Shown in pieces: positions 1 through 64,000 of a DNA stretch of 64,000 bases (its first letter is position 1; each line of letters starts with the position of its first letter). Made by a program: the position numbers and the translations under genes. The stretch comes from a virus. The notes under the pieces are model-generated. The model saw nothing but the letters and a program-made list of their open reading frames with translations, did no database searches and was not told the origin of the DNA. The stretch is taken from positions 1 to 64,000 of the IMG/VR virus record IMGVR_UViG_3300025324_000011. The stretch is one strand, 5' to 3'.

Positions 1-29
1 GGGGGGGGGGGGTAGCGGAAGATCGAGGA

Positions 30-992
30 CTAAAGACTCATGGGCGGCCCGTACTTTTCTTCCTCCTCTTCAACTTGATCCCTGACGCCCTTAGCTTCCG
101 GCCTGTTTATTAGTTCGTGCAGTTTCCAGGCTGGCGTAACGGCCATCATTCCGGTTGTTCGTTTTACGCCCCAAGCTCCTACCGGCTCATCGGTTTTAAC
201 ATTCACTACTTGCTCGTAGCGAGAAAACATTCCCCAACACACTCCGAGCAGATAAGGCTTAAGGCCCCGCCGAGTTCCGAGCGCGGATGGTTCTCCTGGC
301 GGATCATAAAGGAAGACAGGAGATCCGCTGTATGCGCTCTGGCTGTATCTGATATCTACCAAAAAACTATAGATGTCGTGTCCGTCGTCGTGTCTTATGG
401 GCTCTTCCGGGAGCACCGCTACGTTGCCGAAGTGCAGTGAAGGAATGATTCGTTCCCTGCCCTGATGATGGGTGAATCGACCAAGAACGAAGCACTCATC
501 TCCGAGACCGTAGCCTCCAATTTGGAACGCCTCTTCCGGAACAGTGTCCCATGCGAGAACCGCTTGGGTCTGGTAAGGATGCGGGTACGGTGTTCTGAGG
601 AGATATGCTGCTAGGTCATTCTCCTCATCCAGAAGCCAAGCGTCCAGCGTGGTCGCAATGGTGTCAGTTTTACCGGCCTTCGTGTTAATTCGTATTGTCG
701 TTGCCTGCGAAGCGGTAACAACGTGATGGTTGGTAACCACATATAAATGAGATATCCTCCCCCCCGTGCGTCTCTTCTCGCGGAGGACAGAAAAAAGGAA
801 TCCGGTTCCGCCCCGAGTAGACTCCTCGGGTTCAGATCTCGGTAAAAGATAGACGATGCTGTATTGTAGAAGGTCTGGTAGCTTTGGCATGGCTCGCACC
901 CAGGCCCGGAGCGGAACTCCGGCGGCGCTATATCTGGTCTCGAAGTGCCCGAGCCAGTTCTTGCGCGGAGTCTCCGGGTCAGGCGGGATCAT
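30..992 (-). CDS. trypsin-like serine protease domain protein
   Basis: GTGF, VVTNHHVV (His), ENDLA (Asp) and YSGSPVF (Ser) occur in trypsin-fold order. Confidence 0.75.
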   Translation of the reverse strand: MIPPDPETPRKNWLGHFETRYSAAGVPLRAWVRAMPKLPDLLQYSIVYLLPRSEPEESTRGGTGFLFSVLREKRRTGGRISHLYVVTNHHVVTASQATTIRINTKAGKTDTIATTLDAWLLDEENDLAAYLLRTPYPHPYQTQAVLAWDTVPEEAFQIGGYGLGDECFVLGRFTHHQGRERIIPSLHFGNVAVLPEEPIRHDDGHDIYSFLVDIRYSQSAYSGSPVFLYDPPGEPSALGTRRGLKPYLLGVCWGMFSRYEQVVNVKTDEPVGAWGVKRTTGMMAVTPAWKLHELINRPEAKGVRDQVEEEEEKYGPPMSL

Positions 993-1230
993 ACCGCCTC
1001 CCGGGACATCGCGGCGGATGCCGTGCCGTGGCGGTCAAGGCGCGGGCGTGCCTTGCGCCCCACTACCGCCACCAGGCCGCTCACCGCGCACCCCCTGCCG
1101 GGCGGGGTGTCAAGGTCCGGGGCGGGGGAGCAACATGGTGGTACCCCACTACCCGCCTGACCAAGTTGTGCCATTTTCTTGTCCTTTCGCTGATACAATC
1201 AGCTATTCATGTATCCATGCGTGCCAATTT

Positions 1231-1491
1231 TTATTTCCCGTCACTGCGCGCGTTATTTGATTCTTCCTTCGCCCTCTCCGCCCATGCCAACAATCCAACT
1301 CTCAGTATATCAATAATCGGCCGCCATCCCTGTGCCGCCACGAAAAGGAGGAGGCACAGCAGGCCACCGCTGATCCACCATACGCGAGCGTCGAGATATG
1401 AGGCGAGCGCCTTGGTAAGCAAGCCCCATGCGAGGAATGCGAGCGCCGCAGTTGCGATGTCCGGCAGGGCGTCACGCATCCGAGCGGCCAT
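1231..1491 (-). CDS. small membrane protein
   Basis: Two hydrophobic segments; small TM genes commonly follow terL. Confidence 0.55.
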   Translation of the reverse strand: MAARMRDALPDIATAALAFLAWGLLTKALASYLDARVWWISGGLLCLLLFVAAQGWRPIIDILRVGLLAWAERAKEESNNARSDGK

Positions 1492-1828
1492 AGGCGTCCA
1501 GCAGCGCCTCCTGCAATCTGCTGATCAGTTTTTCTAGATCATCGCGCTCGAATACGGCAAAGAGCTGAGCGGGCTCGAAGCAGCCATCCCGCGACTCACA
1601 ATGAAAGTCCATGGAAACGGATGAACCATCGCCCTTCGATGCAAGAAGATGCCTTACCATCGCATCGGTTCCAGGCGCATCTATCGCTGATGTTATGTCT
1701 TGCGCCCAAAAATCAGTCTCTAGGCTATCACCCTTGATCAGCAGGTCGTCGAAGCCAACATCGTGATACTTCGCGAACACGGTGCCGGCGGGCAATGAAA
1801 GAAACACACCCAAGCTAACGATCCTCAT
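1472..1828 (-). CDS. hypothetical phage protein
   Basis: Likely start MRIVSLG after an AGGTTGAGAG RBS-like sequence; overlaps the next gene. Confidence 0.55.
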   Translation of the reverse strand: MRIVSLGVFLSLPAGTVFAKYHDVGFDDLLIKGDSLETDFWAQDITSAIDAPGTDAMVRHLLASKGDGSSVSMDFHCESRDGCFEPAQLFAVFERDDLEKLISRLQEALLDAYGRSDA

Positions 1829-1890
1829 GTCTCTCAACCTTCCTTTGCAGAAACGTTTCGCCTCGCCTGCAAGGATTTGCTGTTCCTTTC

Positions 1891-2127
1891 TTAGATCTCC
1901 GGGTAGCCGAAGAAGTCCGAGCAGTCTCTGTAGCACGCCTTCATCTCGCTCAAGCAATTCGGGGAGTAGTATGGACCGCCCCAACACTGAACCTCCTTGT
2001 CGCAGCAGTCGTAGCATGTCCAGGCATCGCTCACCATGCCGCAGGATGGTATCCATGCCGCTGCCGGCGCCACGATGACACCAATAAAACCAACGACAAC
2101 AACAAAAAACAAGCGTATGATCTTCAT
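1891..2127 (-). CDS. secreted cysteine-rich peptide
   Basis: AAGGAG RBS, signal peptide ending APAAA, 8 Cys in the mature part. Confidence 0.6.
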   Translation of the reverse strand: MKIIRLFFVVVVGFIGVIVAPAAAWIPSCGMVSDAWTCYDCCDKEVQCWGGPYYSPNCLSEMKACYRDCSDFFGYPEI

Positions 2128-2635
2128 GGTAGTTCTCCTTTTTTCGCTCAGGGCTCGTCGTAATCTCGTCCTACCATCGGAAACTCCGATAACGCAGCCG
2201 CCTCAAATGCTGCATTGCGGGCGTCAAAAGACCGCCATGCAATGATCATTTGCGCCTGCACCAGCCTAGCACTAGAGCCAGGCCAGGTGCACTGGATCGG
2301 TGACTGCGATTGAACAATCGCCAGAACGGCAAGTAGATAGCAATAGCAGCAAACGTCCCTTCCGACGCGTCTTTGCACTGCGCGATATCAACCAACGGCG
2401 CTCTCTGCGCCTGAACACAAGTGGTGATAAGGGCTCGGCCGAACAGAACGGCGCTGTGTTTGTACATGTCAATTTATTTCCTCCTTGATGAATCAGATAG
2501 ACGGCGGCAGTGCTGGCCTCAATGATAATCCGTGCCACTAGGTCAGGTCTTCGCCGCAGCCATCGCAGGTTATTTGAATAGTTTTGCCCATGGCTGCTAT
2601 TGTACAACTCATGAGGAGATGGTGTCAAGTACGGA

Positions 2636-4228
2636 TCAGAGGATTTCCCATCTCCTGCGCACTGGCGACCGCCTTCCGATCCAAGCGAGGATCTCGGAAA
2701 CAAATACGTCCTTACCGCTCAATGATGTTTTGCCCTTGCTATCACGATAAATGCCTAGCGCATCGTTGATCGCTGCGGCTGACGGATAGCCACCTTCGCC
2801 GCTTTTCGCGAATGCCAGAACCTCCCTGCCGGCGTCAAGCATAATCGGGTAAACGGGGCCGCTGGTTTGCCACCCGATTCTATCGCTAGCATCATAGAAT
2901 GCTGAATCAGGCACTGATTCACGATGGTAGATGGCCGACAATGGATAGCCGTTGTCCCTGAGCCGACGCAGGACAGTAATCCCGTGCTGATTCTTTTCTA
3001 TCACCAAAAAGGCAGGCTCTTGCGTATTGCGAGCATAGCGCCAACCTGCTGCCGCGATCTCGTCGGAGAACGCGATCGGCTCAATCCTCGAATCCTGGAA
3101 TACCGCCAACAACTTCCAGGAGTTGAATGATCTCGCGACAAATGCCGATCTATCGCCTCCAACTCCCTCAGCGGTATCGGCCCCGATGATAACGCGATCT
3201 GTCATCGGATCGAAATCAGAGAAGATTTCAAGCGTTCCGCTCCTTTCCTTCTTAATAGGCGTCGGAGCGCGTTGAGATAGATCTCTGAGTGTTTTTATAT
3301 CGTAGAATAGGTTGCCGCCGGTAAGCCAGCACGATTCATCGTCTTCGGGATATTCACGGAGGAACAGCGGCTCGCTTTCGCCGTAGACAAGCCTGATCCT
3401 CTCACGCCTCCATTTGATTTGCTCGTGATCCAACCCATGACGATGCAGCAATGCTTCTTCGATATCCGTTAAAGCCCCAAGCTCATCCGGTTCATCAAGC
3501 GGCAGCCTGTAGCGCAGCGGGTCACATTTCCACCACGGGAAGAACAGCGGCTTGAACTCACTCCTGCCATCTCGCGCGCGCCGCCATTCTTGATGCGCCT
3601 CGCAGTCGAAAAACGATGGCGTCGTTTCGATTAAAACAGACGATTCCGGGACCTTCTCCATGCTAGGAGAGAAACCAGCCAACACTTCCCTTGGATCGGC
3701 ATAAAAGGCAAATTCAGAGAGATGCAACTGCGTTAAGGTCCCGCCGCGGCCAGAGACCTTGGATCCCGCTGTCCCTGTCCAGAAATGTGAATCGCGCTCA
3801 GTGAACGTTACTTCGTGTGTGTCCTTGGCCCCCTTCTTTGGCAAGAGGGCGGCTGGAAATGCTTTCATCGCGCGGCGTGTAATCTCGAAGATCTTACCAG
3901 TTTCGTCGAGAGCGTGTGTCAACGTCATTGCATCGCGGCCCCTGCGCGACCATATGCAATTCAGGTTATCGGCCTGCGCATAGGTCGTTACCCCGGGCTG
4001 CCGCGCCTTGAGTACGTATTGCCGAGACCTTCCGTACCTTCTGAGTTGTCGTAGCTTATCGGCGTGAATTGCGCGCTGCACCTCGTTGAGGTCGAATCGG
4101 ATTAGCGCCCCGCTCTCGATACGGATTCTATAGCAGGTATAACACCAGCGAGGGAAGCTGCGCTTCAGCCATTTGATTCGTTCGTGCGCCTCTGCAAGGC
4201 TACTCCCCACAGCGTCGGAATGAATCAT
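2636..4228 (-). CDS. terL: terminase large subunit
   Basis: LKARQPGVTT Walker A-like, LHLSE Walker B, ETTP coupling motif, RNase H-like IIGADTAEG and IEKNQHG; ATGA overlap with terS. Confidence 0.92.
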   Translation of the reverse strand: MIHSDAVGSSLAEAHERIKWLKRSFPRWCYTCYRIRIESGALIRFDLNEVQRAIHADKLRQLRRYGRSRQYVLKARQPGVTTYAQADNLNCIWSRRGRDAMTLTHALDETGKIFEITRRAMKAFPAALLPKKGAKDTHEVTFTERDSHFWTGTAGSKVSGRGGTLTQLHLSEFAFYADPREVLAGFSPSMEKVPESSVLIETTPSFFDCEAHQEWRRARDGRSEFKPLFFPWWKCDPLRYRLPLDEPDELGALTDIEEALLHRHGLDHEQIKWRRERIRLVYGESEPLFLREYPEDDESCWLTGGNLFYDIKTLRDLSQRAPTPIKKERSGTLEIFSDFDPMTDRVIIGADTAEGVGGDRSAFVARSFNSWKLLAVFQDSRIEPIAFSDEIAAAGWRYARNTQEPAFLVIEKNQHGITVLRRLRDNGYPLSAIYHRESVPDSAFYDASDRIGWQTSGPVYPIMLDAGREVLAFAKSGEGGYPSAAAINDALGIYRDSKGKTSLSGKDVFVSEILAWIGRRSPVRRRWEIL

Positions 4229-4695
4229 TTCTCGATCTTCTTCCGCCGCCGCTCCCTCATCATCTCCTTCCTCTTCTCCTCCCATGCGTCTGTTTCTTGG
4301 AGGATCTCATCCACGGACACGCTCAAGTGGCCGCTGACTTGGCGGGTGTTCGTGAATGCCCCGCCCATCTCCTTGGCGGCATATTCCAGTAATGCATCTC
4401 GCCGCGCTGGATTTTTCGTCTTCCTGTAGGAATGATCTGCCATATCCAGGCGCCACACCTTCTGGGCGATCCCGATTTCAGCGATGCTATTGAGATATTT
4501 CTCTCGGGTGGCTTGCCAGAGATCATGCCATTTCTTGGCGATCCTGACTTGCAATGGATTGTATCTATTGACGTGCTGACGCAGAATTTCGACGCCGAAT
4601 TCCTCTTTTACTTCGTCCGCTACCTCCTGCGGACTCCTGTAACAGGCGAGGCGTTGAATGATGAAGACTTTTTGCTCTTCTGTTAGGTTTGGCAT
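4225..4695 (-). CDS. terS: terminase small subunit (DUF2280-like)
   Basis: LTEEQKVFIIQRLACYRSPQEVADEVKEEFG is a DUF2280-type N-terminus; lies directly upstream of terL. Confidence 0.85.
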   Translation of the reverse strand: MPNLTEEQKVFIIQRLACYRSPQEVADEVKEEFGVEILRQHVNRYNPLQVRIAKKWHDLWQATREKYLNSIAEIGIAQKVWRLDMADHSYRKTKNPARRDALLEYAAKEMGGAFTNTRQVSGHLSVSVDEILQETDAWEEKRKEMMRERRRKKIEK

Positions 4696-4720
4696 AAATA
4701 TCCAAAAGTAAACGTTTAGT

Positions 4721-4932
4721 CTAATGTAGCTCGGCGAGCCAGGTGCGCAAGTCGATTACACAAAACACCAACGTGTCTCCACCGTCGATATACTGATCCT
4801 CGGTACGCTCCACCGTAGTACCGCCGTCACTTAACCGCCAAGCAATCAACTGGCGACGCATTTGCGTCTTTCGCCCTTCGATGATGGCGCGCACCTCCGA
4901 GGCCAACAAATAGATGTGGGGCGCTTTTTCAT
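4721..4932 (-). pseudogene. frameshifted ASCH-like N-terminal remnant
   Basis: MKKRP, then out of frame IYLLASEVRAIIEGRKTQMRR, resembling the MKERPILF..VRAIL.GRKTQTRR phage ASCH-like start. Confidence 0.5.
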
Positions 4933-4954
4933 TGGATGCTCATTTCAATTTTGA

Positions 4955-5551
4955 TTATTGATCATTCGTATGCCGGAGTCTAGACAATAAAATACGCGCA
5001 CATCGAACTGTAGCGCGCACGTCCTCTATGGCATCATGCGCCTGCGCCAGCTCAACGCCGAGCCACGCGCAGATGGTTCCGAGCTTGTGATTCGCGAGCT
5101 TTGTATCGCTCAGTAATGAAACCCAGCGAGCAAGGGCAAGCGTGTCTAGCGCCTCGTAACAAGCGGCTGGGCAGAATACACCAGCTCGCCTAAACCATGC
5201 GGCAAGGAATTCGCCGTCGAATCTGGCATTATGTCCAGCGACCCTCGCAACCGTATACATAGAACCCTTCGCGGAGATCTTTTCGAGTGTTGCATGGCGC
5301 CTGAATAGATCGCAGATTTTGCCCATTGCGATTGCCGGTGAAACAGCCGAGCGCCATGCTTCCTCTGAATAGCCATTAATGCGCAAAGCATCGGCATCTG
5401 CCGCCTGCGGATCGAACTTTATTTTCAACTCAAGCGATTCGATTTCTTCCCACGAACCGTCAATCACGATAGCGGCGAATTGAATGATCGGATGTCGCTG
5501 CGGATCTAGGCCGCCTGTTTCGACGTCGAAGAATACGATTCGATCGAACAT
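4955..5551 (-). CDS. DnaQ-like DEDDh 3'-5' exonuclease
   Basis: FFDVETGG, GHNARFD and AHDAIED motifs. Confidence 0.9.
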   Translation of the reverse strand: MFDRIVFFDVETGGLDPQRHPIIQFAAIVIDGSWEEIESLELKIKFDPQAADADALRINGYSEEAWRSAVSPAIAMGKICDLFRRHATLEKISAKGSMYTVARVAGHNARFDGEFLAAWFRRAGVFCPAACYEALDTLALARWVSLLSDTKLANHKLGTICAWLGVELAQAHDAIEDVRATVRCARILLSRLRHTNDQ

Positions 5552-5553
5552 TC

Positions 5554-5853
5554 TTAGCCCTTCCTCTCGCAGGGTGGACGATGGCCCCCAAGGAAGCGAA
5601 ACCAATTCTCTCCGCAGTCCACGGAGAATTCCTCGTTGTTGTTATATTTGAACCGCATGAGTAGGCCGCACTTCTTGCATTCAGCCCATGCCAGATTTTG
5701 ATAATTCCACTTGTGTCGACCGTTGTTACTCATGTTTGATCTAGCTCCTCTTCCTTTGAACGCAGCGCCCATGCCCTGCAATATCGATACAAGCATTACA
5801 GCCGCCGCAAACAAGCCTGACAAGAAGATGATTCCGTAAGCGATGTCCTCCAT
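5554..5853 (-). CDS. membrane-anchored small Zn-finger-like protein
   Basis: N-terminal TM helix; HKW..CKKCG..PPC. Confidence 0.45.
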   Translation of the reverse strand: MEDIAYGIIFLSGLFAAAVMLVSILQGMGAAFKGRGARSNMSNNGRHKWNYQNLAWAECKKCGLLMRFKYNNNEEFSVDCGENWFRFLGGHRPPCERKG

Positions 5854-5856
5854 GCT

Positions 5857-6495
5857 TCATGTCGCCTTCGCCAAGCACGTACCGCAAGCAAGTGCGACCT
5901 TAGCCTGAGCAATCCGCGGGCCTCGCTTGGATGCTTCGATGAAACCGCGCGCTCCCATGGTCGCATCGATTCCAAAATCTTCTACAACGTCATTGAACTG
6001 TTCGATATCGTGTCCGCAGACTTCCCAGACTGGTAGCCCCTTCTTCGGGCCAGCCTTGTGGAACATCGGGCCATAATCGTTTTCTTTTTGGGCGCAATGG
6101 CATAACTCATGCTTTGCCAAAGCGCACCACGACGCATCATCTGCGGCCAGCGCCGCTTCAACCCAGAACGTCAGACGAAAATCAGGCCATTCTTCGGGAT
6201 CATCTCCAAAGAATTTAGCCATTGACCATTCCCAAATATTTCTCTCCCATCCGAAGGCGCCGAGTGGTGGGCGCATGATCTGAGCAGTTCCAGCCAAGAT
6301 TCGTCCTTTGCTTTTCGCCTCAGGACGAGCCCAGAGGACGCCGATGCTCGCTTGATCCAAGATCGCATGCCGCTCCGAGAAGAGGGGGCCGCGCGGATCG
6401 ATGAATGAAGCGCGTAGCCACTCTTCAAGTACAGGAGAGCGCATGAAGTCGGCCGCGTTCTCTGGCGGCATCGGTCGCCAGAGATAGTCAACCAT
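5857..6495 (-). CDS. putative phage metallopeptidase
   Basis: HELCH zincin motif, GHDIEQFNDVVEDFG, C-terminal ACGTC. Confidence 0.8.
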   Translation of the reverse strand: MVDYLWRPMPPENAADFMRSPVLEEWLRASFIDPRGPLFSERHAILDQASIGVLWARPEAKSKGRILAGTAQIMRPPLGAFGWERNIWEWSMAKFFGDDPEEWPDFRLTFWVEAALAADDASWCALAKHELCHCAQKENDYGPMFHKAGPKKGLPVWEVCGHDIEQFNDVVEDFGIDATMGARGFIEASKRGPRIAQAKVALACGTCLAKAT

Positions 6496-6898
6496 CCCCT
6501 GGCCTTCGTTCCGTGATATTCAATCGCCCAATCGCCGCAGCTATCTCTTCCGCCGTCTTTCTTCCTATTCCATCAAGCTTAAGTAATTCACCGAGGCTCA
6601 ACTCGGATATGTCCTCCATGCAGTTAAGGCCGTGCGCACGCAGGGCGTTTGCTGCTCTCGTCGAAAGACCAGAAAGGCCGCTGAGCTGAGAGGCGATTAC
6701 TCGTACACCATCAAGGGGGACCAGCGTGCCACTGTCTCCGAACGGCGGATACGTCACCACGGAAAAGTCACCAATCTTTGCAACTGATTTCAACCGCAAG
6801 ATCTTGCGGCGCTCGTAAACCTTCGCGAAGTAGACCCCCAAGTAGAACCCGCCGATTGTGAAGATGATCCCGGAAACAATAATCATCAGGTTATCCAC
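6488..6898 (-). CDS. TM-anchored RNA polymerase alpha-CTD-like (HhH) protein
   Basis: N-terminal TM; GLSTRAANAL...ELLKLDGIGRKTAEEI fits the alpha-CTD pattern LSVRSxNCL...ELLKxxNLGxKSLxEI. Confidence 0.7.
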   Translation of the reverse strand: MDNLMIIVSGIIFTIGGFYLGVYFAKVYERRKILRLKSVAKIGDFSVVTYPPFGDSGTLVPLDGVRVIASQLSGLSGLSTRAANALRAHGLNCMEDISELSLGELLKLDGIGRKTAEEIAAAIGRLNITERRPGDG

Positions 6899-7172
6899 TT
6901 TGTAGCCTCCCTCGATCGCCTACCATCTCATCTTGGAAAAAATGGACGCCAGCTGCCCGCTGTCAACACCGAGTATCCGCAAGAAGCCGATCCTGTCAAC
7001 CGCAATGATCCGCGCCCACAACAGCAATTCACCGCGGCATTGCGGGTCGAGTTTCATCCGATCTCGGTTGCACCACTCGCAGGCGGTGTCAGCAAAGTGT
7101 GGTTCCTCGCATTTTCTGCAGCGTATGACATGGCGCGTTTTCTCCTCTTGACCTTGACCGGTGCCCATTCTC

Positions 7173-7973
7173 TCACTGCTCATTTTGCAGGCCGTCTCGG
7201 CGGCTATGGGTTATCACCTCTACCACTAGCCCGCCTCCGCGCAAAAGGCGTGCGAAGTCTTTCAGCGCCGCAACGTTCTCCGCGCGCGCGTCGTCGGTTT
7301 CTCCCATCTCGTCATCGAGCGGAACATGCAGCCTTCCACCAGACCATTCAATCGATGCCGAGTGTTTGACGATATCTATACTGATCACATTGCCACCTTT
7401 CTCAATTTGCCCCTCTACGTCGCGCGCGAGGGAGACGATGGCGCGCGGTATTTGCGATAGGCTAGCAACCCTGGCTTCCGCAAGAGCATCAACGGGACTC
7501 CCATCTATCTCGATTTTCCAACGATGCGCTGGATGCCAAGAGATAATGAGCTCGGCACGATTATCCAGCCGGCGGCGAAACTCGATCAAGGCTTGAGCGA
7601 ACGAGACGGGTACCGCATCATGATCCGATGATTCTTCTTGCGGTCCGCGATATTCAATCGCCACAACGATAACGCGACCCCCATCAATTGAGCCGACTGA
7701 ATACACCCGCCAATTGTTGGACTTGGCTTCGTCGAACATGTCAAAGAAGCGGCGCGGCGCTGGCTTAAAGTCCGCAAATGGATCATTTGGATTCAACTCA
7801 ATTAGGCACTCAATCTGCTCAATCAGGTTAAGCGAAAGTAATTCTTGCGTCATTGCGCAGCTCGCAAGGTTGTTCTCCAGGCACTGCGCGACCCATTGCC
7901 CGCTCTGCTGAAACACAACCGCCCTTAGCGCTATCACCATTTCCTGGCTGATCAGTTTACTGCTTGCCATCAT
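7173..7973 (-). CDS. hypothetical protein with HicB-like N-terminal domain
   Basis: VVFQQSGQWVAQCLENNLASCA resembles the HicB partial RNase H fold. Confidence 0.45.
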   Translation of the reverse strand: MMASSKLISQEMVIALRAVVFQQSGQWVAQCLENNLASCAMTQELLSLNLIEQIECLIELNPNDPFADFKPAPRRFFDMFDEAKSNNWRVYSVGSIDGGRVIVVAIEYRGPQEESSDHDAVPVSFAQALIEFRRRLDNRAELIISWHPAHRWKIEIDGSPVDALAEARVASLSQIPRAIVSLARDVEGQIEKGGNVISIDIVKHSASIEWSGGRLHVPLDDEMGETDDARAENVAALKDFARLLRGGGLVVEVITHSRRDGLQNEQ

Positions 7974-7989
7974 GGCTCCCTCGTTTCCA

Positions 7990-8229
7990 CTATTGCGTTA
8001 ACTCAAACGGATCGCTCGTAAACAATGCAATGGGGCTCTGTGTGGCGCCCGATCGAACGCTAACCCAGATTGGCTTTCCGGCCGCGATATCTGCTAATTC
8101 ATCAACCGATGGGCGCCAGCAGGAAATGCACCTCTCGCCGTCCGTGAAAACGTGGAGATGGCCGCAGTCGTCCAGGGAATCAGGGGGACCGAGAATGCGA
8201 TTTGACTGCGGAAATCGGCTTGGTGTCAT
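7990..8229 (-). CDS. hypothetical phage protein
   Basis: ORF downstream of a TTGACA-17-TAAGAT promoter; ISCWRPS..EL motif. Confidence 0.6.
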   Translation of the reverse strand: MTPSRFPQSNRILGPPDSLDDCGHLHVFTDGERCISCWRPSVDELADIAAGKPIWVSVRSGATQSPIALFTSDPFELTQ

Positions 8230-8250
8230 TTCATGGATTCCGTACTGGCA

Positions 8251-8279
8251 ATCTTACGCTAAGTCAGCTCGGTTGTCAA
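8251..8279 (-). promoter_or_regulatory. sigma70-type promoter
   Basis: TTGACA-17 bp-TAAGAT on the minus strand. Confidence 0.7.
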
Positions 8280-8651
8280 GCTTCCGACGCCGAGGTTAAA
8301 ACTCTCCGGTTGGTTAAGAATCTATCGCTTTTGGCCAGTCGGAAGCTGACAGCTCGGGAGAGATCATCAAGCAATGGTGGGCGCGCTTCCGCGCTACCGT
8401 CGCTTCCAAGCTTCGAACCTGACGGACGGTCAACGCGATTGATTTGCGGATCTGCCGCATGCCGTTATGGCGAGGAATCGCCGGAAGCGGATCATGGCAT
8501 CCACAGACACAAGGACCCGCCTCGGTTGCGATCCAACCGCAGCGAATTCTGGCGCCGGGGCCAGGACGGGGACAAAACGGACAGGGCACAATAGCCTCGT
8601 GTAAATACCTTCTCGCACACGAGGCAGTGTGCCACTATAGTAGTACACATG

Positions 8652-9434
8652 TCAAGCCCTTTCGTCGAAAGATCTTTGGCAATCAGCGCAACAGGGACGA
8701 CGGCTTGCGGTCGTGAGCCGCATGGTCGTCTCTTCACCGCAACAAAAGCACCGAAGAATACGCGGGATCGGCCGAGACGCGCTCCTAGTATGATATTGCT
8801 CTGCTGGACTCCGAGGCGGCTGCGGTTCTGTAATTCGATTGTTTCGCGCGAAGGTACGGGAGGCTTGTTTATTGAGCCTCGCTCGCTCACGGGCCTCAGC
8901 AATGATACCGGGATCAAGTCTCCCATCGCTGAGCGACCACTGCGAACGCATGCTGAAGCCGTCTACCTTGATTAAATTTTTCTTGGTCGCCTTTTTCCGA
9001 GCGCCATAAAGCAGTCCATCGTCTGTGAATCCAGAAGCCCTAAGCTCCGCTAGGGCACTGCGCCCACTCATGCTCCCGCCGTTTTTCCTGAGTATTCTCA
9101 GGATCGCCGAGACGCAAGCATCCACCTCGCGGGAATCGCGCCAGCTAAGCCGTTCACGACGCGGTAAGAATTTCACGTTGAATCTCGCGTTCTTGATATC
9201 CTGTCCGTCGCCAATAAACCAGACGGCGGCAGAGGTATTCCCGGAGATCGAAATCTTGGCCCGAATGCGAGCCCTGCGGATAACCTTCATCCCGAATCCG
9301 CGCGCCCTCAATTCGCCGACAATCCATGTTGATCGCTGCGGTCCGCGTTTTCGCAGTAATTCGATGGCGAGCGCAGCGCATTGCTCAGTTTTACTCATTG
9401 CTTGGTCTGCGGTGAAGAGCGGTCCGCTTGCCAC
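8652..9434 (-). CDS. putative DNA-binding protein (repeated wHTH-like units, C-terminal CxxC/CxxC)
   Basis: Two similar basic helical segments; CFCC...CADC. Confidence 0.45.
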   Translation of the reverse strand: MASGPLFTADQAMSKTEQCAALAIELLRKRGPQRSTWIVGELRARGFGMKVIRRARIRAKISISGNTSAAVWFIGDGQDIKNARFNVKFLPRRERLSWRDSREVDACVSAILRILRKNGGSMSGRSALAELRASGFTDDGLLYGARKKATKKNLIKVDGFSMRSQWSLSDGRLDPGIIAEARERARLNKQASRTFARNNRITEPQPPRSPAEQYHTRSASRPIPRILRCFCCGEETTMRLTTASRRPCCADCQRSFDERA

Positions 9435-10476
9435 CTATATGCTACCGTTGGTAGCGACATATTGAGCCATCGCGAAAGCCATAGATGTGCCAGCTGATCT
9501 GGCGGTTTCTCAAATAGATCGCCTTGTTCACCTAGTCGCGCAATCGAATCTAAGTTTTGTTTTATCCCAGCTTCCTTCGCCAGAAGCGCCACATAGTAAT
9601 CGTCGTTGACCTCGATATGCAGAAAAACAGAACGGCCACATCTCGCGCAAAATCCGAAGTCAATATTTGCGGCGATAAACCAGACGCACGGGCTTTGCAC
9701 TGCCCTTATCCGAGTGGTTCAAACGGTCTTTGTTCGCCGTTAAGCAGCTCAATCGCTGCCTCGATTTTCGCAAGCCTATTCTCAAGCGAAATGAGTGCTT
9801 CAATGATGGCTTCCCGTAAGCTAGCGTTGAACGCTGCTTCATCGATCAATAAAAAGTCTTCCTTTTTTTCCATTTCTTCATCCCGGTTTGCAGAAGCTCC
9901 GAGCCAGCGACCGCAAGGAGAGCAACCGATCGATTCTTCGAGAAAACTCCGACTCGAAAAGCAATGAACTACTATCGATCGCATCTAGGACTTCCAAGAC
10001 TACCGATAGTGGCAAGACACTGAATCGGTTTGCCGTTCCAGCGTCTTCGGCGAGACGCGCGTCTATAGCCCGCCCCGCATTCATTGACCATTCTTTCTGC
10101 TCATATTCAGGCTTCATACCAAAAGCTCCGCGGGGCGTGAGTAGAGTACAGCTCTCTGAAAAGCGAGCATCTCGCCAGTCGTGCGCTTGCGCGGATCGCG
10201 ATAACTCCGTCGTGATGCGCCGCGATAGACAAAACGCGATCCGTAAGCATGCAAAATGCATACGCAGAAGCCGCCTTGCTGGAATTCGTAGGAAACCGCC
10301 AAAGATCCAATATTTTCCACGAGCGGAACGGATAGAGGAATGCGGCCTTTCTTGGCCCAAGTCATGATCGCAGAACGTTCCATTTCATTCAGTGGGCGGA
10401 ACTCATTGCTCATTGCGGTCTCCTTCCCTCTCGGGGAATTCAAGGAACGCCATCGGTTGGCGCGGCGATTTACAGA

Positions 10477-10505
10477 ATCTTACGCTAAATCTACATCTCT
10501 GTCAA
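10477..10505 (-). promoter_or_regulatory. sigma70-type promoter
   Basis: TTGACA-17 bp-TAAGAT; shares TTAGCGTAAGATT with the promoter at 8251. Confidence 0.7.
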
Positions 10506-10589
10506 GATGCGTCCGCAGGTAATTTTGGCATATGCCCAGAAGGCCAACCGCCGCGAGCATTACGCCAGAGTTGATGTCCTGCGCTGTGT

Positions 10590-11240
10590 TCACTTAGAAA
10601 TCCCTTCGCATGGGGGCGCCCACGGCCTCCGATGATCTATCTCCCCGCTGAGGTTTATTCTGATCTGATCCTTCAGACGAGAAGATAATCCGGGGTCCAA
10701 TTCATCCATACCCAGAAGCCCGAGCGGCGTAGTCAAGATCGTATCCCGTCGTTGAACAATCCTCTGCCGAATGATGTAGGCGAGCATAAAATCAGCCCAT
10801 GCTGTTTTATGGGTTATGAGCAATTCGTCCAACATGAGGACCTGCGCTCTCAGGATCTCATCTTGTAATCGCTCGCAATATCCTCGCTCGTCTCCAAAAT
10901 TCTTTTTCATCGTTTCGAGTAGATGCCCCGTGTCCCACCATGCGCAGCGCTCGCCAGATTCGATGCGTTCGATCAGGAGGGCGGTGCCGATATGCGTCTT
11001 CCCCGCCCCAACATTGCCATAGATGTAAAGCAATGGGCGCTCATCTGGCCAGAAGGACGCCTCGGCTGGCCACTCTCCGGGAAAATTAGCTCGGGTATAA
11101 TTACGGTATTCTGGCGGGATTCCAGCCCGCTCAAGCAGGGTGTCACGTGTCGGAGCTTGGCACGCGCACCGCCTAGCGGAACCGTTGCCGCTGTCTCGGA
11201 GCGTAATCCAGCCGCGACCGTCACACAATTCGCAGGGCAT
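10590..11240 (-). CDS. DnaC/IstB-like AAA+ helicase loader
   Basis: N-terminal CELC..CAC, Walker A GNVGAGKT, Walker B VLMLDE; downstream of the initiator. Confidence 0.85.
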   Translation of the reverse strand: MPCELCDGRGWITLRDSGNGSARRCACQAPTRDTLLERAGIPPEYRNYTRANFPGEWPAEASFWPDERPLLYIYGNVGAGKTHIGTALLIERIESGERCAWWDTGHLLETMKKNFGDERGYCERLQDEILRAQVLMLDELLITHKTAWADFMLAYIIRQRIVQRRDTILTTPLGLLGMDELDPGLSSRLKDQIRINLSGEIDHRRPWAPPCEGISK

Positions 11241-11255
11241 GATCTTGGGATTGCC

Positions 11256-11891
11256 TCAGTTACCACTGCGCTCCGGCGTCCAAGTGTCCATTCGGCCGTC
11301 CCGGTGCTCCGCGACATAAGCCGCCGCCCACTTGCCAACGCGACGAAACCACTCGTAATCCGATCCCTCGCTATCGTAGACACCAGCCCAACCCTTCGAG
11401 GTTTCTGATCGCGTTTCGCGCGATCGGTACTCTCTGATTTCGCCAGAGAGGCGCGCCATTGGAACGTACAGCCAAGCGGGAGTGACGGCGATCGCAAGCT
11501 TATCGGCCAAGCAGAGAACGCTTGGCATTCGATGGTCAAGCTTGGCAAGGTATCTGCTGTGGTATCGCACAAATTCATACCATCGCACTTCTCTGCGCAA
11601 AAACCCACCCCATCGGCCGCGCTTGTCGAATAAGCGATGAGCAATCCGAGCGCCCATCTCGGGATGCCGCCCTCCCTCGGCGCCGTCCATGTTCGGAGAT
11701 CCCCAATAACCGAGATCATGCACGATAAAACAAATCCACAGCCTCCAATCTAGTAAGCCCGCTTCAACTCTGGTAATCCCGCATTTGACAACTTTAAATC
11801 CGAATAGTCTCCACCACGCAAGCGCCACGAAGAACGGGTGAATGAAGAAGCAATGCGCGCCAAACAGGATCGACTTCGTGCCAATTCTCAT
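11256..11891 (-). CDS. HD-domain phosphohydrolase-like protein
   Basis: H...VHDLG...H...YHSR...ADKL pattern. Confidence 0.55.
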   Translation of the reverse strand: MRIGTKSILFGAHCFFIHPFFVALAWWRLFGFKVVKCGITRVEAGLLDWRLWICFIVHDLGYWGSPNMDGAEGGRHPEMGARIAHRLFDKRGRWGGFLRREVRWYEFVRYHSRYLAKLDHRMPSVLCLADKLAIAVTPAWLYVPMARLSGEIREYRSRETRSETSKGWAGVYDSEGSDYEWFRRVGKWAAAYVAEHRDGRMDTWTPERSGN

Positions 11892-12470
11892 TTGTCGCTC
11901 CTCAATCCGTCGATGCTGATATGCCAGTCTTTTCTTCTCTGCGGTGGCCGACTTCACGCTCTAACCGATCCACGAATGCCTCGGCGTCAGCATCGCCAGT
12001 CAGTTCTCGCCATTGCGTTTCGTCAACGGTCCGATAGAGTTCGTCAAGATCATGCATCTTGCGCAATGTTAAGTCGCTCATCTCATCTTCCCTCCTCAAC
12101 CTCGCGGTGCCATCCAGCCAACCGCTTGGCTTCGCAGAATGCCTCGCTCAACGTCATGCGTGTCGCCCTAGCCGCATCCTCTTGCGTGGTAGCCCGTTTC
12201 ACCATAACTCCACATTCTTCTCGTACAACAACCCACCGCCCTGAAATTTCATGCATCGAAGATCTCAATTTCCGTCTCCTCTCCTGAGGAATGGCATATC
12301 GACAAAGGATCGCTGGATCGTCGCTGCTGTTTTGTCTAATACCGTCTCCCAAAATCCAATCTCCCACGCGTCAAAGAGCCCAGCTTCGGAATGCGGATTA
12401 TCTATCTGTTCATCGCTATTCATCCAATCGAGACCAGCTACTCTGCCCTGCGCCATCGCTTCTTCGGTTG

Positions 12471-13439
12471 TCATGGCTTCCGCCTCCGTGCCGCATCCGC
12501 TTGCTCCAATGCGGCTAGGTCGTTTCGTCGGTCTGGCGTGCTGCCAAGGGCGAGGTGGGGTGATTGTTGCGCCGAGAATACCTTGCCGTTTCCTGATTTA
12601 GAGCCCTTGTTCCTGAAGAAATCGCGGAATGTTTCAAGGTGCGATCCGTCCACGAGCAGTTGCGCTAAATCGTTCTGATTGACTCGCTCTTTCCAGGGAT
12701 CGAACGTCCAGCCCCGAACAGCGTCGAGTAGGTCCTGCTGAGTATACCCCTCCTTGCGGCGGGCCTTCAGCTTCGCTAGACGCTTGGCGTTGAGGATTCG
12801 AGGGGGGCCGCCGTTGTTCGGGAGAGTGGAGCACCAGGCGGCAAAGACTTCGCGGTCGGGCTTAGTTCCAAGACCGTCGTTGTCGTCCCTGGTGTCGAGA
12901 TGATGATCCTCTTGTTTTGTTCCTGTTCCTGTTCCTGTTCCTGTTCCTGTTCCTGATTCGCCAAAGATTTCCAGTAAGGCTTCGACAAAGCCTCTTCCCA
13001 TGCCTTCGATTGCGGACATAAGTCCTTTACGCGCAAGATCTTTCAGCGAACATTCAGGGATCTCATCCCATGTCTCGGCCCACGACCTGATAACGTTTGG
13101 TGACTGTGGCAGGTTATGATGGATGGCCTTTGGTAGCCATAGCAATCGACGCCTCCAGTCAGCTTCTGCCAACCCTTCTCGCGAGACCTCCGCAAACGCT
13201 TCTCGAAAGGATCTCGGTAAGCCTTCGGCGTAGCCTTTGCCAGAGACTTCAAGCGGCCAGCCCATCGCTTCCGCAAGCTGCGCTTCCCCAGCAACGCTCA
13301 GCCCGGGAATTATTCCGGTATGCGGACCAGTGAGTAAATAAAACCAGAGATACTTACCGTTCGGAGGGGGCGAAGACAGACGATCAAAGCGGGCGTCTGC
13401 GTGAATTTTCAACGATATTCTACGATAACGCCCAGCCAT
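12471..13439 (-). CDS. phage replication initiator
   Basis: YRRISLKIHADARF..LWFYLLTGPHT..PGL N-terminus, (GT)n linker, phage-type C-terminal domain; DnaC-like gene nearby downstream. Confidence 0.75.
   Translation of the reverse strand: MAGRYRRISLKIHADARFDRLSSPPPNGKYLWFYLLTGPHTGIIPGLSVAGEAQLAEAMGWPLEVSGKGYAEGLPRSFREAFAEVSREGLAEADWRRRLLWLPKAIHHNLPQSPNVIRSWAETWDEIPECSLKDLARKGLMSAIEGMGRGFVEALLEIFGESGTGTGTGTGTGTKQEDHHLDTRDDNDGLGTKPDREVFAAWCSTLPNNGGPPRILNAKRLAKLKARRKEGYTQQDLLDAVRGWTFDPWKERVNQNDLAQLLVDGSHLETFRDFFRNKGSKSGNGKVFSAQQSPHLALGSTPDRRNDLAALEQADAARRRKP
12918..12955. repeat. (TGTTCC)6 tandem repeat in the initiator linker
   Basis: Directly visible; encodes GTGTGT. Confidence 0.9.
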
Positions 13440-13443
13440 GGGA

Positions 13444-14073
13444 TCAAGGCTCCGTTGTTGCTCGACTTGATTCGTCATTGATGATTGCACTCCGCAGGCG
13501 ACCCTTACCGGCATTGCATTCGCCGCACGCCGCAATGAGGTTATCGCCGTCATCTCCGCCGCCATCCGCAACCGGGATAACATGATCTACATCCAACAAA
13601 CCATCTGGCGCCTTCGCGCCGCAGTATTGACAAGTGAAATTATCGCGCCTTAGAATCCAGAAGCGCAATCTAGGTGGAAGCTTCTTTCGCTTGATATGTC
13701 TCTCGCGATCCATGAACCGCGCGACGCCCGGATGGTCTACTAGAAAGTCTTTAATAAGCCTAGATTCAGGGAGAGACTGAAGATGCTTCGCTGCGCCCCG
13801 TTCGTTTTTTTGACCGCGAAGCTGAAAGCGAGACATTTCCAAAACCCAAACAATGTCCTCGTCTCGCTGAACAAAGCGTTTCAATTCATCCCATTCCAGG
13901 GGGACGGATAATCCAGTCTCATGTACAATCGTCGGGTCGGCAATCTGATAGAGCCCGCAAACGTGAGCGTGTCTATTTGTCCTCAGATAGAGGAATAGAA
14001 GCTTAGACGCAGCGGACAATTGCGCAAACTGCGGAGATGTCCACAATTCAGTTTCTATTACGCGACTCGCCAC
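13444..14073 (-). CDS. initiator-like N-terminal domain fused to HNH endonuclease
   Basis: ELWTSPQF..LSAASKLLFLYL N-terminus; RDNFTCQYCG..VDHV...NLIAACGECN. Confidence 0.85.
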   Translation of the reverse strand: MASRVIETELWTSPQFAQLSAASKLLFLYLRTNRHAHVCGLYQIADPTIVHETGLSVPLEWDELKRFVQRDEDIVWVLEMSRFQLRGQKNERGAAKHLQSLPESRLIKDFLVDHPGVARFMDRERHIKRKKLPPRLRFWILRRDNFTCQYCGAKAPDGLLDVDHVIPVADGGGDDGDNLIAACGECNAGKGRLRSAIINDESSRATTEP

Positions 14074-14551
14074 TCTGTTGTATTCTCCGAAGGAACCGCA
14101 TTACTATACCACCATTCCGCCTCGCCCGCTAGGCCCCGGCCGTCAACTCGGCGATTGATTTCTGAAAGGTTGCGAATGCCGCATCGATCCCTCTGATTCG
14201 CTGATTCAGCCTTTCTATTTCTGCGGCATGATGGCGAATGACATTCAATGCGGCTTCAAGTTCTGATACGTCGGGTGCCTTGAACTGTTTGACAACTTCC
14301 AGGAGGGCTTTATTTTCACTCGTCATGGTTGATCTGTCTCCGCGGCGATGCACTCGGGGCACCGTTGCAGCCAGCCCTTTTTCTGCCCGAGGGAGCCAAA
14401 TAAATAACACTCCGCGGAACCCTTGAGGTCGAATCTGCAATAGGGACAGAATCGGCCCGAGCCATCGCCGCAAGTTGTTGCGGTGGCTGGCGAGATCTGG
14501 AAGGTGAGCGCTATAATTCTATTGGACATTCTTCACCGTGGAGCAAGTTTT

Positions 14552-14986
14552 TCATTTGCCGTATTTCGCTTTCAATCGTGCAAACTCGGCGAGTTCCGCC
14601 TCTTCTTTCTTTTTGGCGACGATTTTATCTCGGTCGGCTTGGAGTTGCCGCGCCATCTCTCTTTTTTGTTCTTTCTCTGCCCTGCGTCTTTCGAGCCCCT
14701 CCTGGAGGAGGCGCGCCGCTGAAGCCTCGATTCTTGCAACGATATCTTCTGCGCCGGATGGGCTATCGTCGTCCCGCGCCTTCCTGCCGTCTATCAGGAT
14801 TGTGCATTCCCATTCGTCGCGTGGGTTATCTTCGCGCCAAAACATCCGCTCAGCGATGAATTGAGCCGCCGCGTCTTCGGTTAGTGGATATTCGATTGCG
14901 AATCCTGAGCCGCGAAGCACCTCGCCGTCCCTGTTGCGATATTCATCGAGTTGAAAGATCAGCGTTATATTCATGCGCGTTTCCAC
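14552..14986 (-). CDS. hypothetical coiled-coil protein
   Basis: ORF ending ELAEFARLKAKYG. Confidence 0.6.
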   Translation of the reverse strand: METRMNITLIFQLDEYRNRDGEVLRGSGFAIEYPLTEDAAAQFIAERMFWREDNPRDEWECTILIDGRKARDDDSPSGAEDIVARIEASAARLLQEGLERRRAEKEQKREMARQLQADRDKIVAKKKEEAELAEFARLKAKYGK

Positions 14987-15083
14987 CTGATCGCCGCTTC
15001 CGAGCTGACCCCGAGAGCGAGGCGAAGATCAACGAACGATCGCTCATAAGCGGCAACAAGCCTAGTAAGTAGATAAAGTATCA

Positions 15084-15869
15084 TTACCCTGCCTCTGTTT
15101 CGTCGCAGGCTTCCGTCGCAGACTCCCGCGTTTCTTTTATCTGATCGATTGCCTTGTGAGCCAAGGCGATAGTTTCCGGGATTTTTAAGCTCAGGGCGCT
15201 GCGCAGGCGCGAACGTATGTTATAATAGCCTCCAACGGAAGATGGGTCGAAGCCGAGTTCCTTGAATGCGCGCTCAACGTTCTGTAATTGCAGCGCCTTA
15301 GCCTCTGCTTCGTCAGCCCTGAGTTCGGCGCCCTTCACCCGGTCGGAGATCTCGCGGTTCATCGCCTTGCAAATCGAGCGTCCCAAATCCTTGCGTTCTT
15401 GCAGCATTCTTTTGTAATGCTCCATCCGATCGATCGGCCCAAGCTCGCACTTTATTTTTGTGCGGCACATGAGGATGTAGGCGAATAATTCAATCGGCGG
15501 AGAGATATTGCGATGGACCGCCTTGCGCTTCGTAAAAAAGCGGGAGGCATTGTCGGATGCCCAGAGAAGGCCGATTTCGGCAGGCAATTCTTCCGGTTGA
15601 ATCAAATTGCGCTGACACGCGACGTAGAGATCTGTGCAAAGCGGCAGATAGGCCGGGATCTTGTCATCTTTCAGAAAATCAGAGCGCGACACCTTTATTT
15701 CGTAGCCGAAGAAGCGAAGCGGCACCCATGAGCGGGGCATTGCCCATGCATCAAGGCGCAATTGACGGGCAGTTTTGATTTGCGTTGGGCCGTTCTTGCA
15801 CTCGGGAACGAATACGTCGCTCTTGTGACGCTCCGCGAGAAGCGCTAGCAGGTCGCTTCCTCGAATCAC
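15084..15869 (-). CDS. MmcB-like PD-(D/E)XK protein
   Basis: ECKNG..RLDAWA..GYEIKVSRSDFLKD..ELPAEIGL. Confidence 0.75.
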   Translation of the reverse strand: MIRGSDLLALLAERHKSDVFVPECKNGPTQIKTARQLRLDAWAMPRSWVPLRFFGYEIKVSRSDFLKDDKIPAYLPLCTDLYVACQRNLIQPEELPAEIGLLWASDNASRFFTKRKAVHRNISPPIELFAYILMCRTKIKCELGPIDRMEHYKRMLQERKDLGRSICKAMNREISDRVKGAELRADEAEAKALQLQNVERAFKELGFDPSSVGGYYNIRSRLRSALSLKIPETIALAHKAIDQIKETRESATEACDETEAG

Positions 15870-16240
15870 TTCCCTTTTTCCATTTCTAGAATGGCAATTC
15901 CGTGGACGGCGAGCATGAGTTTTTTCTTCAGCCTATAGGCGGGCGTTCTATATCCTTTCCAGTCCTCGGTAACCAGCGAGCCGCCTCTGGTGCGGTACTG
16001 AAAATCGGCAAAATACCTGCAAATATGAACGCCGTTCACGTCAATCGAGAATGGAATCTGGCGGCAGAGATGCGAGATTTCTCCAGCCCGTTCCAAAATG
16101 AGCAGCTCGGCCCACCTCTGCATTTCGCCCTTTGAAGCGAAGAGAAGACCGTCCAGCGTGCGCTGCGACTTCGGAGCGATGCCATACTTACCTTCGCCGC
16201 GTCGAATTCCTCGCCGCCGAATAATGCTGATCAATGCCAT
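15866..16240 (-). CDS. DUF1064 family putative resolvase/nuclease
   Basis: KYG..DGLLFASKGE..YFADFQY..EDWKG..YRLKKKLM. Confidence 0.85.
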   Translation of the reverse strand: MALISIIRRRGIRRGEGKYGIAPKSQRTLDGLLFASKGEMQRWAELLILERAGEISHLCRQIPFSIDVNGVHICRYFADFQYRTRGGSLVTEDWKGYRTPAYRLKKKLMLAVHGIAILEMEKGK

Positions 16241-16249
16241 TAGAACGAC

Positions 16250-16468
16250 TCAAGCGGCGTCAGGTGGTTCGACAGAGTCGCCGAAAATACCGAGATCGCG
16301 GGCAAGAATGCGACGCGCAAGAACCCCGGGGTAAAGACGGCGGCGCTTTGCGCGCGCCTTTAGGCGAACGTACAATTCCTCCGAAACAACGAGCATTATT
16401 TTTCTCGGACCACGCGTGGGATCAGAGAAGTCAGGGATTCCTTCGTCTTCTTTGTCGAGTTCTACCAT
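16250..16468 (-). CDS. ribbon-helix-helix-like regulator
   Basis: KIMLVVSEELYVRLK..PGVLARRIL; first gene after the bidirectional promoter. Confidence 0.55.
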   Translation of the reverse strand: MVELDKEDEGIPDFSDPTRGPRKIMLVVSEELYVRLKARAKRRRLYPGVLARRILARDLGIFGDSVEPPDAA

Positions 16469-16492
16469 TTTGTTCTAATCCTTGCTGCCTGA

Positions 16493-16551
16493 GCTTGACA
16501 ACTGCGCCATGATTAGGCTATGATATGCATAGTTGCTAGGCGGTGTCAAGC
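16493..16551. promoter_or_regulatory. bidirectional sigma70 promoter with overlapping -10 elements
   Basis: + strand TTGACA-18-TATGAT and - strand TTGACA-18-TATCAT; GCTTGACA...TGTCAAGC inverted ends. Confidence 0.7.
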
Positions 16552-17211
16552 CTAGAAGGAGGGAGAAAAAGCATGAAAGACTTCGAGGTTTTTGGGCTTG
16601 CTGAGGGGGGCGCCGTGAGCGCCGGGCGTCCGCTCACGGCCGCGGAGGTTGAATGGCTTGCTTGGGCGGGGAGCCTGGACGAGCGGATGGCCCGAGACCA
16701 CCTGGACAGCGGATTCTAGGCAGTGAGCCTCGCGGCCCTCCGGGCCGGCGGTGAGATTGCGAGCGCCAGCATCCGACGGGAGCTGCTCGCGCTGGTGGCG
16801 AACCTGCGCGAGGAGGCGGATCGAGCGAGCACGTGCGCAGCCAGTGCGCACGTCAGCGCAATTGCCAACCGGTTGGGCCGCGAAGTGGACCGCATTTGCC
16901 CGGAGGAGTGGTAACCAATGTTCGAGGATACCTGCGGCGAGGGATGGAAGGCCGGCGAGAGGCATGGGAGGATTTCCGAACGCGCCCGCCTCAGGCCCCT
17001 GCTGGAACGGTGCGAAGCTGTGCATTCGATGCTTATTGAGCAGGATTTGGACATGCTCCTCGTGTCGATCTTTCTCAAAAATCGAGAACGCTTGGGATTG
17101 GATGAGCAGTGGGCACAGTTGTTGCTCGCTGATCTTCGCCACGAGCTGGGGAATGGCTGAGCGACAAGGTCACCATTCAGCATCTCGAAAAACCGACAAC
17201 TGGAGTCAAGC

Positions 17212-17448
17212 ATGAGGCGACGGTACGGTAAGGTAATTCTCTGGACTGTAGTCTGGTTTGTGGTTATTGTAGCTATTCTCATCTCGATGTCTTGCCCGAC
17301 ATCTACGACATCGGAGCAGCAACCATATGACTGCTGCACGGGTTATGGAGAGGTGTCTGCGGATGGCTCATGTATGGGCCATGGCGCCGGGTGCTGTGAG
17401 GATGATATTGATGCTCATCCACCGTGTTTTGCAGAAGACAGACGGTGA
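17212..17448 (+). CDS. membrane-anchored cysteine-rich small protein
   Basis: TM/signal segment followed by 7 Cys. Confidence 0.5.
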   Translation: MRRRYGKVILWTVVWFVVIVAILISMSCPTSTTSEQQPYDCCTGYGEVSADGSCMGHGAGCCEDDIDAHPPCFAEDRR

Positions 17449-17579
17449 TTAAGTGGCTAGAACTATCAACCACCGGCCGCGACCAAATCGAACACCGACC
17501 CACGACCCCGGCAGGATGAGCTGCGGCAGCTTTCAATTCTTTTGGTTGGATGGGCAAAAAACGGAGTGATGATTTAGCG

Positions 17580-18857
17580 ATGAGTCTGCGAACCTATCTC
17601 GTTGGCGGCGCTGTTCGCGATCGCCTCATGGGTCTAGGGCCGAAGGACATGGATTATGTCGTCGTCGGCTCAACACAGGAGGAAATGCTCGCTGCTGGAT
17701 TTCGCGAAGCGGGCGTCGGCTTTTCTTCCTATTTGCATCCCACTAACGGCGATCAATACGCACTGGCACGGCGAGAGCGGAAGAGCGGAAGCGGCTACCG
17801 CGGATTCGTGATTGAATCAGGGCCAGAGGTAACGTTGGCGGAAGATCTATACCGCCGCGATCTAACGATAAACGCAATTGCACAAGATCCAAATAGCGGA
17901 GAGATCATTGACCCTCATGGTGGGCGGCGAGACATCCAAGAGGGCGTTTTGCGTGCCGTCAACCCCGGAGCGTTTGCCGATGATCCAGTGCGCGTCCTCC
18001 GGCTCGCTCGGTTCGCCGCTCGTTATCCGTCGCTTACCGTCGATCCGCAAACCATGCTTTGCGCTTCCGAGAGCGTGCGCGGCGGCGAGCTTGAGCGAGA
18101 GCCAGCAGAGAGGATATACGAAGAATGCTCGCTGGCTCTTTGCGGGTCGCGTTCGCCGTCTCGCTTTTTTGAAATACTCTCTGATCTAGGTGCGCTGCGT
18201 CATATTCTACCAGAGGTAGAAAATCTCAAGGGGATTGAGCAACCAAAGCATGGACACCATGAAGGCGACGCCTTCCAGCACACCATGATGGTGATAGATT
18301 CCGCCTCGTGGCGAGAAGACAATCACCCACGTATTATGTGGGCTGCGCTTCTCCATGACATCGGAAAAGCACTTACGCCGCGCGAGGAGTGGCCCGCTCA
18401 TCATGGACACGAAAAGGCGGGAGAGCCATTGGTGCGCCAAGCGCTGGGCCGCCTACGGGCTCCACGTGACGTTCTGAATTTCGCGGCCGTCACCTGCCGT
18501 CAACATATGCGCGCTCATAAATGGTGCGAGCTGCGGGCTGGCACGATCCTGGAAATACTTGAAGAGATGAGTTATCTTCGCGAGCCGGCGGCGATCGATG
18601 ATTTCTTGGATGCCTTCGATGCCGATACACGCGGGCGAGCCATGCCCGTAGACGAGAGTGATTTGATCGCACGCAGGCTATTTTTCAGATCCGCGCAAGC
18701 CGCAGCGGCCTCGATTCATGCCCGCGATCTTTTGGCCGATCGCGCGTTGCATGGTCGCGAAGAGAAGCCTCCCGGGCCGTGGGTCGGTGATATGATAAGA
18801 TCCGCAAGGATCAGGGCAATCAAGTCGATCAAGAAAGTTGCTATTCGCCATGTCTAG
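17580..18857 (+). CDS. cca: multifunctional CCA tRNA nucleotidyltransferase with HD domain
   Basis: YLVGGAVRD..KDMDYVV, EDLYRRDLTINA, DDPVRVLRLARF, HHEGD..H, LLHDIGK. Confidence 0.93.
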   Translation: MSLRTYLVGGAVRDRLMGLGPKDMDYVVVGSTQEEMLAAGFREAGVGFSSYLHPTNGDQYALARRERKSGSGYRGFVIESGPEVTLAEDLYRRDLTINAIAQDPNSGEIIDPHGGRRDIQEGVLRAVNPGAFADDPVRVLRLARFAARYPSLTVDPQTMLCASESVRGGELEREPAERIYEECSLALCGSRSPSRFFEILSDLGALRHILPEVENLKGIEQPKHGHHEGDAFQHTMMVIDSASWREDNHPRIMWAALLHDIGKALTPREEWPAHHGHEKAGEPLVRQALGRLRAPRDVLNFAAVTCRQHMRAHKWCELRAGTILEILEEMSYLREPAAIDDFLDAFDADTRGRAMPVDESDLIARRLFFRSAQAAAASIHARDLLADRALHGREEKPPGPWVGDMIRSARIRAIKSIKKVAIRHV

Positions 18858-19797
18858 CCGCGTCTGTGAATTGGCTGGCCGCGGTCTAATCTCGCCGCCG
18901 AAGTGGCTTCCGTCGAACGTCCATTACGAGACGATAGCTGGCGGCTTGTCTTACGGAACGAGCGATGACGATTCGGATTTCGATGTCCATGGATTCGCAA
19001 TTCCTCCCCGCGACTTGATCTTTCCTCATTTAGCGGGAGAGATTCCAGGCTTCGGGAGACAAGTCAAGCGATTTGAGCAATACCAGCAGCACCATGTCTT
19101 AGACAGGGATGCCCTCGGCGGCCGTGGCCGCATGTTCGATCTATCTATCTACTCCATCGTGAAGTACTTTCACCTCACGATGGAGGGCAACCCGAACATG
19201 ATAGATTCTTTGTTCACGCCAATGAATTGCGTGCTGCATGCTACCCTGATAGGGCAGCGCGTTCGCGAACAGAGAAAAATATTTTTGCACAAGGGATGCT
19301 TCCACAAGTTCAAGGGTTACGCCTTCGCTCAGCTCCACAAGATGCGCGGTCAGCGCGAGCGATTAGAAGGAAAGCGGAAGGAAGAAGCAGAAAGATTCGG
19401 CTTTGACGTAAAGTTTGCAGCGCACGTCGTTCGTTTGTTGGATGAATGCGAGCAAATCCTGGAAACCGGAGATCTAATTCTAGGCAGGAACCGCGAGGAA
19501 TTGAAGTCGATCAGGCGCGGCGAATGGGCCGAGGATCAGATCAGAGATCTTTTCACGCGGAAAGAGGCTCACTTGGAGGAGTTGTATAAATCATCGCCAC
19601 TTCCTCATGGGCCAGATGAGCCGAAGATAAAAGCGCTGCTGCTCGAATGCCTTGAGCAGCATTACGGATCGCTTTCTGCGGTTATAGTCCTTCCCGATGC
19701 GAGCAAGCAGGCGCTCGCTGAAATCTCGCAAATCCTCGTTCGTTATGAAGCATCTGAATCATTGATACAGGGAGACGAACTACGCAATGGAAGATGA
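18850..19797 (+). CDS. RlaP-like Pol-beta superfamily nucleotidyltransferase
   Basis: GGLSYGTSDDDSDFD, GNPN, FKGYA..QL, FDVKFAAHVVRL..EELKSIRRGEW. Confidence 0.8.
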   Translation: MSSRVCELAGRGLISPPKWLPSNVHYETIAGGLSYGTSDDDSDFDVHGFAIPPRDLIFPHLAGEIPGFGRQVKRFEQYQQHHVLDRDALGGRGRMFDLSIYSIVKYFHLTMEGNPNMIDSLFTPMNCVLHATLIGQRVREQRKIFLHKGCFHKFKGYAFAQLHKMRGQRERLEGKRKEEAERFGFDVKFAAHVVRLLDECEQILETGDLILGRNREELKSIRRGEWAEDQIRDLFTRKEAHLEELYKSSPLPHGPDEPKIKALLLECLEQHYGSLSAVIVLPDASKQALAEISQILVRYEASESLIQGDELRNGR

Positions 19798-20034
19798 ATC
19801 GCATTCCTCGCTTTCTATCTTTCCGGGTCCGTTCCGCGGGAAACCAGAGAGCATCGAATGGCAATGGGGAACGGTTCCGAAGATGGCCGGGAGATATGCA
19901 ATATGGGATGGCTACTGGATTCGCTTGATCGATTGGGATGGAAGGCGATGGATCGCCAGCGGTTATAAATCGAAGCTGGCGGAACCTTGGCCGGAGCCGT
20001 TGGCATGGAGGGAATTGCCTGCGCGACTTCGGCG

Positions 20035-20565
20035 CTAGACTGGTCCACCCGGAGAACACTTCTCGCAAAGCTTGCGGCACTCTCCGGTGGCCTTGTCGAT
20101 CTCATCTATCAGGAGTCCAGAGGAGTGCCACTCTCCGCACTCGCCGCAACAATCGACGGGCAGAAGCCCGAGCTCGCGGCCTTCGGCGGCGAGCAATCCT
20201 GCGCGTTCGTGCAAATCAACTCCGTGTTTTTTTTCGAGGACGGGGAATCCAATGCGGCGGTGTCCGTCCTCATCGCACCTCCCGCATATCTGAATTTGAT
20301 CTTCCGCCTTGCCGCAATACCCGCGGGGCGTGACATGGTGAATGATACATGGAGGAGCGTATCGGCCGCAGATCTCGCAGCCATGATTCCGGAAGCGATC
20401 TTGCAGCCATCGTTTGTATTCGCAGCCTTCAGTTTCCGCCTTATCTTGCCTGCGCTTCGCCTTCTCTGCGGCCTTGCGCTCAGCTACAATGTCCGCCTTG
20501 AAATCATTGCGCGGATTCGGAGTGCGACGCCATGCGGAGCGCCTCAATCTCGAACGGCGAAGCAT
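20035..20565 (-). CDS. HNH-like/Zn-binding protein
   Basis: CEICG..HHV..CGRC..H plus two further CxxC pairs. Confidence 0.55.
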   Translation of the reverse strand: MLRRSRLRRSAWRRTPNPRNDFKADIVAERKAAEKAKRRQDKAETEGCEYKRWLQDRFRNHGCEICGRYAPPCIIHHVTPRGYCGKAEDQIQICGRCDEDGHRRIGFPVLEKKHGVDLHERAGLLAAEGRELGLLPVDCCGECGEWHSSGLLIDEIDKATGECRKLCEKCSPGGPV

Positions 20566-20931
20566 CCCGCTCCCCCCTCATCAGATCTCCAGAATGCTTC
20601 TGTTGGCGGAGCATCAAAGAATTGCTCGCTGCACTTCGGACAGAGAATACGATCGTTGCTCCACAATGTCCAACCAGCGCGAATCGCAATCTCCATTTCT
20701 CCCGGAAATCCTATCTCTTTATACGCATGCCAGGGCAAGAAATCTTCCGCAGTGCAATGCTGAGCATCGCATGTAACCGGTAGCTGTATCGCATGAATCC
20801 CCATCTTCTCTTCTCCTACGAATAGACCATTTGAAAGTCTCTGAAGCCTGGATTCCATGCCCAAACATGAAGACGCATGGAGAGTGCAGCGCTGCGGCAA
20901 TTGGCTGTCCCCTTGCCGCCGGGAAACGCAA

Positions 20932-21288
20932 TCAATGCTTGTGCGCGGCTTTCTTTGAGCATGCGGAGATTCCTGCGCGGTCCTGCGGCGGGTCGCGCTG
21001 AAACAAGTTCTCCCGGCTCTCTTTGGCTTCCAATCGAATGCGCACCACGGCGTCTAGCGCCAAGGCAACCTTGACCATGGAGCCAAGCGTTGCGTTGGTG
21101 CCGTTGAGAAGCTTAGTGATGTATTGGCGCTGCACACCCATGCGACGGGCAAGCTCAGAGTTCTTGATTTTGCGCGCCTGCATTAGGTGTGTCAGCTCGC
21201 GAGCAAAATCGCTAACTGCAATTTCTCTCCAGTAATCCGCACCGGCTTCGGCCTTCAGCATGAGTTCTCTGTAGCGCTGCAAGCTCAT
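20932..21288 (-). CDS. XRE-HTH antitoxin-like regulator (HigA-like)
   Basis: KNSELARRMGVQRQYITKLLNGTNATLGSMVKVALALD. Confidence 0.8.
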   Translation of the reverse strand: MSLQRYRELMLKAEAGADYWREIAVSDFARELTHLMQARKIKNSELARRMGVQRQYITKLLNGTNATLGSMVKVALALDAVVRIRLEAKESRENLFQRDPPQDRAGISACSKKAAHKH

Positions 21289-21407
21289 GAAACCTCCAAG
21301 TCAATAATCGTAATGGCGTCTTGTTCCTTTTTCTGAAAGTACAGGCGCCTCACTTCTACAGCCTCATCTAGCACTTTCTGAGGCGTTTGATCGGTCTTGA
21401 GAAAGCC
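21285..21407 (-). pseudogene. C-terminal remnant of HigB/Gp49-like RelE toxin
   Basis: GFLKTDQTPQKVLDEAVEVRRLY..., ATGA overlap with the antitoxin, no N-terminus. Confidence 0.55.
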
Positions 21408-21713
21408 AGACAGCTTAAATCCTGCGCGAAATGCGCTCGTTGTTCATCGCCATTCTTCAGGCGCACCTTAATCCAGATTACATCTCGCGGGGCCGTCGCG
21501 ATGGGTTGCCAATCGCTCATTTCCTGTTCCATTTTTTTCCGTGCCGCAATCGATGATATCTGGCACGATAGGCAATCGAATAGGCGTCATTTATCTCTAG
21601 AGCAAAGATATTTACAGCACCACGGCGAATATCATCCTCAGCTTCGGCTTCAGCCATCATCTCGACAAGCCGATGATCAACGGCGATAGCATCAATTCCA
21701 AGAAACTCTCCGC

Positions 21714-23114
21714 TCATTTCTTTCTCGATTGTTTTGGCATACGGTTCTTCTCGATGAACCGATAGAGTTCTATTTCGTGACCAGCCGGAATGCCGGCGAG
21801 ATCGCTTGACCCGCTGAGTCGCGCTGCCTCATCAAGAAGGAGCTTAAGCATGACGCCACCACCAGCCGCCTTCGCATGCTCAGCGAGCCGCCTCGCCTTC
21901 TCGGAGCCTAGCAATGGCAATGTAGCTTCTCGCGCCGCTTCCATGCTTGCCCGTGGCTCGATTTCTTGGGCTGGCGCGACCTCTGGCTCAGGTGGAGCGG
22001 CGATCGCCTCTTCCTGGGGCTCTGGTGCGGTTTGTTTTGGCGGCTCTTCGACAACTTGCCAGCTTATTGGATCGATTTCAGCTCGGCTTTCATGGCGAAC
22101 AGACTCCAGAAACTCCGTATCGGTCGCGGCCGGCAGAGCAAGCTGCTTTTCGGGCGCACTCAACAGAAGCTTATGCGACTCTCTTTGAGAGAGCAACCAC
22201 GCGACAAGATCGCCATCCGGTGAGAAGTTGACCACGGGATAGCGACGCCCATGCGGAGAAGACGCATCGGCCGCCTTCGTCTTTTCGCCGATGGTCATCA
22301 CGAACGGCATTCCGATCAAGCTCACATTTTCGATCCCAAGTCCCGCCGCAAGTCCTATTTTCCATTGTGCGCGCTCTTCGGCTGAGCTGTACTCTTGCTC
22401 CTCCTCGGTCAGAATCGCCTCCGTACCGAGGACTTGTTCGAGGAGCCCCATAAGACGGCTCGCGCTGTCCCATCCGCGGGTTGTCCATTCCGCAATCAAG
22501 GCGGGAAACTGAGCCTGCCATGGATCGTCCGCTTGCCATCGCAGCATGAAAATGAGATGAGCCGAAACCTTACAGGCGCCAGCAATTTGAAACGGGCATT
22601 CCCTGTTTGGGCATGGAATGGGCTCGAATTGCTCAACGCCGTTTTCTTCTTTCGTGAATCTAAGAGCGCGGATTCCATTACCCTCGCAGGCCGGTTTCCA
22701 CGATTTCGGATTTGGATGTCCCTCTGGCAATTTCTGAGCCGCTAGATGCCAGAGTGCCGAGTCTTGCCAACGCGCATGCACGAGATTTCCGCGCAGCGAA
22801 CCCACTCTACCGGGTCCTCGCCGCGGCACGTCTTTCCCGAGAGACTTTGCTTCCTCATTCCAAGCAACGAATGACGGATGCAGGCTGCGCGCAAGGCTTG
22901 TGTAGGTTCCCCTGCCTGATTTGAAAGACTCAGAATGCGCCTGTTGCGTCATCAGCCAGAACCTGCCGCCAAATCCAGGGGCGCCGCTTTCCCCCTTGAT
23001 CTTCGTGGAAATGTGAACTCCAATCGGCGGCTTTGGCCGAAGTCCAGCGACGCCCGTAGGCAAATCGAGCTTCACGGCGCTACCTCCGGAGCCCTTTTCC
23101 AGCAACGCGTGCAC
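21714..23114 (-). CDS. Gp3-like recombination protein
   Basis: CEGNG..PCPNRECP..CK..LIFML..TTRGWDS pattern; near the PD-(D/E)XK nuclease. Confidence 0.55.
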   Translation of the reverse strand: MHALLEKGSGGSAVKLDLPTGVAGLRPKPPIGVHISTKIKGESGAPGFGGRFWLMTQQAHSESFKSGRGTYTSLARSLHPSFVAWNEEAKSLGKDVPRRGPGRVGSLRGNLVHARWQDSALWHLAAQKLPEGHPNPKSWKPACEGNGIRALRFTKEENGVEQFEPIPCPNRECPFQIAGACKVSAHLIFMLRWQADDPWQAQFPALIAEWTTRGWDSASRLMGLLEQVLGTEAILTEEEQEYSSAEERAQWKIGLAAGLGIENVSLIGMPFVMTIGEKTKAADASSPHGRRYPVVNFSPDGDLVAWLLSQRESHKLLLSAPEKQLALPAATDTEFLESVRHESRAEIDPISWQVVEEPPKQTAPEPQEEAIAAPPEPEVAPAQEIEPRASMEAAREATLPLLGSEKARRLAEHAKAAGGGVMLKLLLDEAARLSGSSDLAGIPAGHEIELYRFIEKNRMPKQSRKK

Positions 23115-23303
23115 GTCCCGCTATCAGGTCTCGCGCCGCGTGCTTGGTTGCTTTCCCATTGCGGATGACCCCAAGCCATCCATCCACCGCAAAGCGAACG
23201 GCCGTTTCGGAAATAGTGAGCCTTGGCGGTGTCCGCGAGGCTTCCCCACCCCTCGGTTCGGTTGTCGTTGTCTGTCATGGAGACCTCCTCCAATAAAAAT
23301 AAA

Positions 23304-23957
23304 TTATAGCATGACGCATGCATCTCCGGCGACAAGGAACAAGCAGGACTCGCGCCCCTTGAGTCGCGGAGTTGCACCTGATTTGACTGTTTTCTTGATG
23401 TTCTCGAGATCCTCTGGACATCGCCATTTTAGGGCGCCGATCAGGGCTTCCCTGAGATCTGGCTTGATGGCTTCCTCTACCAAATCAGCCACTTCTGAGG
23501 CGAGCGCCATCTTCAGTTTCTTGACCGCCTCATCCGGCGCTTTCTTTAGAATAACTTCGTGCCACGCATCAAACGAAGCGCTGACGAAAAATGGGATCGA
23601 CGGATCTTCGCGCAGAGCATCGCAAAGTCTTGAGTAAAACTCTCGCAATTGCCGCACGGGAGCCGCCAAGAGCGGAAGCAGGTGCTCTTCTGCCTCGAAT
23701 TCGCAGCGGTCAATTTCATCCTTGGAATGAGCTACAGCAAGTCCGCGGATAATCGGAATCCATTTCGCGACGACAGCATCTATATCCATTATAGTTCTTT
23801 TCCTGTGACTTGGGTTATCGATCGCATAGCCGATCCATGATTGGATAGTTCTGTATGTCCATCGTTTGGCGAGACCATCTGGCGCGATCTGCATTCGTTT
23901 CGCAAGCTGGACTATTTCCCAGATCGCCAAGGAAGCTTCGCGCACGCCAAGGCTCAA
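23304..23957 (-). CDS. hypothetical protein (true start may be downstream, MDIDAV)
   Basis: Long ORF within the operon. Confidence 0.5.
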   Translation of the reverse strand: MSLGVREASLAIWEIVQLAKRMQIAPDGLAKRWTYRTIQSWIGYAIDNPSHRKRTIMDIDAVVAKWIPIIRGLAVAHSKDEIDRCEFEAEEHLLPLLAAPVRQLREFYSRLCDALREDPSIPFFVSASFDAWHEVILKKAPDEAVKKLKMALASEVADLVEEAIKPDLREALIGALKWRCPEDLENIKKTVKSGATPRLKGRESCLFLVAGDACVML

Positions 23958-25234
23958 AGCGATTCCTCCGCTGAATCCTCTCCATCGCTCCGATGAATTC
24001 CGAATTTCTGGACAATCTTGATACCGCTGATCTCTTCGAGAATTCTCTCGCGGCGTTCGATCTGATCTTTATCCTTCTTGTAGAAGTGCTTCAGGAATTT
24101 CTCCGCATTGGAGCGGAGTAGTCCGACAATCTTGAACAATCCGGGTAATTGAGCCTGAGCTGTCTCTAGGTCCGGCGCCTTTGTACGATCGATCCAGATT
24201 TGCGCCAGTCGCTCAGCGGCGTTGTCCTTGAGCGTTGTTTGTTCCTTGGCGATTGATCCGATCATCATGCCGTCAAGCATGATCGGGGATTCTGCGGTTG
24301 CGATCCTCAGCGGCCTCTCCAGTGATTTCGCCGCCGCCATGACAACGGAATAGGTTCGAGCAAGCTCGTCTCGTGTCGTCATGTCGTAGGAGCTTCCCAG
24401 GTAGTCTTTCGCTGGATCGCAAGCATGCAAGTAGGGACACCCGAAACACCGAGGCCCAGGAGAGGCTGGCCGCAATCCATCGGGTCCCTTCTGTTTTTCG
24501 CGAGCCTCTACCTCAGAGATTATATCGCGTTTCCATTGCTCCAGGACGGCGGCGCCCTCCGGCGTGTTAGGGAGAATCGTCAATTCGTACTCCCGCTGCA
24601 ATCGAAAGTTCACCACCACCAAACGCAGCACCTCATGCCCCTTGCCCCAGAGAATCCAAGAAAGGACCGCCTGGATCTTCCGTTGAATCGAGCGCAATTC
24701 GGGCTCGCGCGCCGACCATGCGCTTTTATAATCCTTTACTAGGAGCACGGGGCCGCCTGCATCACCATCTTCCTCATCCCACCACGCGGGCTCGCGCGTA
24801 CCTACGGCATCAACGAGAGCCCGGAGCCATGCCCCGCGACCATACGGACACGGAATCCAATCGCAATTGACCGCAATACCTATCTCGTATTTGAGATCGT
24901 AGGCCAGGGGTTTGGCGGATTGATAGGATAGGGCGAGGTCGCGTCCCTGCCAGACGAGATCCGAGGGAAGCGGCGGCTCCATTTCGCCGAGATAGTTGCG
25001 GCCATCGCGGATCAATCCCTCGCAGGTGCGCTGCGATACTTCCTCAACTTCCTCGGGCTCCAAGTAGCGCTTTCGTTCGGCGGACGCCTTGCCCAAATCC
25101 TCCAAAACGGCATGCGCGCTCACGCCGACCGCGAATATCTCCCGATCGTAGGGGACTTTCGCCTCCATATGGTCAAGCGCCCGCGGACAATTGCGCTCGG
25201 CGAGACGGAGAGAGGTTGAGGACCAGCCGCTCAT
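23954..25234 (-). CDS. PD-(D/E)XK RecB/Cas4-like exonuclease
   Basis: S.TSL...CPR, G..AH, VDAV..VKDYKS, CFGCPYLHAC (four-Cys Fe-S pattern). Confidence 0.8.
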   Translation of the reverse strand: MSGWSSTSLRLAERNCPRALDHMEAKVPYDREIFAVGVSAHAVLEDLGKASAERKRYLEPEEVEEVSQRTCEGLIRDGRNYLGEMEPPLPSDLVWQGRDLALSYQSAKPLAYDLKYEIGIAVNCDWIPCPYGRGAWLRALVDAVGTREPAWWDEEDGDAGGPVLLVKDYKSAWSAREPELRSIQRKIQAVLSWILWGKGHEVLRLVVVNFRLQREYELTILPNTPEGAAVLEQWKRDIISEVEAREKQKGPDGLRPASPGPRCFGCPYLHACDPAKDYLGSSYDMTTRDELARTYSVVMAAAKSLERPLRIATAESPIMLDGMMIGSIAKEQTTLKDNAAERLAQIWIDRTKAPDLETAQAQLPGLFKIVGLLRSNAEKFLKHFYKKDKDQIERRERILEEISGIKIVQKFGIHRSDGEDSAEESL

Positions 25235-25441
25235 TACTTGGGCGCGCTTTCTGTTTCGCTGATTATGCCTTCGGCGACGAGGACATCCTGAAGATCATGC
25301 TGTATTTTTTCAAGCTCGGATCTTCGGCCGTCATCGAAAATGAGAGTACAGCAACGGCCCGCACAGTGCGGCCGATGCAATCGCGGAAACAGTCCCTGGT
25401 GTTGCTTGCCGTTATTATCATTTCGATCCCACTTTGTATCA

Positions 25442-26134
25442 TTAAGAATGGTAGTCCACCGTAACAACTATCCAGTTTTCTGTCGGCGTCATGGCCTGAA
25501 CGTACTCCGGGGCCATGACGTCCAACGTCTTGAGATAGTCGTTCAGTGCGGCTCCGAAGGTTCCGTCCCAGCTTATTGGCATATAATTGTATCCATTCCA
25601 AACCGATTCGCTGAGCATGAATTTAGGCTCCAGTGCTCCACCCCACTCGTTTTCCGTAAACCCATGTCCAGCGAAAATTACACGTGCGCACTTCAACGTT
25701 CTCGGTGTATCTGCAATGGTCGCGATGTCACCGGAAAGAAACTCGCGGTATTGGTCATTGGAATGCCTGAAGATCGGGCACGGTCCTGCGGCTTCTGGAA
25801 ACATCTCGGTCCATTTATCATCCACCATCGGGATTTGTTTGGCTGGCGACAACTCTTCCTTACCCATATTGAGCGCATAGACGGTTATGCCTTCGTTGCG
25901 AAGCCATTCGTAGAAGGCATCAATCCGATCTTTTCCTAGTCGCTCCATCAATTTGGCACCGGCCCAACGACCGCCGATGACATACCAATCCCAGAAGGCA
26001 ATTCCGCGTGAGTCTTCATCGTCTCTGTTCTCATCGAATGGACTCATGACGGCACTCACGGCGGCGGTAATGTATTCTTCGTCAAGTTCCCTGGAATGAA
26101 GTGGCGGTATTACGATCTCGCAGTGGCAGTGCAT
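25442..26134 (-). CDS. hypothetical phage protein
   Basis: WDWYVIGGRWAG...VVTVDYH motif seen in phage hypothetical proteins. Confidence 0.7.
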   Translation of the reverse strand: MHCHCEIVIPPLHSRELDEEYITAAVSAVMSPFDENRDDEDSRGIAFWDWYVIGGRWAGAKLMERLGKDRIDAFYEWLRNEGITVYALNMGKEELSPAKQIPMVDDKWTEMFPEAAGPCPIFRHSNDQYREFLSGDIATIADTPRTLKCARVIFAGHGFTENEWGGALEPKFMLSESVWNGYNYMPISWDGTFGAALNDYLKTLDVMAPEYVQAMTPTENWIVVTVDYHS

Positions 26135-26883
26135 CTGATCTCTCCCTCGCGCATGGTTAGAACTTTCTCATTCCAAACAACAACCACTCGTACCCTCTGC
26201 GCGCATGAGTTCGCGGATTCCAGATTCCCGATTGAAGCACAAAAACCCACCAGACTCCATATCGCTGCCCGAGAAACGCCAACAAATAGGGTGAAAGTCT
26301 TGCAAGCGAACACCCCGGTTCCACCCCTGAGTACCGCGATATGAAAGCTCGGTGCGCGACCAAACGAAACCGATCTCCTTGCCGCCGAGGAAGACTTGAT
26401 AAGCAGTCCTTCCCCAGGATGGCGGATTGATCTTTTTGAGCTTGAGGTTCATACCATTCCCTTGACTCTCTCGCATCCTGCCAGGCACCACCGCCCGAAG
26501 AGGGATATCATCTCCCCGATTCCCGTTGCCAGCGGTAGCCGATTTGTTAGCGCAGCGACTGGCAATCAACTGCGGTTTTGTCGACTTCAAATAACGACGG
26601 CAACCGGCAGGATGTCAAAGAGCCAAGAAATGCCCGCGACCTAGTCTCGGTGGTCGCCGCGCGGATCAAGCTGTCCCTCGGTGCCGAAGAAATCCTCATT
26701 GAGCAGATTGTCAAGCAGCACGTTCAGCTCTTCGGCATAAATTTGAGAAAAGCCATCCTTATCCTTCTTCTTCTCTGCGTCGGACTGTTCTGCCATCGCG
26801 CGAAGAACTCTGGATACTGTTGTTTTTGTTACTTTCCGATACTTTGGCATTAGTTCCTCCGGTTCCAGTCGCCAACGTTATTT

Positions 26884-27130
26884 TTTGAAAGCATCCCAGA
26901 GAGGACGGCTAGCGCAGCTTTTCCGGTGGGGCTTTGGCTTGCGCCCACTGCGGAGAGCAATCCCGCAATCTCTGAGAGAATTGCGGCGAAGCTAAGCGCT
27001 TCCATTTAAGACAGTCCGCTAGCGACTCTTTCCGTACCTCCCCGAGCGGCCAGCTCAGGGGGCCTAGATCCCGCTCTGCGCCCGGAACCGGCGAAGACGA
27101 ACCGCCCTCACTGCGACGCTTTCAAAGATC
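26884..27130 (-). ncRNA. putative structured RNA 2 (boxA-like start, ~27 bp closing stem)
   Basis: ORF-free region; 27126-27100 pairs with 26910-26884 using three G-U pairs only on the minus strand; internal hairpins. Confidence 0.6.
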
Positions 27131-27146
27131 GACAAATTACTTTTCC

Positions 27147-27369
27147 AGTTCGGCGCTCACGGTGTGCGCGCTCAAAGTCTCCCCCCTCGGTCCGGCGACT
27201 CTGCGGAAGGCCGCCTCGCCTTCGGGGGTTGAGAGAGCAAGGAGCGTATTCCCCTACCCGCCACGAGCCGCAGATTCCACCACTCGCAGCCTCTCGGGGC
27301 TTTTTCGCGTCGCCGTCGCCGTTGACGCGCGCACCGTCAATGCCGAACTCTTCAAGGATTTCAAAGAAC
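27147..27369 (-). ncRNA. putative structured RNA 1 (boxA-like motif then long closing stem)
   Basis: GTTCTTTGAAA at 27369-27359; 27349-27322 pairs with 27175-27147; several inner hairpins. Confidence 0.55.
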
Positions 27370-27391
27370 CGCCTCTCCGTTTCTAGAGGAG

Positions 27392-27420
27392 ACTATACGG
27401 CAAAACTTCAGCTCTGTCAA
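27392..27420 (-). promoter_or_regulatory. leftward sigma70 promoter
   Basis: TTGACA-17-TATAGT. Confidence 0.8.
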
Positions 27421-27478
27421 GTAGCCCCACAGAACAGCGCTATCTAGAGGACGCGCGGCCACCTCGGATCGTGCCAGC

Positions 27479-27507
27479 TTGACATGACGGCATGTCGATG
27501 CTATGGT
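27479..27507 (+). promoter_or_regulatory. rightward sigma70 promoter (probably leaderless mRNA)
   Basis: TTGACA-17-TATGGT with an ATG ~8 nt downstream. Confidence 0.7.
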
Positions 27508-28645
27508 ATGCGGCATGAGCAAGCGAGACGCAACTACCGAACTGGTCGCCTGGTGTTCTTCTGCTCGCACCAGGGCGGCGAGGACCGCCATGAGCTTTGA
27601 TCCCTACTGCGAGACCTGCCGCTCTGCAAGCCCCGCAGCCTCCTACCCTTGTACCCGTCTCCGCGGAATGGTCGCCGCGGTATCCGCCCGGATTATCTCG
27701 GCGGCGGGTCTCGCAGTGGGGATCAAAGCGCCTCTAGCGAGATACCGGAGATGTCATCGTGAGGAAACCCATGGCTGACCGCTCCCTACTACACCTCTCG
27801 CAGTTGCACGACTTCGTGGCATTTGCAAGGGGTCTCGGCTACGTGGAGGAGCCCACCAAGGGGCTTTACGAGGTGCTGCGGCTTCGGCACAGGACGCTAC
27901 CAGTGCTAATCTACCACCGCCGCACCGGGGCAGACCACGCCTCGGCCGAGGGAGATGGTCTTCGGCTCGTCCGGGCATTTTTGCGCAGCAAAAAAGAAAC
28001 CACGGTATGACAATCACGCATGACGCCCTTGTCAAGATTGCCGGCCGGTGGCTCAAAACGACTGTCGGCTGCACGGTTGTCCTGACTGAGCTGGTGACGA
28101 CGGCGCAGGAGGGTGATGCCATCGAAAAACATCTCGGTGATTTATCTCTGGGCAGGGAGGAATAAATGACGGATGAAGAACTCGCCGCGTTACAATCCGA
28201 GGTATGTGCGGCCGAAAGCGTCCATGCGGAGATGCGAGCGAGACTGGATACCGAGCTTCTCCGGCGCGCCCAGGAAGCGTGCCTCCTCAAGGTGGGCGAC
28301 ATCGTCGGTGCATTAAACTACAAACAAAAGCCCGATTATGTTATCACTCGCATCGGCATATCATATGGTAGGGTCGCCGTTTACGGCCGCCGCATCCTCA
28401 AATCTGGAGATCTCGGGAAGGCGGAAAGAAAGATCTGGTGGAAAGTAGAAAAGATTGGATACCGAGGGATTCTCGGTGGCGTGTAGTTTGACGACGCGAC
28501 TTCAACGGGAGCAAACCGCCCAGAATGGGACGGCGGCTCAGGGAGACATAGAGAATGCAATGGTTAGAGCAGCACTCGCTGATCCAATGATCCGCGCACG
28601 CTGGCTTGCAAGACACAGAGCAATGGTAGAGAGGGCGGAGAAATT

Positions 28646-28972
28646 ATGACGGACAAAAACCACGCCGAGGTTGCCGACGAAGAGAGAATCGCCGAGCTCG
28701 CGCTGCGCTACACCGTCGCAATGCATCGAATGCAAACCGGCGTCGCACTGTTGATGAACTTCGATCCGAAACCTACCGAACCGAAGCACCTGCGCGTAGG
28801 CGTCAACAGCGCAATGTCGGATCAGGCGGCGCTTGCAAATCTGTTGATCGCGAAGGGCATCATCTCGCGGCTTGAATATGCCGAAGCTGTTGCAGAATCA
28901 GCCGAGCAAGAGGCGGCACACTACGAAAAGAAAATCAGGGAAATCTACGGCGATAAGATTTCTCTCGGATGA
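28646..28972 (+). CDS. hypothetical phage protein
   Basis: HRMQTGVA..EPKHLRVGVNSAM..AL..LLI.KG.I motif. Confidence 0.65.
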   Translation: MTDKNHAEVADEERIAELALRYTVAMHRMQTGVALLMNFDPKPTEPKHLRVGVNSAMSDQAALANLLIAKGIISRLEYAEAVAESAEQEAAHYEKKIREIYGDKISLG

Positions 28973-29283
28973 GAAAGGCGGAGAAGTTCAAATGAACGAA
29001 CGTCAAGCAGCCTTCCTTGAATCGGCGCGCCTTGCCGCTGGGAAGACTGATAAATGCCAGATCAAGAATGGTCCCCAGAATGGCCGGTTATCGCTGGTTT
29101 CTATTGGTTCTACGGCGAGCGCTTTACTGGCGACCCTAGAGAAATCAGGCTTGTGCAGGTCCGTCACTATGGAACTAGCACTCCGTTTTATATCACAGAG
29201 GGTGGATTTCTAAGTCGATCGGAAGCCGCTGGCCTTTGGATGATCGCCTCGCTTCCATCGCCGCCCGCAGAGGGAAGAATAAC

Positions 29284-29487
29284 GTGAACAATGAATCCAC
29301 ATTGCGGATGAAGCGCAAGGAAATGAATCTCTCAATCGAGGATATGGCCCATCTCCTCGGATGCTCGCCGGGGCATGTCTCCCGATTGGAACGCCGCAAG
29401 GCTGGCGCTCAATCTCCAGAGAACATCATGCGCCTTTCCAAGCGTTACGGCCTGTCAATCGAGCAGGTGGTAAGGAGTCTGTCATGA
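29284..29487 (+). CDS. XRE/Cro-like HTH regulator
   Basis: LRMKRKEMNLSIEDMAHLLGCSPGHVSRLER. Confidence 0.85.
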   Translation: MNNESTLRMKRKEMNLSIEDMAHLLGCSPGHVSRLERRKAGAQSPENIMRLSKRYGLSIEQVVRSLS

Positions 29488-30024
29488 TGACGTTTCATGA
29501 GTCGATGAACATGGAAGGCGAGATCGATCGGCATCTCTCGAAGCTCAACAAGTTTCTAATGTCAACACAGGAGGAACGAGATGGAGGTCAATGCCCGGTC
29601 TTTGATGGAGGCGACGCTTTTCGAGATCGCCTGCCGAGTAGTTCACTGCGTGACCACTCGCGAGGCGGCCATGAATTCGATTCCGACGACCTACGGCGTC
29701 ACCCGCCGTAGGTGGGGTGACCTCAGCGTGACGGAGCAATACGAGATTGCGAGGTCGGTGCAATCCGCGCTCGAAGGTACGGCGACAGACGATCTCCTGA
29801 GCACCGTCGTTCTTGCTGTCTTCGATCGGGAGAAAACCGATGTCTGATCTTTACAAAGTAGTGCTCTGGGGTGGCCGCCAGATGCTTTGTTGCAGGGAAT
29901 GCGGCCAATGCTTCGGCGCTCTCCATTGGGGTGGCGGTGGAAACAAGCCGAAATGTTCTCTCTGGGGATCTGAAGCGGTCCCTGATTCTGCCTTTGATCG
30001 ATTAGAGAAAAGAGAATCAAGCAA

Positions 30025-31005
30025 ATGAACCGCGAGGACGCCATTCTCTTGATTGAAAGGGCATCGAGCCCGTTGGAACTTTTCCCTAATCGGGAGTTGG
30101 CGCAGAAACTTTACCATCGGTTGGCAAGGCTCTGTCATCCAGATGTCGCAGGTCGCGGTGGACGTGCCGAAGCCGCATTCATCAAGGCGAGCAAACTATG
30201 GGCGCAGTATAACGATAACGGCAACAAATCATCCATGAACGCTATCGCTGAATGGGAGATCGTTCGTCCGCTCGCTCGCGGAGGAATTGCCGATTTGTTT
30301 TGCGTCTGTAAAAACGAAATAAGCGGTCTCTTGAAAATAGCGCGACGGCCAGAAGACAATGATCTGCTGGTCAAGGAAGAGGAGCACCTAGGACTACTGC
30401 GCGCAGATTCACGTTGCGGATCGTTTGCTCGTTTTCTTCCCGTCGTGCTTGATGTTTTCGAGGCATCTAACCGCCGCGCCCTAGTCTTTGCTTTCGCGCC
30501 TGATCTGCTGTCGTTGAATGCGATTAAGGCGCAGTTGCCAAGGGCAGTTCCATTCCATCATATTATATGGATGGTCAATCGGGCGCTAGAAATACTCGGA
30601 TACGCCCATCAAATCGGGATTATTCACGGAGGCATTCTGCCGCATCATCTGCTATATCGCTTGGCGGATCATGGTTTAGTGTTGATCGATTGGTCATGTT
30701 CCGTGCGATTCCCTGGCGATCAACACATACCGCTATTGGTGAAGCGATGGATTGAACACTATCCGAAAGAGGTGAAGAATCGCGACGCCTATATTGCCAC
30801 GGATCTCTACATGACAATGAGGTCAGCGCAATGGGCCGCCGACCGCATTCCCAGTCGATTCCGCGCGTTATTCGATTGGTGTCTCGCAGAATCACCGGCG
30901 GCTAGACCACATGACGCATGGGAGCTTCAAGACCGCTGGCGAAAGCTTGCGGAAGAAGAATACGGTAAACCAACTTTCATGCATCTGAATATCCCGATGC
31001 ATTAG
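30025..31005 (+). CDS. J-domain (HPD) fused to Ser/Thr kinase-like domain
   Basis: YHRLARLCHPD; LARGGIADLF, LLKIA, HGGILPHHL, LIDWS. Confidence 0.8.
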   Translation: MNREDAILLIERASSPLELFPNRELAQKLYHRLARLCHPDVAGRGGRAEAAFIKASKLWAQYNDNGNKSSMNAIAEWEIVRPLARGGIADLFCVCKNEISGLLKIARRPEDNDLLVKEEEHLGLLRADSRCGSFARFLPVVLDVFEASNRRALVFAFAPDLLSLNAIKAQLPRAVPFHHIIWMVNRALEILGYAHQIGIIHGGILPHHLLYRLADHGLVLIDWSCSVRFPGDQHIPLLVKRWIEHYPKEVKNRDAYIATDLYMTMRSAQWAADRIPSRFRALFDWCLAESPAARPHDAWELQDRWRKLAEEEYGKPTFMHLNIPMH

Positions 31006-31028
31006 TTTCCACGAAAGGAGAACGAAAC

Positions 31029-32048
31029 ATGGGCGGTTCAAGCTACTCTCACGATGCATACTCAGCACGTGCGGCGTTTCGCGTTGCAAGCGCTACTCCA
31101 GTGTTCAAGCATGACTCAGACGTCCGCACGGGTAAGGCCGCTGCCGCCGTGCATGCCAACCTGAATCCCTATAACGTCAAACTGCGGGAAAGCCGGGATT
31201 CCGAAGAGCATGCAACAACGATCCCGATCGGCATTCTACTCGACACCACTGGCAGTATGGCTGAGGTGCCGAAAATCATCGAAGCGCGTTTGCCGCGTCT
31301 CATGGGATCATTTCTCGACGACAAGGCGAGCGGGAAGCGGTATCTCGGCGATGGATATCCCGCCATCCTCATCGGCGCAGTAGATGATTACGATGCTCAA
31401 ATCCGATGCGGCTACTCGCCGTCCGCTTCTGGATGTCTTCAGGTCGGACAATTCGAGAGCGGCATTGAAATCGACAACGATCTAGAGCGCCTGTGGCTCA
31501 CTGGTCACGGAGGGGGCACTTACGAGGAATCATATCAGCTCGGCATCTACTTCTTCGCTCGCCATACAGCACATGATCACTTCGAGAAGCGCGGCAGAAA
31601 GGGGTATCTATTCATCATCGGAGATGAGCACGCCTACGGAACGGTTGCCGCCTCAGAGGTCAAGGATGTTATCGGCGACACCATACAAGCAGATATTCCG
31701 CTCGCAAGCATCCTCGCTGAGGCTGGCCGCTTGTATCACACATTCTTTATCCTCCCGAATTTGACGCAACATTACGGAGACGGTAATCTCCGCGCCTACT
31801 GGATGAAACTGATCGGTCAACAAAACGTGATTCTCTTGGACGATCCAGAGAAGGTCTGCGAAGCAATCGTCTCGGCGGTTGCTCTCTGCGAGAGGCACGT
31901 CGGGATTGCGGATCTAGTTGGTGACGGCGTTGCCTCTGGAATCGAGAATGCGCTGGTGCCGCTGTCTGCATCTACGGCAGTTGCGCGCTTCAGTGCTGAC
32001 GCCCTGCCAGTCATAGATGGCGAAGGCGGCGAGATCGATCGCCTATGA
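31029..32048 (+). CDS. vWA (MIDAS) domain protein
   Basis: LLDTTGSM MIDAS, LQVGQFES, GGG..ESY, FIIGDE. Confidence 0.8.
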   Translation: MGGSSYSHDAYSARAAFRVASATPVFKHDSDVRTGKAAAAVHANLNPYNVKLRESRDSEEHATTIPIGILLDTTGSMAEVPKIIEARLPRLMGSFLDDKASGKRYLGDGYPAILIGAVDDYDAQIRCGYSPSASGCLQVGQFESGIEIDNDLERLWLTGHGGGTYEESYQLGIYFFARHTAHDHFEKRGRKGYLFIIGDEHAYGTVAASEVKDVIGDTIQADIPLASILAEAGRLYHTFFILPNLTQHYGDGNLRAYWMKLIGQQNVILLDDPEKVCEAIVSAVALCERHVGIADLVGDGVASGIENALVPLSASTAVARFSADALPVIDGEGGEIDRL

Positions 32049-33250
32049 TCGCCTATGCGGTCGCCGGAATGGCCTTCGGTGACGAAGGCAAGGGAGTAGT
32101 AACGGATTATCTATCCCGTCGCTTCGCAGCAGACATAGTGATCCGTTTCAACGGCGGCTCGCAGGCTCGGCACAACGTCATAACGCCATCGGGCATTCAT
32201 CATACCTTTGCTCAGTTCGGCGCCGGAACGCTGGCCGGCGCCGCGACTTTTCTTTCTCGCTTTATGCTAGTGGAACCGTGCGCGCTCTTGCATGAAGCAG
32301 CGACGCTCGCGCGCAAGGGAATCGCGGCCCCGCTTTCTCGAATGACGATTGACCCGGAATGCGTCATCGTCACGCCGTTCCATCGTTACGCAAACCGTCT
32401 TCGCGAAACAGCGCGCGGAAGCATGCGCCACGGATCAGTTGGACAGGGGATAGGCGAGGCGCGCTCCGATGAAATTGATGGATTAGCGTTACGTATAAAG
32501 GATCTATCAGAGAATCCGCGAGCCATATTGTCTCGTATTCAAGAAAAGAAGCTAGCAGAACTTGAGGCGATTTCTGGGGCTGACGCGAATCTCTATGAAG
32601 CGATTCGCAAAGAGAACACAGAATCACTGATTTCTGTCTATAGTCTCATGCTCCAGGCCGTTACGATCTCTCCGGCGCGGAGGGCGCTGAGTTCCGCAAG
32701 ACAAGCTATTTTTGAAGGAGCGCAGGGTGTGCTCTTGGATGAGATTCACGGCTATGCTCCCTACAACTCATGGACCGATTGCACATTCGGTAACGCGGTA
32801 ACTATTGCGGATGAGATGGGCTGGTCTCTGAATAAAGTAGGAGTTTTTCGTTCTTACTTCACGCGCCATGGAGCTGGACCGTTCGCCACGGAAGATAGCT
32901 CCCTTCGCGCGCCAGAGCCCCACAATGGAGCACATCCATGGATGGGGGAATTTCGCTGCGGTCATTTCGACATGATGGCAGCGCAATATTCCGCGAGAAT
33001 TGCGCGTCCCGACGCATTAGCCGTCACGCACATGGATCGCCGCCCATCCAATAAAGTTGCGATTGAATACAATGGCGGATTACCGAGGTATAAGGATGAA
33101 CCGCATTTGATCCGGGCAATGAATCAATCGCTCGGCGTTGAAATCGAATATCAATTCTTCGGCCCTACCGCCTCATACGGCAGGGCATTGCGAGACGAGA
33201 GAAGGCGCCGCCTTGATTACGCTGGACAAGCGATCCATTCAAACGCTTGA
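32045..33250 (+). CDS. adenylosuccinate synthetase-like protein (divergent)
   Basis: FGDEGKG, RFNGGSQARH, FEGAQGVLLD, TRHGAGPF, THMD. Confidence 0.85.
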   Translation: MIAYAVAGMAFGDEGKGVVTDYLSRRFAADIVIRFNGGSQARHNVITPSGIHHTFAQFGAGTLAGAATFLSRFMLVEPCALLHEAATLARKGIAAPLSRMTIDPECVIVTPFHRYANRLRETARGSMRHGSVGQGIGEARSDEIDGLALRIKDLSENPRAILSRIQEKKLAELEAISGADANLYEAIRKENTESLISVYSLMLQAVTISPARRALSSARQAIFEGAQGVLLDEIHGYAPYNSWTDCTFGNAVTIADEMGWSLNKVGVFRSYFTRHGAGPFATEDSSLRAPEPHNGAHPWMGEFRCGHFDMMAAQYSARIARPDALAVTHMDRRPSNKVAIEYNGGLPRYKDEPHLIRAMNQSLGVEIEYQFFGPTASYGRALRDERRRRLDYAGQAIHSNA

Positions 33251-33363
33251 ATTCAATCCCGTGGATTTTGTCCAACTAATTGAACCGAGAAGCTCTAGAC
33301 ATAGCGCTTGGCGCGACGTAGGCCACTATATCTAGTGTTGGCGCTGTTGGCACGGTGTCTGCA
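33237..33363 (+). promoter_or_regulatory. composite promoter A: 3 palindromes + tandem NrdR-like boxes + sigma54 promoter
   Basis: Palindromes at 33237, 33251, 33270; boxes at 33293 and 33324 (CACTATATCTAGTG); TGGCACGGTGTCTGCA with GG at 33349 and GC at 33361. Confidence 0.8.
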
Positions 33364-35695
33364 AGAGATATGGAGTGCGAGGCCACACCATGAACACGCT
33401 TCTCCAAGGCACAGAGAGCGCGCGAGAGCGGCGATCAGCTCGCAGTTGCGTTCGGCTGGAAGTATGCCTGAGCCCTGCGGGTAGGGGACCCGGTCCCCTG
33501 CCCGGAGCACTCAAGCGCAAGAGCAGGACGCACGAAGAGGAGACCGGACAATGACATATCAAATCACGCGGCACAGCGGGACAAGAAAATTCACCTGGGC
33601 GTGGTGCAACACACTGGAGGAAGCTGTCAGAATTGCAAATTCTGTCAGCATAAAAATTGTAGGAGAGCTGACCATCGTCGACTGCAACACGGGCAAAAGA
33701 TTCACGATTGCTCAAGCGATTGCTCAAGCGCAGGCCCGGAAAGAGCAGCTCGGAGCCTAGAACGACAAACCACAAGGATACTCAACTACTTTGCCAGTAA
33801 TCCTACAGGGCACACCACCGCTCTAGGACCAGTAGTGCAAAGACTGTTGCTCAACACCGACGGACAAGTGTTACTCATGGGTACACTGTACGAGATCAAA
33901 ACCGAGCATATTGGGGCAGGTGTTTACAAGTTATCACTTAGACCTTGGAAATAATAGGTCCAATGTCACTGCTGATCGTGGCGATAACCTACATCTCGGT
34001 CTGTCGAACGACAAACCACAAGGAGGAAGGTACCATGAAAATCCATCCGTTGAAATCTGCAGACAAGGCATACAACTGTGGGATTATCGACGAGCGCGAG
34101 GGTGAAGGCTTCTATCTCTACAAAATCTCTGCCGCGCACGAAGCAGAGTACGAAGCAGGACGTGAAGAAGAGCGAGAGAGGCGGGAGTACGAACGTAGGG
34201 GCAGAGTTATAGGCAGAATGTACAGACACTAGGTTGACAAAGCAAACTGAGAAAAGGAGAACGACAAATGATTGTCCGCTCGAACCCAAGAAAGCACAAA
34301 GAAGGCTATGCAGTAGATCTATATAACGGCCAGTCGAAAGAGATCCGTCTAGCAACAGTGTACGGAGCCACAGTCGCAGAAGCTGTGAACCGTTCTAGGT
34401 GGATCATGAGATCGCTTGAGATACTTCTAGAGAGAGGATTTTGACAACGGTTAGTAAAGTAGCCCAGCAAGATATCACACTGAATCAGACGCAAAAAGGA
34501 GAAACGAAATGTTGACCAGATACGATATCGTCGAAGAGGTCGAAGACAGCTCTCCACGCGAATGGAGAGTGCTAAGCAGAGACGAGACCGCACTACAGGC
34601 AGTGAAAACTCTAAGAGCTTTACGAAACATGAGTCCGTTAGCAAGGTTAGCTCGACGTGAGGCGTATGAGGCAGAGAAAGAGCAGGGCGTGTGCGATCGA
34701 TTTGGTTACAGGTACTTTACGTCACTCGATCTCAATCGAGGTCTACGGCAGTGATGGACACCAGTGACCGTCGCCGAATGATCCACTCCGGAGTCTGTCC
34801 TGCCTGTGGTGGCGACCTATCCGTCCGGGTACCTCGTAAGGTCAAGGTCTGTGCTCGGCATGGCGCCTGCGGCCGGCTATGGGGCCTCGACGGAGACGAG
34901 ATCATACAGGACGAGCATCCAATCGAAGCGCCCGCAGGATTCGAGGCAGCACGCTGGTACTGCGCCGCGCAGGAACAGGCCCTGCTCGCCGATCCGGCCG
35001 GTCGGGAAGCTCGGAACGAATCCCGGCGGCGGCCGGACGCGCCGGCCTGGACGGCCTGCCCGGTCTGCTCTTACCCTCACCCGGGAGACCGCTGTGATAA
35101 CCCCGGTTGCGTCGCCTCCGGCAACGTCCCGCCCGAGATCCAGGCCCGCCGGGAACGCGAAGCCGCGGAAGCGGCAGAGCGGGAGCGTTTTGCTCGCATT
35201 CGCTACGGGAAGGTGCTTTCATGAGACATCCCGTCTACGGACACCTCCACACTATCGCTGCCCGGCGTCCAGAGCGATTGTCCAGAAGTTTGAGAAAATC
35301 AACAAACGGCCGGCGTGCGGGCCGACAAGGGAGGAACTCAAAATGGTCACTTTGAAAGCATTGAGACAGAGAGCAGAAGGACTAGCCCGCCACCGCGGGC
35401 ACTCCTTGGCATGGGAGACACCATGGCAGGATGGTGAGCGCCAGTGTCAGAACGCCATCTGCTGGCACGGCAAATGCTTTGCCGAGGTGCAAATCATCAC
35501 ACGACCTTTGCCGAACGAGGCCGATGTTGGCGGATCCGGCGTCGCTGGGCCTTGTCCCTGTCGAGAGTGAGACGCAATACGGGCCAGGATGTTCCCCTAG
35601 CGGGGAGAGTACGGCGGGATTGGCGACTTGACGGCATGCCCGTCATGCTGTAAGGTAGCGGGAAATGGGATTCACCGCAAAAAAGGAGGAGAACG

Positions 35696-37063
35696 ATGGC
35701 GACCGAATACGATGGTGCCAAACGGGTAGATGCGCAGCGCTATCCTTGGGAGGAATTTTCGCGCGTCAAGATTGACGCTGCGCGCTCCTGTCGATGGACA
35801 GGGGCGCAGGAAGACCCGGCGGTTTGGCGAAAATTCCTCGAGAGTCTCGTTGTCTCGGGGCAGATCCAGCCATGCGTTATGGCGAAGGTCCCCCCGAACA
35901 AGGAAATCCATCTTCTTGTCGGATCTCGCCGCTTCCTGGGGATCAAGGAAATCAATGAAAATCTGCCTGAGTGGCAGGCTTGGATTGAGTCCAAGATCGA
36001 GGAAATTGCGAATCGCCTAGTCGCCGACACCACGCTCTCAGAGGCGCTCGCCGACGAATTGCATTCCTTGAAGCGTGTCTACGAGGACGCACGCAAGCGC
36101 ATAGAAGTCCCGATGTCGCTCATCTTCATGTCGCGGCAGGTTAGGTCTCGGGAGGAGGCTGACCGTATTGCCTTGGAGGAAAATGACAACAGGCTGGATA
36201 TGTCGCCGATGGACCGTGCGAACTTCGCCTACACGAAAAAGCAGAGAGGGGAAACCAATCGCGAGATCGCCGTGGCGATGAAGCTCAAATCGGCAACCGC
36301 TGTCAAGAATCTTCTAGAATATATCAGTCTCATACCCGAGGCTCAGGAACTGCTTCATCAAGGGCATCTCACTGAGGCCCTAGCGGGAAGAATGAGGCGA
36401 TTGCCAGCGGAGAGGCAACTAGAATTCTGTCTCGCCGCCAAGGAAGGCAAAAAGCCTTCGGAGCTTCTCAGACAAGCCAATTCTGAATCCCGCCTAGGTG
36501 GCGAACAGGTACTCCGTTCCGCCGCAGAGTTGCGTCAGAAACTCGCTGAAATCCGCAGTAAGGACGGAGACTTGATCGTAAAAACCATTGCGGCTTGGCT
36601 ACTGGAGTGGGTAAACGGGAATCCAGATGCCCCGGATCTGGAGACGATCTTCGCTGCCGACACTCTACCCGAGCCGCCGAAGCCTCCCGAGCCGAAACCG
36701 CCAAAGAGCCCAGGGGTTCCGAAGCCACCGAAGGTTCAAAAACCGAAGAAGGAAAAGAAAGCGAAAAAAGCTACTAGCGGTAAGCGGGGGCGCCCTCCCG
36801 GATCGAAGAACAAGAAACCGGCGCAGGCGGCATTACCGCTCCCCATGGATCCCGACGCCGACGCGCAGGAAGAATACGCTGACGATGTCCCGGCAATTGA
36901 GCGCGCGGAAGACATCGAGGTTCTGGAAGCCGAAGACGATACGCGCATGATCAGCGCCAGGGGGCTCCTCGACCCCGACGCAGGGTATGCCGATCCCTTC
37001 GAGGATCGGTCAATCATGGAAGCATTCGGGGATTCTGCCGTAGCCCGCGAGTGGCAGTGCTGA
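35696..37063 (+). CDS. ParB/Spo0J-like protein with low-complexity C-terminus
   Basis: SLVVSGQIQP, LLVGSRR, ALEENDNRLDMSPMD, HTH, Pro/Lys-rich tail with an AT-hook-like KRGRP. Confidence 0.75.
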   Translation: MATEYDGAKRVDAQRYPWEEFSRVKIDAARSCRWTGAQEDPAVWRKFLESLVVSGQIQPCVMAKVPPNKEIHLLVGSRRFLGIKEINENLPEWQAWIESKIEEIANRLVADTTLSEALADELHSLKRVYEDARKRIEVPMSLIFMSRQVRSREEADRIALEENDNRLDMSPMDRANFAYTKKQRGETNREIAVAMKLKSATAVKNLLEYISLIPEAQELLHQGHLTEALAGRMRRLPAERQLEFCLAAKEGKKPSELLRQANSESRLGGEQVLRSAAELRQKLAEIRSKDGDLIVKTIAAWLLEWVNGNPDAPDLETIFAADTLPEPPKPPEPKPPKSPGVPKPPKVQKPKKEKKAKKATSGKRGRPPGSKNKKPAQAALPLPMDPDADAQEEYADDVPAIERAEDIEVLEAEDDTRMISARGLLDPDAGYADPFEDRSIMEAFGDSAVAREWQC

Positions 37064-38028
37064 AAAGCGCGACCGCGGGTCAGGGGAAAGGGGGTGGTCA
37101 AGCAGCCGCCGTCAGCGACTTGGGCAAAGATCAGCGAGGCTGCAAAGGTGGAAAACGTGACGGGATCGCCGCATCGCAAAGAGATGAATGACGGCTGCGA
37201 CGATCAACTATGCTGGACATCCAGTGAGCGAAGAGGTGAGCATTGACTATTCGCGAATTTATCTTGCATAAGGTGGTACGCATCTATAGTGCGGAGAAGG
37301 GTTGGTGGGGAGGCGTGCTACTGGCTGGAAATCAAGAGGAGCAAGCGGCGAAGCTCGCCGCAGCAGGAATCAAGCCTCTCGGGAGGTGCTCCGAATGTCA
37401 TACCACCTACGTGCGAGACGGAGGCGATGCATGCGATCGATGCAATCCGCCAGCTGGCCGCCATGTCATTGGCGGGAAAATCGTAGTTTGTGCTGACGGT
37501 TGCAAGGTTTGCGCCGCCGAATCCAGCACTAAGGGTAAGAGCGCACACGTTCTTCCGCTGCGGCGCGAAGGGAAAACGAAAAATGAGAGAGGTTGAAGCC
37601 ATCAGTTCTCGCCGCTCTGGCCGGGATTGCCAAGAGTCCCATCCAAGTCCCGCAAGCGGTCCATCGTGGTGGTGTTGCTCTGGCGACTATCCGGAGCATG
37701 ATGCGACGTGCCAGAACCGCAAGCCTGAGTCTCCAGCGAGGCGGATTGATCCAATGCGCCGCAAGAGATTAGCAACTGATTTGCCGAACGGCGTGCCGCC
37801 TTGGGCACCGCTGCGCAGGGTTATTCGGCTTTCAGGTGGCCGCACGCCAGAGGCGGAGGCGGAGGCGCGGGATATCCTTATAGCCTGGGGACGGTCTCGC
37901 AATCTCAAAATGGGATCGCTCGAATCATTCGTCTTCCCGACTAAGCACGGGGGGCGTCGGATGCGAATCAATGGCGGGCGCGTCTATCTTGGGCCGGTGA
38001 ATTGCACGGACTGGTACGCCGATTTCTC

Positions 38029-38400
38029 GTGATATATCTAGCGATTCCGATCAAACACAACAACCCCGAGATTGAAGGCGCGCGCATCGAATGTGCCAAC
38101 CGAATCGCTGCGTTGTTTCATGATCGTGGAATTCCAGTGTTCTCGCCAGCCTCACATGGTGGCGCCTTCGCGCGTCACGGATCAAATGGACGCGGGTGGG
38201 ATTATTGGAAAAAAATAGATCTTCCGATCCTTACTCTATGCTGCTCTAAAATGCTGATCGTCAAGATCCCGGGATGGCAAGAATCGAGAGGAATCCAGGT
38301 CGAGAGAGCTGCTGCTATGGAAGTTGGAATTCCGATCGTTGAGATCATGCCGCATTATAAATTTATGCCTGAATTGATACGACAGCAGCTTGCATCCTGA
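38029..38400 (+). CDS. DUF1937 family (nucleoside deoxyribosyltransferase-like)
   Basis: IYLAIP..VFSPASH..W...D..GWQESRGIQVE. Confidence 0.75.
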   Translation: MIYLAIPIKHNNPEIEGARIECANRIAALFHDRGIPVFSPASHGGAFARHGSNGRGWDYWKKIDLPILTLCCSKMLIVKIPGWQESRGIQVERAAAMEVGIPIVEIMPHYKFMPELIRQQLAS

Positions 38401-38425
38401 CGGCTAATGTGATAGGTTGTCAAGC

Positions 38426-39532
38426 ATGCGGATAAGAGTCCACAGGCAATCGCTCCTCTCCTCCTTGCAAAAACTTTCCCATCTCACGAAGGGAAAAACG
38501 CTCCCGTTGTTGAAAGACGTTCTACTGTACGCAGAGGGCGGCGATCTAATCGTCGCCGCAACTGACCTGGAGTCAACGGCGCTTCATCGCCATGATGAGG
38601 CAGTAGAATCCCCGGGACAGCCGTTTGCAATCGACCGCGAACGACTCGCGCGTGCAGTCGATGCCATGGGTGGCGAGGAAGTCATCGCCGAGGTCGGAGA
38701 TGGTTTCCTTAACCTCGGAGAGGGAATGACGATCAGGTTCATTCCAGCCGACGCGCCCAACTTTCCGACGCTTCCGTCTTGGGAGCCCGGTAGTCCCATA
38801 GCACTTCCATTTTCTCCCGTGGTTGCCGCCCTATCGCGGGCCTACCTATTTGCCTCAAAAGAGGAATCTCGTTCCGAGATTGCCTCTATCCAATTGACGA
38901 CAGAGAAGAAAAAGGTTTCAGTCAGCAGCACGAACGGCAGGCGCCTATGGTATGAGTCGCTGCCGATTGACGATGCTGAATCGACAGAATTTCTGATTCC
39001 CTCCTTCGCCGCAAAGCTGATCGATTCTCTCCCGTCATCGAAGGAGCTACGCTTGGCGAGAAGCGATGCCAGCCCAGGGCACATTTATGTCTGGAGCGAC
39101 GATTCCGAAAGGCTCATGATCAGGGCGTGGGAAGGAACATTTCCAAACGTAGAAACAATACTGAAACAGCAACCGGAGGCATCCTCATCATTCATTGCAG
39201 AGTCGGGGAGTGATCTTGTCTCTGCGCTACGAAGAGCGGCGGTTGTATCGCAAAACGCAAACCTGATCTGCGACAAAGATGGCCTCATGGTCGCCGCGTT
39301 CGGTGATGACACGGGCTCCGTCAGCGTAGCCGTTAGCGGAGAGAGCGAGACTGAGTTTGATCTCTCTCTTCCGATCGCTCAGCTCATAGAGACCTGCTCA
39401 GCGCTAGACGCAGGGAACGGAAATATCATCCTCCAGCATGCTTCTCTCGTGGGCGGGGGCGGAGGACCGCTATTCTTGACTTGCTCGGCGCATCCCGAGC
39501 GGATCTCCCTGGTTATGCCGATGCGGCGATAG
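38426..39532 (+). CDS. dnaN: DNA polymerase sliding clamp (beta subunit)-like
   Basis: AATDLE, FPTLP, STNGRRL, EGTFPN, C-terminal LVMPMR. Confidence 0.85.
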   Translation: MRIRVHRQSLLSSLQKLSHLTKGKTLPLLKDVLLYAEGGDLIVAATDLESTALHRHDEAVESPGQPFAIDRERLARAVDAMGGEEVIAEVGDGFLNLGEGMTIRFIPADAPNFPTLPSWEPGSPIALPFSPVVAALSRAYLFASKEESRSEIASIQLTTEKKKVSVSSTNGRRLWYESLPIDDAESTEFLIPSFAAKLIDSLPSSKELRLARSDASPGHIYVWSDDSERLMIRAWEGTFPNVETILKQQPEASSSFIAESGSDLVSALRRAAVVSQNANLICDKDGLMVAAFGDDTGSVSVAVSGESETEFDLSLPIAQLIETCSALDAGNGNIILQHASLVGGGGGPLFLTCSAHPERISLVMPMRR

Positions 39533-39539
39533 AGCGCGC

Positions 39540-40940
39540 ATGGACTACGAAGACTTTATTGCCTCGAAGGCAGCATCGCGTCGCTTCGAGGGGATCGAAT
39601 CTACAGATCTTCCGAGCGTAATGTTCCCATTTCAAAGAGACTTGACTAAATGGGCGTTGCGAAGAGGAAGAGCTGCCATATTCGCCGGTACCGGTCTCGG
39701 TAAATCACTCATGGAGCTCGCGTGGGCAAGGGAAATCTCCAAGCTTGGCCGCGTGATCCTGGTTGCTCCGCTGGCCGTCGCTGAGCAAATGATCGGAGAG
39801 TCCAATAAATTCGATATTCCAGCGACATATACGCGGCGTGGCGAAAGATGCAGATCCCCAATAACAATCACCAATTATGAGCTTCTGCGGCATTTTAATG
39901 CAGATGATTTCGTCGGCGTAATTCTAGACGAATCAGGGATCATGAAGGACTTCACCGGCGCGATGCGCAACCTTTTAATCGAGATGTTCGCCGAGACTCC
40001 GTATCGTCTCGCTTGTACCGCAACGCCGGCGCCTAACGATTACACAGAGCTAGGGAATCACTCGGAATTCCTTGGAATTAAAACTAGAACAGAAATGCTG
40101 GCTGAGTATTTCGTTCACGACGGAGAGACGACGCAAGAATGGCGACTCAAGCGTCACGCCGAAAATGATTTCTGGCGATGGGTTTGCTCATGGGGAGCAA
40201 TGATATCGCAGCCCTCTGATCTGGGATACGAGAATGAAGGCTTTGATCTCCCGCCGCTAAGAATGCACGATGTACGGGTTGACGTCGGAGATTCTGATTT
40301 CATGGCCGAGGGTTATCTTTTCCCGCCGGCCGCGCGAACGCTGAGCGATCAGCGAACGACGCGCAGGGCAACAAGAAATCAGAGGATCGGAGCGGCCGAA
40401 AAGATCCTGCTGAATCATCCGTCGAAGCCCGCAGTAGTTTGGTGCGAATTGAATACCGAGCAAGACGAAATGTCCGAGGCTCTTGGTTCTCGGGCGGTTT
40501 CAATCTACGGCTCTATGACCCCGGAGGAAAAGGTATCACTCCATCAAGAGTGGATCCGCGGATCGGTTCCATTCCTTGTCACAAAGGGATCGATCTTTGG
40601 GCATGGGATGAATTGGCAGCATTGTGCGCGCCAAGTGTTCCTGGGCTCCAGTCATTCCTTCGAGATGATCTATCAGTCTATCCGCAGGTGTTGGCGATTC
40701 GGACAGACAAGTCCAGTTGATATTTATATGATCTCGGCGGCCACGGAATCTGCAATCGTCGCAAATTATAGGCGCAAGGAAGCTGATTTCGCGCGAATGA
40801 CGGGAGCGATGATCGAACATATGCGGGACACGATGCGCGCCGAGATCTCCTCGGCTCCGCGAGAGTGGAATGATTATACCGCCGAGGTTGATATGATCAT
40901 CCCTGAATGGCTCAGGAGGGAAGAGTCGGCATGCGCGTAA
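39540..40940 (+). CDS. SNF2-like SF2 helicase
   Basis: GTGLGKS, ITNYE, ILDES, TATP, GMNWQ, QSIRRCWRFGQ. Confidence 0.9.
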   Translation: MDYEDFIASKAASRRFEGIESTDLPSVMFPFQRDLTKWALRRGRAAIFAGTGLGKSLMELAWAREISKLGRVILVAPLAVAEQMIGESNKFDIPATYTRRGERCRSPITITNYELLRHFNADDFVGVILDESGIMKDFTGAMRNLLIEMFAETPYRLACTATPAPNDYTELGNHSEFLGIKTRTEMLAEYFVHDGETTQEWRLKRHAENDFWRWVCSWGAMISQPSDLGYENEGFDLPPLRMHDVRVDVGDSDFMAEGYLFPPAARTLSDQRTTRRATRNQRIGAAEKILLNHPSKPAVVWCELNTEQDEMSEALGSRAVSIYGSMTPEEKVSLHQEWIRGSVPFLVTKGSIFGHGMNWQHCARQVFLGSSHSFEMIYQSIRRCWRFGQTSPVDIYMISAATESAIVANYRRKEADFARMTGAMIEHMRDTMRAEISSAPREWNDYTAEVDMIIPEWLRREESACA

Positions 40941-41935
40941 TCGATCAGGGGGGAGGCGCATCGTTCACAGCGTATCGCGGAGATTGCGTTGAGATTGTGC
41001 GCGGAATACCAGATTGCTCAATAGATTATTCTATTTTCTCTCCGCCCTTCGCCTCATTGTACACTTATTCTGCGTCTCCGCGAGATCTCGGTAACTGCAA
41101 GACGCATGAAGAATTCGCTGCGCACTTCAGGTATCTTATTCCTGAATTATTTCGCGTGACCAAGAACGGTAGACTCCTTTCATTCCATTGTATGGTATTG
41201 CCTACATCGAAGGTCAGAGACGGCGTTATCGGTCTTACCGATTTCCGCGGGAATCTCATAAGGGACTTCACTGAGTGCGGCTGGATTCATCATTCAGAGG
41301 TAGTGATTTGGAAAGATCCCGTAACGGCCATGCAGCGGACAAAGGCTCTCGGATTGCTCCACAAGCAGATCGTGAAAGACAGCGCTATGGGTCGCCAGGG
41401 AATTCCAGACTATCTCATTACAATGAGAAAGCCCGGCGTCAACGAGGAGCCGATTCCTGAATGCTTCGATCGCTATTTTGGAGAAGATCCAGCGCCAACC
41501 GATCCCTATACCACGGATTTCCATACTCGCAACCCCTACTCAATCGCGGTGTGGCAACGTTACGCCTCTCCTGTGTGGATGGACATCAAGCCAAGCGATA
41601 CCTTGCAATACAGGTCTGCTCGCGAGCATGCGGATGAACGGCACATAGCGCCCTTGCAGCTTACGGTTATACGGAGAGCCGTTGAGTTATGGACAAACCC
41701 CGGCGACGTAGTCCTTTCGCCGTTCTCTGGCATTGGCTCCGAGGGCGTTGTCTCGCTGGAAATGCAGCGCAGATTTATCGGAATTGAATTGAAGAAATCA
41801 TATTACGAGCAAGGGGTCAGGAATCTGCAAGCGGCAGAATCGCAACAAGGGTCGATGTTTCCAGATTCCGTTAGGGGCTACGCAGGCGAGATAGCCACTG
41901 ATCTGGTGGATGACAAAGACGAGGGCGACGATTAA
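40931..41935 (+). CDS. N4-C/N6-A DNA methyltransferase (beta class)
   Basis: GDCVE, FSPPF catalytic motif, VLSPFSGIGSEG SAM motif. Confidence 0.9.
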   Translation: MRVIDQGGGASFTAYRGDCVEIVRGIPDCSIDYSIFSPPFASLYTYSASPRDLGNCKTHEEFAAHFRYLIPELFRVTKNGRLLSFHCMVLPTSKVRDGVIGLTDFRGNLIRDFTECGWIHHSEVVIWKDPVTAMQRTKALGLLHKQIVKDSAMGRQGIPDYLITMRKPGVNEEPIPECFDRYFGEDPAPTDPYTTDFHTRNPYSIAVWQRYASPVWMDIKPSDTLQYRSAREHADERHIAPLQLTVIRRAVELWTNPGDVVLSPFSGIGSEGVVSLEMQRRFIGIELKKSYYEQGVRNLQAAESQQGSMFPDSVRGYAGEIATDLVDDKDEGDD

Positions 41936-42258
41936 GGCTGACCGTCCATACCGAACGCTTCGGCTATCAAGTGGCGAACGCAGGTTCCGATTGGGACGCC
42001 TCGTTGCGCTGCGGCCCTTGACAACTTATCGCTCAGGCTTTCCGAGATCTCGACTTGGATGCGCTTGGTTCCACGTGTCGGATCTGCCGGCAATCTCCTG
42101 TATGCCATCGGATCGTAAGATGGCCGGTGCTTCTTGACGATCGCGTGCGCAGTCTGACGCGAGCATTGAATGCCGCGTTTTTGCAGGCGCTTGGCAATAC
42201 GCGATGCCACGACTTCGCCAGCATCAAACTCCTGCAATATATAGACCCGAAGGTTCAT
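41932..42258 (-). CDS. HTH + RHH regulator-like protein
   Basis: KRIQVEISESLSDKL..IGTCVRHLI; own TTGACG-18-TAAGAT promoter. Confidence 0.55.
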   Translation of the reverse strand: MNLRVYILQEFDAGEVVASRIAKRLQKRGIQCSRQTAHAIVKKHRPSYDPMAYRRLPADPTRGTKRIQVEISESLSDKLSRAAAQRGVPIGTCVRHLIAEAFGMDGQP

Positions 42259-43107
42259 CGCATGGTAATCTTACAATAATGAGGACAATAACGTCAACCC
42301 GAGAACTTGACAAGGTATACGGCAACGCGGTAAGATTCGAGACACGGGAGGAAACCAAATGAAGAGGCATATCGTAATCGTTCTTAGCGCCATCTTGGCA
42401 ATTGCCATCCTCATGATCTGCTATGGGACAGACAAGAGTCTACATCAACGAGCCCATGAAGCGAACGACGGAGAGGCGCTCTGCGGATTTTTCTGGCCGC
42501 AAGGCGGCACAGCGCCGCATCCTCATCCTGTCAAATTTAGCATTACCACTTCCTTGCGTGAGGTGTCGCTCCGGCTTCCGGATGACATCGTCACGCTCCG
42601 AAAGTGTCGAGCCGATACTTCGCTAAGAGAACTTCGAGAACGAGATTACGAGGATCTGCTACAGACAGCACGCGGCGGTGGCAAGGAGGAAAAATGAAGG
42701 GAATCTACAGATTTAATTTCGATTGTGGCCGAGACGGCAATCTGCTCGGCATCTTCGTCTCGACACCCGATGATTTAGAGAAGCGGTACGGCAGGGAATT
42801 AGACTTTGGCTACGCTCTCGGGAAGTATAGTGAGATATATGGAGAGCTAGAACCGCGCCATGTCACCCTCGTGACCGACGATCCGAAAGCTGTAGCCATC
42901 TTCGAGAAGTACAAACTGGAGACCGGGAGAACGCCGTTCAATGACTACTCCGTAGACGAAGACCAAGACATAGACGACGAAGATATTTCAGAGGAGTAAT
43001 CGCCTGCGCCTACTAATCGTTGACGGTATAGTAAGGGAAATGCGGGGATGGTTAACTGCCGGTCTCTTTGCATAGACAATGTTCCAGACCTGCCTAATGG
43101 AGGTTGC

Positions 43108-44019
43108 ATGAGTGATGGAGCGAGCTTCGGGGACAGACTGCGAGCTGCGTCTGATTTCGCTTTTCTGGATGGCGTTGCCATCGCTATTGACCATGACGCA
43201 GAGAAATTGCGTGCGGAACGTGATGCATGGAAAGAAGCGGCCAGAGCTTGCGCCGATAACAGGGAAGTCCACCTCAGGGACAATTGCCTGCTCATTCGGC
43301 GAAAGTTACTTGCGGATGTTTTGACAAGCGGGTGGTGTGATCGCTGCGAGGCAAGACTACGCAGGATGATCGATCGCATCCTGCCAGACGAGACATCCGA
43401 TCCAGGTATCCAGTACCCAGTAGAAGAGACTTCTGCTTGCGACACGCACCTAGCAATCGATACAGGGAGACCACCGAGTGCGCCAGTTATCGCATTTTTT
43501 ACTGGTCAGCACCGGTTTCTGTCAAACTTTTGGCCGTGCGAGGTCACCGGCCCTGGTGGCCTCATATATCCCAGCGTTGAGCATGCCTACCAAGCCTATA
43601 AGTCAACATCTCCAGACGACTGGGCAGCGATTCATATGGCAATCTCACCAGGATTTGCCAGAAGCATGGGACGCTCGATACCACGGGCTAGGTTTGATCC
43701 AGATTGGGATGACAAATGTCTGTCCATCATGGAGGAGCTACTACGACAGAAGTTCAGCCAGCCACCACTGAGAGATTATCTCTGTGCCACAGAGCCAGCG
43801 ACGCTTATCGAAGGCAACACCTGGCGAGACCGGTTCTGGGGAGTGTATAACGGGAAGGGTGAGAACCATTTAGGCAGACTGCTCATGCGCATCAGGGCCG
43901 ATGCATCACGCAGCATCAATCCAACGGACTGGCCTGGGGGCGTGCCGTCAGATCCGCGTCCCTACCTGGAAGGGCATCCGCTGTCAGAGGATGAGGTAGC
44001 GCGCGGCCAGGCGCTTTAA
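43108..44019 (+). CDS. NADAR (YbiA-like) domain protein with extra N-terminal region
   Basis: FLSNFW, SVEHAYQAYK, KF, LIEGNTWRDRFWG, GENHLGRLLMRIR. Confidence 0.9.
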   Translation: MSDGASFGDRLRAASDFAFLDGVAIAIDHDAEKLRAERDAWKEAARACADNREVHLRDNCLLIRRKLLADVLTSGWCDRCEARLRRMIDRILPDETSDPGIQYPVEETSACDTHLAIDTGRPPSAPVIAFFTGQHRFLSNFWPCEVTGPGGLIYPSVEHAYQAYKSTSPDDWAAIHMAISPGFARSMGRSIPRARFDPDWDDKCLSIMEELLRQKFSQPPLRDYLCATEPATLIEGNTWRDRFWGVYNGKGENHLGRLLMRIRADASRSINPTDWPGGVPSDPRPYLEGHPLSEDEVARGQAL

Positions 44020-44519
44020 GGGAGCATCCCGGACTCGGATGGCGGCCAGCCCAACTGCCCGCTAAGAACCGTCTTGCGTCCCTGTATGTGTGACCTGCCG
44101 CGGTGTCCAAGGTGCAACTACACGAAGCACGACGCGGCCTTCGAACTTGACCATGACATGTGCCCTGGAACAATTCCCCTAGACACGCTCGATGGCGCCG
44201 GGCGCGATGGCGCCGGGCCAAGGGACGGAACGGAGTGGGATGCATGAACGCTATTGAAGAATGGCTATCAGGCTGGGTGGCTGGAGAGGCTGCGGGATGC
44301 GCTGCATGCGCCAATCTTGTACGGTCGGCTGGATGCATTTGTAGATCGCTTCGGAAAGCCAACGACTTCCGCGGCACCATGAAGCCGATCGGCGCACGGG
44401 CCACCATGGGAAGGGATGGGGAGTGGACCATCGGTGAGCATGATCCTCGCTGCCCGGAGGCCCTTGCTGCGGATATAGAAGCACAATAGTGAATTGCTGA
44501 ATGGGTAGGGCTGAAGCCG

Positions 44520-45014
44520 ATGATGCAGTGGGTGATTAGCAACCGCGCCGACCAGAAAACAAGAGAGATAGCTGATCGTCATTATAACAGACAAAAAATC
44601 GGTTCGCCGCAGTTCGTTCCGCCTGGAAGGTGTGTCGTGCTAGTTACATTAGCGAAAGATGCGTTCTGGGTTACTTCGTGGCCGTTCGCACAATACGTGA
44701 AACATTCATGGGCTGGCGCTTGGGTGTGCTCGGCATTTAGGAACGAAAGCAAGACACTTTCAAGCCTATTGATTATTGAGGCGCTCGCGGCTACGCGGTT
44801 CATCTTTGGAGATCCGCCGACGAATGGCTGCGTCACGTTCGTTGATCCATCGAAAGTGCGGAAGAAGCGCGATCCCGGAAGGTGCTTCCTGCGCGCCGGA
44901 TTCGTGCATGCTATTCCGCCGCAGACCAAGGGCGGCCTACTGGCATTCCAAATGTTGCCAGAGAATATTCCGAATGCAGTGCCGCCAGTTGGCCTTCAAC
45001 TCTATTTATTCTGA
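44520..45014 (+). CDS. putative Mom-like/GNAT DNA-modification protein
   Basis: ADRHY, FRNE..SS.LI, TFVDP..GRCF..AGF resemble the Mom-family layout. Confidence 0.4.
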   Translation: MMQWVISNRADQKTREIADRHYNRQKIGSPQFVPPGRCVVLVTLAKDAFWVTSWPFAQYVKHSWAGAWVCSAFRNESKTLSSLLIIEALAATRFIFGDPPTNGCVTFVDPSKVRKKRDPGRCFLRAGFVHAIPPQTKGGLLAFQMLPENIPNAVPPVGLQLYLF

Positions 45015-45025
45015 AAGATCAAATC

Positions 45026-45790
45026 ATGCGCCTGCTGCTCGTTGATGGCACCAACGCCGTTCTCCGTTACGCCGCCGCTATGATCGGAGATCTTCGCGCC
45101 GAGTCAGTGCCAGACGCTGATTCCCTACGCGTCCTATCAGCGGTAGAGCGCGCGATCCGTCAATGCGCCGCGATTGCTCATTGCGACCATGCGATCATCG
45201 CCTTCGACGCCGCGGAGGGGACATGGCGCCGCGAGCTATTCTCTGAATACAAGAAGGGGCGGAAAAAGATCCCCTTCCCATGGTCTGCTGGTCTTTCTCG
45301 ATTTCTCGCGGACGGTGGATGGTTTTGCTCGGTCGCCCCGGGATTCGAGGCAGACGATATTATTGCGACTATGGCGCGACGAAGCATCGACGCAGGCCAT
45401 AGAGTTGCCGTGCTTTCCTCGGATTCAGACCTTCTCCAGTTGGCCTCCGAGTGGTGTTCGATTTACCAATACAGCAGCGGAGAGGTGCGCTTCGTTCTGC
45501 GAAATCCGCAATGGATCGCGGAGCACTACGGTATCCGCGACGTTTGGCAACTCGCCTATTACAAGGCGCTGGTAGGCGAGCTAGGAGATGGCCTTCCAGG
45601 AGTCCCCGGGATCGGTCCGAAGCGAGCGCTGCATCTCATGGCGCAATATCCCTCGGCCAAGGACCTATCGTCCTCCAGGGCGCTTCCTGCGAAGGATTTG
45701 GCCCGCTTTAGACGGATGCTTGAGCTTGTGACGCTGCGAGAGGATGTTCCGCTGGCGCCGCTGATTCCGATGGTCTGCAGGGTACCCTGA
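45026..45790 (+). CDS. 5'-3' exonuclease/flap endonuclease (PolI N-terminal-like)
   Basis: LLLVDG, FD..WRRELFSEYK, EADDIIA, SSDSDLLQL, GVPGIGPK. Confidence 0.9.
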   Translation: MRLLLVDGTNAVLRYAAAMIGDLRAESVPDADSLRVLSAVERAIRQCAAIAHCDHAIIAFDAAEGTWRRELFSEYKKGRKKIPFPWSAGLSRFLADGGWFCSVAPGFEADDIIATMARRSIDAGHRVAVLSSDSDLLQLASEWCSIYQYSSGEVRFVLRNPQWIAEHYGIRDVWQLAYYKALVGELGDGLPGVPGIGPKRALHLMAQYPSAKDLSSSRALPAKDLARFRRMLELVTLREDVPLAPLIPMVCRVP

Positions 45791-45806
45791 TCCGGAGGAG
45801 AAGCGC

Positions 45807-45837
45807 TGCGGGAAGGTGGCCCCACCTCCCCGCAAAA
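45807..45837. terminator. hairpin between convergent genes
   Basis: TGCGGGAAGGTGG-CC-CCACCTCCCCGCAAAA. Confidence 0.55.
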
Positions 45838-45858
45838 TACAGAGGCGCGGCTGGACCT

Positions 45859-46167
45859 CTACGTAAGATCGAGATTGAGAACGGACATCAGCTCGTTCAC
45901 GATCTCGACGAGGGCATCCTCATTCGCCGTATACGGTCGCGCCTGAGCATCCCGCCGCGTCGTCACCAGCCCGCCGGCCTTGAGCTTCGCTAGGTGTTGT
46001 GAGACCGCCGAGAGCGAGATCTTGGCATGCTCCGCCAGATTCCCGACCCCGGTCTCTCCATCCGCGCGCAGCTTGGCGAGCATGCTGAGGCGGCTGGAAT
46101 TCCCGAGCAGATTCACCGCCTCTGCCAGTTCATAGATGTCCATCGTTTCCTTGGTCTTCTTTGCCAT
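45859..46167 (-). CDS. ArsR/SmtB family regulator
   Basis: LGNSSRL..VGNLAE..SAVSQHLAKLKAGGLV..RR...Y. Confidence 0.9.
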   Translation of the reverse strand: MAKKTKETMDIYELAEAVNLLGNSSRLSMLAKLRADGETGVGNLAEHAKISLSAVSQHLAKLKAGGLVTTRRDAQARPYTANEDALVEIVNELMSVLNLDLT

Positions 46168-46290
46168 TTCGTTGTTTCCTCCTTTGGAACAACCTTATCA
46201 AAATGCGCTCAGCATGTCAAGGGGAACGCGATTAGCAAAACATCGGTGGGGGGCTTGACAAGCTCCGCCGCTATGTGCAAGACTAGGTCC

Positions 46291-46479
46291 ATGAGCGAGT
46301 CTGGCACACTCCAATTGCCCCCGCCGCGGACGATCCGCACGCGCCGCGTGCTGGTTGCTCTCACGATTGAGGAGCATGCGGCGCTGTCGGACTTGGCGGC
46401 ACAACGAAGCGAGCCCCCTGCGACCGTCGCGCGGGCATTGATCGTGGCCGCCCTGCATGCGCTAAGGACAGAACGATGA
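46291..46479 (+). CDS. small RHH-like regulator (probably leaderless)
   Basis: RTRRVLVALTIEEHAAL..PATVARALI; TTGACA upstream. Confidence 0.55.
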   Translation: MSESGTLQLPPPRTIRTRRVLVALTIEEHAALSDLAAQRSEPPATVARALIVAALHALRTER

Positions 46480-46509
46480 TCCTGGACGTGGCGAAGGTGT
46501 CGGTTACTT

Positions 46510-46797
46510 CTCGGGGAAGCGGAAGCGGGTCGGCTTCGTCCGTCACCACAATGACCCGGTGCGCGGCCGGCGCCGCAGCGCGACGCGGCCGGCTGCCTTG
46601 CGGTAATCCTTCGAGCCGCTCCCAGGTTTCCTTCTTGTCGGCTCCGCCCGATAGGGCAACCTCCCATGTATCCGGCGTTTCCAGCTCGCCGGCGACGAGC
46701 CGCTTCCAGGCGCTGCTTGAAGGGCGCGGGCGGGAGCGAATGTTCCCGTATCGATTCCTCGCCGAGCTCTGCCTGCTCTTCATTCTTCGGCTTCGCT
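46510..46797 (-). pseudogene. scrambled TROVE/Ro60 gene remnant
   Basis: AKPKNEEQAEL, WKRLVAGELETPDTWEVALSGGADKKETWERL and HRVIVVTDE on the minus strand; ALLEGRGRERMFPYRFLA inserted inverted. Confidence 0.7.
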
Positions 46798-47359
46798 CCT
46801 ATCATGGCCTGCCACTTGTGACGCACCGCAATGAATCTGAGATCGCACCGCAGAACAGCGTTTGCGCTGGATACGCGCTTATCCGAGGAAGGAAGAGGAA
46901 ATCTAAATCTGCGCATGCTGGCGATTCGCGGCGAGGTTGATCTGCGATCTATTCAATGCGACGAACCGCTGCATCCAAGCTTCGAGGCGATGATTGCGGC
47001 CAATCCGCCGCATCGAAAGGGGAGGCGCAGAAACGCCTCGTGTCCTGTAAATCAGCCTATCGATGTTCCACGCTAAACTTACTCCGCTTGCTTTCTCTTG
47101 TGCTTTCTGCTAGGATGTGCAGCATGAACAACGGATGCCCGCATTGTAAGTATAGAGGGATTCGCTTTTTCCTGAATTCCGGGATGTGGAGAGACATTCT
47201 TCAGGAAAGGGGGCGAGCTGTTTTTTATTGCCCGAACTGCAAGGAATTGCTGCCGAAGGACGGAGGCGTCGCTAGCACGGAGCATATCGGAGTAGTTCTC
47301 ACGATCATTGCCGCCCTTGCCATTTTCCTTGTCATCGCTTTCATCATAGCGAGTCTCTA

Positions 47360-47698
47360 ATGGCGCATCCACACCCAAAATCACGCAGGGTAGAGCTTCC
47401 CGGCGAATGGCCCGGGACAATCACCATGACCCCGGATGGACGGCTGCGGATCTACCTTGGTCGTGGTCATGGAGCGGCAAATAGCGCTGGCTGGACATGG
47501 CTCGGTAGATTTCTCGCCTGGGCTTCGACGGGCGTAAGGTTGCCGACCGAGATCCATGTCCATCACATGGACAATGATCACTTGAATATCCGAGAAGAAA
47601 ACAGGATGCACCTCCATCGTTCCGAGCATTCGCGGCTGCATGCGGCAACTAGGACTCGCAACGAGAAAGGGCAATTCGCCGTCGAGGAGGCAGAATGA
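47360..47698 (+). CDS. HNH endonuclease-like protein
   Basis: HVHHMDNDHLNIREEN...EHSRLH; RNEKGQF tail. Confidence 0.7.
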   Translation: MAHPHPKSRRVELPGEWPGTITMTPDGRLRIYLGRGHGAANSAGWTWLGRFLAWASTGVRLPTEIHVHHMDNDHLNIREENRMHLHRSEHSRLHAATRTRNEKGQFAVEEAE

Positions 47699-48918
47699 AA
47701 CTCCTTTTCGTAATCGTATACATACTATGGATAGTATGCGGTGCGGTTGCGACTATCTCCGGGTTTCTCGGCATCGCTCTCATGATCGGCGCCAACGATC
47801 AACCGTTGACAATGGGAAGCGATTCATTCGTTATTCTGATCTTTCTCGGATTGGTCTTCGGCGTTGCATTTATCGTCCTTGCGTCAGGCATCGAGCGGCT
47901 CGGAAGGGAGATCAGTTCAGGCTATAGAAATGTCGGTCGCCTGCTGGCGATCATGGTCCTATCTCTTGTCTTCGCCGCAGCAACCGGCTCAAGACGAGAA
48001 GAGAAGAAATGCTATTTCAGCGTTGTCGCCAAGATATGCTACAAGCTTGGGCAACTGCGTAGATTCGGCGACACCATCGGCTGTTGCGTTTACAGTGCAT
48101 GGGCAAGCCGCCCCATCTATTATGAATTTTGTCATTTTGATACGAAGACTAGGCGATGGATCTATACTCGCTGATCAGCGCACCACCAAGTAAGCGCGTC
48201 GGCCGCGGCAAGCGCATGATGCTCACGGTACCGCAAGATGTCATTCCGCGCTTTGTGGCGCAGGCAGCCAAGTGGGGATGCAGGCCGGCAACGGCCGTTC
48301 TAAACCTCGCGCTCGGAGCATTGCGAGCGATCGAAGATCAAGAGATGCGCTTGTCACACAATCACCCGCTCAGGGCGGATGGTTATGACCTCGGTTCGAA
48401 TGTGCCGTTTGAAGTGGCCTTGGCGGCGTCCTACAATCCTCGTTGTGAGGCGTTCTGCGGTTGGGAGATAGGACCGTACCCCTGCACCAGGGAGCGTGGC
48501 CACGGTGGCGCTCACGTGGCGCGTGCGGCTGGCGGTGTTATCGTGGCAGCATGGGATGAAGAAGGAGGGCAGGGAGCATGAAGGCGCTCAGGCGTTGTTT
48601 TCTGTTTTTTGGCTTAACTGTTGCGATAATCTCTCCACCGAAAGATCCGTGGCGAAACCTAGCAGTGGCCGCCATTTTTGTGTACGCTGCTTGTCACTGG
48701 CGCGAGGAGTAACGGTCATGGGCGGAACTGCGCTAGATCCACGGAAAGAGGAAGCATCGCAGGGCAGCAAATCCGCCAGCAATATCGGATGCGCGGCGAA
48801 AATCGCAATCTTCCTAATCTTGCTTTCCATGGCTCGCATGAATTGCTATGACCATTTGTCGATCTATCCAGCTTGGATGCGAGCGGTCTGTAGTTGCCTA
48901 TTTGCGGGCTAGGATGAG

Positions 48919-50041
48919 ATGAGGTTCGCATCGGTTTGCTCGGGGTGCGGAGGGTTTGACCTTGGCCTTGAGCAAGCGGGCCTGCGATGCGTCGTACAAA
49001 TCGAGATCAATAAGCAATGTTTCTCAGTTCTGGAAAAGCATTGGCCTTATGTTAAGCGGTTGAAAGATCTCTATGAGACGAAAGCGGAAGATCTTCCAGC
49101 CGTTGATGTTTTCGCAGGAGGAACACCCTGCCAGGATCTCTCGATTTCTGGACGCCGTGCGGGATTGGATGGAAGCGAATCCAGACTCTTCTACGAATTC
49201 GTTCGCCTCGCTGATTCGCAGCCTGCCGCTGCGGTTCTCTGGGAAAACGTCCCTGGCGCTTTCACCTCCTCGGAGGGAGAGGATTTTGCGATCATCCTCC
49301 GAGAACTCAGCGGATACTATCCTTCCGTCCCGATCGGAGGATGGAGAAATTCAGGCTTCTGCGTTGGACATTAAACGATACGTGCTCTGGCGCGTGCTGG
49401 ACGCTCAATACTTCGGAATTCCACAGCGACGCCGTCGCGTCTTCGTTGTTGGATTGCCTCGAAACGGGGAGCGGGGAAGAATTCGAGGCGTACATCCAGA
49501 GATACTTTTTGACGAAACGAGCCTGCGCAGGCATCCTCCGTCGAGCCTTGAAAAGGAACAGACCGTTGCCCCATTACTTGGAGGAAGCCTTGGCGGCCAC
49601 AGAATAGGAGCAGAAGAGGCGGCAGGCGGGCATCTAATTAGTCACACCGTCACCACCCGCAGCGGTATGCATCATGATCCAACAAGCGACACATTCATTG
49701 TCCATACCCTGACAAGTGAGGGGGCGGACGCGAGCGAAGACGGCACAGGACGCGGCCTTCCGCTTGTTCTCGGAACTCTCGCTGCCTCATACGGAAAACA
49801 AGCAGGGAGGGACTTCGAGGTGTCGGATAATTTGATCGTTGCTCGCCGTCGCGTCCGGAGGATAACACCGATTGAGGCTGAGCGCTTGCAGGGCTTCCCA
49901 GATCATTGGACTAAGCATGACTCGAACGGTCGGAAGTTATCGGATGCGTCACGCTATCGAATGATAGGTAACGCGGTAGCCGTGCCAGTCGCAAAATGGA
50001 TAGGATCTCGTTTAATTCAAGCAGTGGAGGATTCGCAATGA
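48919..50041 (+). CDS. dcm: C5 cytosine DNA methyltransferase split by a +1 frameshift near 49369
   Basis: Motifs I (SGCGG), IV (GTPCQ) and VI (ENV) in one frame; VIII (QRRRRVF), ITPIEAERLQGFP and X (IGNAV) in the next. Confidence 0.85.
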
Positions 50042-50359
50042 GACACGCTAGGCCAGTAGATCAAGAGCGATGGAATAGCCGCCTCGCGCGCCTACGCAAG
50101 ATCCTAGAGATCAACGTCCCCGATGTTGTGATTGCGACCGAGGCTGGCCTAATCTTGGAGGCGTGGCACGGCAACAAATGGCGCCGAGCTTTCTGGTGCC
50201 TGCGCGATGCTACGCGGTGGGCTTTGTTGTGGCGGGTTATACTGCCGCTCGAAATCGGATCTTGCCGATTTTTCGGAATCCACAGTTGGGATACGATCGA
50301 AGAGGAACAATGTGACGGGAGTTTCGCCGCGATAGAGCGATGCTGTTTCTGCATGAAGG

Positions 50360-50812
50360 CTAGGTAGATTTCTTCCTCATCGATTCAATCCTTTCCCGTA
50401 GCTCTTCGATCGTCGTTGCGCTATCCTCAAGGGATGCCTCAGCGAGATCAGCCCTAGTCCTAAGTTCCTTGACCTCTTCCTCGAGCAGAACGGCGTATTT
50501 GGCGCGCGGGCGAAGCTCTGCGACCTCTTCTCGCAGCGCCGCTAGTTGCGTTTCCGCCGCATCGAGTCTCGCCTCTAAGGTGGCTTGTCTCTTTTCGTAC
50601 CTATCAAGTAATTGGCTGACTCGACCGAATTCCGATGTATCTTTAGCCGTAAGAACCTGCGTTTCCAACACAGCAGCATCTGCAATCATCTTGCGAGCTT
50701 CTGGGCGACGAAACATAAAGGTACGAAGCAGGGCTAGCAGCGTGGCTAATCCACCTCCAGCGACTACGGACACGAGGACTGTAACCCAGCCCGGGGTTGA
50801 CGGTTCCGCCAC
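50360..50812 (-). CDS. TM + coiled-coil protein (lysis-region-like)
   Basis: N-terminal TM and a long heptad region. Confidence 0.6.
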   Translation of the reverse strand: MAEPSTPGWVTVLVSVVAGGGLATLLALLRTFMFRRPEARKMIADAAVLETQVLTAKDTSEFGRVSQLLDRYEKRQATLEARLDAAETQLAALREEVAELRPRAKYAVLLEEEVKELRTRADLAEASLEDSATTIEELRERIESMRKKST

Positions 50813-51229
50813 TCAGGAATGCCTTGCTTTCTCGCGGTCTAGATCGATCATTAGGGTGCGGACTTTTTCAACCATCTCATCATAATCACTCATCGCTTGG
50901 CGGATTGGCCGCACTGCGCGATGAAGCACAATGCCAGCAATAAGCGAGACAACCGCAGTCAAGATTAGCATTCCCGATTCGAGTCCGTAGTAGGGCTGGA
51001 AGATGACAACGACGCCAATCAAATGGGAGATCCCGCAGAAGGCGATGAATACCGATGCTAGCATCCATAGCGCAGGCTGCGGTATTTTTGACTGCGATGA
51101 AAGAACTCTTACAATCGAAACGGGGATCCAGGTATAGGCAATAAAAATCAGGACGTTGCCTATGATGATAGCCCACAGAAGAACTGGATCAGAAATACAA
51201 GATTCCCGAGCGATCGATAAAACTTCCAT
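50813..51229 (-). CDS. stand-alone ethylene-receptor-like 3-TM sensor domain
   Basis: LIFIAYTWIP, VFIAFCGISHL and LTAVVSL match the ETR1 FIAIAYFSIP / AFIVLCGATHL / LTAVVSC pattern. Confidence 0.7.
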   Translation of the reverse strand: MEVLSIARESCISDPVLLWAIIIGNVLIFIAYTWIPVSIVRVLSSQSKIPQPALWMLASVFIAFCGISHLIGVVVIFQPYYGLESGMLILTAVVSLIAGIVLHRAVRPIRQAMSDYDEMVEKVRTLMIDLDREKARHS

Positions 51230-51247
51230 CTCCTTCCCTTTCCACTC

Positions 51248-51514
51248 TTACGCTGGAGATCGGGGACGATTTCGCGTTACTGCGGCGCGGATGCCCCAGA
51301 GGCCCAGGGCAGTCGCTACCGCCTCACCGACCTTGTAAAGATCGAGGTCGCCTCGGAAGTAGCCGGCGAAGGCCAACGCCACCAGCGTGGCGACGGCGAG
51401 CAGGGTTTTCAAGCCCGGCAACGGATCGCTTGGAGTACCGAGCTTGATCCTGCGGCCTCGGCGAGGCTTGCCGAGGCCCTTGGGGAGATATGGCGCTGTT
51501 GGGTGGTGTGGCAT
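51248..51514 (-). CDS. holin-like 2-TM protein
   Basis: GLKT + TM + LGLWGIR. Confidence 0.55.
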   Translation of the reverse strand: MPHHPTAPYLPKGLGKPRRGRRIKLGTPSDPLPGLKTLLAVATLVALAFAGYFRGDLDLYKVGEAVATALGLWGIRAAVTRNRPRSPA

Positions 51515-51816
51515 GGCTTAGAGCTCCTCGGGCGGCTCAAGATAGCCAAGATCGAAGATGATCTGCCGCAGCTCGCGTCGCACGGTGCGGTTCAACTCTA
51601 CCAGGCGTTCCGAGGCAGCCTGAGCCTGCGCGGTGCCCTTTCGCGCTGCGGTCGGTTCGAGATCGAGCGGCAGGGGGCGGAGGCGGTCTAGCACCTTGGT
51701 GGCGGCCTCGAAGGAGATGCCGATTTCTGAGGCGAGGGCTCTTGCCGCTGCCGGCGGGGGGCAGCAGAGATACAGCCAGCAGCACGGACTACCGAGCGAC
51801 GATTGAGGCACCCTTT

Positions 51817-52164
51817 CTATCCTCCCAGCTTCGCAAGTCCAGAGAAGACTCGGACATTGATCTGCTCTTGATTGGCCATCTTTTCCTCCATAACGGAGAT
51901 GCGCCCACCGAGAGAGGAGACGCGCTCTTGGTATCGCACCAACTCCACGGTCGCCGTCTGATTGGCCGTTGTGGACTTCTCGATCGCGGCCTGAAGCTCG
52001 CCAACCTTTGTCTCGAGACCGTTGAGCCGCATCGAGGCGACGCCGAGCAAAAAGATCCAGCCGACGACGCCCAAGATGACCCCCGGGCTGATCCACTGTT
52101 TGAGATATTCCATCGCTCGATCACCCATGGCGGTAGCCTCCTGCATGGACGGAGTGTCGCTCAC
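51817..52164 (-). CDS. TM + coiled-coil protein
   Basis: VILGVVGWIFLLGV followed by heptads. Confidence 0.55.
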   Translation of the reverse strand: MSDTPSMQEATAMGDRAMEYLKQWISPGVILGVVGWIFLLGVASMRLNGLETKVGELQAAIEKSTTANQTATVELVRYQERVSSLGGRISVMEEKMANQEQINVRVFSGLAKLGG

Positions 52165-52441
52165 GGCCCTGCTGCCGCCCTGCGGCTACCCCTGGCCTGA
52201 TAGAGGTGAACCGAGAAGGCCAAACCGAGGGCCAAGATCTCGGCGCCCCAAACGGTTGCCAGGAGAATGAGAAGATTTGCGGTCACGTGGCGATGGCCCT
52301 CCGCAGCTTCAGGCCCTTCTCTTTGTCTCTAGTGAATCGAAAATACAGAAACACAGAGACGCAGAGCGCCACGGCAAGGGGTGCAACCACCCTGAGCATG
52401 GCGAAGTAGTGCACTGCCTCAGTAACATTCGGATGGATCAT
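52161..52441 (-). CDS. two tiny single-TM ORFs (52283-52441, 52161-52286)
   Basis: MIHPNV..VAPLAVALCVSVFLYF and VTANLLILLATVWG..; GTGA overlaps. Confidence 0.45.
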
Positions 52442-53372
52442 CGGATGAAATCCTCATTGCGGTTAAAAAAAGAGCCAAGGCGACAACCGGAGGAGGAACG
52501 AAACCTTCGCCTTGGCTCTGTCGAAACCACCACTCTTTCACCGCCGCCCCCTCGCTTCCGCCCGTGATAGATGCGCCCTCTTAGATTCGCGGATGGCAGC
52601 CTGAGGAAACCCTTCGACTTCCGACCATTCTCCGTCATCTGCCAAGGCTGCCCATTTTCCGTCTCGACGCTGCAACCGATCTGTCATTAGATAGGATACA
52701 ACTTCAGCATCGTCCGCCACAACCCGAGATGCGAGCATCTCGGTCAACCGTTCCTCGGTCGCCAAGATCGCCTCTTCGGGAGTAGAAAACCCGGTGCCGG
52801 CCGCATGGAGAGAGGTGAACGATCCACCGCCTTCTGCGATTTTGCACAGCCACAAGGAGGAATCATGGCCGATGGGCTCGGGCCGCATACGGATGCCTTG
52901 AGCAAGACGCGCGACCATTACGGCGAACGGATTGGGTGCTACGGCCATCGGTCTCTATTCTAGAACCACTGCGGCGTTTGATGCAACCCGAAGGATGATG
53001 GGCAGTGATCGGACCCGCACTTAAAGCTCACTGCGTATTGAGCGATGTCTATCCACTTTTCCGAACCGCATCCGATATTCCTGCTCCATGTGCCAGCAGT
53101 TTCTCGCTCAGCTCCCTTACCTTATCCATCAACCACAGCATGGCCTCCCGTTCGCGAAGGTAGTGGCCGCAAGGGAGTCCGTTATCTCTATTCCATGCAA
53201 TCTTCCCGTTTAGCCATTGGACGCGAGTCAAGGTAATCTTGAATACCCCATCTTCATTGATTTGTAGGTAGGACCTCCGCCTCCCTCTTCTATCCGCTGA
53301 AGGCGCTCAGCTTGGCGCATCTTGTTTCGTTGGCGAGATGCAATGGACATGATGCAACCTCCGAAGTTGAAG

Positions 53373-53444
53373 TGGGGCCAGCAGGGATCGAACCTGCGAC
53401 CATCCGCTTAAGAGGCGGCAGCTCTACCGCTGAGCTATGGCCCC
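53373..53444 (-). tRNA. tRNA-Lys(CTT), 3' CCA not encoded
   Basis: GGGGCCA acceptor stem, D arm GCTC/GAGC, anticodon loop CTCTTAA, T loop TTCGATC; followed by CTT. Confidence 0.92.
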
Positions 53445-54165
53445 ATGGTTTTTAATACATCGTCCCATTTACCACCCCTCCGCGCGCCGACGATTGACGC
53501 GGTGCCCGCAATCGATGCAGGTGACGCCCCGCGTGTAAATACCACCCCCGCTCGACTCCGAGTCGTCCCTTCCCCATGTTCCCGCCATCCTCACCTTCGC
53601 GTAAAACTCAAATCCGGAGGTACCTCCGCAGTGCGGGCAGCACATTATCTGGGCGCTCTTTTTCATTTCTCTCCGTCCCTTCATTTCGTCACCCATGCAC
53701 CCCAACGATCAAACTTGATGGGCGAGCAGAAAATCTCGCAATCCAATCCATTCCTTGTTTCGCCAGCAGCTCGCAACGTAGATTCTCGGATCTTTCAGGT
53801 TGTGGCCTAATTAGCACGGGTCAAGACGCGCCCATACAATGGACTCGCCGTCCGTGCCGCGCTCGATTGATGTACTGACACGATAGTGTCGCCGTACATA
53901 TCGCTTGTCGTTGTAATAATGGACGATCGACCTCTGGAGCCGCCTGACCTCGGTGGTCGGCACCGGGATGGGCCAATAGAGGAGTGGATTCCTCCGCGCC
54001 TCCGGGCTCGCCATCACCTCCTCGAGTCTCCTGTACACCTCCCGCCATCGGTCTCGGTCGTTGAGATGACGGGGAGGGATTGCTAAGCGCTGCTCTACGT
54101 CCATGGTTGACGCCTCCCGCGTAACATGCTAACATAGGACCGCCATGAGATGCAAGCGCCAACAG

Positions 54166-54291
54166 ATCCAACGCCTTGAATCCAAGTTTCCGTAGAGATC
54201 CAAGGAAATGGACTGACCGGCGCTAGATCTAGTGCATGAGGCCATAGACACCACTATATGTTGTGTTGGCGCTGTTGGCACAGGTGCTGCA
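54166..54291 (+). promoter_or_regulatory. composite promoter B
   Basis: Palindromes at 54166, 54180 (half), 54198; boxes CGCTAGATCTAGTG at 54221 and CACTATATGTTGTG at 54252; TGGCACAGGTGCTGCA with GG at 54277 and GC at 54289. Confidence 0.8.
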
Positions 54292-54363
54292 TTAGTATGG
54301 ACTCAGGACGGACAAAGGACAGACCAGAAGCGAGACAGGATAAACAACGGAAGAGAGGACAAA

Positions 54364-57300
54364 ATGAGACTGACCAAGGCAGACCACGAGAAGATTAACA
54401 AGCTGGCTGACAAGTACTACGATTGCCGCGACCGAGAGGGCAGGACGCACGAAGAGGCAGTCTCTGAGGTCTTCGAGCTGTCATCTGAGATTAGTGCATC
54501 TATGCACCTTGTCCGGATCACTCTTTCTACTATTGCAGTGGTCTAAACCGACCAACCAGCGCGGATTAAGGAGATGATGTCATGAGCATTCTCGCATACC
54601 GCGACTTCGTCCCTGGTGTAACCGTCAAGCTTACGGGTAACTTCCTCATCTCAACAGGACAACGCAAAGGCGGCGAAGGCTCAAAGCGTTGGACAGTCTT
54701 AGCCTGCACTTGCGGTCTATGCCGTAGCAACAAACATGTTGCAGTCAATGAGCCTTCAATGTCAATCTTCACTCCAGAGGAGATAGCTAAAGAGCCCAGG
54801 ATTGTCCATCGTCACATTGCAAAAGAGAACCTCGCGATTGTCGGACAATTGGACCATCGTAACTGTGGAGATGTCTATGCAGGGCAGACGATGGAGGGGC
54901 TCATAGCAGGGAGAAAGCCTCTAGGATCAAGGCCGATAGATACAGAGCCCGAGCCTGAGACTAAGCCTGCAAAGCCATGCCCCGATGAACAGGAGGCTTG
55001 AAGTAGATGTCAACCACAATTAACACTATCCGAGAATTCAAAGCAAGATCTGTCTCGCTTTTTGAGAATAACAACTACCTCCAACGCGGAACCACTATTA
55101 CGTGGCGTGGAGCCAGGAAGACAACTTGGCGCGGCGGATCATCTGGATTCAGTGGGGAGTTCGAAGTCTCACATCCGTCACACAAAACTGTCCTTATTGT
55201 AGCATCTTACGACGATGAAGGACTAACAATAAGATGAGCCAAAATGCTCTGCCGTGTTATATCCTCTGCCGAACCCCCACCTTGCGCGCCCATGCCGCCG
55301 CCGATGTCGTTGCTCCCGCAAGCCTAGAAGAGGTCGCTGAGGGGGTGCTTGAAATTCTTCGCGCGAGCATGGAGGGTGCGCCATGAGCGCAGGAGTCTCG
55401 GAGAGGGGAGTTGGGATGTCTTCCCCGACCTTCCGCCCAGGCGATCGAATCGAATGGCGCCAAGGACCGCGAGGACTGCGCCGCAGCGGCGTTGTCGTCT
55501 CGGCGCGCAATCAGATTGCCAGACTGCAAGTGCGCCGCGATTCGACGGGCGAGCTTTGCTATGTTACTCCAAGCGCCAACCCGGTGGTCTTGACAGAAGA
55601 AAGACAACAGGACCTCGGACTCGTCAACACCCCTTACGGGTGGGAGTGAGATCGCATGAACACTGCCGCTTGTCACGCCCGCGCCGTCAGCAACGGCATC
55701 AGGCTCGCCATGTCCAGCCGCACGGGCCGCGAGTCCCTAGATCGCTTCTGGCGACTCCTGCGGCGGTTACAGCGCCTGCCGATGGGCGACCTACGCCTCT
55801 TGGCGGGCAACCTGCGGCTCGCTTGGAGTCCACTCAGGGGCCGTACGGAGCTGGCCTCCAAGCTGGCCTTAGAGGGCGAGATCCGCTACGCCAGTCGATC
55901 AATGGCCGGTCCTGACGGATCAATCAGATACGCCCTGACGAGTCCATCTCGACGGCATCATGATGCCGCCTTTCTTCGCGCTCCTAGTGGACGCATGTGT
56001 TTCCTGTTGGGGGCGCGCCGATGAACCTCTTTTCGAACCGTCTTTTTGTTACAGGCGTATTCGCAGGCATCGCTTATGGCTCCGCGATGTTTGGGCTAGG
56101 GTACGCGACGGGCAGAGACGCGTACAGGCCGCGGAACTTGATCTGTATCACGCCATTGGATGACAACGCGGTGCGAATCACGCACTATCGTCTAGATGGC
56201 AGCATGGCAACCGAGGACACCCTGACAGATAACGACGCGAAGACAGGGTGGGCAATTCCGGGCTGGGCGGCCGAAACCCTGGGGCAGAGATGACCCGCAC
56301 CGGTAAAAAGGAGACGTGAAAATGGATATGCAAGGGCCAGCCGTCACGCAAGTCGGCTCCAAGCCTAGCTACTCGGATAGCCACAAGGAGACTTTAATGG
56401 ACGCGGCCGCTCTGCTCTGGCTGGACAACCAGATCCTCAGGACCAAGATCAGCCGGCTCGAAGCGGCTCTCCGCTGGGCTGAATGCGAGCGCGATGCCGC
56501 AAAGGCTGCGGTCGCTGATAATTTGGGCATCGGTACCCTCTACGCTGTACTGGATGATGCCGTCCAGCGCCTCGGCACCCGGGAAGTTGCTGGCCTTTGC
56601 GGGGCGGTGAGCTTCCCGGAGATGGCGAGCGCTTCAAGACTGACGGGTGGCGCCCAGCCCTGAGCCCCCGCCCCTCTCCTCTCAGAGGGGAGCGGCGAGC
56701 GCTCAACGGAGAGCGCCAATCGCTGCTGGACGAAACCCAAGGGAACCCACCCGTGGGCCAGCGAGGAGAACGCCATGAACCCAACGGAGATGAAGCCGGC
56801 GTCAAAGGCAATGCAGGACTTCTTGGAAGGAAAGACCGATCGAGAAGAAGTAGACGATCCCTACTACAGTGAGATGGAAACGGCTCTCAGGTCGGCAGAT
56901 GAACAGTGGTTCGAGGTCACGGGCTCTTCACCGAAGGTTGGGGGAGGATGGGATGACCTAATGGCATCTCTGTCGAGGCGGTTTACGCAGCCACGCGGTA
57001 CGGACCGTTTCGAAGTCAGGACGGTCCCGGCTGGCCGGGATCTCAAGGGAGATCCAACGGAGCGGGAGTTCATTCGGTACACCTGCGGGGTGACAGGCGA
57101 GAAGATCGACTGAGGTATCCTGAGCTACCACTGGTCTTTAGGAGATGAGCATGGCGACGCAAGAACAGATTACGGAGGACCTGCTTGAGAATCGCCTTTT
57201 GCTCGACCATTACCCGCGGACGCGTGTCTGCTGGTACAACACCGCGCCGTTGCATCCAGAGACAAACGAAGGGAGATTGGAAGCTGTCACGCTCGACGCT

Positions 57301-59566
57301 GTGCCACGGGTAAGTGATCTTGTGATGTTCGGAAAGTCCAACCTTACCCGTGAAGCATGTTTGTTGGTATCCGGATACCTGCAAGGTCTGGGTGACTTGC
57401 CAAGCGACAGGAGCCACGAACGATGTCACGGCCGACCGAGAAGACCACCCACTACTTGCCCGGCCCAAGTCTGGCAGCGAGGCGGAGCGTGCGCTGCAAC
57501 GGATCGAGCAGAGACTCATGGATCACGGATTTAACCTGACTTGAACTTTGCCGGCGAAGGAGAGACCGACGTGAGCGATATGCAAGGACCCGCCGTCAAC
57601 AAGCCTCAGAAGGCCGCGCTGTGGTTGTACGAGACCGAGACCTGGTTTCTCCTAGAGCTTCTCAAAGACACGAGAAATCGTTTTTGGACAACTACGACTG
57701 CGAGAGGTGTACAGCTTGAAGAAGTGGAGCAGAAACTCGAGAAGGTTCTCGAAGGCTATAGGCGGCAGAACACAGAATCGGCTCCAAGAGAAGATTCGCG
57801 AGACCTGGCCGTCCGGATGGAAAAGGCAGAAACCAGACTCAATGAACAGGCTCGCATGATCAACTTTATGAGGAACTACCTGATCGACCTTGAGAACAAG
57901 CAGACCGCGAGCCCGATGTTTGACCGCGATGAGCTTTCCCGTCTACGCAGCGCTTTGGAATGCGAGCTACGCACGTGGACCAAAGAATCACAGGAGGCAG
58001 GAGAGGGAAAGGAGATCAGAGAGTTGTATGTCAAGGTGTGCAGGCTTGCCGGGTGTGGTCTTCGTGATGATGAGCTGGAGCTAGGCTATTAAAAAGACCG
58101 AAGCCCTGCCGGTACCTCCTGCCAGTCTGGGGGAGGTGCCGAGAGGGCTCCGGAATAGGGAACTCCACTTTTGGGCCAGCAAGGAGAAAGTCATGACCGA
58201 TAATGAGATTGGCAAAAGGGTTACCTGGGAAGGCGGTCACTGGATCGTCCGAGCGCGCTTACAAAGAGATTGGTTTGAGCTTGAGCACGACGATGGACGC
58301 ATTAGGCAGGCACATCGTCGGGACATCTGCGGGCTGGCATATCTCCGCGCCGGAAAGGAAAGCTCATGAAGATCATCGATCAATGGCGGGCCGATGACGA
58401 AGTTTTCCGCCTGACGACCGAAGATGACGGCACGCATCGCTTGGAATGCCGTCCTGTTACCTCGGGCGGTGGCGCTTGGCGTGATGTAACCGGGGACAGC
58501 GAGGCATTGCTCGTCAGGATTGAGGAGTTGGCCTCCGCTATCGAGATCCTCGTAAAGACGGCGCGGTACGGCCTGCTCCCGCTTCCCTCAAGGCTTGATT
58601 ATCCAGATCTACTAGAGCCCGGAATCGAGGGGGCACCATGATTTCGGCGCTACATAAGCAGGGACGGCGAGCGCCGAAGCTGAAATCACGGCAGCCGCGC
58701 ATCGTTGACGGAATCGTTACTCACGAGCTGAGCGATGTCTCTAAGACTCAGGCCGTCTCTGTCGCAACATTTTTCGGCACCTTTGATATCGCTGGGGCAG
58801 AGATTTACGATCCTGCGCCGTCTTCGCGATTGCCAGAGGTTGGCTCTTGGGCGATGATTACTCGCAGACTTCCAGCCATCGAGGGCGGCGTTGACAAGCA
58901 CTTCAGGGTAGGGCGATGCTTCTATTTGGAGCGCTCGGGTAACACCGACTCAAAGGGCTTCGGCCCCCGCGGCATTTATAAAGTAAAATGCCATTCTCCG
59001 TGGGGTGACGTCTCTTTATTCCCCTACGAATACAGCACCATCTCGATTCCCATGCTAATCGAGCTATGGGGCTCTGGGGAATTGATCTTCCACCCTACCG
59101 CAGTTGATCCATTGCGATTGAATCAGGTTGTATTCTATGCACGCTCGCGCGGCCTCTCGCTTGCGGATGCGGCGGTGTTGGCACTCGGAACTATCACTGC
59201 GCCGGTTGGCTGGTTTGAGCCGCGCGCAGATCTCGCGGAAGAATGCGAAGAGATGGAACGCCGCATTCATGCGCGGAAGCCGCCGCGGCGCTTCGGAATT
59301 CACGACATCGCAATCAAAGGGATATCGCCATGAACAATTGGCCTGATCGAACAGATGAAGTCTGGAGGAAATGGCGGGCGTTGCCAGACAATCAAGAGCG
59401 ATGCGTAGCCGTTGCTCGATTCTTCGGAGCCTTGGCGGCCGGATCGCCTACGGAACGGGCTACGACCATCCTGCGCCTTTTGGAATTGGCAATTGACAAG
59501 CAGGCGGGAGCGGATATCCGCTGGCCTGCCGTGACGGATGCGCTTACAGGAGGAAACAATCCATGA
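54364..59566 (+). other. cluster of ~15 small hypothetical genes (early/host-takeover-like)
   Basis: Tightly packed ORFs with strong RBSs (e.g. 54364, 54582, 55007, 56316, 56775, 57571, 58366, 58638) after promoter B. Confidence 0.6.
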
Positions 59567-60441
59567 GCGAAGCGCTTGCTGTAACCTATACGGTGACCGC
59601 CGAAGACATCGCGGCGAAGCGATTGGCCTACGATGTCCTTGCGGCAGATACGCCGCAGGGATACGAATCCGTGCGAGTCGCTATCGCAGATTGTAGGGCG
59701 ACCCGCACCTCCATCGAAAAACGGAGAGTCGAACTGAAGGCGGACGCATTGGCTTTTGGGCGGCGCGTCGATTCGATCGCAAGGGAATTGACATCCCTGA
59801 TCGAATCGATCGAAGAGCCGCTGAGGCTCAAAAAGGCGGCCGTGGATGACGCAAGGGAACGCGCCAAGGCGGAGAAGGAAGCCGAGGCACGGCGCATCGT
59901 TGAAGAGGAATTGCGAATCGAAAGGGAGGCGAGGGAGACTCAGGAGCACGCTGCGCGGGAAGCCGAGGAGAAGCGGCTGGCAGAGGAGCGCGAAAGACTG
60001 GCCGCAGAACGCGCCGAGATCGAACGGCAGCGCGCGGAATCGGAGGCAAGGGAAAGGGCCGCATCCGAAGCACTGAGAGCAGAGAAGGAAGCCCTGGAGA
60101 CGGAGCGACAGCGCCTCGAAGCCGAGAAGCGGGCCGCTGAGCATGCAGAGTTTGAGCGGCTCGCAAAGATCCGCGCCGAAGCAGAGGCGAAGGAGCTGGC
60201 GCGCTTGGCGGTAATCGCCGCCGAGGAAGAGCGGATCGCTGAGGCGGAGCGTGCCGAGGGGCACCGCAAGCGCTTGGAGGCCCTGAAGCCCGACAAGGAC
60301 AAGCTCGCCGCCTTCGCCGCCCGCCTACGCGAAGCGGAGGCCCCTATCGTCAAGACGCGAGATGGTAAGCGAGCACTGGCGGTGGCGGTCGCTGCGCTCG
60401 AAGAGATCGCCACTGCCTTGGAGGCGTTCGGCTCGCCATGA
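59563..60441 (+). CDS. long coiled-coil phage protein (DUF1351-like N-terminus)
   Basis: RTSIEKRRVELKA..GRRVD..IEEPL, then an E/A/R-rich helix. Confidence 0.65.
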   Translation: MSEALAVTYTVTAEDIAAKRLAYDVLAADTPQGYESVRVAIADCRATRTSIEKRRVELKADALAFGRRVDSIARELTSLIESIEEPLRLKKAAVDDARERAKAEKEAEARRIVEEELRIEREARETQEHAAREAEEKRLAEERERLAAERAEIERQRAESEARERAASEALRAEKEALETERQRLEAEKRAAEHAEFERLAKIRAEAEAKELARLAVIAAEEERIAEAERAEGHRKRLEALKPDKDKLAAFAARLREAEAPIVKTRDGKRALAVAVAALEEIATALEAFGSP

Positions 60442-60451
60442 ACCCGATTCG

Positions 60452-60578
60452 ATCCAATTCCTTGGATTCAAGACGCTGGATTTTATCCAGGGAATTGGAT
60501 GCCGATATCCTAGATGCGGTAGCGTTGACTGCCTGCACCACCATATGTGGTGTTGGCGCAGTTGGCATGATGGCTGCA
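60452..60578 (+). promoter_or_regulatory. composite promoter C
   Basis: Palindromes at 60452, 60466, 60485; boxes at 60508 (weak) and CACCATATGTGGTG at 60539; TGGCATGATGGCTGCA with GG at 60564 and GC at 60576. Confidence 0.8.
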
Positions 60579-61397
60579 ATAGATAGGGACCGAGACGACA
60601 AAACGGAGCCAAAACCAAAGGAGATGGCCGCCATGAAAATCGGGACTCAAATCTACTACACGGGCGACTGTGCCAATGAACCCGGGGTCTTTTACGTGAG
60701 TGAGGTCTTCCCGGCTGGTTACTTCACCCTGAGTGAGCGCGGATGGGATGGGGCGGGTCGTATCATTCGCGGTGTTCGACCGTCACAGGTCGGTAGCCAG
60801 TACGAGGGGCACTGCGACCCCCGCTTTGTCCTACTGGACGCCGTAGAGGCTTGGCGGGCGCAGCGCGCGTAGAGACGCTAGATCCTCCACGGTAGGGTGT
60901 ACCGCACCCCGCCGCGGGCGATCCAGCCCAGGGCCGAAACCAAAGGAGACGGCAATGCGCTACAGCATCTACAGCAGCTCGACAGGACAGCACGTCGGAA
61001 TCTACGCCGCAACGAGCGAGGATGGAGCGCTGGTCGCTCTGCTCGCGGACAAAGCAGACAACGCACAATACTGCCGCGAATTTCGGGCCGATCAGTGGCG
61101 CATCCGGCCGCTGCTCTCCCGCACTGGCGCCAAGCAGACCGCGCACCGGGAATCTCACATGTATCGTCAAGGTCGCGGGTGGATCGTCTCAACCTGGGAT
61201 GAGTGCGTGCAATGCCATCGCCTCTCGCATGAGCTGCCGTTCTTCGAGGCTCGCCAGCAGCTCGCGGAGTGGCGGCAGCAGAGAGCGGCCTACCTCTGCG
61301 GTGAGGACAACTGATCGTCCAACTAGCCGCGTTGAAAGCAAAAGGATTGGAACTGAAACCATCGGCCCGCGGGCCACAAACCAAAGAGGAGTATGAC

Positions 61398-62239
61398 ATG
61401 AGACTCAAGATCGCCTTTGTCCTGTTCATCGCCGCCCTGCTGCTGGGGTTTGCGGGGAACGCCTTCGCGCAGGCCACAACGCCTCAGCAGATCCGCGCAG
61501 CGCTGCTTAATGACGGCACGGTGAGCCTTGTGTTTCGCGGGCGGATCGTTCGCACTCCAGCGGGCGTCGCGTCCAGTGAAGCCTTGCCTCCGGCGCTCGG
61601 CAAGGTCGGCTATGTCATGGCCGCGTTGCCGCCCGGTGTCCACCCGAACAAACGATCCATCTATGAACTGCTCTGCCTCTATCCCGACCTGATCGAGTTC
61701 GCCGCATCCGAAGGCTGCGAATATCTGAGCGAAGCTGGCCTGCCGGTGGAGGTGACGGTCTACCTCATCGGTTACGCAGAGGGTGAACACTTTGAGACCC
61801 ACCTAGTAGCAACGAAAATCAAGCCGCTTCGCCATTGAGGCAACGCAGCCTAGATGGGGGGAATTGTCCCCAATAACTGGAAGGCCGTATCTTCTGAAGG
61901 AGTAGATTTATGTTGCGTAGCGCGATCGTTGCCGCAGTCGTCATCGCTCTTTGCCTTTGCTCTCCAGCGAGCGCCGCAAGCTTCGGGACGCTCAACGGCG
62001 TTGTCATTGGCAAGGAAATCAGTTACGGACCGAGCGGTCTAATCAACCAGATCCTTTTGATTCTCGACACCCAGGATGGCATGTATTGGTCCGTCACTTG
62101 CCGCCGCGCTGAAGCGAACCTAGGAAGGTGCATCAACGTCGAGCAGCTAGATATCGTCTCCGTCGATGGTGTCTTCAGGGCGGGACCCACTGGGCCAGCC
62201 TCGCACCTCCTGTCCCCTCTATCGCTGTTCATCCTCTAG
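61398..62239 (+). CDS. two secreted proteins (61398-61838, 61910-62239)
   Basis: Signal peptides ending AFA/Q and ASA/A. Confidence 0.6.
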
Positions 62240-62593
62240 CTTCTCGTCCCCAAGCAACTGCCGCAGCGAGGCAGGCTGCGGCAGTTGCTCCTGCCGCATT
62301 CCGAATAATGGACCGAGAGCAGATACGAATACTTCGCGAAATTCCGCGTTCTCAGTTCTTCCTCTTTGTGATGTTTCAGCCCCACGATTCGCCGCCTGAA
62401 TTACATGTCGTGAAATTCTCACACTTTCCGGAAAGTAGCATCCAGTCAATAGCCTCTCTTCTCCAGTGGCTGGATTCGATTCAACGATCCCGCTTTCTGG
62501 GCCGATCCAAGCGGGGCACTTTGAATCATTGCCAATCAGAGAATCGAGAATCGCGCGGACTCCGCATGACTGACAGATAACTGGATGCTGCAT
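62219..62593 (-). CDS. Cys-rich protein downstream of the tail fibre
   Basis: CQSC..KCPAW..GC; overlaps the tail-fibre stop. Confidence 0.6.
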   Translation of the reverse strand: MQHPVICQSCGVRAILDSLIGNDSKCPAWIGPESGIVESNPATGEERLLTGCYFPESVRISRHVIQAANRGAETSQRGRTENAEFREVFVSALGPLFGMRQEQLPQPASLRQLLGDEKLEDEQR

Positions 62594-63693
62594 TAGGTCA
62601 TCTTTCCGACAACTGCGTCGAGATAAGATGGCCGCCACGCGCCAGTTGAGGCGATCGAAGCAGCAGAAAGTCCATGGCTATGGCCTCCACTGCTACCAGT
62701 GGAGTTAGTTTGAAATGTGCTAACGATGCTAGCCGCATCATGAGTTCCGTATTCAAGAGCCTGGATGGCTCCAGAGGTTCCACTGTTCAGCGCTGAGATT
62801 GTATGAGTATGGGCCGGGATATCAGTCGTGGTAAGCGTATACGAATCAGTGCTCCCGCTAACACTCAGGCCCGAGACTGTCCAGCTCCCGCCAGTGCCGC
62901 CACCGGTTGTATTAACGATTCTCAAAACTTTATCATGGGCAGCTGTGTCCAATGTGAACATTGCGGGGACTGCGGATTGCGGGAAGATAAGCTTGTCTCC
63001 GGAACCGCCGGCCGCCAGCGCCACATACTTCAGCCCCGCCGCAGTTTCAAGCGCAGAAGTCGCCTGATTCCAGCGGAACCGCGGTTGATTCTGTGTGTAG
63101 AAATCCATTCGATGCGGAGTCGTCGCATGCGAACCGCAGTAGTAAACGATCCGCCCGCCGGCTGATTCTCCGGTGGTTGGATCAGAAAGCATTATTTGCA
63201 CGTTCGCATTGGCCGCCCCGATCAGGGAGAGCCAACACTCGGTAGCCGAGTTGCTATTCTGCGCCAATAACGCCGTGTAGGCGCTCGGAGTGATGAGCGC
63301 GCCAGAGAGGTGCGCGGTCTGGCGGGCAGTGAAAACGTTTGCCGCTGCAAGCAGGGCTAAAGCTTCAATCGGTGTGAAAACGATGATATCCCGCGTCCCG
63401 GCCCCCCAAGAAACGGCGCCGCCGGCATTCGAGGACTGATAGATCTCTACGCGAGTAATCGTCAGCGTCGCAGTATCAAGAATTCCGCGTCCTACCTCCA
63501 GGAGGTTTGCCGAACCTGCGGCGGTCCTGTCCTCCGCTGCGTAGAAGATCGTATCGCCGCTAGCAATCGATCCATCGGATACTGCGTCGGAGATCGTGCG
63601 GTATCCAGTCGTCGGGGTCTCGACATACGTATATGTCGAAGTACCGGTCGTGCTGGACGTGACCTTCGTCAAGGCTGGTGCTCGGAATGCCAT
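62593..63693 (-). CDS. tail fibre protein
   Basis: TKVTSSTTGT..EVGRG..R..QSSN N-terminus; collar-like TLTTTDIPAHTH..GGHSH. Confidence 0.8.
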   Translation of the reverse strand: MAFRAPALTKVTSSTTGTSTYTYVETPTTGYRTISDAVSDGSIASGDTIFYAAEDRTAAGSANLLEVGRGILDTATLTITRVEIYQSSNAGGAVSWGAGTRDIIVFTPIEALALLAAANVFTARQTAHLSGALITPSAYTALLAQNSNSATECWLSLIGAANANVQIMLSDPTTGESAGGRIVYYCGSHATTPHRMDFYTQNQPRFRWNQATSALETAAGLKYVALAAGGSGDKLIFPQSAVPAMFTLDTAAHDKVLRIVNTTGGGTGGSWTVSGLSVSGSTDSYTLTTTDIPAHTHTISALNSGTSGAIQALEYGTHDAASIVSTFQTNSTGSSGGHSHGLSAASIASTGAWRPSYLDAVVGKMT

Positions 63694-63704
63694 CTATTCC
63701 TCCG

Positions 63705-64000
63705 CTAAGATGCCGTCACCTTCAAGTCCACTTCCCAATGGTTGTAGAACGGGTTCATGAACGGCGCGGATTCCTTGATCCGGCCGCAGAACAGGTAGTC
63801 TAGGGGATAGACGGTTTCTTCGGGCTTGAAGTCTATTACCACGTCTTTCGAGGAACCACGCGCCCGACAGAACGGCTTGACGCTGCCCAAGGCTTCCGTA
63901 TCGCTCAACCCCCATATCTTGATTGTACCACTCACCTCCAACCTTCGTGGCCGCGGGCTTGCCTCTCCGCCCATGTCCACGGTCTCCACGACAGGTTCCT
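63705..64000 (-). CDS. putative tail protein, C-terminal part (runs off the window)
   Basis: Open frame upstream of the tail fibre. Confidence 0.45.
   Translation of the reverse strand, partial: EPVVETVDMGGEASPRPRRLEVSGTIKIWGLSDTEALGSVKPFCRARGSSKDVVIDFKPEETVYPLDYLFCGRIKESAPFMNPFYNHWEVDLKVTAS

Follow-up and report, generated by a model that had tools for sequence, protein, structure and literature searches.

Genomic setting of the locus

The source record is a 96,984-bp virus genome in IMG/VR, about 95% complete and with a G+C content of 56%, and the window (the whole stretch of DNA that was analysed, 64,000 nt) is its first 64 kb. The genome is that of a tailed phage, with genes for a terminase, a sliding-clamp homologue, a helicase and methylases, and further genes for a 5'-3' exonuclease, a PurA-like enzyme, a CCA-adding enzyme and one tRNA. 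The terminase is approximately 25% identical to its best matches in cultured phages, and the phage is therefore without a close cultured relative. Two soil DNA metagenomes carry the stretch almost letter for letter and are possibly its own source, and a third holds a small part only, over the gene for a 69-aa protein. Among the sequencing runs searched, no RNA run is listed as carrying it.

The genes are directed leftward below approximately 27.4 kb and rightward above it, and two divergent promoters are found at this boundary (Table 1). The leftward TTGACA-17-TATAGT promoter, from which the preliminary description of this region started, is indeed present on the minus strand. Its predicted start is at about 27385-27383, which would place the first boxA-like word (boxA1) approximately 15 nt into the RNA. 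A hairpin ahead of boxA1 straddles the predicted start, and may be absent from the RNA. CCTCTAG words occur on both sides of this promoter. The leader region has the highest G+C content in the window.

Table 1. Positions of the features at the divergent early promoters, in coordinates of the window
Feature	Position	Strand	Remarks
Second left-operon gene, probable start ATG 26452, 94 aa	26168..26452	-	codon scores
L3 helix, 32 pairs (7 G-U), between the first and second left-operon genes	26453..26634	-	fold, inverted-repeat scan
boxA-like copy 3 (boxA3), GCUCUUUGACA	26613..26623	-	inside the L3 5' arm
First clear left-operon gene, 69 aa	26641..26850	-	codon usage, homologues
Candidate 51-codon ORF	26850..27005	-	begins in the L2 interior and extends across the 3' arm; its stop and the following start overlap (TAATG)
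L2 interrupted helix, 40 pairs (4 G-U), 27126-27080 / 26932-26884, encloses ~147 nt	26884..27126	-	fold, inverted-repeat scan
boxA-like copy 2 (boxA2), GAUCUUUGAAA	27120..27130	-	same sequence as the core of B. subtilis AUGAUCUUUGAAA (PMC13753749)
L1 helix, 20 pairs, arms 27349-27327 / 27169-27147, encloses ~155 nt	27147..27349	-	fold, inverted-repeat scan
boxA-like copy 1 (boxA1), GUUCUUUGAAA	27359..27369	-	10/11 match to GYTCTTTAANA
Leftward early promoter, TTGACA-17-TATAGT	27392..27420	-	11/12 matches, near-consensus sigma-70
Rightward early promoter, TTGACA-17-TATGGT, extended TG	27479..27507	+	10/12 matches; divergent from the leftward promoter
R1 helix, ~30 contiguous pairs, in the rightward 5' leader, encloses ~78 nt	27594..27729	+	fold, inverted-repeat scan
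First right-operon gene, 79 aa, orphan	27771..28010	+	GAGG Shine-Dalgarno, ORF

In the left operon, the first clear gene encodes a 69-aa member of a wide, uncharacterised family of small proteins with the invariant C-terminal motif DFFGTEGQxDPRGDHRD, for which searches of a protein atlas and of the PDB named no function. The second gene of this operon probably starts at the ATG at 26452 rather than at the TTG at 26590, since the longer frame would cross L3 and its upstream extension has a score of -0.01. In the right operon, the GAGG Shine-Dalgarno sequence of the 79-aa gene is paired, in the predicted fold, in a small hairpin just after R1.

Four long-range helices

The genome was scanned for inverted repeats with arms of at least 20 nt that are at least 80% complementary and 31-450 nt apart. 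Exactly four are found in the 96,984 bp, and all of them lie at 26461-27729, within 1.27 kb. In 60 shuffles of the genome that preserve the dinucleotide composition, the mean number of such repeats is 0.48 and the maximum is 2, and three are never seen within 1.3 kb. The 93-kb genome of a relative (G001) exhibits scattered weak background repeats only.

Three of the four helices (L1, L2, and L3) are on the leftward transcript and one (R1) is on the rightward leader. For domain 1, a closure by pairing of 27349-27322 with 27175-27147 had been described; the ends do pair, over the somewhat different extent computed here. The stem that had been described as closing domain 2 is also present, in the form of an interrupted helix. 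L3, which lies in a spacer of 190 nt, had been missed. Its 3' arm reaches the AUG at 26452 and, in the predicted fold, covers the ribosome-binding region of the second left gene.

All four elements fold better than dinucleotide-shuffled controls, the z-scores being -2.98 for L1, -3.94 for L2, -3.16 for the whole left leader, -3.40 for L3, and -4.55 for R1 on the plus strand (-2.95 on the minus strand). Beyond the boxA word, no likeness is seen between the arms of different elements.

boxA-like words at the leftward helices

The two 11-mers that had been likened to the Nus boxA are located where they were described (GTTCTTTGAAA at 27369-27359 and GATCTTTGAAA at 27130-27120), and a third copy, which had escaped notice, is present as GCTCTTTGACA at 26623-26613. 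The three copies differ in their relation to the helices. Copy 1 is outside the long-helix pairing and ends 10 nt before the 5' arm of L1, the last 7 nt of copy 2 form the outer end of the L2 helix, and copy 3 is within an arm. As a consensus they read G-N-UCUUUGA-N-A, with nine invariant positions and variation at positions 2 (U/A/C) and 10 (A/A/C).

Two published consensus sequences may be used for comparison. GYTCTTTAANA is the gamma-proteobacterial consensus that has been used for finding functional boxA elements (PMC5725501), and the rrn operons of B. subtilis have the conserved boxA-like sequence AUGAUCUUUGAAA, to which B. subtilis NusB binds as shown by NMR in a 2026 paper (PMC13753749). 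Copies 1, 2, and 3 match the former at 10, 9, and 10 of 11 positions, respectively, the consensus being gamma-proteobacterial. The two variable positions of the phage copies are the degenerate positions of this consensus, and all three copies have G at position 8. The proposed likeness to boxA is thus strengthened in three respects: a third copy is found at an equivalent place of a helix, the variation is confined to degenerate positions, and copy 2 is identical to the B. subtilis core. R1 is accompanied by the degenerate word GAGCUUUGAUC only.

TCTTTGAMA occurs six times on the two strands of the genome, and three of these occurrences fall on the transcribed strand in a stretch of 760 nt, each at a 5' arm or shortly ahead of one. 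For a stretch of this length, 0.024 occurrences would be expected by a Poisson estimate (P ~2e-6). Of the other boxA-like matches in the genome, those checked either are part of coding sequence or run antisense to a gene; the word at 12381 is within a small ORF.

The association with a pairing partner also distinguishes the phage arms from chance occurrences of the word. The best downstream partner of the boxA-bearing arms has a score of 27 for L3 and 19 for L2, while the scores at 39 comparison loci, which are unrelated viral contigs sharing the extended boxA word by chance, do not exceed 14.

Pairing as RNA or as DNA

An inverted repeat is by nature symmetric, and the opposite strands of the elements also fold better than shuffles (z = -2.46, -2.95, and -3.87), because any inverted repeat must do so. 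For L3 the opposite strand is even slightly better (-3.87 vs -3.40). These properties would be expected if the repeats acted at the DNA level, as sites for regulator binding or looping, as recombination or inversion sites, as a structure at a replication origin, or as remnants of miniature transposable elements; the clustering of the repeats at the main regulatory region and the CCTCTAG words flanking the left promoter would fit the same explanation.

The two cases may be told apart by the transition mismatches in the helices, which are G-U pairs on one strand only. The helices were extended with strand-neutral scoring, and the transition mismatches were then tallied. Summed over the four helices, 15 of them read as G-U on the strand expected to be transcribed, as against 4 on its complement (one-sided P = 0.010). 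The two mismatches of R1 both read as G-U on the plus strand, in agreement with the plus promoter, and L2 and L3 agree with the minus promoter; L1 alone opposes the trend, with 1 on the predicted strand and 2 on the wrong strand. Base composition by itself would yield a slight bias only. The wobble bias therefore favours selection on RNA pairing, if not overwhelmingly.

Several other observations also argue against an action as DNA. With the exception of the boxA word the arms are too dissimilar to be copies of one mobile element, and for the R1 arm a search of 185,579 species genomes gave 17 single matches, about the number expected by chance, and IMG/VR gave none. The two metagenomes carrying the phage show no joints of inversions or deletions. 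With the highest G+C content of the window, the region is unlike an unwinding element. Considering that the wobble bias also tracks the direction of the two promoters, an explanation at the DNA level is regarded as improbable. A miniature inverted-repeat mobile element of the Correia or ERIC kind was considered separately and rejected, on the basis of the dissimilarity of the four elements and the chance-level matches of the R1 arm.

The enclosed sequences

In the absence of their closing arms, the interiors of the elements have z-scores on their own strands of -0.81 (L1), -1.10 (L2), -0.64 (L3), and +0.55 (R1), and those of the coding controls range from -1.0 to +1.2. The interiors thus fold no better than shuffles, and the signal lies in the closing helices with boxA and not in ornate non-coding RNAs. 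The inner hairpins mentioned in the preliminary description do occur in the fold, although they belong to interiors that are not distinguished from shuffles (z = -0.6 to -1.1 for L1-L3), and what had been taken for a possible UCUC-AA-CCCCC/GGGGG-GAGA pseudoknot forms, at minimum energy, an ordinary nested hairpin.

These results bear on the suggestion that the leader harbours two discrete, richly structured RNAs, or more generally that the elements are a new class of non-coding RNAs, excised at their closing helices like pre-rRNA and acting in trans as decoys or scaffolds. An architecture ready for excision behind a strong promoter, the highest G+C content of the window, and the lack of convincing genes in most of the 530 nt are all compatible with such RNAs. 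Only the closing helices exceed chance, however, and the four interiors are mutually unrelated in sequence. In Rfam 15, the sole match in the window at gathering scores is a tRNA at 53373-53444, and a search of the region at E values up to 10 produced no relevant match, the matches within 26500-27800 being of chance level only (E of at least 1.5). Since, in addition, no homologue is present in the collections searched, such a class of RNAs is unlikely to be what is encoded here. Two known kinds of RNA were rejected: a Y RNA/Ro60 system, since 46209-46916 has no Pfam TROVE match and there is no Rfam Y-RNA match, and a retron msr-msd, since no reverse transcriptase is found among the ORFs scanned.

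It is noteworthy that the leader may not be entirely non-coding. The previous statement that about 530 nt lack a credible gene holds for the other frames, which have codon scores near zero or below, but not without reservation for the candidate 51-codon ORF (27005-26853), whose codon usage is coding-like: its score is 0.16 per codon, as compared with means of 0.17 in frame and -0.26 off frame. This ORF was called as a gene by the gene caller of the source, and its stop overlaps the next start. A UUG-started frame of 36 codons, which begins inside boxA1 and has GGAGAGG 7 nt before the UUG at 27364, may be coding as well. If the leader were partly coding in this way, the helices might be regarded as ordinary mRNA structure. 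Against this, the AUG at 27005 is not preceded by a visible Shine-Dalgarno sequence, the 51-codon ORF has no homologue but itself among 5.8 billion clusters, and four clustered long-range helices and three boxA copies would be left unexplained. The probability of this explanation is accordingly taken to be small.

Distribution among other phages

No homologous leader was found in any collection searched, and a comparison of DNA similarity with 50,697 phage records yielded no match. The search was also conducted through the neighbouring genes. The PD-(D/E)XK nuclease encoded at 23954-25234 has 47 protein relatives with identities of up to 56%, the closest of which are encoded on Logan contigs, and the eight IMG/VR loci with relatives of this nuclease have no upstream synteny, no boxA, and no leader. 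A profile of the nuclease detected no prophage relative, and hence no host, in contigs of species genomes. Three whole records (G001, G006, and G002; 65-68% G+C) have few genes in common with the phage. The terminase search led to two loci, namely a 48-kb relative (G006) without the early region and a short contig of 4.5 kb. The search with a neighbouring frame of 140 aa gave no relatives. For a neighbour of 230 aa there is one relative, whose metagenome contig is densely packed with ORFs and has no leader, and the first protein of the right operon (79 aa) has itself as its only match.

At 27 IMG/VR loci that encode homologues of the 69-aa protein, no boxA-like word and no comparable long-range repeat lie upstream. 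The leader is therefore not a conserved partner of the 69-aa gene. Pattern scans of IMG/VR produced 72 matches to the double boxA and 39 to the extended boxA word, all at chance level and with no partner helix. The rrn leaders of two bacteria that were reached through such chance loci are without UCUUUGA, an observation that says nothing about the host of this phage.

A proposed model of rrn-style cassettes

The reading that we prefer, with a probability estimated at roughly 0.4, is that the elements are cassettes in the style of rrn operons, in which boxA and a leader-trailer helix would load Nus factors, the helices would probably be cut by RNase III, and two of the cassettes would mask a ribosome-binding site. 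The four cassettes are built like the flanks of rRNA genes, with a 5' strand that pairs 80-200 nt later to form a helix of 20-40 bp. The leftward cassettes each begin with a boxA, on which, under this model, the host NusB/S10 and then other Nus factors would be loaded during transcription. Such loading may allow fast, termination-resistant transcription of the long untranslated leader, and may tether the 5' strand close to the RNA exit up to the time when its partner has been made, so that the long-range helix forms. The helices are long enough for RNase III, by which the leader could be trimmed and the early message split. Finally, L3 and the hairpin after R1 are predicted to hide the ribosome-binding site of the next gene, in which case helix formation or cleavage would set its translation.

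The predicted folds also point to a difficulty of the model. Once folding is complete, most of boxA2 and boxA3 is base-paired, and such pairing would evict NusB/S10, which fits poorly with lasting antitermination over the long leftward arm and weakens the model in this respect. A nut/put-type antiterminator, as had been suggested in the preliminary description, is not borne out either: no boxB-type hairpin follows boxA, and the 69-aa family is elsewhere without such a leader. It may also be asked whether the Nus factors would serve to counteract Rho. Being rich in G (0.34, against 0.26 for C), the RNA of the left leader is a poor Rho substrate, and the right leader, which is more C-rich, is the one without a consensus boxA; consequently, this rationale is not a clean one.

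The same pairing of boxA2 and boxA3 would be expected if the helices were structures for RNase III cleavage and translational control in the manner of the lambda N leader or the early mRNA of T7, acting without Nus factors. In that case the CUUUGA word would be shared by coincidence, would be bound by a phage protein, or would belong to the recognition context of an RNase. The folding signal resides in the helices alone, R1 is the best helix of the four and yet has no consensus boxA, and the L3 arm and the hairpin after R1 cover ribosome-binding sites, all of which could be accommodated in this way. What is difficult to accommodate is the word itself. Three copies at the same helix position, with nine of eleven positions invariant and matching a NusB-binding consensus, are unlikely to arise by chance, and their variation is limited to the two tolerant positions. 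An explanation without Nus factors is, for these reasons, regarded as less likely than the rrn-style reading, though deserving of more weight than an action as DNA, a class of discrete RNAs, or a coding leader.

A variant of the rrn-style model, to which a low probability is given, would turn the pairing of boxA into a function. Each cassette would be a self-resetting Nus switch, in which boxA is bound by NusB/S10 while the loop is being transcribed, and the trailer then acts as an 'anti-boxA' that strips off NusB/S10 and closes the helix; the closed helix would hide the ribosome-binding site or meet RNase III. S10 is a ribosomal protein, so that the balance between bound boxA and closed helix would report the state of ribosome synthesis in the host. 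Were such a switch to operate, early expression of the phage would be tuned to host ribosome synthesis without the need for an N-like protein.

Comparison with known systems

In rrn operons, the leader and the 16S-23S spacer contain the elements (boxB)-boxA-boxC and helices that are cut by RNase III, and the complex formed there consists of NusA, NusB, NusE, NusG, SuhB, and S4. The boxA of E. coli rrn is found after the promoter and again before the 23S gene, and 18-19 nt later follows the leader strand of a leader-trailer helix of 27-44 bp (PMC10250234). According to the model for this system, RNA anchored at boxA is looped out up to the point at which the trailer has been made and can pair (PMC10250234).

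The phage arrangement is similar in that a strong sigma-70 promoter is soon followed by boxA, which recurs ahead of the next helix, and in that boxA is directly before, or fused to, the 5' strand of a long-range helix of 20-40 bp. A boxA of NusB/S10 consensus is thus followed closely by a helix of more than 17 bp (20, 40, and 32 pairs). boxA is also located in untranslated RNA in both cases, boxA1 at about +15, boxA2 in the leader, and boxA3 in an intergenic spacer, and the match of GAUCUUUGAAA is to the Gram-positive type. On the other hand, the phage helices enclose about 80-190 nt of unremarkable sequence and no rRNA or tRNA gene, three cassettes are found within 900 nt and lead into protein-coding genes, and in two of the cassettes boxA itself is part of the helix. 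That nothing recognisable is enclosed (no Rfam family, no tRNA, no excess stability) counts against the rrn likeness and weakens it. The phage module is therefore a mimic or variant of the rrn design and not a member of it, as no stable RNA gene is enclosed.

The nutL/N leader of lambda contains boxA, boxB, and then an RNase III-sensitive hairpin that controls the translation of N. As in that leader, boxA of the present phage is near the 5' end of an early-left transcript with a long untranslated leader, and a long helix that is a likely RNase III substrate appears, in the predicted folds, together with a structure masking a downstream ribosome-binding site. In contrast to nutL, the phage is without an identifiable N-like protein and is unrelated to lambda, its boxA is present in three copies fused to long-range helices, and no short hairpin of the boxB type is found within about 20 nt after any boxA in the predicted folds.

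The RNase III sites of T7 are local hairpins of about 60 nt with internal loops. Like those in the early region of T7 and T3, the double-stranded structures of the present phage come after the promoter and ahead of the first gene, or separate early genes, on a transcript made by the host polymerase, and they would likewise be expected to split and stabilise early mRNAs. They differ in that their strands are 80-200 nt apart and are led by boxA.

A boxA in the leader of a transcript other than rRNA is not without precedent. In the 5' UTR of E. coli suhB and in the leaders of CRISPR arrays, boxA recruits Nus factors to such transcripts and can change Shine-Dalgarno access or the action of Rho (PMC5725501; also mentioned in PMC13753749). 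Unlike in the phage, boxA in these leaders is single, has no long-range helix partner, and belongs to cellular genes.

What sets this locus apart is that four short cassettes gather around a single pair of divergent promoters and that boxA can itself form part of the helix. The promoters, the boxA-like words, the helices, their clustering and their strand bias are observed, and for this single orphan phage the loading of Nus factors, the cutting by RNase III and the control of translation are inferred. Judged from its sequence, this phage probably borrows the logic by which its host transcribes and processes rRNA. To our knowledge, the use of host Nus factors by phages outside the lambdoid group has barely been documented, and the combination of boxA with a leader-trailer helix is, as far as we know, regarded as a speciality of rRNA operons. 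If the rrn-style reading is true, the Nus machinery could be hijacked by an RNA sequence alone, without an N protein, and the looping-out model could be studied on substrates of about 200 nt instead of pre-rRNAs of 1.5-3 kb.

Sequence words and variants around the early promoters

The word CCTCTAGM occurs four times in the window, and three of the four occurrences lie close to the divergent early promoters (see table below), where two of them bracket the leftward early sigma-70 promoter. The total is not in excess of chance expectation in the window; it is the clustering alone, and not the number of the words, that is suggestive of a role. The words may constitute an operator for an early repressor.

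In the second of the two soil DNA metagenomes that hold the phage almost letter for letter, the contigs split into minor and major variants around positions ~27584 and ~27614, with depths of about 4–5 for the minor and 50–64 for the major variants. Position 27614 falls in the 5' arm of R1, the long-range RNA helix in the rightward early leader, where A27614 pairs with 27709. No partner change was seen in these contigs, for which the positions and depths of the variants are given.

Genes near the early promoters

With a codon score of -0.22, the 182-codon ORF at 27757–28302 (-) can be dismissed as a gene almost with certainty; the real genes over this region are three small ones on the plus strand.

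The first gene of the left operon encodes a 69-aa protein that belongs to a large family of 60–70 aa proteins, with 197 representatives (E up to 1e-3), carried by phages ranging from 27 to 68% in G+C content. The C-terminal DFFGTEGQxDPRGDHRD is invariant in the family, and the N-terminus is basic and variable. The family has no name in Pfam, PHROG, PDB or the protein atlas.

Features of the window with coordinates
Feature	Position	Strand	Remark
Divergent sigma-70-like promoter pair, second in window	16495 / 16549	+ / -	each 11/12 matches
69-aa first gene of left operon	26641-26850	-	
CCTCTAGM word	27382-27389	-	over predicted start of leftward early promoter
CCTCTAGM word	27443-27450	-	upstream of -35 of leftward early promoter
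CCTCTAGM word	27731-27738	+	directly past R1
Small genes	27771-28010; 28007-28165; 28166-28486	+	opposite strand to 182-codon ORF
Adenylosuccinate-synthetase homologue	32045-33250	+	Pfam E 2.8e-56

Other features of the window

The G+C-rich stretch 46411–46764 is ~80% identical in DNA to pieces of positions 46747–48013 of G001, a distant 93-kb relative, which far exceeds the identity over the remaining genome. The matching pieces are reordered in G001, one of them being inverted, and the ORFs covering the stretch have no Pfam match. The stretch may represent a gene that has been scrambled or, alternatively, an element conserved as RNA or DNA.

The second divergent promoter pair precedes RNA-repair genes (CCA-adding enzyme, RlaP-like) and oppositely oriented leftward genes, and its leaders are short and without long helices. 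The adenylosuccinate-synthetase homologue is a possible candidate for a PurZ-type enzyme, of the kind that serves 2-aminoadenine DNA.

Follow-up and report, generated by a model that had tools for sequence, protein, structure and literature searches.

An output-less ethylene-binding-domain protein and its translationally coupled membrane partner in an uncultured tailed phage

Why would a phage encode the ethylene-binding domain of a receptor with none of the receptor's output? Work on this domain has so far treated it solely as the input module of signaling proteins, kinases and others, from plants, cyanobacteria, and a few proteobacteria, and our full-text literature searches found no paper on a phage-borne or output-less ethylene-binding domain. 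The locus that raises this question lies in a stretch of 64,000 nucleotides, here called the window (positions 1 to 64,000 of IMG/VR record IMGVR_UViG_3300025324_000011), from the 97-kb record of an uncultured tailed phage. An initial annotation, made from the nucleotide sequence and its open reading frames, described a stand-alone ethylene-receptor-like membrane domain in a lysis-like cassette and proposed that it is either a holin regulator or a decoy for host sensor kinases. The features of the locus are listed in Table 1.

Table 1. Features on the minus strand of the window at and around the ETR1_N gene.
Feature	Position	Strand	Description or basis
Stand-alone ETR1_N protein, 138 aa	50813..51229	-	PF25487 match, AF2 model, residue statistics, homologues
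Partner gene, 150 aa	50360..50812	-	Sequence and hydropathy; syntenic orthologue in L012
orfF, 88 aa	51248..51514	-	N-terminus strongly basic (net charge +10); a single clear TM segment, or possibly two
orfE, 97 aa	51518..51811	-	Soluble; Cys/Pro-rich N-terminus; no family match
orfD, 103 aa	51817..52128	-	N-terminal TM helix and coiled coil
orfC, 41 aa	52161..52286	-	Putative, plausible coding ORF; one TM segment, basic C-terminus
orfB, 52 aa	52283..52441	-	Putative, plausible coding ORF; one TM segment, basic C-terminus
Hairpin, 13-bp, GC-rich, then U7	52464..52519	-	Sequence; centroid stem, z=-2.2
orfA, 136 aa	52538..52948	-	Soluble; no family match

The ORF is intact, has an AGGAG-type ribosome-binding site, and gives a positive codon-usage score. 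Its predicted product matches the Pfam family ETR1_N (PF25487) over residues 17-107 (E=1e-18, 67.8 bits against a gathering score of 27 bits), covering 91 of the 97 profile positions, and a six-frame search returned an ETR1_N match at 68.3 bits. The three transmembrane (TM) helices of the initial annotation were recovered both by hydropathy and in the AlphaFold (AF2) model (mean pLDDT 81.9), which has helices at residues 15-44, 52-75, and 81-137, the last of these carrying TM3 on into the cytoplasm as far as residue 137. An N-out topology is predicted by the positive-inside rule, from charges at R41/K48 and following TM3. All three motifs noticed earlier are present (A31-Y32-x-x-I35-P36, F61-I62-x-x-C65-G-x-x-H69-L70, and L90-T-A-V-V-S95), and Tyr32, Ile35, Pro36, Ile62, Cys65, and His69 carry the same numbering as in ETR1. 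The protein stops 35 residues past TM3 and no GAF or kinase domain lies downstream, in agreement with the initial annotation. A structure search of the Atlas gave TM-scores of 0.77-0.83 to ETR1_N histidine-kinase clusters. PDB sequence searches found no chain recognisably related to the protein, and Foldseek against PDB and BFVD returned nothing below E=0.6, the weak 'holin' rows being generic helical hairpins. The profile score, the three N-out TM helices, and the Cu(I) ligands Cys65 and His69 on helix 2 place the protein in the ETR1_N family. Together, these comparisons show that the predicted protein is an output-less member of the ethylene-binding-domain family. Recent horizontal acquisition of the gene was considered and rejected; its GC3 of 0.53 is inside the range of the genome (mean 0.59, sd 0.06).

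An ORF of this kind could be a relic, either a pseudogene left by truncation of a histidine kinase or an ORF whose three TM segments arose by chance and have no function. The output domain is absent, and many of the homologues in databases, being from very short contigs, may be fragments. At E<1e-3 we found 5,635 ETR1_N representatives, with thousands of bacterial multi-domain forms, and in an exhaustive search of 1.8 billion representatives matches 2-11 to the window protein were all 123-160 aa long. The short forms keep tightly to this length and several are on long contigs (60,701, 140,949, 57,112, and 37,457 bp). On the tree, 21 short forms, including the window protein, make up an all-short clade, and the short label required 10 changes compared to 28.7 in shuffles. 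Since the nearest relatives are all 123-160 aa long and the clade is mostly all-short, the window protein is not a truncated kinase.

Residue statistics for 154 representatives (31 short and 123 long forms) point the same way. Tyr32, Phe61, Cys65, and His69 were invariant, with both Cys65 and His69 present in 154/154; Thr91 occurred in all short forms and in 122 of the 123 long forms, and Ser95 in every row but one that was gapped. A profile alignment with 153 homologues confirmed the earlier impression that Asn occupies the Asp25 position of the window protein, and the equivalent of ETR1 Lys91 is Leu88. Asn25 was found in 23/31 short forms, and in 19 of those 23 the Lys91 position holds L, C, M, I, or V, whereas the Asp25 and Lys pair was found in 72/123 long forms. 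The clade is marked by Arg8, Asn25, and a hydrophobic residue at position 88, and is only ~30% identical to its best multi-domain matches. Orthologues of the window protein at 52-61% identity keep all key residues. These data show that the predicted protein falls in a separate clade of mostly stand-alone forms, in which Asn25 is typical and Lys91 is typically replaced by a hydrophobic residue. Given an intact ORF with a ribosome-binding site and a positive codon-usage score, conserved orthologues, and a clade of its own with invariant functional residues, the relic explanation is effectively refuted. The claim that an ETR1-type domain truly stands alone here held up, with a match far above the gathering score and a coherent family of short homologues rather than truncated kinase pseudogenes.

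Ethylene binding by ETR1 requires seven residues (PMC11819568). Six of these are kept in the window protein, and position 25 is Asn. The seven are reportedly D25, Y32, I35, P36, I62, C65, and H69. In ETR1, the D25N change lowers copper binding in vitro to a residual level and increases koff by a factor of 100 or more, yet the receptor still works in planta, and the K91M and K91A changes leave normal copper binding with minimal ethylene binding, K91A being at ~1% of wild type (PMC10266040). Because D25N nearly abolishes Cu(I) binding by ETR1 in vitro, it is uncertain whether an Asn25 protein would load copper. With Asn25 and a Leu at the Lys91 position, the window protein would have no Asp-Lys bridge. 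D25, the Lys91 bridge, and an output module, all features of a high-affinity receptor, are absent. In the reading that we favor, the window protein probably binds Cu(I) and has weakened affinity for ethylene.

If the protein has no output of its own, the adjacent gene is of interest. As the initial annotation stated, the next ORF starts in frame right after the TGA of the ETR1_N gene, with a GTG start that abuts it. The encoded protein is predicted to have one N-terminal TM helix, oriented N-out/C-in by the positive-inside rule, followed by a cytoplasmic coiled coil; the net charge of the whole 150-aa protein is -3, and it has no match to an enzymatic domain. The same order, an ETR1_N gene and then a TM and coiled-coil gene, is found in a soil contig (L012), where the two proteins are 52% and 51% identical to those of the window and the genes overlap at ATGA. 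A pair of like architecture was found in L020, a contig from an unrelated phage: its ETR1_N-only gene (32% identity, Asn25/Leu88) overlaps at TAATG with a TM and coiled-coil ORF that comes next. This pair lies directly after a major capsid homologue, between the capsid and head-tail genes. The L020 partner has no sequence similarity to the window partner, so pairing in L020 stands on architecture and coupling alone. A partner orthologue (P0156) and an ETR1_N orthologue (P0002) are each on a 60,701-bp contig, bringing the cases of partner linkage to three (L012, L020, and P0156/P0002). A further partner orthologue, P0157, comes from a 95.8-kb contig.

The in-frame junction is not kept in L012 (ATGA) or L020 (TAATG), and therefore the conserved feature is translational coupling and not read-through. 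We rejected a fusion by TGA read-through since the in-frame arrangement is not conserved and fusion would invert the positive-inside topology of the partner. We also rejected three candidates for ETR1_N fused to a bare coiled coil (L005, L008, and L015), whose C-terminal parts look by eye like STAS-type domains. From gene order and overlap in these contigs, the predicted 150-aa protein is a conserved, translationally coupled partner of the ETR1_N gene.

Similar domains occur in other viral genomes. Four further IMG/VR records contain ETR1_N; three of these (G001, G003, and G004) encode output-less forms (105-122 bits) of the Asp25/Lys91 type that are close to kinase sensor domains and have no TM and coiled-coil partner. 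Atlas clusters of 146-162-aa ETR1_N proteins have Uroviricota among their members. A DNA pattern selective for Trp34 returned 18 loci in metagenomes, L012 and L020 among them, and nothing in IMG/VR. Peptide-pattern scans of IMG/VR with the window protein, alignments A1, A4, and A7, and the portal protein found nothing, nor did the first metagenome scan. With tblastn against 50,697 GenBank phage records we found no ETR1_N homologue and, for the phage itself, only distant portal matches. A scan of genome contigs with P0011 found only one 467-aa kinase, in a Vulcanimicrobiota MAG. As judged from these matches, the predicted stand-alone sensor-domain family recurs in several unrelated uncultured phages.

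The canonical stand-alone forms in the three other viral records, resembling kinase sensor domains as they do, speak for a decoy, an output-less domain that would dimerise with the ETR1_N sensor kinases of the host and so silence or lock them. Bacterial multi-domain ETR1_N proteins number in the thousands, dimers and higher oligomers are the working state of ethylene receptors, and in plants truncated ETR1 N-termini can reportedly signal by way of other receptors. The control of biofilm formation and phototaxis by bacterial ETR1_N kinases (PMC11819568) also counts for this possibility. The effect of a decoy during infection would be to reprogramme biofilm formation, pili, or motility. However, a decoy should track the kinase of its host, and the window clade is a separate, mostly all-short branch with signatures of its own and a dedicated, co-translated partner gene. 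The proposal in the initial annotation is weakened because the clade is old, distant (~30% identity) from multi-domain forms, and accompanied by its own conserved partner, and we consider it improbable.

The surrounding ORFs bear on the other proposal, that the ETR1_N protein is a holin, antiholin, or lysis-timing regulator in a true lysis cassette. Under this explanation the sensing of copper or of a gas would control the formation of holes or the release of endolysin, the partner would be comparable to the Mu gp25 'releasin', and orfD/orfE to spanins. Besides the ETR1_N gene, the initial annotation reported at least five other small membrane ORFs, and hydropathy supports five (orfB, orfC, orfD, orfF, and the partner gene). 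A run of seven consecutive small ORFs on one strand, five with TM segments, is suggestive of such a cassette. The hairpin between orfA and orfB looks like an intrinsic terminator just ahead of this run, as in late lysis operons controlled by antitermination. The predicted topology of the ETR1_N protein (N-out, three TM, charged C-tail) is like that of class I holins, and Mu gp25 (PMC9239132) resembles the partner in its N-out/C-in orientation and acidic cytoplasmic domain. There are also weak matches to lysis families: partner orthologues P0156 and P0157 to DUF2730 (19.9 and 19.7 bits), the window partner to XhlA (E=2e-4, sub-threshold), and orfD to an Rz-like spanin PHROG (E=0.0067).

Against this, Pfam and PHROG scans of ~120 ORFs from the 97-kb record detected no family of endolysins, holins, or spanins, and six-frame searches of the record for five major endolysin families were all negative. 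All of the lysis-family matches are below cut-off and in coiled-coil regions, and NCBIfam and PADLOC gave only coiled-coil noise. Membership in a defense system, considered separately, was rejected on the same PADLOC result. The ETR1_N protein matches no holin family (Phage_holin_3_6 at E=0.28; nothing in PHROGs), and its invariant metal ligands are not normal in holins. OrfE, whose GGAGG-type ribosome-binding site overlaps the end of orfD, has no signal peptide or canonical lipobox and lacks a lipoprotein signal. OrfA, soluble and matching no family, is not recognisable as an endolysin. OrfD has counterparts on 12 other metagenomic contigs and is highly conserved among them (62-85% identity), and in L012 the position of orfF is taken by an ORF that is alike in architecture and not in sequence. 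Finally, the L020 pair is beside a capsid gene and not in a membrane-ORF cluster. We therefore regard a lysis cassette as unlikely, and the cassette and holin-regulator claims of the initial annotation did not find support.

The reading that we favor, with a probability of about 60%, is that the ETR1_N protein and its coupled coiled-coil partner form an accessory two-gene membrane sensor or switch module of the phage. In such a module the ETR1_N protein would dimerise, possibly through disulfide linkage at its conserved periplasmic Cys11, and each protomer would hold Cu(I) at Cys65/His69. Binding of ethylene, another small pi-ligand, or a redox cue would be weak with a fast off-rate because the Asp25-Lys91 bridge is missing. 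The resulting conformational change may pass along the helix that continues TM3 into the coiled coil of the partner instead of into a kinase. Our leading guess for the output is control of an inner-membrane event during infection, possibly the timing of lysis. The full version of this scheme, a Cu(I)-loaded phage membrane switch that reads gas or copper/redox and times lysis or another membrane event via the partner, is speculative and on present evidence rather unlikely. The gas could be ethylene or another small unsaturated or redox-active molecule.

In one clade a dedicated co-translated membrane partner goes together with paired loss of the Asp25-Lys91 bridge. These proteins reduce to a small, minimal form, probably one that is easy to express, a domain for which PDB sequence searches found no solved structure, and they offer a natural experiment on the role of the Cu(I) site with no kinase attached. 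They may represent a new way for phages to sense or manipulate the membrane environment of the host. Should the sensor reading be true, this would be the first virus to perceive a gaseous signal through a receptor-type domain.

Comparison with known systems places the module apart from each of them. The partner and Mu gp25 (DUF2730, PF10805) share an N-terminal TM anchor, a predicted N-out/C-in orientation, and an acidic cytoplasmic domain. However, the DUF2730 scores of the partner orthologues fall under the 24.9-bit cut-off and cover only the coiled coil, no endolysin lies within five genes, the phage is not Mu-like, and the partner is 150 aa long compared to 99 aa. With class I holins of the lambda S105 type, the ETR1_N protein has in common a small size, inner-membrane location, three TM helices, N-out/C-in topology, and a charged cytoplasmic tail; it differs in having invariant metal-ligand residues, which holins do not, with no sequence or profile relationship and no adjacent endolysin. 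The Asn25 receptor variants, ETR1 D25N and cyanobacterial Asn25 forms (PMC10266040, PMC11971883), share Asn at position 25. With Asn25, ETR1 still functions as a receptor, at a much reduced affinity for ethylene, but the published forms are full-length receptors and the window clade has also lost Lys91 and the whole output. With the ethylene-binding domains of Arabidopsis ETR1, SynEtr1 of Synechocystis, and AzoEtr1 of Azospirillum, the window protein shares the three-TM fold, Tyr32, Ile35, Pro36, Ile62, Cys65, and His69 at identical numbering, TAxxS in helix 3, an N-terminal periplasmic Cys, and a TM3 that continues as a cytoplasmic helix. Unlike these receptors it has no GAF, kinase, or other output domain, its helix 2-3 loop is three residues shorter, and it lacks the Asp-Lys bridge that in ETR1 couples binding to output; its gene is carried by a phage, where it is paired with one for a separate membrane protein with a coiled coil.

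The 138-aa product of the ETR1_N gene matches the Pfam ethylene-binding family ETR1_N (PF25487; E=1e-18), scoring 67.8 bits where the cut-off is 27, and ends after an extension of its third transmembrane helix (TM3), confirming the stand-alone ETR1-type domain proposed in the initial annotation. The protein retains Tyr32, Ile35, Pro36, Ile62, Cys65 and His69 at the numbering of Arabidopsis ETR1. Profile alignment also bore out the proposal that position 25 is Asn in the phage protein rather than Asp. ETR1 Lys91 aligns with Leu88, the numbers differing because the loop between helices 2 and 3 is shorter by three residues in the phage protein. An AlphaFold model from a 21-sequence alignment (pLDDT 81.9) has helices at residues 15-44, 52-75 and 81-137, with TM3 extending unbroken into a 35-residue cytoplasmic helix. 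In the structure-cluster search (Atlas), superposition of the Atlas's own model of the protein on ETR1_N histidine-kinase clusters gave TM-scores of 0.77-0.83. A PDB sequence search found no chain recognisably related to the protein and Foldseek returned no significant match.

An exhaustive profile search among 1.84 billion representatives gave 5,635 matches at E<1e-3. The ten best matches beyond the protein's own cluster were all 123-160 aa long, with multi-domain proteins appearing from rank 12 on. In the profile alignment of the top 154 matches (31 short forms and 123 long forms), there is no variation at Tyr32, Phe61, Cys65 or His69, Thr91 is missing in one long form only, Ser95 is missing in one gapped row only, and the periplasmic Cys11 is near-universal. 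Of the 31 short forms, 23 carry Asn25, and in most of these the residue aligned with Lys91 is Leu, Cys, Met or Ile; Asp25 is paired with Lys in 72 of the 123 long forms. On a FastTree phylogeny of the domain (126 columns), 21 short forms including the phage protein form an all-short clade, nested in a 37-tip group (support 91) to which 25 of the 31 short forms belong. The label 'short' changes 10 times on this tree compared with 28.7 in shuffles. Short-form lengths are tightly grouped and several lie on contigs of 37-141 kb, showing that they are not contig-end fragments. Every key residue is kept in the close orthologues P0002, P0003, P0004 and L012 (52-61% identity). The short-form family, the all-short clade, the long contigs and the kept residues rule out a broken or truncated kinase. 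Thus, neither a lack of ETR1 profile similarity nor homologues consisting only of truncated kinase pseudogenes, which the initial annotation named as refutations, was found; the Pfam match is strong and the short family coherent.

The GTG start of the partner gene directly follows the TGA of the ETR1_N gene, as had been noted, but this in-frame junction is not conserved. A 1.8-kb soil contig (L012) has the gene order of the window: a small two-TM-like ORF (by eye), ETR1_N (52% identity), and an orthologue of the 150-aa partner (51% identity) starting in an ATGA overlap. Another partner orthologue, P0156, is on a 60,701-bp contig, and the contig of P0002 is likewise 60,701 bp long. In an unrelated 10-kb contig (L020, JGI contig Ga0105239_10010946), a major capsid homologue precedes a protein made up of ETR1_N alone (32% identity, Asn25/Leu88 type) and, in a TAATG overlap, a 123-aa TM and coiled-coil ORF without sequence similarity to the window's partner; the pair forms an insertion that separates the major capsid gene from head-tail genes. 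Thus, all three contexts read show translational coupling between a stand-alone domain of the Asn25 type and a coiled-coil protein anchored in the membrane. Fusion of the two proteins by TGA read-through was rejected because the in-frame junction is not conserved and a fusion contradicts the partner's positive-inside topology.

Features of the phage record and of related loci
Feature	Position	Strand	Description
CCA-adding/poly(A)-polymerase-family enzyme with HD domain, adjoining RlaP-type nucleotidyltransferase	17550-19797	+	
Replication and nucleotide-metabolism genes	28-50 kb		beta clamp, helicase, methylases, 5'-3' exonuclease, PurA-like enzyme
Adenylosuccinate-synthetase-family gene	32045-33250	+	PF00709, E=3e-56
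HTH_5 regulator	45859-46167	-	ArsR/SmtB type, 38.5 bits
C5-cytosine DNA methyltransferase	48919-49374 and 49073-50041 (span 48919-50041)	+	two overlapping ORFs
Partner	50360-50812	-	150 aa, TM + coiled coil
ETR1_N gene	50813-51229	-	138 aa
orfF		-	88 aa, basic N-terminus + TM
orfE		-	97 aa, soluble
orfD	51817-52128	-	103 aa, TM + coiled coil, invariant C-terminal KLGG
orfC		-	41 aa, 1 TM
orfB		-	52 aa, 1 TM
Hairpin + U7	52464-52519	-	13-bp GC-rich stem, seven U; between orfA and first small membrane ORF; terminator-like
orfA		-	136 aa, soluble
tRNA-Lys(CTT)	53372-53444		
Structural genes	62-96 kb		portal, major head, protease, tail tube, 1,996-aa tape-measure-like gene
L020 pair	L020:6824-9349		
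G001 (350-kb record)	L031:5003-5422		139-aa stand-alone ETR1_N
G003 (71-kb record)	L032:4028-4597		189-aa ETR1_N, immediately following tail-fibre-like genes
G004 (54-kb record)	L033:4596-5405		roughly 220 aa (start uncertain), coiled-coil tail
G002 (279-kb record)	L024:2860-3975		371-aa ETR1_N, HWE-type kinase-like C-terminal half (by eye)

The pair ends a run of eight head-to-tail minus-strand ORFs (52948 to 50360), in which orfB, orfC, orfD, orfF and the partner all have TM helices, in agreement with the at least five other small membrane ORFs described initially. The hairpin may act as a terminator or as an antitermination site that controls the run of membrane ORFs. Twelve orfD homologues (62-85% identity) were found, each on another metagenomic contig of up to 60 kb; orfD encodes a phage membrane protein that is widespread but has no name. 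Its conservation is far broader than that of the ETR1_N gene, so the membrane-ORF block seems to be the more widely conserved part and the ETR1_N pair an accessory addition to it. The description of this block as a lysis-like cassette found no support. Among about 120 ORFs scanned with Pfam and PHROG, no endolysin, holin or spanin family was detected, and six-frame searches gave no hit to Phage_lysozyme, Amidase_2, SLT, GH25 or Peptidase_M15_4. The lysis-flavoured signals were all sub-threshold and in coiled coils: XhlA for the partner (E=2e-4), DUF2730 for two partner orthologues (19.9 and 19.7 bits; cut-off 24.9), and an Rz-like PHROG for orfD (E=0.0067). The partner shares with the Mu gp25 releasin an N-out/C-in anchor and an acidic cytoplasmic domain (PMC9239132), a likeness of architecture only.

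The record (96,984 bp in total, the window covering the first 64 kb; CheckV completeness 95%) is a tailed phage with no close relatives among GenBank phages or in IMG/VR. Each methyltransferase ORF aligns to a different portion of PF00145, and the split may stem from a frameshift, from an error in sequencing or from a programmed shift. The HTH_5 regulator, from a family that includes metal sensors, lies 4.2 kb from the ETR1_N gene, as a lone minus-strand gene within a plus-strand block. The CCA-adding-family enzyme, RlaP-type nucleotidyltransferase and tRNA-Lys(CTT) suggest a tRNA repair or maintenance set.

Scanning IMG/VR with a DNA pattern that sets the conserved ETR1_N residues at fixed spacing identified four more records, all above the Pfam cut-off (105-126 bits). 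The output-less forms in G001, G003 and G004 belong to the canonical Asp25/Lys91 type, without a separate partner. Atlas clusters of 146-162-aa ETR1_N proteins also include Uroviricota members. Output-less ethylene-binding domains thus recur among phages as an accessory gene that has so far not been described. In five metagenome loci (L005, L008, L015, L006 and L018), bacterial-type ETR1_N is fused, by eye only, to STAS-like (RsbR-type) or RsbW-like ATPase domains, adding to the histidine kinases that are the usual output type.

In ETR1, Cys65 and His69 hold Cu(I), and Asp25 supports copper binding, bridges to Lys91 in helix 3 and relays the signal. The D25N mutant has residual copper binding and an ethylene off-rate raised at least 100-fold, and is still functional in planta. 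Copper binding is normal in K91M and K91A, but ethylene binding is minimal, at about 1% of the wild-type level in K91A (PMC10266040). Both substitutions and the absent output domain suggest that the phage protein is a dimeric Cu(I)-site protein, with uncertain copper loading given Asn25, in which ligand binding would be weak and fast-exchanging. The sole signal route would be the helix continuing TM3, whose most plausible packing surface is the coiled coil of the partner. Possible roles of the pair are lysis timing, superinfection exclusion or interference with host ETR1_N kinases. Compared with ETR1, the phage clade combines Asn25 with the loss of Lys91 and has no output domain.
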